DNA of 20,000 nucleotides, taken from the IMG/VR virus record IMGVR_UViG_3300031758_000013. One strand, 5' to 3'. Positions 1-20,000 of the stretch are shown piece after piece. This stretch comes from an uncultured virus (IMG/VR IMGVR_UViG_3300031758_000013) (lineage: Duplodnaviria > Heunggongvirae > Uroviricota > Caudoviricetes). Each line of letters starts with the position of its first letter. Positions within the stretch are counted from its first letter, which is position 1. The notes below the pieces were generated by a model, which ran no database searches, was not told the DNA's origin, and saw nothing but the letters and a program-made list of their open reading frames with translations. Position numbers and translations under genes: made by a program.

Positions 1-2
1 GC

Positions 3-1802
3 GATCAAAAATTTATTAAAGACTTTAACAAAGGCTGGATTGATTCTAAAACCAAGCAGCCAGCTGATAAGGGATTAATTCGCCTACTCGACAGTTTGGT
101 TATAAATGAACCTGTTTTAAAAAAACTTCGAGTGAAGATTGATACTACTGTAGAACCAGTATTAATCAATGGGCAGAAGTTTGTTTATGATGTTAATCAG
201 GGATGGATTGACCAAAAGACAAAAACTCCAGTTCCACCAAGTTTTCAAATCACACTGAATAATGCCGTAGGAAAACCAACTGTTCCTAATGTGTCAGCTT
301 CGATGGGCATGGCTGGCATTGCGGGGATGCAACAAACAAAAACGACAGTAACTCCACAAGTTCAAAAGACTGGTGGAGGAACATTAGTTTACAGTAATGT
401 GAATATCAATAAACCTATCGTAAAAATGATAGGAGCTCTAGCATCGATTGATGGGTTCTTAAAGCAAAGACTAGATAATCAAAAAAACATTGCTAAAAAT
501 AACTTATTGTCTATTAGAGAAGCTCAAATTGAGAATATAAGTCAAGATGCACAAACACAAAGTGTAAAACCAGATGCTGAAAGAATAAGTGGATCTTCAG
601 CCGGTTTACTCGGTCTTGGAGCTTTAGCTTTATTAACATTAGATCCAGTACAAGAAGCAATAAAGAGTGTTGTTAATGGTGTTGTAGAAACTGGCAAGTT
701 TATCACCGGTGTTGTGTCAACCATAAACAAAGCATTTACATTTCTTCTTGGTAGTAGCGCTGTTGATCCTACTGCAACAGAATCACAATCTGAAAATGGT
801 GCTAAAACACCGACTCCCGATGCGCAGCCAGTTACTACAGAGCAAAAGCCTTCATTCTTTGCGAGTGTAGGAGCGGGTGCAGCAACAGGAGCAGTAGTTG
901 GATCTATAGTTCCAAGAGTGGGTATGGTTGCCGGCGCAGTTGTGGGTGGCGGAATTACTGCTTATAAGCATTTTACTTCTAGTGGATCTACAACAAGTAA
1001 TAGTTCCTCAACGTCGTCATCTGCGCCGCAAGCAACTCCAGCACCAAATGCTACACCACAAACAACTTCAACTCCAGCACCAAATGCTACACCACAAACA
1101 CAATCAACAGCATCAGCACCAGGACAAATTCCTAAGAATGATATTGTAGCTCTTGGAAATTACTTAGCATCAATGGGTGCTGACAAGAGTAAGATGGAAC
1201 ATCCAACTCTGAGCGGAAGAGTTGGAGATCATAGTCAAAACTCAAGACACTATAGAGGCATGGCGATCGATGTCAATTTTCCTGGCCCGAACGAAGGTGC
1301 AATTCTTGATGCTTTAGAACCACAGTTAAGAGCTGCTGGCTATAATACTATTTGGCGCGCCAAAGGCCATGAGACACATATGCACGTGTCTGTGGGCGGT
1401 CGCGAAGGTCGTGGAAGCAGTACTACTGGCGATGCCAATAGCCTTATGAGCGTGGCATCTGATACTGTTAACATGGGCATGGAAAAGATCGGCGAGTTGT
1501 TTGGCATACTAGGTTCGACTATTATTAAGCCGGGGGTTCCTCGAGGCAAAGTAGACTATTCAGAAGCAATCGGTGCTGCAGCTGTACAAACAAATGCTGA
1601 GATAGCAGTATCTAAAACACCCAAAGCTCTGCCTAAAATATCAATTCCACGAGCTCCAAATATTAATAGATCTAATACTGGCACAACACAAAATCCGGCA
1701 ACCTCTACAGATAAAAATAGCGTCTATTATTATTTGAGACGCTTTGGTTATCAAGATTTAAATGTTGGCGAGTCGCCATTAGTTAAAGCAACGGTAGCTT
1801 AA
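3..1802 (+). CDS. Large virion/baseplate-tail associated protein with C-terminal peptidase M15-like (Zn, D-Ala-D-Ala/endolysin-type) domain; 5' truncated by window edge
   Basis: Frame is open from nt 3 (DQKFIKDFNKGWIDSKTKQP...), upstream of the ORF-track start at 96. Gly/Ala-rich hydrophobic stretches, S/T/P/Q linkers, motif SRHYRGMAIDV...HMHVS (SxHxxGxAxD...HxH). Virion role is inferred from composition and from being opposite-strand to replication genes. Confidence 0.6.
   Translation, partial: DQKFIKDFNKGWIDSKTKQPADKGLIRLLDSLVINEPVLKKLRVKIDTTVEPVLINGQKFVYDVNQGWIDQKTKTPVPPSFQITLNNAVGKPTVPNVSASMGMAGIAGMQQTKTTVTPQVQKTGGGTLVYSNVNINKPIVKMIGALASIDGFLKQRLDNQKNIAKNNLLSIREAQIENISQDAQTQSVKPDAERISGSSAGLLGLGALALLTLDPVQEAIKSVVNGVVETGKFITGVVSTINKAFTFLLGSSAVDPTATESQSENGAKTPTPDAQPVTTEQKPSFFASVGAGAATGAVVGSIVPRVGMVAGAVVGGGITAYKHFTSSGSTTSNSSSTSSSAPQATPAPNATPQTTSTPAPNATPQTQSTASAPGQIPKNDIVALGNYLASMGADKSKMEHPTLSGRVGDHSQNSRHYRGMAIDVNFPGPNEGAILDALEPQLRAAGYNTIWRAKGHETHMHVSVGGREGRGSSTTGDANSLMSVASDTVNMGMEKIGELFGILGSTIIKPGVPRGKVDYSEAIGAAAVQTNAEIAVSKTPKALPKISIPRAPNINRSNTGTTQNPATSTDKNSVYYYLRRFGYQDLNVGESPLVKATVA
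1033..1100 (+). repeat. Two exact 32-bp copies (36-bp period) encoding TPAPNATPQT in a linker
   Basis: caactccagcaccaaatgctacaccacaaaca at 1033-1064 and 1069-1100. Confidence 0.95.
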
Positions 1803-1835
1803 AAAGAAAGGGGACCGGTTTCCCAGCCCCCTTTC
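1801..1835 (-). terminator. Rho-independent terminator after gene 32
   Basis: Minus strand GAAAGGGGGCTGG-GAAA-CCGGTCCCCTTTC-TTTTT: 13-bp stem with GNRA loop then U-tract, between convergent genes. Confidence 0.9.
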
Positions 1836-1842
1836 CCACCGA

Positions 1843-2751
1843 TCAATCTTCGTCAGAAAGCCACTTCATGAAGACGGCATCTTCTTCATCATCTTCGGTA
1901 CCGAGCGCTGCAGTCGCTGGAGCAGTAGTTGCTGCTGATGTCGAAAAGGTTGGAGCCGGAGCCTTATACTCTTCTTCATCAAGAGCAACTCCACGAACCT
2001 TTGGTGCTGCGACAGAAAGTCCTAGGACATTGTTGAGACGCGTCTTTAACTCATCATATGACTTAAAGTGCTTTGGATTGACAAGATCTTGCAATGGATG
2101 CTCCTGCTTGTAAATCGCTTCAAGCTCAGCGTCATCATTCGACAGTGGTGCGGGAGAGTCGAATTCAGACTTATCGTAGTTGCGGTAACCCTCAACCTTA
2201 CGGATCTTGAGCTTGAAATTAGCACCCGTCCAAAGATCGAACGGATTTACTGGCTTCTCGTCCTGAAATTGAGGGTTCATCAGATCGTTCAGCTTGTCAA
2301 AGATCTTCTTGCCATACTTGTACAGGAAGACCTTACCTTCGTTATCACGATTTCCCGGATCACTGACAACGTAGATATTAGAAGTATAAGAAAGGCGGCG
2401 CTTCTGTTCACGTGCCTTTTCCTTATCGGACTCAAGGCCCGTATTCCATAGAACGGAATTATGCTCAGAAACTGGATCGTTCTGGCCAAGAGTGGTCAGA
2501 GACTTTTCAATATACCAGAGACCGGTTGGTCCTTTAAAACCATGATCCCAGATGCGAACAAATGGGAGATCCTCACCACCCGGAGGCGGAAGGAAACGAA
2601 TGACTGCATAACCATTTTCAGCCTTATCGAGAGTAGGCTTCCAATACTTATCATCATCACCACGGTCATATGTGGTAGTCTGCTTTTGTAGCTCCTTAGT
2701 GAGCTTTTCAAACGAGGTTGCAGACGAACGCTTAAGATCAGCAAAAGACAT
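1843..2751 (-). CDS. 32: Single-stranded DNA-binding protein, T4 gp32 family
   Basis: YWKPTLDKAENGYAVIRFLP, GPTGLWYIEKSLTTLGQNDPVSE, YKYGKKIFDK, NPFDLWTGANFKLKI, acidic C-terminus. Confidence 0.97.
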   Translation of the reverse strand: MSFADLKRSSATSFEKLTKELQKQTTTYDRGDDDKYWKPTLDKAENGYAVIRFLPPPGGEDLPFVRIWDHGFKGPTGLWYIEKSLTTLGQNDPVSEHNSVLWNTGLESDKEKAREQKRRLSYTSNIYVVSDPGNRDNEGKVFLYKYGKKIFDKLNDLMNPQFQDEKPVNPFDLWTGANFKLKIRKVEGYRNYDKSEFDSPAPLSNDDAELEAIYKQEHPLQDLVNPKHFKSYDELKTRLNNVLGLSVAAPKVRGVALDEEEYKAPAPTFSTSAATTAPATAALGTEDDEEDAVFMKWLSDED

Positions 2752-2828
2752 AATTAATCTCCTTATATGTCGTTATATTTCGTTATATTCGTTGTATTTG
2801 TCGAGAACTTCTCAACGTCTTATTTATC
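2752..2828 (-). promoter_or_regulatory. Gene 32 leader: late-promoter-like GATAAATA, hairpin, three A-rich 9-mer repeats and SD
   Basis: Minus strand: GATAAATA, hairpin GTTGAGA-AGT-TCTCGAC (2816-2800), ATACAACGA / ATATAACGA / ATATAACGA, then ATATAAGGAG SD. Confidence 0.6.
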
Positions 2829-3516
2829 CAACTCTGTAGCTAAAAACATTAGGATTTAATTTTCCTACTGCTACATAAATTGAATCTAGGAATGATTGAT
2901 CTGTGTATTGATATCCAAGATCATTCATAAACTGTTGTTGCTCAGGGCTGTTAAACCTTTCTGCAATAATTACTGGTTTATACTTTTCAATAGTGGCTTT
3001 AGCGCCCTCAAGAACTCCTTGCTCAAATCCTTCTACATCGAGTGCAATAAGATCACATTCGGCCAAATTTAAAGAATCGATTGTCATCATAGGAATATTA
3101 AACTGCTCAGATGGCGGTTGAAGAATATTCATTCCGATGTTTAAATCATTAGTACCAGGTCCTTCTTGAGGAACACGATATAAACCAACAATACCATGGC
3201 CATGACCAAGAGCTGCATTCAGCTTAATAACGTGATCGTATGGATTGTTGTTCACCATGCATGTGAATGCAACTGGTTCTGGTTCAAAAGCAAAAACGTG
3301 CTTGAATCGCTTAGCATACAGTCTAGCATACATTCCACAGTTTGTACCTGCGGTTACTACTGTACCATAATTAGTAATGTGTGTAAAATACTTGTGTACG
3401 TGATGATTGTTCCAGTGTTCAATTACTGATTCAAAGCACACTTTATCTTCTTTGATCCAGTACCAATTGGTTTCACCTTCAATCTCAACATCACGAATCT
3501 CTATATTAGCAAACAT
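2824..3516 (-). CDS. FkbM-family SAM-dependent methyltransferase
   Basis: VTAGTNCGMYA, VFAFEPEP, LNAALG, TIDSLNL..CDLIALDVEGFEQGVLEGAKATIEKYKPVIIAE; ATG at 3516 (MFANIE) preferred over 3564. Confidence 0.9.
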   Translation of the reverse strand: MFANIEIRDVEIEGETNWYWIKEDKVCFESVIEHWNNHHVHKYFTHITNYGTVVTAGTNCGMYARLYAKRFKHVFAFEPEPVAFTCMVNNNPYDHVIKLNAALGHGHGIVGLYRVPQEGPGTNDLNIGMNILQPPSEQFNIPMMTIDSLNLAECDLIALDVEGFEQGVLEGAKATIEKYKPVIIAERFNSPEQQQFMNDLGYQYTDQSFLDSIYVAVGKLNPNVFSYRVG

Positions 3517-3518
3517 AA

Positions 3519-4403
3519 TTAAATCACTGATTTTGCTGAAAGATATTTTGCTCCTCCATCCCATGGCATAAATGGGATGTCAGTATATTCAATTGTTCGA
3601 TTTTCTTCAATTTGAGGAATAAAAACATCTCGAATATACTTCTCATTGTCAATACCAAAAATCTGATTAGAGTAAGCAATGAGCCAATTCTTTGTTTCAC
3701 CGATCTTTAGCATAATTTCATCGCGAAGTTCAAGTGGCATTTCAGTAAATGACCAAGTGCCAATCATTAGATCTGCATTGCACAGATCATTCACATCAGA
3801 AGTATGCACGATGTTGGTATGACCTAGTTCATTGTGATACCACTTCTGAATTGCTCCAACTTCAGCAAAATCATAAATGATATACTTACCCTTAAATCCA
3901 AGCTTGTAGACGATATCGGCCATGTCGCCAATGCCACCACCAAGTTCTACAATTGTATCGAGCTTTTCTAGTGACTCTGGTGTCCATCCATTAATTAGAA
4001 GATGAGCCATATGCTGAACACGATTCATTGTTGTTGTAAAATCTTCAAATAGATTATACATACCACGATCTTGCTCAGTGATACCAATATCAGGATCTTC
4101 AAGAGCATAACGAACCTTTGCGTTTTCCTTCCACTGAAGGACTGCAGCAAAGTAATCAAGGAACCGAGCACGAGTCATAAAAGGAACTGACATCACAGAA
4201 GCCCAGACTTTGAATCTTTCCTTAGGAAGATTTTTAAAGTCTTCAGCAAACACTTCACACATTACAGTCCAGTAATTATCTTTACCGGCCTGCTTAGCGG
4301 CGAGCATTTTTTCAAATAGATGTTTTGAAGAAGCTAAAGGTGCCGGAGCAGTCATTGCCGGATTCGCTGGTTCAGTAGAGTAACGAAAATATTCAGACAT
4401 CAA
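3519..4403 (-). CDS. Putative sugar O-methyltransferase (class I SAM-dependent)
   Basis: IVELGGGIGDMA, YIIYDFAEV..IQKWY, DLMIGTWSFTEMPLELRD. Confidence 0.75.
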   Translation of the reverse strand: MMSEYFRYSTEPANPAMTAPAPLASSKHLFEKMLAAKQAGKDNYWTVMCEVFAEDFKNLPKERFKVWASVMSVPFMTRARFLDYFAAVLQWKENAKVRYALEDPDIGITEQDRGMYNLFEDFTTTMNRVQHMAHLLINGWTPESLEKLDTIVELGGGIGDMADIVYKLGFKGKYIIYDFAEVGAIQKWYHNELGHTNIVHTSDVNDLCNADLMIGTWSFTEMPLELRDEIMLKIGETKNWLIAYSNQIFGIDNEKYIRDVFIPQIEENRTIEYTDIPFMPWDGGAKYLSAKSVI

Positions 4404-4978
4404 TCACCTGCAAATTTATCTTTCAGTATCTTACGACATTTAAATGCATCATAATGAAAGAATGGTTTATATTTAGATAACTTTTTATATATGCTTGGCC
4501 AAAGTACCGTATCTTCAATCTTCTTATTCCAGTGACTAAAGAAACCAAGAATATCATTCAGAATAATAATAGTTTCAATAGATATTTGACGCCGCAAGTA
4601 TTGTTTAAGTAAATATGGATGTTGTCCATTCTTTACAATAACATTAGTATCAAAATCTGTCAACAACTTATTTAGATCTTGCTCAAAAATATAAGTCAAA
4701 GACTGTTGCCGCATGAGCCATTCAGAATAAACTTTCTCTGAATCATCGTTAAAGAGATCACCAACCCACTTGAGATCACCATCTACAAAATTGGCTACTA
4801 GATATTTAAGTGGATCTTTATGCTTGGATAGTTTATAGAATTGATACTTATCTTTGCGAGTCTCAAAGCTAGTTTGGCTTGCACCGATTTTGCCGTTGTA
4901 CTTGATATAATCATAATTGTCTGTAGTAAAATGGTTCTTAACAGCAAGAAAAGTCTTATAACTCTCGAACGGTGTCAT
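4400..4978 (-). CDS. 59: Helicase loader, T4 gp59 family
   Basis: MTPFESYKTFLAVKNHFT..YDYIKYNGK, FETRKDKYQFYKLS, ISIETIIILN, KYKPF; synteny 33-59-32. Confidence 0.95.
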   Translation of the reverse strand: MTPFESYKTFLAVKNHFTTDNYDYIKYNGKIGASQTSFETRKDKYQFYKLSKHKDPLKYLVANFVDGDLKWVGDLFNDDSEKVYSEWLMRQQSLTYIFEQDLNKLLTDFDTNVIVKNGQHPYLLKQYLRRQISIETIIILNDILGFFSHWNKKIEDTVLWPSIYKKLSKYKPFFHYDAFKCRKILKDKFAGD

Positions 4979-5220
4979 ACTGGAAGCCTCGCAGACTTTG
5001 GCAAATAATTCAAATCTTCAGCGGCCGCTTGAATCTTAGACCTAATCTTGATATTATTTTTAATGATAGAAGCAGCCGCTTCAATCTCTATATTATTCTT
5101 TTCACAGAGGTGGACGACGGCATCCATATAATCAAGTTTGTATTTTACTACTAGTATTTCTACTTCTTTAATAAACTTCTCATTCGACATAGTCTTTTGT
5201 AGAATAACGTCGTCCACCAT
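4975..5220 (-). CDS. 33: Late promoter transcription coactivator, T4 gp33 family
   Basis: FIKEVEILV...LDYMDAVVHLCEKNNIEIEAAASII...KIQAAAEDLNYLPKSARLPV; adjacent to gp59; start 5220 or 5226. Confidence 0.93.
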   Translation of the reverse strand: MVDDVILQKTMSNEKFIKEVEILVVKYKLDYMDAVVHLCEKNNIEIEAAASIIKNNIKIRSKIQAAAEDLNYLPKSARLPV

Positions 5221-5226
5221 AATCAA

Positions 5227-5805
5227 TTATCCTCGATAAAAAATGTGAGCACCAATTTTAGCAGTGCGATCAAAAACTCTACCCCATGATGGACTTACAT
5301 AGTCCGCATGATAGAACTTTGCACCTCTTGTTACGTCACCGTAATTTCCTAGGTACACATTTTCAGCGATCTCTTTGGCTTTGCGATATGCAGCCAGATC
5401 CTGAATTCGCTTTCCTCCTTCACACTTCCATGAAAACTGGCATACGCCTCTGGCCTTCTGATTGATGACCGCACATGGTGTTTTTGGGAAGCGTTTGTCT
5501 TTTACGCGGTTCAACACGACGTTGTTGACCGCAATCCTGCCCTTATAGGGTTCATGACCAGCTTCAAAATATGTATTCTCGGCCATGCATTGGATTTGTT
5601 GTTTATCGTAAGCGCTGAGATAAACAGGCTTCTTTACGATCTTTTCTTTTTCTATTACTTGAATTTCCGGAACCTTAATCACCTTGACCTCTGGTTCTTT
5701 CTGTGGAGTTGCAAGAGCTACACTCGTAACTGCAATGGCTCCTAGGAAAAAACCTTCACCCCAACGCAGATAAGGAAAGTCCTTCCTGTTTTCGAAAAGT
5801 TTCAT
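5227..5805 (-). CDS. Cell wall hydrolase, SleB/Hydrolase_2 family, with N-terminal hydrophobic anchor
   Basis: CMAENTYFEAGHEP..GRIAVNNVVLNRV...FPKTPCAVINQ...CQFSW...GAKFYHADYVSPSW...IGAHIFY. Confidence 0.95.
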   Translation of the reverse strand: MKLFENRKDFPYLRWGEGFFLGAIAVTSVALATPQKEPEVKVIKVPEIQVIEKEKIVKKPVYLSAYDKQQIQCMAENTYFEAGHEPYKGRIAVNNVVLNRVKDKRFPKTPCAVINQKARGVCQFSWKCEGGKRIQDLAAYRKAKEIAENVYLGNYGDVTRGAKFYHADYVSPSWGRVFDRTAKIGAHIFYRG

Positions 5806-5814
5806 TGTATCCTC

Positions 5815-6050
5815 TAATCTTAAATGATCTTGGCAAACAGAGACTGCTTTAAAGGCATCTCAGCCTAACAGTTTGTCCGTCGCTATGAGAAGATACAAAA
5901 TGAAATAACGAAGGTATCTTCCATCCATTTCCCTCTTACTGGAAATGCAAAATCATTATGGTTTCGTCAGTAGTATCTTAAAGATACTGCTCTCTAGCCC
6001 TAAGACTTGAAGCTTTGTAAGAGTCAATAGAGGTTGAACCTCCGTTGCGA
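5815..6050 (-). ncRNA. Candidate highly structured RNA / 5' leader of the cell wall hydrolase gene (family unassigned)
   Basis: Non-coding ~250 nt with at least six helices, a long-range closing helix (5957-5948 with 5832-5823) and two potential 7-bp loop pairings; starts just after TATAAATA. Confidence 0.65.
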
Positions 6051-6055
6051 TATTT

Positions 6056-6063
6056 TATTTATA
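6056..6063 (-). promoter_or_regulatory. T4-type late promoter
   Basis: Exact TATAAATA on minus strand, upstream of the structured leader and hydrolase; gp33 is present in the window. Confidence 0.85.
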
Positions 6064-6074
6064 CCATATATTAA

Positions 6075-6240
6075 GTTGCCGGATTCTGTTTCGAGGCTCC
6101 GGCGGGCCCAAGAGGTCATGCCGCTAGGCGGATACCTACAACGCTATCGTTATCGTTAGCATTTGTGTTTAATGGCAACTTTGCCAAGCAATCAGTCTCG
6201 AACCGCCCTATTCCGTCCCAGTCGATCCTATCTCACCCCC
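6075..6240 (-). ncRNA. ssrA: tmRNA coding piece (permuted two-piece, alphaproteobacterial type); tag ORF 6160-6116 = ANDNDSVVGIRLAA*
   Basis: Starts GGGGGTGAGATAGGATCGAC; tag GCT AAC GAT AAC GAT AGC GTT GTA GGT ATC CGC CTA GCG GCA TGA; terminal GCCGGA/TCCGGC stem; 3' end approximate. Confidence 0.96.
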
Positions 6241-6653
6241 GTCATAAATGATCTTGTCTTTCGACCTTGACCTTTTGCCCAACCTTCAGGAGGAATCTGA
6301 CCTTCTCTTAAACAACATTTCTGAGTTGGATCTTCTGGATTATGAAACCATCTTAATCCACCAGTTCCAGTTGGCTTAAACTCTCCGGGCTTTGGTCCAC
6401 GCCTTGCAGTTTTGTTAGCGTTTCCTTTAGCCGCGCCTCGTTTGCCAGCCTCACTTAGCATTTCCTTAACAAGTTGTTCTTTACTTATTAAGCCAGAAAG
6501 TCCCAACCATGCTAGTCGATCTTCCCATCTGCCATGTTGTTCGTAGAGAATTCTATGAGCTTCTGCATGTTCTTCAACAGTTAACTCAATCAAATTCTCT
6601 GGGTCATCAGTTCCACCCAAATACTTAGGCACTTTATGATGAATATGCTTCAC
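6228..6653 (-). CDS. HNH homing endonuclease (free-standing, mob-like) inside the tmRNA intervening segment
   Basis: HIHHKVPKYLGGTDDPENLIELTVEEHAEAH HNH motif; C-terminal WFHN...PPEGWAKG DNA-binding-type motif; GTG start with AGGAG SD. Confidence 0.92.
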   Translation of the reverse strand: MKHIHHKVPKYLGGTDDPENLIELTVEEHAEAHRILYEQHGRWEDRLAWLGLSGLISKEQLVKEMLSEAGKRGAAKGNANKTARRGPKPGEFKPTGTGGLRWFHNPEDPTQKCCLREGQIPPEGWAKGQGRKTRSFMTGVR

Positions 6654-6665
6654 TTAATCTCTCCT

Positions 6666-6689
6666 TCCTAGTTATTTATAAAACTAGGA
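6666..6689 (-). promoter_or_regulatory. Late promoter TATAAATA (6680-6673) embedded in a hairpin abutting the HNH RBS
   Basis: TCCTAGTT-TTATAAAT-AACTAGGA then AGGAGAGATTAA-GTG. Confidence 0.85.
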
Positions 6690-6711
6690 TCTTAAAGACT
6701 AAGATCACTTA

Positions 6712-6777
6712 TGGTGGAGGTGACGGGTACTGCCCCCGTGTCCTCAGAACCTTTATCGTTGATTGTCAACAACTGAT
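6712..6777 (-). ncRNA. ssrA: tmRNA acceptor piece (permuted two-piece)
   Basis: Ends GGAC-ACGGG-GGCAGTA-CCCGT-CACCTCC-A-CCA. T-loop GGCAGUA is typical of alphaproteobacterial tmRNA. CACCTCC pairs with GGGGGTG (6240-6234) giving G3.U70. 5' ATCAGTTGTTGA pairs with TCGAGACTGAT in the coding piece. Confidence 0.96.
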
Positions 6778-6783
6778 ATACTA

Positions 6784-6812
6784 TATATAATCTATTCTTG
6801 TTTAAATGTCAA
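6784..6812 (-). promoter_or_regulatory. Sigma70-type promoter of tmRNA
   Basis: TTGACA-N17-TATATA; predicted +1 near 6777, matching the start of the acceptor piece. Confidence 0.8.
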
Positions 6813-6815
6813 CAC

Positions 6816-7253
6816 TTAATTGCACCAAGATTGCTTTGCATCACCAAAATATTCTCTAGCATATCCGTTGGCAATTAACTGAGTTCGAAGACTCTTACCA
6901 TCAAGAATCATGTCACCCAGCACTCGGCCACCATACTTATCCCAATCATATAGGATATATCTAACTTTCACCGCTTTGGCCACTAGATCCTTTGTAAAGG
7001 CGCTCGCTGCTTGACCCTTTTCATCTTCTGCGGGACACTGCGCACGAAAACCTTTTTCTGGAGTATCTACACCATAGATACGAACTGAAATTTGCTTCTT
7101 AATTGGTGCTGGCACCCAGAGTGCTTCAATCTGTATAGTATCACCATCAGTTACTTTAATAACTTTGGCGTTATAAGCTTTACCAACCGGCGTCTTCTGT
7201 GCAAACACTGGAGTGGCCAGCGTCAGCGCTGCTAGAACAATAAACTTCTTCAT
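6816..7253 (-). CDS. Thermonuclease (staphylococcal nuclease-like) with signal peptide
   Basis: VIKVTDGDTI, VRIYGVDTPE, DKYGGRVLG, LIANGYAREY; N-terminus MKKFIVLAALTLATPVFA. Confidence 0.92.
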   Translation of the reverse strand: MKKFIVLAALTLATPVFAQKTPVGKAYNAKVIKVTDGDTIQIEALWVPAPIKKQISVRIYGVDTPEKGFRAQCPAEDEKGQAASAFTKDLVAKAVKVRYILYDWDKYGGRVLGDMILDGKSLRTQLIANGYAREYFGDAKQSWCN

Positions 7254-7262
7254 TTAGTTTCC

Positions 7263-7598
7263 TTAATTGCAGCGAGTTTGCCAATAGACGTAGCGCTCTC
7301 CGCGATACCATTCTGTCACCTGCTCGCGTACACAATAGCGTCGATCGTAACGATTATCAGGCGGATAATACTGATTATCATATTCACGACTACGATCCCG
7401 CGAGTCTCGCTGACTGGAACTAATAGTGCCTACTACAATTCCGCCAAGAATAGCGCCGCACAACCAGCCACAGCCAGTGTTACGATCGCGATCTCGATGA
7501 TTGTATTCTCTATGGTGTCGATCGCGATTTTCACGAGCGATGGCTGGAGTGGCAATAAGCATGCTACCAACAATCATAGATACAATAAACTTCTTCAT
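7263..7598 (-). CDS. Hypothetical exported/membrane protein with glycine-zipper-like segment
   Basis: Signal peptide MKKFIVSMIVGSMLIATPAIA; GAILGGIVVGTI; R/D/Y-rich. Confidence 0.75.
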   Translation of the reverse strand: MKKFIVSMIVGSMLIATPAIARENRDRHHREYNHRDRDRNTGCGWLCGAILGGIVVGTISSSQRDSRDRSREYDNQYYPPDNRYDRRYCVREQVTEWYRGERYVYWQTRCN

Positions 7599-7792
7599 AA
7601 TTCTTCATCCATTTCAATAAACATAACTCGTTTTCGTGGATCGCCTTCTGTGATACAACTCGTAAGTATAAGCGCCTCCTTATAATTTTTTGTATGAAAT
7701 TTTACTGGAAAGACGATCTCGTCTTCCTCAGTTTCAATCATCATTCCAACAAAGTAAACGCCATTTTGTTCTACCATACGTTTATTTATCAA
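7595..7792 (-). CDS. Hypothetical protein
   Basis: ORF overlapping the next gene by ATGA; start may be ATG 7777. Confidence 0.7.
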   Translation of the reverse strand: MINKRMVEQNGVYFVGMMIETEEDEIVFPVKFHTKNYKEALILTSCITEGDPRKRVMFIEMDEEL

Positions 7793-7905
7793 ACGTGCGT
7801 ATCATCATAATCATTATCAAATTGAATATAACCACGATAACTGATATAACTGATGATTGCACACACAATCACCAGTATACCAGCTGCAATCACTTCATTA
7901 GTCAT
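7789..7905 (-). CDS. Small single-pass membrane protein (38 aa), not in ORF track
   Basis: MTNEVIAAGILVIVCAIISYISYRGYIQFDNDYDDTHV*; TAATG-coupled to the DUF932 stop. Confidence 0.7.
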   Translation of the reverse strand: MTNEVIAAGILVIVCAIISYISYRGYIQFDNDYDDTHV

Positions 7906-8852
7906 TACACAGCATCTGCAAATTCAACCGCGGTTTCTAGTGCTCGAGTCTTAAGATTCTTGTTTGAACCATACCAGGCCGAGGTAAGACGGTTGTCAGT
8001 AGAACGACCAATCATGTGATCAGTCATAAACGTGACAGCGTTGAAAGCCTGCCACCAGCTACCCTCAGCAAATTCAGCACCTGGCTGCTGGTCCATAATT
8101 TCCAGAGCGATGCTAGCATTCTTGCTGATTTCCTTCTTGGAACCAGAGACAGGGAAAATGCGCTTGAAGTAATCAACAATATTTTCATCGTTGAAACGCT
8201 TCGAGCCAAGATAAGCAGCCATTTCCTTGTACTTGGCAAGCTTTTCCTTTGCAACGCCAAGAGTTTCCTTGACCAGCTCAGGATCGAATTCGCGACGGTG
8301 GCTAACCTTGACGATCTTGCTCGACTGAGTGTTGAGCGACAGAGTCAGAGTGTTGTTGCAAACCACACGAATCGGAGTAAAGCGAACGTCGATCGACCAA
8401 CCATACTTGTGTGGATTCGTGAAGAGGAGGTAGGATTCAACAGCATCGCCATTGAAGAGCTCGAAGCTTTCCTTGACCTTAGCAAGAGCCCAGACAAGCT
8501 GGCCGTCACGAAGTGAACCAGCGGTGTGCATTTCCATTTCACCAGCGGCGACGAAATCGTTGAAGAACTCGAAAGCCTTTTCGTTCTGGTTCGGAATCCA
8601 GTCGTTAGTGATTACGTCGAGGATCTTGTTGTCGACGTCACGAACCAGAGCTGAGTGACCGACGTCAACCTGCTTACCAGCGATTTCGGCAAAGGCAGGA
8701 ACTGGAGTCACGCGCCAGTCAAGACCGGCTGCCTTGAGCATATCATTCGGAGTGATATCAGCCGGAACTTCCGTACCAAGACCGTGCCAAGGAGTTTCAC
8801 CAGCATAAGCCATCGAAGCCTTGCCATCCATAAATTCAATCATATGTGCCAT
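7905..8852 (-). CDS. DUF932 / phage-plasmid-like protein (TIGR03299 type)
   Basis: ETPWHGLG, AAGLDWRV, HTAGSLRDG..VWALAK, FTPIRVVCNNTL, GSWWQAFNAVT. Confidence 0.93.
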   Translation of the reverse strand: MAHMIEFMDGKASMAYAGETPWHGLGTEVPADITPNDMLKAAGLDWRVTPVPAFAEIAGKQVDVGHSALVRDVDNKILDVITNDWIPNQNEKAFEFFNDFVAAGEMEMHTAGSLRDGQLVWALAKVKESFELFNGDAVESYLLFTNPHKYGWSIDVRFTPIRVVCNNTLTLSLNTQSSKIVKVSHRREFDPELVKETLGVAKEKLAKYKEMAAYLGSKRFNDENIVDYFKRIFPVSGSKKEISKNASIALEIMDQQPGAEFAEGSWWQAFNAVTFMTDHMIGRSTDNRLTSAWYGSNKNLKTRALETAVEFADAV

Positions 8853-8879
8853 AACAAAAACCTTTCCAATTGATAATTA

Positions 8880-8908
8880 AGTATAGTCTATTTTCAAAAT
8901 AATGTCAA
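8880..8908 (-). promoter_or_regulatory. Sigma70-type early promoter
   Basis: TTGACA-TTATTTTGAAAATAGAC-TATACT. Confidence 0.9.
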
Positions 8909-8916
8909 CTGTTAAA

Positions 8917-9180
8917 TCACATTGCAGCTATTTTATTCATTATAGCCAGCACACTATCAGTATCCTGCCAGCCATCAACGTCATCATTACTGCCAAGCTT
9001 CACCCAGTTACCATCGGCATCCCAAGCAGCAACTTCAGCAGAAACAAACCCAGTGTCAGCAGTACCCGTCGAGTACGTCCCGTCACCCATAGCCAAGGAT
9101 ACAGTATAGCCATTAGCGAACTTCATAGAGAAGTTGCTCTTAGCACCACCAGACCAGTCAAGAACACGAACTTTAAACAT
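8917..9180 (-). CDS. Hypothetical phage protein
   Basis: MFKVRVLDW...FANGYTVSL...AEVAAWD..DDVDGWQ; GAGGA SD upstream of ATG 9180. Confidence 0.8.
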   Translation of the reverse strand: MFKVRVLDWSGGAKSNFSMKFANGYTVSLAMGDGTYSTGTADTGFVSAEVAAWDADGNWVKLGSNDDVDGWQDTDSVLAIMNKIAAM

Positions 9181-9194
9181 AATAAATTCCTCAA

Positions 9195-9287
9195 TTATGC
9201 GGGAAGAGTCTGTTGAATTTCCCACAGTGTAATCATAGCAAAAACAAAAATACCAGAGCCAAGAAAAATCAAAATGTTCTTAATCAT
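9195..9287 (-). CDS. Small membrane peptide (30 aa), not in ORF track
   Basis: MIKNILIFLGSGIFVFAMITLWEIQQTLPA*; GGAGA SD; first ORF after the promoter at 9313-9341. Confidence 0.7.
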   Translation of the reverse strand: MIKNILIFLGSGIFVFAMITLWEIQQTLPA

Positions 9288-9312
9288 GACAATCTCCATT
9301 CCGTATATTCTT

Positions 9313-9341
9313 AGTATAGTTTATTTTGATAATAATGTCAA
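9313..9341 (-). promoter_or_regulatory. Sigma70-type early promoter
   Basis: TTGACA-TTATTATCAAAATAAAC-TATACT. Confidence 0.9.
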
Positions 9342-9346
9342 CAAAA

Positions 9347-9550
9347 TTATGCATGTTCCATATAATTAATCATGCGATCAATGATCTTTTCAAAATCATC
9401 ATCCGGATGCAGATACTGATCAATGCAAATATCGTTATACAGCTCTGTTAGAACAGTCTGAGTCTCTACACCATGAGTACCAGAGATACCTTCATAGACA
9501 AACTCAAAGGGATCATCCTGAGCGACAATATATTCAAACAACCGAGTCAT
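9347..9550 (-). CDS. Hypothetical early protein (acidic)
   Basis: TAATG-coupled ORF; LHPDDDFEKIIDRM. Confidence 0.8.
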   Translation of the reverse strand: MTRLFEYIVAQDDPFEFVYEGISGTHGVETQTVLTELYNDICIDQYLHPDDDFEKIIDRMINYMEHA

Positions 9551-9780
9551 TATGCAATCTCCTTGATAGGATCATCCCACCTAGTAGGATACCCAGCAGC
9601 GCAGTTAGACCAATCGCCGGCCGGCTTCTTAACAAGATAATTATCAAAATACTTATCTTCGAGCTGCATAAGTCTATAGAACTCAGTCCAGCAGGCTTCT
9701 CGAGTGCCACTAAAAATTGATGAAGTGGAGGTGATTCCATCTTCATAGAATCCATTGATGATATGTACTTCGTAAGTCAT
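9550..9780 (-). CDS. Hypothetical early protein
   Basis: TAATG-coupled ORF. Confidence 0.75.
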   Translation of the reverse strand: MTYEVHIINGFYEDGITSTSSIFSGTREACWTEFYRLMQLEDKYFDNYLVKKPAGDWSNCAAGYPTRWDDPIKEIA

Positions 9781-9962
9781 TATTCGACTCCCACAAAATT
9801 GTAGCGGCGAGCATGGCTTTCCATGATCGCTCGAGCTTCCGGAACTCGAAGAAGAATATCTTCCATGGCACCTTCTAAGTAGCCGAGCTTAAAGCTAGTC
9901 GAAGCTTTCTCCGAAACACCGAGTTCTTCAGCAATATGATCGATCAGCTTTACAATAAACAT
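9780..9962 (-). CDS. Hypothetical early protein
   Basis: TAATG-coupled ORF; SFKLGYLEG. Confidence 0.75.
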   Translation of the reverse strand: MFIVKLIDHIAEELGVSEKASTSFKLGYLEGAMEDILLRVPEARAIMESHARRYNFVGVE

Positions 9963-10225
9963 TATGCAAACTCCTTTTCACCACGAGCAATTTGAATATC
10001 AACATCACGAAACATTACTACAAACTTATACATTGCCAAGCAATTACCAGGAATGCGGGCAAAGCAATCACGATTGAACTTGGTATAACAAACCGTAATC
10101 CACGGAATGACGTCACCATTTGCATTTTCTGCATAGTCAATTTTAGTGACTTCACCTCGAATCGTACCAGCAGCAGATTCGTAACGAACACGATCACCAA
10201 TGAGAACAGTCTTAGGAGCAGTCAT
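9962..10225 (-). CDS. Hypothetical early protein
   Basis: MTAPKTVLIGDRVRYESAAGTIRGEV...; AAGGA SD favours ATG 10225 over 10240. Confidence 0.8.
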   Translation of the reverse strand: MTAPKTVLIGDRVRYESAAGTIRGEVTKIDYAENANGDVIPWITVCYTKFNRDCFARIPGNCLAMYKFVVMFRDVDIQIARGEKEFA

Positions 10226-10253
10226 AATGTTTTCCTTCATTCCTTATATTGTT

Positions 10254-10282
10254 AATATATCAAAACTTTCATATAATGTACA
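10254..10282 (-). promoter_or_regulatory. Early promoter (variant -35)
   Basis: TGTACA-N17-TATATT immediately downstream of a terminator. Confidence 0.7.
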
Positions 10283-10283
10283 C

Positions 10284-10318
10284 AAAAAAATGCACTCAGA
10301 ATCAACCGAGTGCATTTT
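10284..10318 (-). terminator. Rho-independent terminator after exonuclease
   Basis: AAAATGCACTC-GGTTGATTCT-GAGTGCATTTTTTT. Confidence 0.85.
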
Positions 10319-10336
10319 AGTTTTGATTTAAAACAA

Positions 10337-11029
10337 TTACTTATAAAGTTTGTGATATGATCGAACTAAATCAACAGCCTTTTCAATATAATTTACAGGC
10401 CTTTCAACAAACACCTGAGGCTCAATTTCATCATCAACGCCGATGATGATAACAATATCCTTCACACCAATTCCAGTCATCTCCCATAGCATGTAAGCAT
10501 AAAGACTACACTGTAAGAAGTAACCTTCAATCCAATCTTTTCTCTTACGCTTAGCAGATGTCTTATAATCAATAATGGATAGTCTACCATCATAGTTAGC
10601 AATCAAATCACACGTTCCAGCAATCTTGAGCCGGTGACTAAAGAGTGTGCATTCTGTTGCACGAATCATATCAACCTTTTCATCAAGATTTTTCTTAATT
10701 TGATTAAAAATCATCATGTTATGAGGCATTGACATGTCGACAGTTTCACCAAGAATGTACTTTTCGCACATAGTATGGATAAACGTCCCACGAGATGCGG
10801 CTCGCGATGAAACCCTATTGGCTTCCTCATTCCCGACTCTCTTACGCCACTCGTCAAGGGCGGTCTTGTCAGACATCTTTCCGAGCACAGTAGTTACTGA
10901 TGGATAGCGTTCACCAGTAGGAGTCTCGTACAAACGAGCAGTTTCTCCGTCAATACGATTCAGATGTACAAATTCGAGTAGATCGAATTCAAAATCTTTA
11001 CGGCTGTAGTCCAAGCTTTTGGCGAGCAA
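10337..11029 (-). CDS. PD-(D/E)XK exonuclease (Cas4/RecB-like, common in T4-like phages)
   Basis: YETPTGERYPSVTTVL, RGTFIH, IAGTCDLIA..IIDYKTS, YFLQCSLYA; TTG start with AAGGA SD. Confidence 0.9.
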   Translation of the reverse strand: MLAKSLDYSRKDFEFDLLEFVHLNRIDGETARLYETPTGERYPSVTTVLGKMSDKTALDEWRKRVGNEEANRVSSRAASRGTFIHTMCEKYILGETVDMSMPHNMMIFNQIKKNLDEKVDMIRATECTLFSHRLKIAGTCDLIANYDGRLSIIDYKTSAKRKRKDWIEGYFLQCSLYAYMLWEMTGIGVKDIVIIIGVDDEIEPQVFVERPVNYIEKAVDLVRSYHKLYK

Positions 11030-11075
11030 TTATGTATTCCTTCACAAGTTTAGAGCGCACGATATCGGCCTCTAG
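10998..11075 (-). pseudogene. Orphan second copy of the phoH 3' end
   Basis: Translates LEADIVRSKLVKEYIIARQKLGLQP*, versus intact PhoH C-terminus EIEDIVRSSIVKRYIVARHKLGMS*; out of frame with phoH. Confidence 0.85.
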
Positions 11076-11079
11076 ACAA

Positions 11080-11838
11080 TTAAGACATTCCAAGTTTATG
11101 TCGAGCAACAATGTATCTTTTAACTATAGAACTTCTTACAATATCTTCTATTTCAAAATCAATAAATTCAAAATCAGGAATGTTTTGAAGAATTTTCATG
11201 AAGTTAATAAGACCTGAATATTCCTTTCTTCTTTCAGAAGAAAGATCGTCTTGTCTAAAATCTCCACAAAATACAATTCTACAATTTTTACCAATACGAG
11301 TCATCACACTATGCAATTCTTGATCTGCCATATTTTGGCATTCATCGACAACAATATAACAGTTGTTCAATGTGATACCACGAACAAATGAAGTGCTCAT
11401 GAATTCAATAGCATTCTTTTGCTTTAGAATATCGTAAGCGTCTCCACGTTCGAACAACTCACCACAAATAGCATAGTAGGGAGCTTCATAGACCTTCATC
11501 TTCTCTTTCTGAGATCCTGGTAGAAATCCCATATCGCGAGTTGGAACTACAGAACGAACTACGTAGATCTTTTCTTGTTCACTATTTCCAGACATTAGAT
11601 CATTGATTGCTAGATACATGGAGAGAAAAGTCTTACCAGTTCCAGCCATACCATGAAGCATCAGATGTTTACCATCACGAAAAGCTTCAAATGTCTTTTT
11701 CTGATTATCAGTAAGTGGATGAACTCGTTTCAAGTTAAAATTTGGAGAGTTGAAAGTTGGCTTATTGTTGATCAGTTCTTGTTCTCCGTTTTGACGTAGA
11801 ATTCTTTTCTGTCTTTTAGTAAGTCTTGCTTCGGTCAC
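11080..11838 (-). CDS. phoH: PhoH-family ATPase
   Basis: PLTDNQ, GMAGTGKT, RDMGFLPG, SFVRGITL, VDECQN, TRIG, CGDFRQDDL, DIVRS. Confidence 0.96.
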   Translation of the reverse strand: MTEARLTKRQKRILRQNGEQELINNKPTFNSPNFNLKRVHPLTDNQKKTFEAFRDGKHLMLHGMAGTGKTFLSMYLAINDLMSGNSEQEKIYVVRSVVPTRDMGFLPGSQKEKMKVYEAPYYAICGELFERGDAYDILKQKNAIEFMSTSFVRGITLNNCYIVVDECQNMADQELHSVMTRIGKNCRIVFCGDFRQDDLSSERRKEYSGLINFMKILQNIPDFEFIDFEIEDIVRSSIVKRYIVARHKLGMS

Positions 11839-11847
11839 GAGTCATCC

Positions 11848-12147
11848 TTATTTTTTATTTTTGGCTTTGTTAACGGCGTCGCGAGTCTTTGAGGCTTTAA
11901 TGCTCTTATCTCCATATTGTTGAGCGAGTGGAGAGGTTGGGTTTGCGTTACCAATCTTATTTAACAGATCGTTAAAACCACTATCAGTCTTATGAGTAAC
12001 GCCTGCTATTCCAGAAATGATAGCAGGCGCGCCTATAACTAACTGTGCATGAGGATTAGCAACTAGATATTCGTCTTTTCCAGACATAGTGAGGAACTCT
12101 TCCCAGATTTCTCCGGTGTCTTTGTTCCTGAACTCATAAATTGGCAT
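11848..12147 (-). CDS. FmdB-like small protein (Cys-less variant)
   Basis: MPIYEFRNKDTGEIWEEF...KTDSGFNDLLNKI; usual neighbour of phoH in T4-like phages. Confidence 0.7.
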   Translation of the reverse strand: MPIYEFRNKDTGEIWEEFLTMSGKDEYLVANPHAQLVIGAPAIISGIAGVTHKTDSGFNDLLNKIGNANPTSPLAQQYGDKSIKASKTRDAVNKAKNKK

Positions 12148-12311
12148 TAATAATCTTCTTCAATTACGTTGAAGATTGCATTTTTATTACCAGATCGAAG
12201 AGCAGATTTAAGCCGTTTTTCTTTTAGCTTCTGCCCATGGTCTTCATGATAACTCTTGACTTCATCATCATAATTACTATACTTACTGTTACGCTTGATA
12301 GACTTACTCAT
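12147..12311 (-). CDS. Hypothetical 54-aa protein, not in ORF track
   Basis: MSKSIKRNSKYSNYDDEVKSYHEDHGQKLKEKRLKSALRSGNKNAIFNVIEEDY*; fills the gap, TAATG-coupled. Confidence 0.75.
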   Translation of the reverse strand: MSKSIKRNSKYSNYDDEVKSYHEDHGQKLKEKRLKSALRSGNKNAIFNVIEEDY

Positions 12312-12720
12312 TGATTAAACCCGGAAATGCTAGGTTGACGATTTTGGTTGAAAGAGTACTAGAAAGTAGCTTGTCTTTTACTTGAATAAGCAGAGCGGCG
12401 TCTTTAGGATCAATTGATTCTAATAGTCCAATAAAGAGCATCTCTCTCTTAACTCTATTAAGATTAGGAGCATTACCTAGTAAATACAAATAAAGTGTTC
12501 GACACTCTGCATATAAGCGACCTTCAAGATCAACAAGTTCACATGGTGTATATGGAGGTGCACCTTCAGGAAGATCCCACTTTACGCCTGGAACAAGAGC
12601 AAGTTCTAAAATATATTTTAGCTGTTCACTCTCATTATTTCGTAAGTACTGAACACGATCTTCGACACTCTCAATATTAGAGGCTGTTTCAATGATTTGT
12701 GCAATAGATAATTTTAGCAT
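12304..12720 (-). CDS. Conserved hypothetical T4-like phage protein
   Basis: WDLPEGAPPY, KREMLFIGLLESIDPKDAALLIQVKDK, AFPGLI. Confidence 0.8.
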   Translation of the reverse strand: MLKLSIAQIIETASNIESVEDRVQYLRNNESEQLKYILELALVPGVKWDLPEGAPPYTPCELVDLEGRLYAECRTLYLYLLGNAPNLNRVKREMLFIGLLESIDPKDAALLIQVKDKLLSSTLSTKIVNLAFPGLINE

Positions 12721-12722
12721 GT

Positions 12723-13574
12723 TTAAAACTCATTAATACTTTCGATAAGATTTTTAAGACGCTTCTCAATGAAATAATTGAAAAGTTTGCTGCGATCTTT
12801 TCCATTCTGAGCGACAAATTCTTCTTCGATACGATCACGAAGATCTTCAGGAATGAAGTCAAGATCTACAAGTTGCTGGTTACGAAGATAACCACGAAGC
12901 ATATGATCATCACAAAAATCTCGAGGATTCATAAGAATCCACTGATCAAGCTTCTTTTGGCTGATGGGCTTTTGACGCGATCCGACGACAAAGGTATTAT
13001 CATCAGAAAGAAAATTAGGTACTCCATCGCCAGTATCACCACGCATAATATGTTCACGAACAAATCTATCTGGATCGTTAGTGATGCGCCACTTCTTTTG
13101 TACCGGATCATACTGCTTGACGTTATTATAACGCTGTAGTTGAACGAAATCCTTATCACCAGATAAGATCAAAATTGGCTCTGATGTATTACCAAACTTA
13201 TGAACTAAAGTTCCGATGATATCATCGGCTTCAGCTCCATCGATCTGAATCACACGATATGGGAAATACTCCTTTAGTTCATCACGAACCTTATTTAGAG
13301 TATCAAAGATCTGAGACCAGTTAAGCTCAGACTTTTGTCGATTCTTACGACGATTAGCCTTATAGTAAGGAAAGATTTCACGTCGCCAGTTATTACCGGC
13401 ATCACATGTAATAATCATTTCACCAAACTGATTCTTAAACTTCATGTTATATGAACGAATCGAATTCAGAATCATATGGCGAAGAAGATCTTCTTCGAGT
13501 TCAGTATTAGTATGGTTTCCAAGTTGGACCATTAGGTTAGAAATCATCACCTGAGACAGATCGACGATAATCAT
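12723..13574 (-). CDS. rnh: T4-type RNase H (5'-3' exonuclease / flap endonuclease)
   Basis: MIIVDLSQ, NWRREIFPYYKANR, GAEADDIIG, LSGDKDFVQLQ, GDTGDGVPN. Confidence 0.96.
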   Translation of the reverse strand: MIIVDLSQVMISNLMVQLGNHTNTELEEDLLRHMILNSIRSYNMKFKNQFGEMIITCDAGNNWRREIFPYYKANRRKNRQKSELNWSQIFDTLNKVRDELKEYFPYRVIQIDGAEADDIIGTLVHKFGNTSEPILILSGDKDFVQLQRYNNVKQYDPVQKKWRITNDPDRFVREHIMRGDTGDGVPNFLSDDNTFVVGSRQKPISQKKLDQWILMNPRDFCDDHMLRGYLRNQQLVDLDFIPEDLRDRIEEEFVAQNGKDRSKLFNYFIEKRLKNLIESINEF

Positions 13575-13580
13575 GATATA

Positions 13581-13934
13581 TTACTCTTCATCAGTTGTTG
13601 GAATTTTGTATGTGTATTCGACTGTACTATCTTCATTATAACTAAAATCAAAAATATTGTCAACCATTTTATGAAAGGGATGTTCAAGACGATATTGTCT
13701 ACTTATCATAGACTTAGTTGATTCCATAATCATTGCTACATCTTTAATGAATTCATCAGAAGTAACATCAAGCCCATAAGAACCAAATAGATGAATGAAC
13801 TCAGGAACGATGTCGGCCATGACTCCTTCCACATGATCTTTTCGAGTCTGAGTTACTTTATCAACAATCTCTTCTACGGTCTGCGGAGGAGATTCGCGTT
13901 TAAATCCTGGAAATGGTATAACGTTATCTGTCAC
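13581..13934 (-). CDS. Hypothetical protein
   Basis: MTDNVIPFP N-terminus; overlaps upstream gene by GTGA. Confidence 0.8.
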   Translation of the reverse strand: MTDNVIPFPGFKRESPPQTVEEIVDKVTQTRKDHVEGVMADIVPEFIHLFGSYGLDVTSDEFIKDVAMIMESTKSMISRQYRLEHPFHKMVDNIFDFSYNEDSTVEYTYKIPTTDEE

Positions 13935-15022
13935 TTAATAATCCTTAATAGAATACATTCTTGATTAATTCTACCATTAGGCTGACTTTCCGATGTCTTT
14001 ATATTTGACATAAACGACCTCAGACCAACTCTGCCTGCTGACAAGAGTTCCGTCAGCGACTCTTCTGGCTTCCTTAGAGTCTTCGACATACTGGATTCTA
14101 CATCCCAACCAGTAAGAGTCGTTCCCTTGACTTGAATACCCGCAGGACCCACTGCTAGATATTGAATCAGTTTCCGATATTTGGTGTTGTATACCCATAG
14201 TTGCTGGCACCCAATAATTTCTGCCGGATGAGCAGAGACAATCTTAAGAGAAGGTTCTTCCTTCTGGTACTTCAGGTTCTTGACGAGATCAACAGCCGAT
14301 TTAGCTTTCTTCTCACGCGGCTTACGAACCTTTACTACCTTCTTGTTATTTAGGTAACGATCGATGTCAGCGAAGAAATTGTTCCAAAAATTAGTCCAAA
14401 ACTTTTGGCGCTTACCATACGCTTCGTTTACTTGTTCATCATTTGATAGAATCTCTTCTAACTGAGGACGATAGTGATCAGTAACAATATTTAAAATTTG
14501 AGGGTTGAGTTCATTGGCTTGGCAGAAGGTGTACATGGAGAATTCTTTACCATCCATGACCAGATCAAGCTCTTCTTCAATGTTGGTGATAATTGCATTA
14601 GCCTTATCACGAACACGAGCCTGAATATCTACTGGCTTAGCAGTATCTTCAACTTCTTCTTGCTTAACGCGTTCACCTTCAGCAAACAATAGGTCAAGCT
14701 GTTGATTAAAGAAGTTCATCGATGATTCTGAAAGTGTATTGCCATTCATCATCATACGAGCCTGCCAACCAATAGTAGTTGGAATCTTGTACTTAGAGCA
14801 ACGCTTTACAGCTTCAATTTGAGCCTTCTCAAAGCCAGACTTTTTCATGTGCTCAAGAAGCCAATCACGTGCCTTCTCATGATCATACATGTAATTATAC
14901 CAGTTGAGCGCATGAGTTGTGTCAGTGACTACAACTGGTTCTGGACCATAGTGCTTCTCATCAATCGACTTAATAACCACACGAGACTTCTGCTTTGGTT
15001 TTGCTTTCAACTTAATAGCCAT
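13931..15022 (-). CDS. Conserved hypothetical T4-like phage protein
   Basis: ALNWYNY, IIGCQQLWVYNTKYRKL, VKGTTLTGWD, KTLRKPE, NGRIN. Confidence 0.85.
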   Translation of the reverse strand: MAIKLKAKPKQKSRVVIKSIDEKHYGPEPVVVTDTTHALNWYNYMYDHEKARDWLLEHMKKSGFEKAQIEAVKRCSKYKIPTTIGWQARMMMNGNTLSESSMNFFNQQLDLLFAEGERVKQEEVEDTAKPVDIQARVRDKANAIITNIEEELDLVMDGKEFSMYTFCQANELNPQILNIVTDHYRPQLEEILSNDEQVNEAYGKRQKFWTNFWNNFFADIDRYLNNKKVVKVRKPREKKAKSAVDLVKNLKYQKEEPSLKIVSAHPAEIIGCQQLWVYNTKYRKLIQYLAVGPAGIQVKGTTLTGWDVESSMSKTLRKPEESLTELLSAGRVGLRSFMSNIKTSESQPNGRINQECILLRIIK

Positions 15023-15146
15023 TAATAATCACCTTCTTCACACGACGAAAAGATCCCTTGCCCTTCTTAGCAGGAATCAGCTTAGATTTATGTACGCGAC
15101 CAACTACTCGAGCGATCGGGTTTCTGTTTTTAAGTTCTACTTTCAT
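15012..15146 (-). CDS. ArfA-like alternative ribosome rescue factor (44 aa), not in ORF track
   Basis: MKVELKNRNPIARVVGRVHKSKLIPAKKGKGSFRRVKKVIINGY*; KKGKGS-aromatic-x-R motif and N-x-I-A start as in ArfA. Confidence 0.7.
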   Translation of the reverse strand: MKVELKNRNPIARVVGRVHKSKLIPAKKGKGSFRRVKKVIINGY

Positions 15147-15153
15147 AATATTC

Positions 15154-15182
15154 AATATATTATAGAACATAAAAAATGTCAA
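15154..15182 (-). promoter_or_regulatory. Sigma70-type promoter giving a probable leaderless mRNA
   Basis: TTGACA-N17-TATATT with 7 nt between the -10 box and ATG 15146; no SD. Confidence 0.8.
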
Positions 15183-15766
15183 CCACTATTTTTCGTGCGA
15201 AGATATTTTGCGATCATATGCATAATTGCTTGGTGCACATCTTCAGTTGCTTCGTATTCATGAATATCTACATGAATAGAAATATCAGCTAACTCGCGAG
15301 CTTTGCCTCCATTAAATCCAGTCAGAGCAATAGTTTTCATCTTGAGTTCTTTTGCTTTTTCTAAAGCTTTTACAACGTTGGGTGAATTACCACTTGAAGA
15401 GATAGCCACTAAAATATCATCTGGTCTACCAAGCTTATCTATCTGAAAGGAATAGACATCATCAAACGAGATATCATTGCCAATTGCAGTCATGAGTGGA
15501 ATATTAGCAGCGAGTGAAATTACACGTGGCTTAAAGTTAAGACGAGAACATCCCTTTGTATAGTCACAGGCCCAGTGCTGAGCAATTGCAGCAGATGCGC
15601 CATTTCCAATTGTAAAGATATTATTATAATAGTGAGTGAGTGATGCGATATAGATTAGATCTGCCGCCTTTTGAACTTGCCGGCGATCTACAGAATCAAA
15701 TCCATATTTGATAGTCTGAACGTGCTGATCATAGATAATATCTAGAAGATTAATCTCTGTAGACAA
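15179..15766 (-). CDS. gmhA: Phosphoheptose isomerase (SIS domain)
   Basis: IFTIGNGASAAIAQH, MTAIGND, AISSSGNSPNVVKA, ALTGFNGG, TEDVH; TTG start at 15766 with AAGGAG SD. Confidence 0.88.
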   Translation of the reverse strand: MSTEINLLDIIYDQHVQTIKYGFDSVDRRQVQKAADLIYIASLTHYYNNIFTIGNGASAAIAQHWACDYTKGCSRLNFKPRVISLAANIPLMTAIGNDISFDDVYSFQIDKLGRPDDILVAISSSGNSPNVVKALEKAKELKMKTIALTGFNGGKARELADISIHVDIHEYEATEDVHQAIMHMIAKYLRTKNSG

Positions 15767-16700
15767 TTCTTGCTCCTTCGTGTGAAATACCCACATCAAG
15801 ACAGGTACGATCTGAGAACTCGTGTCGAATCTTTTCTTTAGATTCTGTGAGAGCTAGTATATAACCACCTCCACCAGCACCTAACAATTTAGCACCAAGT
15901 GCTTCTGCTTCTTTACACCGTTCATACATATTATCTATATCGTTATTCGATATTTCATTACTCATTTGTTTCTTAAGAACCCAAGCAGAATTAAGAAGTC
16001 GACCGTATTCAAGTGGATTTACTTTTTGAGTGCCTTGCATCTCTGCTATACGAGCGAGTTCACGAATAGTAAAAGTCTTAGCTTCAAAATTAATACTATC
16101 TAAAATCTTAGATGCATGATGTTCCATATTTGTAGGAATCAAAATCATATAGTTCTCGATACTATTCGAATCAAGGCGCTTTACATCAACTCTTCCTTGG
16201 CCAAGATCATTAGCGTACTCAATGTAGTTCATACCACCAAATGCAGATGCAAACTGATCTTGCATGCCAATATTCCAGCCACACAAATCAATTTCAATAT
16301 GGCATGCAGTTTTTGCTACTCCATATGGATTTATATATTCATAACCAAGGTATGCACTGAGCGCCTTGACAAGAGCACACGCAAACGCTGACGATCCACC
16401 AAGACCATTTCCAATCGTCGGAATATCTGCAAATGAAGTGATTTCAATATTTGACTTAATACCAAAAAACTTGAGAGCATTACGAACAATATCGTTCTGA
16501 ATATCTTCTACATTTGTCACAAGTTCTTGTTTTGAATAAGATACTTTAATGTGTTTATGTGGTGTCTGCATGACTGCTACGTAGACATACTTATCAATAG
16601 CAGTAGAGATTGTAGCGCCACCCCATTGAGCAAAGTGAGTAGGAATATCACTACCCCCACCGAAAAAACTAACTCTGAGTGGTGCCTTGGATAAGATCAC
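15750..16700 (-). CDS. hddA: GHMP kinase, D-glycero-alpha-D-manno-heptose 7-phosphate kinase-like
   Basis: APLRVSFFGGGSD, GNGLGGSSAF, GMQDQFASAFGGMN, GAKLLGAGGGGY. Confidence 0.88.
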   Translation of the reverse strand: MILSKAPLRVSFFGGGSDIPTHFAQWGGATISTAIDKYVYVAVMQTPHKHIKVSYSKQELVTNVEDIQNDIVRNALKFFGIKSNIEITSFADIPTIGNGLGGSSAFACALVKALSAYLGYEYINPYGVAKTACHIEIDLCGWNIGMQDQFASAFGGMNYIEYANDLGQGRVDVKRLDSNSIENYMILIPTNMEHHASKILDSINFEAKTFTIRELARIAEMQGTQKVNPLEYGRLLNSAWVLKKQMSNEISNNDIDNMYERCKEAEALGAKLLGAGGGGYILALTESKEKIRHEFSDRTCLDVGISHEGARIVYRD

Positions 16701-17658
16701 GGTGTTGTTCCTTTAATGATGCAATAAGACCCTTCCACTTCGGCATAATTGATTCCCAAGAGAATCGAGTATCAGTATAAGTTTTAATAAAACTTAGAAG
16801 GTTTGTTAAGTCATTATTTTGTATGTTTTCAATAGCATACATAAGAGTATGAGCGAAAATATTAGCATGAAGATTTTGATCTTCATGATCTCCATCATAT
16901 TGTACTGTTAGACCACCACATGTATCAGAAAGAGCAGAGAAGTTAGGGTGAACAGCCAAACAACCAGCAGACATAGCCTCGATAAGAGATCTGCATGAGG
17001 TTTCAGGCCAGATACAAGGGTATGCAAAAATGTGTGCTCTTTGATATGCTGCACGAACTGTCTCCTGATCTGCCCAACCATGATAGTTAATTTGTGGGTG
17101 TTCTTTCATTCTCTTGAAGAGAGGTTCATATTGTTGATCTCTGCTTTCCCAGCCTGGACCATAGATACCAAACGATGAGAAAACATCTAGTTCAATGTTT
17201 GGATACCGTTCAGCTAAAGCACAGAACACAGGAACTAGAATCTCTAGTCCACGATGAGGTGTGGATGTATAAATGAGACGTATCTTATCCTTTGGCTTTT
17301 CAACAAATGGAATTGGTTCAACACCAGTTTCAATAACTGATGACTGATGACTATATGGAACTCCAAGATAGTCACGATACTGTTGATATTGCCAGTTGCT
17401 GCTAAAGACCAACTTATCAAAGCGTTCTCTTGAAGCCGGGTCTTTAAGATGTGCAGCTTCTGGGTCGAGAGGTAAATCGTGGAGATGATAGATCTTAATT
17501 CGGTTAGGATCAAGGTCGCGGACGCGAGCAGTGATAATTTGAATACCATCGAGCTCTTCCCTTGTAAGTCGATTGAAGAGGCCTCGTGTGGTAAGTTCTG
17601 TTCCACCATTCGACTCCTTGTTGAGCTCATTCAATTCAATTAGATCTTCATTATTCAT
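16669..17658 (-). CDS. Glycosyltransferase, GT-B fold (GT4-like)
   Basis: GGTE, LIYTSTPHRGL, FAYPCIWPETSCRSLIEAMSAG; ATG 17658 (MNNEDL) preferred. Confidence 0.9.
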   Translation of the reverse strand: MNNEDLIELNELNKESNGGTELTTRGLFNRLTREELDGIQIITARVRDLDPNRIKIYHLHDLPLDPEAAHLKDPASRERFDKLVFSSNWQYQQYRDYLGVPYSHQSSVIETGVEPIPFVEKPKDKIRLIYTSTPHRGLEILVPVFCALAERYPNIELDVFSSFGIYGPGWESRDQQYEPLFKRMKEHPQINYHGWADQETVRAAYQRAHIFAYPCIWPETSCRSLIEAMSAGCLAVHPNFSALSDTCGGLTVQYDGDHEDQNLHANIFAHTLMYAIENIQNNDLTNLLSFIKTYTDTRFSWESIMPKWKGLIASLKEQHRDLIQGTTQS

Positions 17659-17992
17659 CAATATCTCCGATAAATTCACGGTCAGCAAGGAAGAAGTACT
17701 CTTTATCATTGAAAGCTTTATCATCGATCCATATATCGTATGACGGCTTTCCTAGACGAACTTCGTGGAACTTGCATCCCCAGTCATTTAGTTGTTGGTT
17801 GGTAAGTTCGGTCCAGTCGATTCCCGACCCTGAACCACGGGCAGTCCAATAGATGATGGTGTGCCCTTGATCGTATAGTTTATTTATCTCTTCGATACGA
17901 TGATAGAATGGGATGGACATATCATAACGATGTACATCATTGATCTTAGGTGTCAGACAAACAGTCTGGTCAATGTCTACCATATAGATCAT
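17651..17992 (-). CDS. Small HAD-superfamily phosphatase (capsule-biosynthesis type)
   Basis: VDIDQTV, IYWTARG, GKPSYDIWIDDKA. Confidence 0.88.
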   Translation of the reverse strand: MIYMVDIDQTVCLTPKINDVHRYDMSIPFYHRIEEINKLYDQGHTIIYWTARGSGSGIDWTELTNQQLNDWGCKFHEVRLGKPSYDIWIDDKAFNDKEYFFLADREFIGDIDE

Positions 17993-18285
17993 GGTTCTTC
18001 ACTAAATCCAATAATCGAATCATAGCGGAATGAACGCCATCCCTGGGCTTCTACATCCCATACTGCTAAAACGTCTGGATTCGGAGTCTTCTTTTGTACC
18101 GCTTCTTCAATATCAGTCTGAGCTGGAAGAAGATCTGATTTTAATGTACAAAGCATCTTACGCTCTGTACCATCTTTCTTTACAAAAATTACCTGAACGA
18201 CGCTCTTATGAAGAGCTTCTTTTAAGTAATTATTCTGCCAGGAAGTGCTGCTCTGGTCTGTTGTAGTATTCAATGAGTTTGTCAT
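17989..18285 (-). CDS. WYL_2 / SH3-like beta-barrel phage protein
   Basis: VIFVKKDGTERKMLCTL...VWDVEAQGWRSFRYD. Confidence 0.85.
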   Translation of the reverse strand: MTNSLNTTTDQSSTSWQNNYLKEALHKSVVQVIFVKKDGTERKMLCTLKSDLLPAQTDIEEAVQKKTPNPDVLAVWDVEAQGWRSFRYDSIIGFSEEP

Positions 18286-18481
18286 AACCACCAACCTTAT
18301 TTTCATCAATAATAATAAAAGGAACTGTCTTTACTTCTGGAAAGATACTAATGAATTCTTCTCTAGTCAAATCAACGCCAATCTTCATTTCTGTGTATGA
18401 CTGTTGCTTAAGACTAAAGAAGTTTTTTGCCTGCACACAATACGGACAATTGTCTTTTGTGTAAAGTACAATATTACTCAT
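18230..18481 (-). CDS. Glutaredoxin
   Basis: YTKDNCPYCVQAK, KTVPFIII, VGGYDKL; ATG 18481. Confidence 0.95.
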   Translation of the reverse strand: MSNIVLYTKDNCPYCVQAKNFFSLKQQSYTEMKIGVDLTREEFISIFPEVKTVPFIIIDENKVGGYDKLIEYYNRPEQHFLAE

Positions 18482-18740
18482 CAGAACTCTTTCCTTTATA
18501 GAGATTAGATGTAGCGCGAGGATCGCCATAAACTTCATTAGCGCGCTTCTTTACAAAGGGCATATTCTTAGAAATTCCACGAACGGTGATCCAAGGATTC
18601 AAGCCTTTCTTCCACGCAGCAATCTTATTCAACGCACTTTCAATTCCAGCTCGAGCGCTCCGAGCTTCTTTAACACCATTCACAACAGATCTCCGCTGTG
18701 ACTTCGAAGTCAGCGCCTTACGAATTTTCTTTTTACCCAT
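18474..18740 (-). CDS. Basic hypothetical protein
   Basis: AWKKGLNPWITV...NMPFVKKRANEVYGDPR; coupled on both sides. Confidence 0.8.
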   Translation of the reverse strand: MGKKKIRKALTSKSQRRSVVNGVKEARSARAGIESALNKIAAWKKGLNPWITVRGISKNMPFVKKRANEVYGDPRATSNLYKGKSSDE

Positions 18741-19291
18741 TATGTATTCTCCTTAGCAGCATTCCAACAATTACCATATCTACTCACGTGATTTAAACTA
18801 TCATTTACGGCTCGATATACTGGCTCATGATTATAATCATGTCCTGCAATAATACCACCCGGTTTAACTTTTGGTAACCATGCTGCAATATCTGCAACTA
18901 CAGAATCATAGTCATGTGCAGCATCAATAAAAACAAAATCAATACTGTTGTTAACATATGTGGCCGCGGCAGCTACACTTTCTGATTGAGTAACGTTATA
19001 ATAACCTTCAACTGGCGACATGTTCGCTTTAAAAGCATTATATAGTGTATTATTGATTACGTCTAGATCTCCAGATAATTCTTCACTTCCCAAAAAATTA
19101 TCGATAGCATCAAAACGAATATCTTTACCACTATTAATAATTTCAACAGCCATAAAGGAAGTCGATCGGCCTTTCCATGAACCAACTTCTACAAAGTGAG
19201 CTGGCGATGGTGACTGGCGAACAATATCAGAATAAAAGCTAAAATCAACTTCATTAAAATATCCTTCGACATTATTAGCAAAATGTTCCAT
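18740..19291 (-). CDS. Class I SAM-dependent methyltransferase (Methyltransf_24-like)
   Basis: VEVGSWKGRST, IDFVFIDAAHDYDSV..DIAAWLPKVKPGGIIAGHDY. Confidence 0.92.
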   Translation of the reverse strand: MEHFANNVEGYFNEVDFSFYSDIVRQSPSPAHFVEVGSWKGRSTSFMAVEIINSGKDIRFDAIDNFLGSEELSGDLDVINNTLYNAFKANMSPVEGYYNVTQSESVAAAATYVNNSIDFVFIDAAHDYDSVVADIAAWLPKVKPGGIIAGHDYNHEPVYRAVNDSLNHVSRYGNCWNAAKENT

Positions 19292-19300
19292 TATGTATCC

Positions 19301-19396
19301 TTACTTTTTGTTTTTCCGACCATTACGGGCTTTGCGCTTTGTCGAACCAATTTTACGACGACCTTTACGAGGGCGATTCTTTGACGGATGTGGCAT
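19301..19396 (-). CDS. Tiny Arg/Lys-rich protein (31 aa), not in ORF track
   Basis: MPHPSKNRPRKGRRKIGSTKRKARNGRKNKK*; GAGGTG SD; promoter upstream. Confidence 0.8.
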   Translation of the reverse strand: MPHPSKNRPRKGRRKIGSTKRKARNGRKNKK

Positions 19397-19427
19397 TTTT
19401 CACCTCAGTTATAATATGTTATAAGTA

Positions 19428-19814
19428 TTATATAATACTTTTCTCAATTAATGTCAACTCATTTTCTCTATCTATATACTTATACTCTACTTTAGTGGGA
19501 TTCCATTCTTCAATAGCATCAAATACATCTTGAATATTGAGTGCACTGCATGTGTATACGTCAAGTTGTGCTAGAGCAGGTTCTGCTTCATCCCAAACAT
19601 GAAGAGCAATATGAGAAGTTTCGATAATAGTTACAGCAGTTAATCCTTGATTACCAACCATATCAGAATATACTGCATATGGACCCATAAGTATGTTCAT
19701 GCCAATCTTATCGACGAGATTTCTCATCCAGTCTTTTATTTCGTGTGGCAAATATGGAGGTTCGCTCAGCTCTGCTCTTACAATTAAATGCTTATGTTCT
19801 AATATCTTACCCAC
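19428..19814 (-). CDS. speD: S-adenosylmethionine decarboxylase proenzyme (SpeD-like)
   Basis: HKHLIV, GLTAVTIIETSHIALHVW, QLDVYTCS; GTG 19814 likely start (track start 19859). Confidence 0.85.
   Translation of the reverse strand: MGKILEHKHLIVRAELSEPPYLPHEIKDWMRNLVDKIGMNILMGPYAVYSDMVGNQGLTAVTIIETSHIALHVWDEAEPALAQLDVYTCSALNIQDVFDAIEEWNPTKVEYKYIDRENELTLIEKSII
19429..19457 (-). promoter_or_regulatory. Sigma70-type promoter
   Basis: TTGACA-N17-TATATA, same architecture as the tmRNA promoter. Confidence 0.7.
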
Positions 19815-19815
19815 C

Positions 19816-19998
19816 TCATAAAGTCTCCTGTTCGGGGTTAAAGAGTAGAGCCTTGACATGACTCGCTTGAATTTTACAACTTACCCAGTTATTGTAAAAT
19901 TTTGGATCTAGTATTGCATCATGATCAAAAATATACTTTGTTTCAAAGTAATTGCACTCACCACGAGATTTACATAAACGAAGAATAGTTCGTTTGAA
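19816..19998 (-). CDS. C-terminal part of a GIY-YIG/Seg-like phage protein (truncated by window edge)
   Basis: FKRTILRLCKSRGECNYFETKYIFDHDAILDPKFYNNWVSCKI...*; resembles the F-x-R-x-IL...E...YN end of GIY-YIG domains. Confidence 0.6.
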   Translation of the reverse strand, partial: FKRTILRLCKSRGECNYFETKYIFDHDAILDPKFYNNWVSCKIQASHVKALLFNPEQETL

Positions 19999-20000
19999 GT

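Follow-up and report, generated by a model that had tools for sequence, protein, structure and literature searches.

What is encoded in the gap that separates a late-promoter-like site from the cell-wall hydrolase gene downstream of it in an uncultured T4-like phage, and what might it do for the gene that follows? The window, that is, the whole stretch of 20,000 nucleotides that was analysed, holds this locus at positions 5806-6063 on the minus strand, where it runs from the sequence TATAAATA at 6063-6056 to the hydrolase ATG at 5805. A sequence-only reading had placed a densely structured RNA here, and it proved correct as to the coordinates and strand of the gap and as to what borders it (TATAAATA on the minus strand and the PF07486 open reading frame (ORF)). 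Here, we report that the gap holds a real and new RNA family of approximately 245 nt, whose members all come from one tight group of uncultured T4-like phages of freshwater and in every case lie 5' of the same exported hydrolase gene. The RNA, referred to below as the leader (5806-6050, minus strand, from a presumed start approximately 6 nt past TATAAATA through the last base ahead of the ATG), is genuine, evolutionarily maintained and densely structured, and most likely forms the 5' leader of a late mRNA for the exported hydrolase plus the abutting gp33 and gp59 genes.

The genes surrounding the leader all lie on the minus strand and are of T4 type, namely gp32 (approximately 60% identical to cyanomyovirus gp32), gp59, a gp33-like late-transcription coactivator, RNase H and PhoH, and the order at the locus itself is tmRNA, leader, hydrolase, coactivator. 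The hydrolase (5227-5805, minus strand, 192 aa) is a Hydrolase_2 (SleB-like) cell-wall hydrolase (PF07486, E 1.4e-24) with a hydrophobic segment, judged by eye, at its N-terminus, and the same kind of TM-anchored N-terminus is encoded 3' of the leader wherever the start codon is readable in relatives. The coactivator gene (4975-5226, minus strand; PF16805, E 1.8e-15) abuts the hydrolase stop codon; its GAGGA lies inside the last hydrolase codons and its ATG comes next, at 5220. At the other end of the leader, TATAAATA (6056-6063) matches the T4 late-promoter consensus and forms the 5' limit of conservation, which sets in exactly at ATAAATA (present in 77 of 78 aligned leaders, L180 having CTAAATA) and is preceded by variable sequence. 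By analogy with that consensus, and given the gp33 coactivator gene of this phage, we infer that the site is a late promoter; a second copy of TATAAATA in the window precedes an HNH ORF. The Shine-Dalgarno sequence (SD) of the hydrolase gene, AGAGGA at 5815-5810, has an invariant GAG and is followed by the ATG at 5805-5803. As had been proposed, the RNA is flanked by a late-promoter-like site on one side and a cell-wall hydrolase gene on the other. The spacing between leader and hydrolase gene is constant. A blastn search against cultured phages matched the HNH ORF only and the hydrolase relatives among cultured phages are at most 44% identical, so that no cultured phage bearing the leader was found. 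Literature searches returned no published description of this RNA.

The distribution of the family was mapped from the hydrolase and from the leader itself. With the hydrolase protein as the query, the best 80 of 148 related viral loci were collected, and the 258-nt stretch was matched in all 80 at 73-100% identity. An exact-pattern scan of viral contigs yielded 111 stretches, of which two represent one chance match in a coding region, and the scan of metagenome contigs yielded 64; no match to the exact core pattern turned up in 185,579 prokaryote species, each represented by one genome. A second pattern, anchored on helix P5 (see below), gave 109 stretches in viral contigs and no new family member, the single stretch that lacked the first pattern being a chance match in a coding region, and therefore no more distant relatives were found. 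When 60 distinct sequences of leader plus gene were compared in 1770 pairs, mean pairwise identity was 0.847 for the leader, 0.888 for codon positions 1 and 2 of the hydrolase and 0.598 for position 3, and the difference between leader and third codon positions implies strong purifying selection on the leader. Contigs from freshwater metatranscriptome RNA libraries cover the leader, one of them spanning leader and ORF and two from one library covering the leader without the ORF; these are contigs, and RNA libraries may hold DNA, so they speak weakly for transcription. Two contigs of one run end within 2-6 letters of 6033-6034, a weak hint of a 5' end, a feature that contigs cannot give; nor does a lack of contig cover over part of the locus carry any information.

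Folding and covariation both indicate that the minus-strand RNA is the conserved entity. The leader folds better than all 200 dinucleotide-shuffled controls, with -73.2 kcal/mol on the minus strand versus -54.2 +/- 4.5 kcal/mol for the shuffles (z -4.26; plus strand, z -2.63). The proposed structure and its covariance model R1 are based on A3, a plain MAFFT alignment of 59 distinct leaders, in which 96.7% of pair cells are standard and 22 pairs show changes on both sides, compared with 6-10 in controls whose 3' partners were slid. The larger alignment A6 comprises 78 distinct leaders, taken from viral as well as metagenome loci and realigned to R1, and hence leans towards the model; with the pseudoknot included it holds 66 pairs, of which 24 carry compensatory changes on both sides (250 cells), and 96.9% of its 5142 pair cells are standard. 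None of 500 shuffles attains any of five covariation measures in A6, a statistic that is inflated by the relatedness of the sequences; this is answered by the slid controls alone, in which moving the 3' partners by 1-3 columns leaves 44-58% of A6 paired and 7-9 pairs with double changes. The R1 score is 277.7 bits for the minus strand, as opposed to 20.3 bits for the plus strand. Moreover, invariant G-U pairs, such as the one at the base of P5 in all 78 sequences, and the alternation of U-A and U-G in P3 point to an RNA of the minus strand only. The overall pattern resembles that of an aptamer, with helices that covary and junction strands and loops that are invariant.

The fold is built around a four-way junction of helices P3 to P6, closed by the 10-bp long-range helix P3. 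Nine pairings had been proposed from the single sequence, of which six hold across 78 distinct homologues and three do not. The 5'-terminal hairpin P1 (GGAGG/CCTCT, 6043-6039/6033-6029), which contains the proposed GAGG/CCTC pairing, is formed in 100% of the 78 sequences with one compensatory pair, and its 3' strand reads CCTCC in relatives. Next comes P2a (5992-6011), a hairpin composed of TTC..GAG and AGTC/GGCT with a variable loop; it is 100% paired, and covariation neither backs nor refutes it since its stems are almost without variation. The peripheral hairpin P2 (GCAGTATC/GATACTAC, 5990-5983/5977-5970) corresponds to the proposed AGTATCT/AGATACT and is supported, with covariation in six of seven pairs and up to five pair types per position. 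Its length varies, its loop is often UUCG-like and some relatives carry an extension of approximately 20 nt. P2 is followed by an A-rich single strand, J2/3 (TGACGAAACCAT, 5958-5969), which is nearly invariant in A3 and reads CCGACGAAAACACT in most sequences. The proposed long-range pairing of AATGATTTTG (5957-5948) with CAAGATCATT (5832-5823) is P3, paired in 100% of the 78 sequences; the 5' strand is invariant, and six of the ten pairs vary on the 3' side only, always by A<->G opposite U.

Within the junction, P4 (CATTTCC/GGAAATG, 5947-5941/5932-5926) was also recognised correctly from the single sequence; it carries an 8-nt loop, AGTAAGAG, and two of its pairs covary, by UA->CG and CG->UA changes in eight sequences. 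P5 (GGAAGATA/TATCTTCT, 5922-5915/5895-5888), proposed as GAAGATAC/GTATCTTC, is 100% paired in the 78 distinct homologues with nearly invariant stems, and its loop of 7-23 nt varies in length and sequence, with 1-nt indels. A further pseudoknot between the loop TCGTTAT and ATAGCGA had been suggested, which is not supported: its 90.2% pairing is the same as the mean for shuffles, 348 of 500 of which reach this value, and the TCGTTAT loop is missing from L042 and L066. The proposal for the region beyond, GAGATGC/GCAGTCTC nested in ACAAAC/GTTTGC, also fails, being 80.2% paired against 79.7% in shuffles and scoring for covariation below all 500 of them. Instead, covariation indicates a different fold in this region, a single unbranched stem-loop P6 (5833-5883) made of GC/GC, ACGGA/TCTGT, ACTG/CAGT and AGGC-TGAGAT-GCCT, in which 13 of 15 pairs covary. 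When P6 segments were folded alone, 54 of 55 distinct ones gave an unbranched stem-loop, and 49 of 55 a 6-nt UGNGAY loop. ACTG/CAGT reads as 73% paired owing to a one-column misalignment in part of A6; realignment with the covariance model left this offset in place, and these pairs were judged from the separately folded segments. The sequence also contains a recurring motif, present as TTAGGGCTAGAGA and TTAGGCTGAGA.

A long-range pseudoknot, PK1, joins the junction to the 5' part of the RNA. Its 5' strand CTCTTAC (6023-6017) pairs with GTAAGAG in the P4 loop (5939-5933), approximately 80 nt away, and this tertiary contact, foreseen from the single sequence, is 100% paired, all seven pairs being standard in each of the 78 sequences. 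Nine sequences have A->G in the 5' strand, which results in a G-U pair. At one pair, where 76 sequences have U-A, L201 has the loop GTAAGGG and hence U-G, and L230 combines GTAAGGG with CCTTTAC to give C-G; the P4 loop occurs in three variants at 234, 15 and 2 of 251 loci. As this U-A -> U-G -> C-G series is the single compensatory one, the backing for PK1 is real but thin. The column pairs with the highest mutual information fall in P2, P6 and P4, and a mutual-information scan for further tertiary pairs, including pairs of the linker or the SD with loops, returned clade-linked pairs only.

No known RNA family accounts for this fold. The 4227 models of Rfam 15 were applied at the gathering score, then at E<=1 and then at E<=10. 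At the gathering score, the window matched only two tmRNA families, ending at 6074, and 20 related loci matched only tmRNA (permuted, in 19 of the 20) and tRNA, with nothing on the leader. Positions 5600-7000 at E<=1 returned the same two tmRNA families and none on the leader. At E<=10, positions 5780-6080 gave only FTX_3 (18.3 bits versus a gathering score of 55, E 0.78), which we dismiss as a chance match; FTX_3 is a model of a mammalian lncRNA. At this threshold the leader was matched neither by the glutamine riboswitch (RF01739/RF01704) or c-di-AMP riboswitch (RF00379, ydaO-yuaA) models nor by those of the hammerhead, twister, twister-sister, pistol, hatchet and HDV-like families. The earlier impression that the RNA belongs to no recognised family agrees with this lack of any Rfam match on the leader. 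No intrinsic terminator was found within the leader, so that any control would not be by termination.

How, then, might the leader act? We consider the chances about even that it acts in cis to control how the hydrolase mRNA is translated, and perhaps how stable it is. This reading draws on the promoter-like TATAAATA, on the SD lying just past P3 and on the RNA-library contig that runs into the ORF. Transcription would start approximately 6 nt past TATAAATA, which would place P1 at the extreme 5' end of the late mRNA. The 7-bp PK1 (CUCUUAC with GUAAGAG of the P4 loop) would then lock the junction to the 5' part, with P2a and P2 as peripheral hairpins within the PK1 loop, and the ribosome-binding site would follow 6-9 variable bases behind the fold; a P3-to-SD linker of 6-9 nt and variable sequence is indeed found in all relatives. 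In this arrangement, the fold could set the amount or timing of synthesis of the wall-cutting enzyme. As gp33 is needed before late transcription, further promoters must serve the operon too, and the leader may be contained in longer read-through transcripts as well.

A more specific switch between PK1 and the SD can be drawn, which we put forward tentatively and regard as rather doubtful. With PK1 formed, CUCUUAC would be held by the P4 loop and the SD would be free; with PK1 not formed, CUCU(UA) would pair with (UA)AGAG of the SD, and translation would be turned on once a ligand or protein stabilised the junction. The P4 loop, UAAGAGG, imitates the sequence of the SD region, and a pairing with the SD is predicted by RNAalifold, a program unable to represent the pseudoknot. 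None of the covarying helices includes the SD, and the candidate CUCU:AGAG pairing, of 4-6 bp, is invariant and without covariation. L114 (TGAGG) and L023 (CGAGG) shorten this pairing without compensation, and the change in L230 that compensates PK1 creates a C-A mismatch in it.

Several other readings have to be weighed against plain cis action on translation. The leader might be a new class of riboswitch that senses a metabolite or second messenger, with the junction and PK1 as the aptamer and the SD as the expression platform, so that the lysis enzyme and gp33 would be tuned to the state of the host. Its conservation is typical of aptamers (covarying helices around invariant AUUGA, CGACGAAAAC, GAU, AUAGC and UGNGAY), large riboswitches are similar to it in size and complexity, and bacterial cell-wall hydrolase genes are classic targets of c-di-AMP riboswitches. 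In marine relatives, the corresponding position is occupied by a glutamine riboswitch (PMC9004378). However, no riboswitch model matches the leader even at E<=10, neither RNAalifold nor mutual information revealed a conserved, mutually exclusive helix, there is no ligand candidate, and protein-binding RNAs and ribozymes fit the same conservation pattern, all of which makes this explanation rather unlikely in our view. We are similarly hesitant about its more specific form, in which an aptamer found only in phages (a ribozyme being less likely) times the hydrolase and the coactivator by a host signal. It seems unlikely that the leader is an operator at which a protein of the phage or the host (for instance a RegA-like repressor, ribosomal protein S1 or an autogenous regulator) binds to repress or activate hydrolase translation. 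RNA operators do occur in T4-type phages, namely those of genes 32 and 43 and of the RegA targets, and P4 loop and J4/5 together (UAAGAGG, 7 nt, AUG) copy the layout of a real ribosome-binding site and could serve as a decoy or standby site; yet no candidate protein emerged, and known T4 operators are small hairpins or pseudoknots at ribosome-binding sites rather than junction folds of 245 nt.

The remaining readings detach the RNA from the hydrolase gene. A stable non-coding RNA, or a self-cleaving ribozyme, could be released from the transcript and lie ahead of the hydrolase gene through genome layout only. Such an RNA would agree with the complex tertiary fold and its 5'-terminal hairpin, with the neighbourhood of another stable RNA gene (tmRNA) in most relatives and with the two contigs of one RNA library that hold the leader without the ORF, but there is neither a terminator nor a conserved 3' hairpin ahead of the SD, the spacing to SD and ATG is fixed while the distance to the tmRNA varies, no ribozyme family matches, and one RNA-library contig joins leader and ORF. 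We therefore think it improbable, and among the functions first suggested (riboswitch, ribozyme, translation control and independent non-coding RNA) the last is the least likely. The tmRNA itself offers another origin, as tmRNAs have pseudoknots after the tag frame and the leader lies directly 3' of the tmRNA gene in the window, so that it might be the 3' part of the tmRNA with extra pseudoknots of the coding piece. The permuted two-piece tmRNA gene (6074-6816, minus strand) matches RF04321 (79.9 bits) and RF01849 (62 bits), both end to end, and its tag frame reads ANDNDSVVGIRLAA and is closed by a stop codon at 6118-6116; ARAGORN reported neither tRNA nor tmRNA in the window, in the latter case probably owing to an insert of approximately 470 nt in the intervening segment. 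We discard the tmRNA-part reading as exceedingly improbable: the alpha_tmRNA model is matched over its full length, from 1 to 355, with the match finishing at 6074; a spacer that varies among relatives intervenes, as does the conserved TATAAATA; and across 19 tmRNA-bearing loci the distance between tmRNA and leader ranges from approximately 10 nt to approximately 1.3 kb (0.5-1.3 kb being inserted in L021, L029, L049, L055 and L068) while that from leader to ATG is fixed. It is just as hard to credit that the conservation acts on DNA, as a homing-endonuclease target or packaging site, or on a small protein. Endonuclease genes do occur beside and inside the leader (the HNH ORF of the window and a GIY-YIG-like ORF in L058), and the leader contains a well-spaced SD-AUG, but compensatory changes and G-U pairs are strand-specific signatures of RNA, and the possible peptides are not conserved. 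Reading from the two AUGs in the leader yields peptides of 9-36 codons in differing frames, 42 different ones for one AUG and 33 for the other, and small ORFs were rejected on these grounds.

The cis-acting leader invites comparison with several known systems. The glutamine riboswitch (glnA RNA/Downstream-peptide) is a small three-stem fold with an E-loop and a pseudoknot. In Melnitz and Mosig, marine T4-like phages of SAR11 and OM43, it lies between ssrA and a coactivator gene (PMC9004378), which is the closest published parallel to the leader. The two RNAs are alike in being structured, and in the case of the leader probably, cis-regulatory RNAs of T4-like aquatic phages that follow a permuted ssrA of the alphaproteobacterial type and lie upstream of a coactivator gene (PMC9004378), and the order tmRNA, leader, hydrolase, coactivator shows that the leader holds the place of the glutamine riboswitch. 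Unlike the latter, the leader is approximately four times larger, has a four-way junction and a long-range pseudoknot, is without similarity to glnA RNA in sequence or covariance model, and is separated from the coactivator by the hydrolase gene. Should the leader prove to be a new riboswitch, it would be the freshwater counterpart, at the same locus, of the glutamine riboswitch of its marine relatives.

The T4 lysozyme gene e, like soc, 49 and I-TevI, is subject to structure-dependent late translation, in which a simple hairpin that contains the late promoter masks the ribosome-binding site of early transcripts. Gene e and the hydrolase gene share a late promoter, probable in the latter case, and mRNA structure ahead of a wall-degrading enzyme that is to be kept late, but the fold of the leader is far more complex. 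In gene e the SD and AUG are part of the structure, whereas SD 5815-5810 and the ATG of the hydrolase are outside the covarying helices, and the only candidate partner of the SD, CUCU, is invariant and bound in PK1. Likewise, TATAAATA (6063-6056) is found upstream of P1 (6043-6029) and not within the structure. With the promoter outside the fold and the SD outside the helices, the leader would work differently from the gene e hairpin. The c-di-AMP riboswitch (ydaO-yuaA, RF00379) is also a large pseudoknotted leader before wall hydrolase genes, but the RNA described here does not have its pseudo-twofold architecture and was found only in phages. In the T4 gene 32 leader, a small H-type pseudoknot nucleates binding of the gene's own product; this and other SD-proximal pseudoknot operators resemble our case as phage leader pseudoknots with a presumed role in translational control, except that the gene behind the leader encodes a hydrolase and that PK1 runs from a junction loop to a distant strand. 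Finally, the orphan cyanophage and marine motifs wcaG, manA and PhotoRC-II, reportedly described by Weinberg et al. in 2010, are likewise conserved structured leaders of T4-like aquatic phages for which no trigger is known; they are Rfam families, none of which matches the leader, and are much smaller. Phage leaders as large and conserved as this one are rare, and most have proved to be riboswitches or ribozymes.

The phages concerned are abundant, uncultured and of freshwater, and in them the leader stands ahead of the gene for an enzyme that cuts the wall of the host. If it were to sense a signal, a lytic phage would couple synthesis of its lysis enzyme to the state of its host, and a new fold would be added to the known regulatory RNAs. 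The natural variation of the family, with 78 variants, the PK1 variants L201 and L230 and the deletion variant L058, makes the RNA amenable to testing in vitro. In L058, an opposite-strand GIY-YIG-like ORF stands in place of P1, P2a and P2, and CTCTTTAC, J2/3 and the whole junction are retained ahead of an intact hydrolase gene, which points to PK1 together with the junction as the probable core of the RNA.

Ahead of the leader, a structured minus-strand RNA that ends at the start codon of the Hydrolase_2 gene, the phage carries a two-piece tmRNA gene that is circularly permuted and of the alphaproteobacterial type (window 6074-6816, minus strand); it was found by Rfam though ARAGORN missed it. 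The tag that it encodes is ANDNDSVVGIRLAA, read in the frame 6160-6116 of the window. Of 20 related loci searched with Rfam, 19 likewise have a tmRNA preceding the leader, and phage-borne tmRNA genes of this kind are already known (PMC9004378).

The intervening segment of the permuted gene contains, in the window, a 141-aa HNH-like ORF (6228-6680, minus strand), which has its own TATAAATA at 6680-6673 and whose final codons extend into the tmRNA coding piece at its 5' end. Its match to Pfam HNH, at E 0.001, falls below the cut-off, and it shares 72.6% DNA identity with a gene of Synechococcus phage S-SKS1 annotated as homing endonuclease. The insert of ~470 nt in this segment is found only in the window and L064, the segment holding about 35-150 nt in other relatives. 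Further inserts, of 0.5-1.3 kb, separate the tmRNA gene from the leader in five related loci (L021, L029, L049, L055 and L068); in one of them, L029, seven tRNA genes precede the tmRNA (L029:27-833). This tmRNA-leader locus seems to be an insertion hotspot. At L058, the 5' domain of the leader itself (helices P1, P2a and P2) is replaced by an ORF of 182 aa on the opposite strand (L058:2258-2830), labelled GIY-YIG-like by eye; what is retained, ahead of an intact hydrolase gene, is TATAAATG, CTCTTTAC, the A-rich single strand J2/3 and the four-way junction.

In most relatives, the stretch that separates the late promoter from the end of the tmRNA holds a conserved hairpin pair (CTACCAG...CTGGTGGTAG), which occupies columns 66-122 of A1, the alignment of this region, in relatives such as L008, L012 and L017. 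The pair is absent from the window and L003, and could represent either a terminator or a 3' structure of the tmRNA.

Within the leader, the recurring motif noticed in the sequence-only reading, TTAGGGCTAGAGA / TTAGGCTGAGA (window 6004-5992 and 5868-5858, minus strand), has one copy in P2a, as its 3' strand, and the other in stem-loop P6, where it makes up the 5' strand of P6d together with the loop. Most lineages have the versions AGATGGCTAGAAA / ATATGGCTGAGAT and the L016 group has AGTTGGCTAGAGA / AGTTGGAGTTGAGAC; judging from the aligned leaders, the two copies appear to vary in parallel between lineages. The P4 loop and the adjoining strand J4/5 (5940-5918, minus strand) present UAAGAGG, 7 nt and AUG, a layout matching that of the hydrolase gene's actual ribosome-binding site, and may serve as a ribosome decoy or standby site. 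The ORF that would begin at this AUG is not conserved, with 33 different peptides of 9-35 codons.

Finally, the same gene string includes SIS-domain, GHMP-kinase, glycosyltransferase and S-adenosylmethionine decarboxylase genes (window 15179-17724 and 19428-19859, minus strand), the first three of which look like genes for heptose/LPS sugar synthesis.

Follow-up and report, generated by a model that had tools for sequence, protein, structure and literature searches.

The window, meaning here the whole stretch of 20,000 nucleotides that was analysed, is a fragment of a T4-like phage with a G+C content of about 36-47%. Among its genes are gp32 (2751-1843), the gp59 helicase loader (4978-4400), RNase H (13574-12723), PhoH and several nucleases. 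The host genome is that of a T4-like freshwater phage and carries a tmRNA gene that is two-piece, permuted and of the alpha type. All the features described below lie on the minus strand.

The tmRNA gene was identified with two Rfam models: RF04321 at 6774-6116 (79.9 bits versus a gathering score of 47), which assigns it to the permuted tmRNAs, and RF01849 at 6816-6074 (62 bits versus a gathering score of 50). The acceptor piece (6712-6774), placed by the Rfam alignment and a pairing script, comprises the T-arm (6739-6723), the 3' strand of the acceptor stem, CACCTCC (6722-6716), and ACCA (6715-6712). It is followed by an intervening segment or spacer of 471 nt (6241-6711, pairing script), which is discarded in tmRNA maturation, and then by the coding piece (6074-6240, Rfam and pairing script). 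The first nucleotide of the latter, G1, was set at 6240 because GGGGGTG (6240-6234) forms with CACCTCC a stem of 7 bp, including G3.U, with ACCA next to it. The order of the pieces, acceptor before coding, the 7-bp G3.U stem and the CCA end are those of a permuted tmRNA. The tag frame, GCT..GCA TGA (6160-6116), is translated as ANDNDSVVGIRLAA, with the hydrophobic tail of the ..LAA type, and the tags of the relatives are ANDNDSFADIRLAA and similar. ARAGORN reported no tmRNA in the window; as Rfam detects the same gene, the miss is put down to a limitation of the program when the spacer has 471 nt. The same program calls a permuted tmRNA in seven of the eight HNH-less relatives tried.

A sigma-70-like promoter for the pre-tmRNA was recognized by eye at 6784-6812, with TTGACA at 6812-6807, a 17-nt spacer and TATATA at 6789-6784. 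The element is unlisted in the promoter scan, whose rule demands a T as the last base of the -10 hexamer, and no terminator was found in the same scan. Similar elements are present in the upstream regions of two relatives, L002 and L003. The adjoining gene, at 7253-6816, codes for a staphylococcal-type nuclease.

The sole long ORF of the spacer runs from 6653 to 6228 and codes for an HNH homing-endonuclease-like protein of 141 aa (P0001). It has a GTG start, a TAG stop (6230-6228) and a Shine-Dalgarno sequence, AAGGAG, at 6661-6666, read from the sequence and the fold. Among protein families it is matched best by PHROG 655, 'homing endonuclease', with an E value of 1.8e-11. With the Pfam HNH family (PF01844) the protein scores 19.3 bits (E 0.0012), under the cut-off of 21.4, and no Pfam match was found for it at E<=0.001. 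When the threshold is E<=0.1, Pfam HNH matches 31 of 32 aligned relatives, the best at 1.6e-05. The His...Asn...His core is present (IHHKVPKYLGGTDDPENLIELTVEEHAEAH); in the alignment of the 32 sequences N20, H29 and H33 do not vary and H5 and H6 hardly do, and the profile matches the HNH domain of the group II intron maturase 6me0_C (E 2.4e-4). The protein relatives at E<=1e-5 are 355. A tail motif shared by most relatives, NPGLNFH, is absent from the window copy, the tail of which is shortened. The tails of P0004, P0006 and P0007, which are among the closest protein relatives, end in GQGKKR.

The minus strand across G1 reads ...TTT ATG ACG GGG GTG AGA TAG GAT CGA C..., so that the ORF ends ATG ACG GGG GTG AGA TAG and its final 13 nt are the first 13 of the coding piece. 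This overlap (6228-6240), established from the sequence and from comparison with homologues, had been described correctly in an earlier sequence-only reading; the TAG corresponds to nucleotides 11-13 of the tmRNA. The three frames that cross G1 in the window reach stops within 8, 13 or 33 nt, and therefore any ORF that is stop-free up to G1 must end just inside the tmRNA. The overlap is no more than the chance expectation.

The distribution of the HNH gene was examined first among tmRNA loci. Two conserved tmRNA motifs retrieved 119 and 117 stretches from viral contigs, and both motifs are contained in 61 distinct sequences, the window included. The spacer measures 5-133 nt in 58 of these loci and 471-505 nt in the other three (the window, L002 and L003), which are the ones with the HNH gene. 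Most of the short spacers amount to one simple hairpin, of the type TAGACAC...GTGTCTA-TGAT. The HNH-less relatives are syntenic with the window on both flanks of the tmRNA locus: similarity ends at the CCA (query 990-991, CCA at 989) and restarts at query 1452-1489 (G1 at 1461), the restart falling within 0-28 nt around G1. The gene is thus present sporadically (3 of 61) and at a single precise site in genomes that are otherwise syntenic, in the manner of a homing endonuclease gene. T-arm-like GGTTCGAATCC motifs are found in some HNH-less spacers, in which ARAGORN calls no tRNA. The 133-nt spacer of L012 and L085 contains an unrelated Cys-rich ORF of 57 aa that runs 51 nt past G1 into the tmRNA.

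A profile scan of viral contigs yielded 555 encoding loci, and the 80 best of these were examined. The resulting 84 sources are the window, L002-L004 and L241-L320. In these 84 sources, limited to the best 80 of the 555, an HNH ORF lies between N7-ACCA and a 7-bp G3.U complement in 20 loci, 17 of them distinct. The 17 loci stem from a single collection, having been selected for their similarity to the query. Rfam tmRNA models span the ORF in L002, L003, L241-245, L247, L248, L277 and L291. HNH relatives were also identified in other contexts: in L004, which has no tmRNA, and in Synechococcus phage S-SKS1, the gene of which is annotated as a homing endonuclease. The latter was the only HNH match in the phage GenBank collection, which contained no relative of the tmRNA. 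A metagenome scan with P0001 returned a source-like contig and relatives of the N-terminal part only, with zero new spacer loci.

The spacer is closed by a stem formed by TAAGTGATC (5' strand, 6703-6711) and GATCATTTA (3' strand, 6245-6253, within the R-S-F-M codons of the HNH tail), with an RNAduplex energy of -16.0 kcal/mol. A closing stem that pairs the first 9-16 nt past the CCA with the last nucleotides preceding the TGAT box was identified in the 17 HNH-bearing spacers (RNAduplex, -4.3 to -19.4 kcal/mol) and likewise in the HNH-less spacers. Since the stem is shared by the latter, the endonuclease cassette sits in the stem loop and its last codons overlie the 3' strand. Between the stem and G1 is a leader box, TGAC in the window (6241-6244) and TGAT in most relatives, which adjoins the RNase P site on the 5' side and whose TGA is out of frame here. 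In 36 distinct HNH-less pre-tmRNAs the box is TGAT in 30 and TGAC in two; it is part of the RNA gene and not of the insert.

The start of the HNH gene is covered by a hairpin at 6653-6703 that sequesters the ribosome-binding site. Its outer helix pairs 6703-6694 with 6662-6653 and its inner helix 6689-6682 with 6673-6666. The leader 6712-6630 folds with -21.3 kcal/mol (z -3.78), a stability reached by none of 200 shuffles. In the window the outer helix covers the 3' half only of the Shine-Dalgarno sequence, together with the spacer after it and the first base of the GTG. A leader beginning at 6667 is open, with -2.5 kcal/mol. Equivalent hairpins are present in all 17 homologous spacers, with shuffle z values of -2.7 to -8.0 and a mean pairing probability over positions -14..+3 of 0.40-0.83. 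Their stems vary by compensating changes, and the 3' arm enters the Shine-Dalgarno sequence.

The loop of the hairpin contains, at 6673-6680, an exact match to the T4-type late promoter motif TATAAATA, the T4 late-promoter consensus, which is also used in PMC2988022. Applying the T4 rule, a late start is predicted near 6667. In 13 of the 17 HNH-bearing spacers the exact motif precedes the start codon by 14-43 nt; it is missing from four, and the loop holds the motif or its place in all 17. Two copies were found in the window versus 1.54 expected, which is no more than chance, so the weight of the motif rests on its conservation among related, non-independent loci. The sequence-only reading had proposed a late transcript starting near 6670 and lacking the acceptor piece. 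Such a transcript is plausible given the exact motif and its recurrence in the homologues, and a start at that point does lie downstream of the acceptor piece. The conserved hairpin and late promoter, as far as they can be read from sequence, are a likelier timing switch than tagging and would explain an early-off/late-on pattern by themselves.

The end of the ORF was compared in the 17 distinct spacer-embedded homologues, window included, taking as stop position the last base of the stop with G1 as +1. The stop is inside the tmRNA in eight: the window (+13), L002 (+12), L003 (+15), L242 (+24), L243 (+15), L244 (+27), L250 (+40) and L291 (+7). It is upstream of G1 in the other nine: L241 (-13) and L245, L246, L247, L248, L249, L277, L281 and L283 (-2 each). 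The eight stops at -2 are the TGA of the TGAT box directly 5' of G1. Judged from the protein letters, the same two kinds of ending would be present in other relatives, where tails in KKSL, KKSF or KKPL would correspond to the TGA of the box and those of the DGPE.. or MTGV.. type to run-on. G1 is the first base of a codon in six loci, the second in eight and the third in three, so all frames are used. Mapped on a maximum-likelihood tree built from the 17 proteins, the inside or upstream state changes at least four times (3-5 in the bootstraps, with at least two forced by the starred branches) and is barely clustered, as few changes being needed in 46-51 of 500 label shuffles. All 17 ORFs have their ends between 13 nt upstream and 40 nt downstream of the RNase P site. 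These data are most simply read as an ORF that would have no stop of its own and whose tail, drifting in frame and length, would end at the first stop supplied by the RNA gene.

RNA libraries were searched as low-depth assembled Logan contigs. Matches to a small part of the stretch came from five runs, four of which were compared; uncovered parts of the window carry no meaning. One contig of 205 nt (X1) extends over 6190-6394 with no differences and bridges G1, a second of 151 nt (X2) covers 6239-6389 and a third of 165 nt (X3) covers 6431-6595. Other contigs are the tmRNAs of relatives, which diverge from the window at 6245-6246, where the short spacers begin. Contigs of this kind reveal neither ends nor strand and may be of DNA origin, and hence decide nothing on processing at 6241/6240 or on a start near 6667.

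These observations are best accounted for by an HNH cassette of the homing type that occupies the disposable spacer of a tmRNA gene, with a hairpin and late promoter timing like that of I-TevI and a borrowed stop codon, a reading to which a probability of about 0.7 is given. A free-standing HNH homing-endonuclease gene would have colonised the spacer of a permuted tmRNA gene. The spacer being cut from the RNA, the insert would be harmless to the tmRNA, much as an intron shields its host gene. On the long pre-tmRNA transcript the stable hairpin would bury the ribosome-binding site, and the late promoter in its loop would give rise to a shorter transcript from about 6667 with a free binding site, so that the nuclease would be made late; both start point and timing are suggested by sequence conservation and by the T4 precedent. 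The ORF would continue across the closing stem's 3' strand and end at the first in-frame stop of the RNA gene, which in one frame would be the TGA of the TGAT box and in the other two a stop within the tmRNA body. The stop used in the window would be the UAG of AUAGGAUCGAC, at tmRNA nucleotides 11-13. The overlap would then be a side effect of tight packing and of a C-terminal tail free to drift.

The bearing of the overlap on tagging depends on the maturation of the tmRNA. RNase P makes the 5' end of tmRNA, and mRNAs without a stop are tmRNA substrates. As far as the geometry goes, a cut by RNase P 5' of G1 would leave the ORF stop-less in the window and in seven other distinct homologues; for the window this is as the sequence-only reading had it. 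Any product of the excised spacer would be expected to be tagged in the window phage, possibly as a by-product. As the hairpin is present on the precursor and on the excised spacer, little translation is expected from either, and the loss of the stop after the RNase P cut is probably a by-product too; tagging would then act on an RNA already silenced at translation.

Among the interpretations that give the overlap a function, one in which tagging would be a second safety layer over the hairpin is unlikely. According to it, maturation would always leave the nuclease mRNA stop-less or with a stop near a raw 3' end, the early product would be tagged and the silencing of the nuclease would be coupled to the supply of tmRNA, in the manner of arfA. 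The position of the ORF ends agrees with this: because all are near the RNase P site, the cut mRNA would be stop-less in eight of the 17 homologues and would have its stop at most 13 nt from the 3' end in the other nine (1 nt in eight of them). If true, the tmRNA would tag a nuclease from its own precursor, an arfA-like coupling.

A selected design in the strict sense, as put forward in the sequence-only reading, is somewhat less probable. It holds that RNase P strips the HNH stop so that the early product is tagged and destroyed, that the late transcript keeps its stop and that the overlap exists for this purpose. The geometry is correct, the late promoter is supported, and eight of the 17 distinct homologues end inside the tmRNA despite indels and differing tails. 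The unrelated 57-aa ORF of L012/L085 also passes G1, by 51 nt, and arfA provides a precedent for repression by an RNase III cut and trans-translation (accessible text of PMC3989581). Against this design, the stop lies upstream of G1 in nine of the 17 homologues, an outcome that the proposal itself had named beforehand as counting against it. The state flips at least four times on the tree with barely any clustering, all three frames are used and the ribosome-binding site is already sequestered in both the precursor and the excised spacer. As a design, a built-in tagging switch is therefore unsupported.

Equally improbable is a decaying relic, that is, a homing endonuclease neither expressed nor active now, in which the run-on would mark the loss of the original end. 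The GTG start, the shortened tail without the NPGLNFH motif and the Pfam score below the cut-off point in this direction. However, the frame is open across 141 codons, the residues H5, H6, N20, H29 and H33 are kept at the invariant or nearly invariant columns of the 32 sequences, and the Shine-Dalgarno sequence, hairpin and late motif are intact. The short tail is found identically in a relative with 82% identity (P0003), and RNA-library contigs from three studies match the ORF exactly, DNA carry-over being possible. Least probable is that the phage has domesticated the protein (to degrade host DNA or to help in packaging, for instance), with the spacer as a mere expression site, which would agree with late expression, suggested by the late motif and common to many T4 structural and packaging functions, and with the nuclease gene next door, but is opposed by the sporadic presence in three of 61 distinct loci of the tmRNA family, by the relatives in other contexts (L004 and S-SKS1) and by PHROG 655, homing endonuclease, as best family match.

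On the preferred reading, that of a homing-type cassette in a disposable spacer, a selfish endonuclease gene could inhabit a stable-RNA gene with no intron, by way of a spacer discarded in tRNA-type processing. The timing device would be the same as in the T4 intron endonucleases, which suggests that it is portable among aquatic T4-like phages. Such genes are missed by tmRNA finders, as with ARAGORN in the window, and annotators would record the two genes independently, without noticing that they overlap. That a tmRNA should tag a protein encoded in its own spacer is an attractive and testable idea; the comparative data make it an unlikely reason for the overlap.

In full-text searches of the main texts of openly available articles, no paper was found on an HNH gene in the spacer of a permuted tmRNA or on a stop codon shared with a tmRNA. 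Endonuclease genes are known from one-piece tmRNA genes, where LAGLIDADG genes occur in T-loop group I introns (36 of 883 intron forms in the accessible part of the 2025 tmRNA database paper, PMC11915505). For permuted tmRNA spacers the same part of PMC11915505 lists a tRNA-Ala and a repetitive element and nothing else, and 'HNH' appears nowhere in it. Like those intron genes (PMC11915505, same part), the window gene is a selfish gene lodged in a segment of a tmRNA gene that can be removed; it differs in being HNH and not LAGLIDADG, and in lying in a permuted spacer and not in a T-loop intron.

Two-piece tmRNAs have been described in aquatic myophages, among them the OM43 phage Melnitz, with 53 two-piece calls in 18,146 phage genomes (accessible text of PMC9004378). 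The gene in the window shares with the permuted tmRNAs of Alphaproteobacteria (Caulobacter type) and of these myophages the acceptor-spacer-coding order, the G3.U stem, the encoded CCA and a tag of the ANDN...LAA type (PMC9004378, same text). It is unlike its permuted relatives in that its spacer has 471 nt and is protein-coding, whereas 58 of them have spacers of 5-133 nt.

In Escherichia coli, the arfA mRNA is cut by RNase III into a non-stop mRNA, the product of which receives a tag from tmRNA, and the regulation has been demonstrated (PMC3989581, accessible text). An endonucleolytic cut in or at the end of the HNH ORF would similarly remove the stop and create a tmRNA substrate, as in the arfA case of PMC3989581. 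Unlike arfA, the arrangement in the window is inferred, is absent from nine of the 17 homologues and would act on an RNA with a buried ribosome-binding site.

The closest parallel in expression is with the endonuclease genes of the T4 family. In I-TevI (td intron), I-TevII, I-TevIII, segB and Aeh1 mobE a hairpin blocks the translation of early and middle transcripts and an internal late promoter produces hairpin-free transcripts (PMC2988022, accessible text). The window differs from these in that the removable RNA is the spacer of a permuted tmRNA with tRNA-type processing and not a self-splicing intron, and in that the ORF end overlies the closing stem and nucleotides 1-13 of the mature RNA, known here from sequence alone. 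As in the T4-family genes of PMC2988022, the gene sits in RNA removed from the product of its host gene, and it lies inside an earlier transcription unit, with a hairpin over the ribosome-binding site on the long transcripts and a late promoter that would evade it.

The 133-nt tmRNA spacer of two related viral loci, L012 and L085, houses a 57-amino-acid Cys-rich ORF (CxC ... CCGxC). In L012 this ORF is on the minus strand and starts 73 nt past the acceptor-piece motif. An AGAGGA ribosome-binding motif is found immediately 5' of the ORF in the two loci, and the reading frame crosses G1, the first nucleotide of the tmRNA coding piece, to reach its stop 51 nt into the tmRNA. This is a second spacer gene, unrelated to HNH and sharing the run-on into tmRNA. 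A more distant HNH relative was identified in L308 (ORF at 1198-1692), directly 5' of a complete permuted tmRNA (1688-1953; Rfam model RF04321, 119.8 bits) whose spacer is short, and not within that spacer; the HNH family is therefore also found at the flanks of tmRNA genes. In several HNH-less spacers of 86-88 nt (L010, L014 and L123), the two ends pair over 8 bp and a T-arm-like GGTTCGAATCC element is present. These spacers look like tRNA; no tRNA was called in them by ARAGORN.

Four relatives (L020, L044, L141 and L168), compared with the window at 5201-7700, share 91% identity downstream of the tmRNA spacer and only 74% upstream, so these phage genomes are mosaic with the break point at the tmRNA spacer. 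Within the family, the coding piece has, over its first 30 nt, one of two distinct types of 5' region (GGGGGTGACCATGGAATTCGAT... and GGGGGTGAACTAGGATCGAC...), which follow an identical acceptor stem. Either type occurs with identical spacers, as in L054 and L021, which suggests recombination within the tmRNA gene.

A second exact copy of the T4-type late promoter motif TATAAATA is located at 6056-6063 on the minus strand, just 3' of the tmRNA end. The cell-wall hydrolase gene (5805-5227) follows about 250 nt downstream of this copy, which may act as a late promoter of a lysis gene.

ARAGORN detected the tmRNA in seven of eight HNH-less relatives and did not find the one at 6074-6816 in the window, which was missed because its spacer is long. 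Long-spacer tmRNA genes of this kind would escape routine annotation.

Follow-up and report, generated by a model that had tools for sequence, protein, structure and literature searches.

An ArfA-like gene with its own stop codon and a probably leaderless message in a T4-like phage that also carries a tmRNA gene

The window, a 20,000-nucleotide stretch of DNA from an uncultured virus (IMG/VR IMGVR_UViG_3300031758_000013), is the early/replication region of a T4-like phage, with genes for gp32, a helicase loader, PhoH, exonucleases and S-adenosylmethionine decarboxylase as well as a row of sugar-nucleotide genes. This row (15179..17992, minus strand) lies directly upstream of a small ArfA-like gene and encodes a SIS-domain (phosphoheptose-isomerase-like) protein, a GHMP kinase, a glycosyltransferase and a second isomerase/phosphatase-like protein; it is conserved in three related viral loci, L002, L006 and L007. 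The features discussed below are as follows.

6074..6816, minus strand: two-piece (permuted) tmRNA gene (Rfam RF04321, 79.9 bits; RF01849, alpha_tmRNA, 62 bits)
13931..15022, minus strand: downstream gene of 363 aa, phrog_11903 (E 2.4e-84), function unknown
15012..15022, minus strand: 11 nt, ATGGCTATTAA, in which the last codons of the ArfA-like gene overlap the start of the 363-aa gene
15012..15146, minus strand: ArfA-like gene, 44 codons plus a TAA stop
15154..15182, minus strand: sigma-70-type promoter, TTGACA-17-TATATT, 11 of 12 matches to consensus

An earlier note on this DNA had placed an ArfA-like rescue factor at 15012..15182, a span that matches the minus-strand ORF when it is read from a TTG codon to give 56 amino acids. 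Because the TTG start in the ORF list belongs to the promoter, the 56-aa reading is an artefact, and it was discarded together with a 52-aa reading, the additional upstream codons being promoter sequence. The 44-aa basic ORF that the same note described is present: it begins with ATG at 15146, encodes MKVELKNRNPIARVVGRVHKSKLIPAKKGKGSFRRVKKVIINGY and ends in frame with TAA at 15014..15012, which is the real stop codon that had been claimed. The protein contains 14 Lys/Arg residues and a single acidic residue, and both reported motifs, NPIA and KKGKGSFRR, are found in it. In related loci, an in-frame stop lies three codons (L006, L007, L009 and L010) or two codons (L014 and L016) before the conserved ATG, which is therefore the sole possible start there.

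The near-consensus promoter said to stand directly before the ORF was also located, at 15182..15154, with the TGA stop of the upstream SIS gene falling within its −35 box. A gap of 7 nt separates the end of its −10 box from the ATG, so that a transcript leader of 0–2 nt is predicted, and the ArfA-like mRNA would probably be leaderless or nearly so. A −10-to-ATG spacing of 5–7 nt occurs at 9 of the 16 loci examined, as found by script in the window, L002, L006, L007, L008, L009 and L010, and by eye and score in L014 and L016 (TATAAG); it was not seen in L011, L013, L017–L020 or Caulobacter phage Cr30. As a control on this geometry, every ATG triplet in the window and seven loci, 3340 in total, was scored. 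A promoter with at least 10 of 12 matches stood at this spacing before five of them, three of which are ArfA-like starts, and the sole 11/12 promoter was that of the window's ArfA-like gene. The window, L002, L006 and L007 share ancestry across the whole region. Upstream sequence is unrelated in L008, L009/L010, L014 and L016, where the promoters score 8, 7, 8 and 9, values reached at background frequencies of 4.6%, 17%, 4.6% and 1.0%, respectively. A Shine-Dalgarno-like motif is missing from 8 of the 21 minus-strand genes checked, so its absence is not special in itself.

At its other end, the ArfA-like gene runs into the next one, its stop codon overlapping the ATG of the 363-aa gene, and the KKV codons upstream of the overlap, AAGAAGGTG, make a Shine-Dalgarno-like site for that gene. 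The overlap layout is identical in L006 and L007, and the two genes are probably co-transcribed. The downstream gene has relatives in the T4-like phages Cr30, phiM12 and DLP_6 and is syntenic in L002, L006 and L007. Farther along the same strand, a perfect 12/12 sigma-70 promoter, TTGACA-17-TATAAT (13635..13663), sits inside the gene at 13581..13934, about 60 nt upstream of an exonuclease gene that starts at 13574.

The ORF at 15012..15146 is a genuine conserved gene. Eight metagenome proteins are 73–100% identical to the 44-aa protein, and relatives are encoded at 20 IMG/VR loci. Over 31 core codons from the window, L001, L002 and L006–L009, Nei-Gojobori dN/dS was 0.05–0.25 in 18 of 21 pairs, with one pair identical and two saturated at synonymous sites. 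As the peptide has been kept while synonymous sites are near saturation, it is under selection, and a chance ORF is ruled out by these ratios. On viral contigs the gene occurs in at least four distinct genomic contexts. The window's order of sugar genes, ArfA-like gene, phrog_11903 gene and exonuclease is common to L002, L006 and L007 and only partly kept in L008 and L010; L011, L013, L014, L016 and L017 have no neighbor in common with the window's gene, and in L018 and L020 it adjoins an endolysin-like gene. These varied neighbors indicate that the ArfA-like gene moves as a unit of its own.

PHROGs has no family for the 44-aa protein, and megablast of 2.9 kb against a phage collection gave zero matches. 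With tblastn against phages, the 44-aa protein found weak matches alone (E of 1 or more) and the L018 protein none, both searches being limited by short length and low-complexity filtering. A scan of genome contigs with profile A2 found six loci, none alphaproteobacterial, in Ignavibacteria-type, Bacilli, Mollicutes and Carnobacterium records; the scan relies on one exact peptide pattern and is weak evidence of absence. Parts of the stretch were present in 20 DNA sequencing entries, labeled mostly 'fungus metagenome' (9) and freshwater/lake water (8); none of the runs listed as containing it was of RNA.

The Pfam ArfA model (PF03889) matches the window protein with an E-value of 1.1e-4 over profile positions 17–42 of 44. 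The HMM check that the earlier note had called for thus came out in favor of ArfA by E-value, yet the score of 22.0 bits is below the gathering threshold of 25.5 bits. That cut-off is passed by relatives, namely L020 (29.1 bits) and ORFs of Cr30 (27.2) and an Erythrobacter phage (33), and 13 of 17 phage relatives match ArfA at E ≤ 0.01. When a 17-sequence phage profile was run against 1.84 billion proteins, it gathered 183 clusters at E ≤ 0.001 (50% identity representatives). Among 149 collected family members, 106 match ArfA at E ≤ 0.001, and their profile (A3) found ArfA in all six of the distinct PDB sequences it matched (best E 2.9e-9).

Neither the window protein nor A1, the narrow 8-sequence profile of its clade, found an ArfA chain in the PDB, A1 having no matches at all. 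The connection runs through A5, a set of 25 ArfA-like family members from outside that clade. A1 aligns to A5 with an hhalign probability of 98.5% (E 2e-15) over 38 columns, comprising window residues 1–38, and A5 matches E. coli ArfA alone in the PDB (E 5.1e-12). ArfA homology is therefore supported as solid but transitive, via intermediate profiles, and at this profile level the ArfA-like identity first suggested for the peptide holds.

The stop-less mRNA of bacterial arfA arises from a stem-loop and places the gene under tmRNA repression (PMC8012679). In such a message a stem-loop, an RNase III site or a terminator lies inside the ORF. At the phage locus, the 217-nt mRNA stretch from the ATG is predicted to have no stable fold, as 189 of 200 shuffles fold at least as well (z +1.45), and the coding strand shows no terminator-like site within the ORF or beyond it. 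Given a real stop codon and no predicted hairpin, the protein should be made regardless of tmRNA activity, unlike bacterial ArfA; the earlier proposal that the phage version escapes tmRNA control is in this respect supported in silico.

The ssrA gene that had been paired with it is real, as Rfam places a permuted tmRNA within the window; ARAGORN detected no tmRNA gene there. Its tag reading frame is ANDNDSVVGIRLAA. Two-piece tmRNAs are known from Alphaproteobacteria, from part of the Betaproteobacteria and from a single cyanobacterial lineage. Here the loop that separates the acceptor piece from the coding piece has an insert of about 430–470 nt (~6241..6680), and the ORF that the insert carries (6228..6653) has weak HNH/homing-endonuclease matches; the tmRNAs of two relatives, L022 and L023, are without the insert. 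A staphylococcal-nuclease-like gene (6816..7253, minus strand; Pfam SNase, E 5.4e-11) abuts the 5′ side of the tmRNA gene.

Located 8 kb away and not physically linked, the tmRNA gene is a possible functional companion of the ArfA-like gene. Two of five related viral records, G002 and G003, carry the same tmRNA about 10 kb from their ArfA-like gene, in both cases as 247 nt without the insert. The other three ArfA-bearing records, one of them rated complete, have no tmRNA. Neither SmpB nor release-factor domains were found in any of the five, all but one of which are fragments, so the toolkit would be limited to tmRNA and ArfA, with SmpB and RF2 drawn from the host. Of the phage ribosome-rescue toolkit proposed in the earlier note, then, the co-occurrence of tmRNA and ArfA-like gene stands, but SmpB and release-factor components were not found in these five records.

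Several signals bear on the host. Among cultured phages, the downstream gene is closest to genes of Caulobacter phage Cr30 and of Stenotrophomonas, Ochrobactrum and Sinorhizobium phages, gp32 is best matched by cyanomyoviruses (~60% identity), and the tmRNA by an alphaproteobacterial Rfam model. The cyanophage marker psbA was absent from all three records searched, each a fragment. Alphaproteobacteria or cyanobacteria would be the likely host classes. In a survey of 15,259 genomes, ArfA is described as confined to Gammaproteobacteria, some Betaproteobacteria and a few Bacillus, with arfA counted in 0 of 2,376 Alphaproteobacteria, 0 of 162 Cyanobacteriota, 37 of 1,000 Betaproteobacteria and 699 of 2,704 Gammaproteobacteria (PMC11633108). 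The same text reports that ArfB and trans-translation are synthetically lethal in Caulobacter (PMC11633108).

Some cultured phages carry the gene as well. An unannotated ArfA-like ORF is present in Caulobacter phage Cr30 (KF301602.1; L024, 2447..2599) at 27.2 bits, above the Pfam cut-off, and another in Erythrobacter phage vB_EliS-L02 (OL955261.1; L031, 553..723) at 33 bits. In a different frame, the Cr30 ORF shares sequence with the end of the gene before it, and its TGA runs into the ATG of the gene that follows. Roseobacter phages gave weak tblastn matches. In one of them, CRP-1 (MK613343.1; L032, 547..729), the ORF is ArfA-like in its N-terminal half (INPVARALL...PQVVPPKKG) but has KKGNKRK where KKGKGS would stand; it lies across the annotated gp04 in a different frame, and Pfam gave it no match. 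On an AT-rich viral contig, L017, the ArfA-like protein (5989..6150) is longer, at 53 aa read from a TTG, and its tail is non-basic; a strong terminator-like hairpin (6207..6232) follows about 55 nt after the stop, a layout unlike the window's.

Alignments chained across the intermediate profiles place window residues 1–44 on E. coli ArfA residues 6–50, a span that takes in the helix, the beta-strand segment and the channel tail, as mapped here.

window N9: E. coli ArfA N14
window I11: E. coli ArfA I16
window R13: E. coli ArfA A18
window V14-V15: E. coli ArfA L19-L20
window one-residue gap: E. coli ArfA P23
window V18: E. coli ArfA L24
window H19: E. coli ArfA F25
window S21-I24: E. coli ArfA Q27-E30
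window K27-S32: E. coli ArfA K33-S38
window R35: E. coli ArfA R41
window K38-V39: E. coli ArfA K44-H45
window Y44: E. coli ArfA N50

According to PMC8012679, residues 15–24 of E. coli ArfA form a helix at the decoding center, F25 and the Q27-E30 strand, which adds to the RF2 beta-sheet, hold RF2, and the basic tail fills the mRNA channel, where a KH motif common to ArfA and BrfA binds a pocket. The same text reports that ArfA cut to 40 residues is inactive and that A18T blocks RF2 activation (PMC8012679). The window protein has the KKGKGS(Y/F)xR motif at residues 27–35, and its basic tail reaches past E. coli residue 40, the inactive truncation length, its C-terminus aligning to residue 50. 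The segment aligned to the strand, S21-K22-L23-I24, has conserved hydrophobic residues, and His19 aligns to Phe25. The KH motif is absent, replaced by K38-V39, and is kept in L018–L020. At the position aligned with Ala18, Lys/Arg is the family consensus, even in members that match ArfA well. A complex prediction with Caulobacter RF2 (RF2_CAUVC) and alignment A2, run without controls, scored 0.00 and carries no weight either way.

These substitutions (KV for KH, Arg at the Ala18-aligned and His at the Phe25-aligned position), together with the score below the Pfam cut-off, could mean that the peptide keeps a ribosome-docking tail without activating RF2. It would then occupy empty mRNA channels and modulate or block host tmRNA-SmpB, ArfB or the translation of damaged host messages. 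We consider this unlikely, since the clade conserves both the RNPIA block and the strand-like segment ahead of PAKKGKGS with little or no change, and a pure channel plug would have no need of either. Furthermore, Lys/Arg at the Ala18-aligned site, as the family consensus, may be a matter of alignment or lineage and need not signal lost function, and the phage's own tmRNA argues against blocked trans-translation. The differences at RF2-contact residues would also suit a rescue factor of ArfA descent that works with another partner, be it RF1, both release factors (as ArfT does) or a host-specific factor. The absence of ArfA from the likely host classes, with counts of 0 of 2,376 for Alphaproteobacteria and 0 of 162 for Cyanobacteriota (PMC11633108), points the same way; however, the homologous segment spans the RF2-binding strand of ArfA and nothing positive speaks for a different partner, which makes this quite improbable in our view. 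It is very improbable that the ORF serves mainly to bring ribosomes to the 363-aa gene, as a short upstream cistron translationally coupled to it whose peptide matters little, for although the 11-nt stop/start overlap, the KKV codons doubling as a Shine-Dalgarno-like site and the conservation of this arrangement in L002, L006 and L007 would fit such a role, the peptide is under strong purifying selection, is homologous to ArfA and is found without that downstream gene in L011, L013, L014 and L016–L020.

The gene is a phage-specific ArfA homolog, short, with its own stop codon and probably a leaderless message. The fuller reading, that it encodes an early, RF2-recruiting and tmRNA-independent rescue factor, transcribed from a host-type promoter at the front of an mRNA with almost no leader, we hold to be somewhat better than an even bet; expression, ribosome binding, RF2 recruitment and a benefit to the phage we infer from sequence. 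Early in infection, the host-type promoter would drive the gene at the head of its message, and the protein would be made irrespective of tmRNA activity. On ribosomes stalled at the 3′ ends of broken messages, the empty mRNA channel would take up the basic C-terminal half of the protein, KKGKGSFRRVKK, while the N-terminal half (RNPIARVV...KLIP) would dock host release factor 2, which would then cut the nascent chain free. Together with the phage's own tmRNA, this would raise the ribosome-recycling capacity of the infected cell on occasions such as the degradation of host mRNA or the cutting of messages by host nucleases.

A wider proposal is offered tentatively, as we think it more apt to be wrong than right: T4-like and other phages whose likely hosts lack ArfA may import an always-on version of it, with a stop codon, no hairpin, no leader and an early promoter, paired in the present lineage with a phage tmRNA. 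If true, infection would install in the host a second, unregulated ribosome-rescue route that it does not otherwise have. By this route ribosomes could stay available during the destruction of host mRNA, or host defenses that cut mRNA or make stop-less messages could be blunted. Ribosome rescue already touches phage defense, as ArfA is the proposed factor for freeing Neo, the stop-less protein of DRT2 (PMC11100668). A phage copy free of stop-less/tmRNA control would show viruses retooling ribosome rescue for infection. The hosts of the cultured relatives, Caulobacter, Erythrobacter and Roseobacter, are bacteria without ArfA, and the Cr30 homolog makes the idea directly testable, Caulobacter being a laboratory model. 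The family is large (183 clusters) and often missed by gene callers, going unannotated in two GenBank phage records.

The closest known counterpart is E. coli ArfA (YhdL; PF03889; PDB 5H5U, 5U4I, 5MDV, 5MGP and 7OJ0), which the window protein resembles in being small and basic and in having an N-x-I motif about 18 residues ahead of KKGKGS(Y/F)xR. The spacing between the two motifs is one residue shorter in the window protein, and its N-terminus is five residues shorter. Unlike E. coli ArfA, it is phage-borne, has 44 amino acids, a real stop codon and no predicted 3′ hairpin, and carries KV for KH, Arg13 at the Ala18 site and His19 at the Phe25 site. BrfA of Bacillus subtilis and ArfT of Francisella are likewise small, basic and able to bring release factors to non-stop ribosomes and, according to PMC8012679, have no detectable sequence relationship to ArfA beyond the KH motif; unlike them, the window protein is an ArfA homolog and is without KH. 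Part of the ArfA-like family also matches DUF7230 (PF23876), an unnamed family of small proteins of which we found no mention in the literature searched. The matches (30 of 149 members at E ≤ 0.001; 4 of 17 close relatives at E ≤ 0.01) cover the N-terminal RNPIA half of relatives, and the window protein itself has none at E ≤ 10.

Phage-borne ArfA itself is not new in print. Pelagiphage HTVC027P gp30 (PMC12753301) and Citromicrobium phage RXM g10 (PMC8953757) are already annotated as ArfA; our comparison with them is by annotation only, and the available portions of both papers report no functional test. Nor did the literature searched yield a functional study of a phage ArfA. Unlike these two entries, the gene described here lies in a T4-like phage, in company with a tmRNA gene and behind a promoter predicted to leave it no leader.
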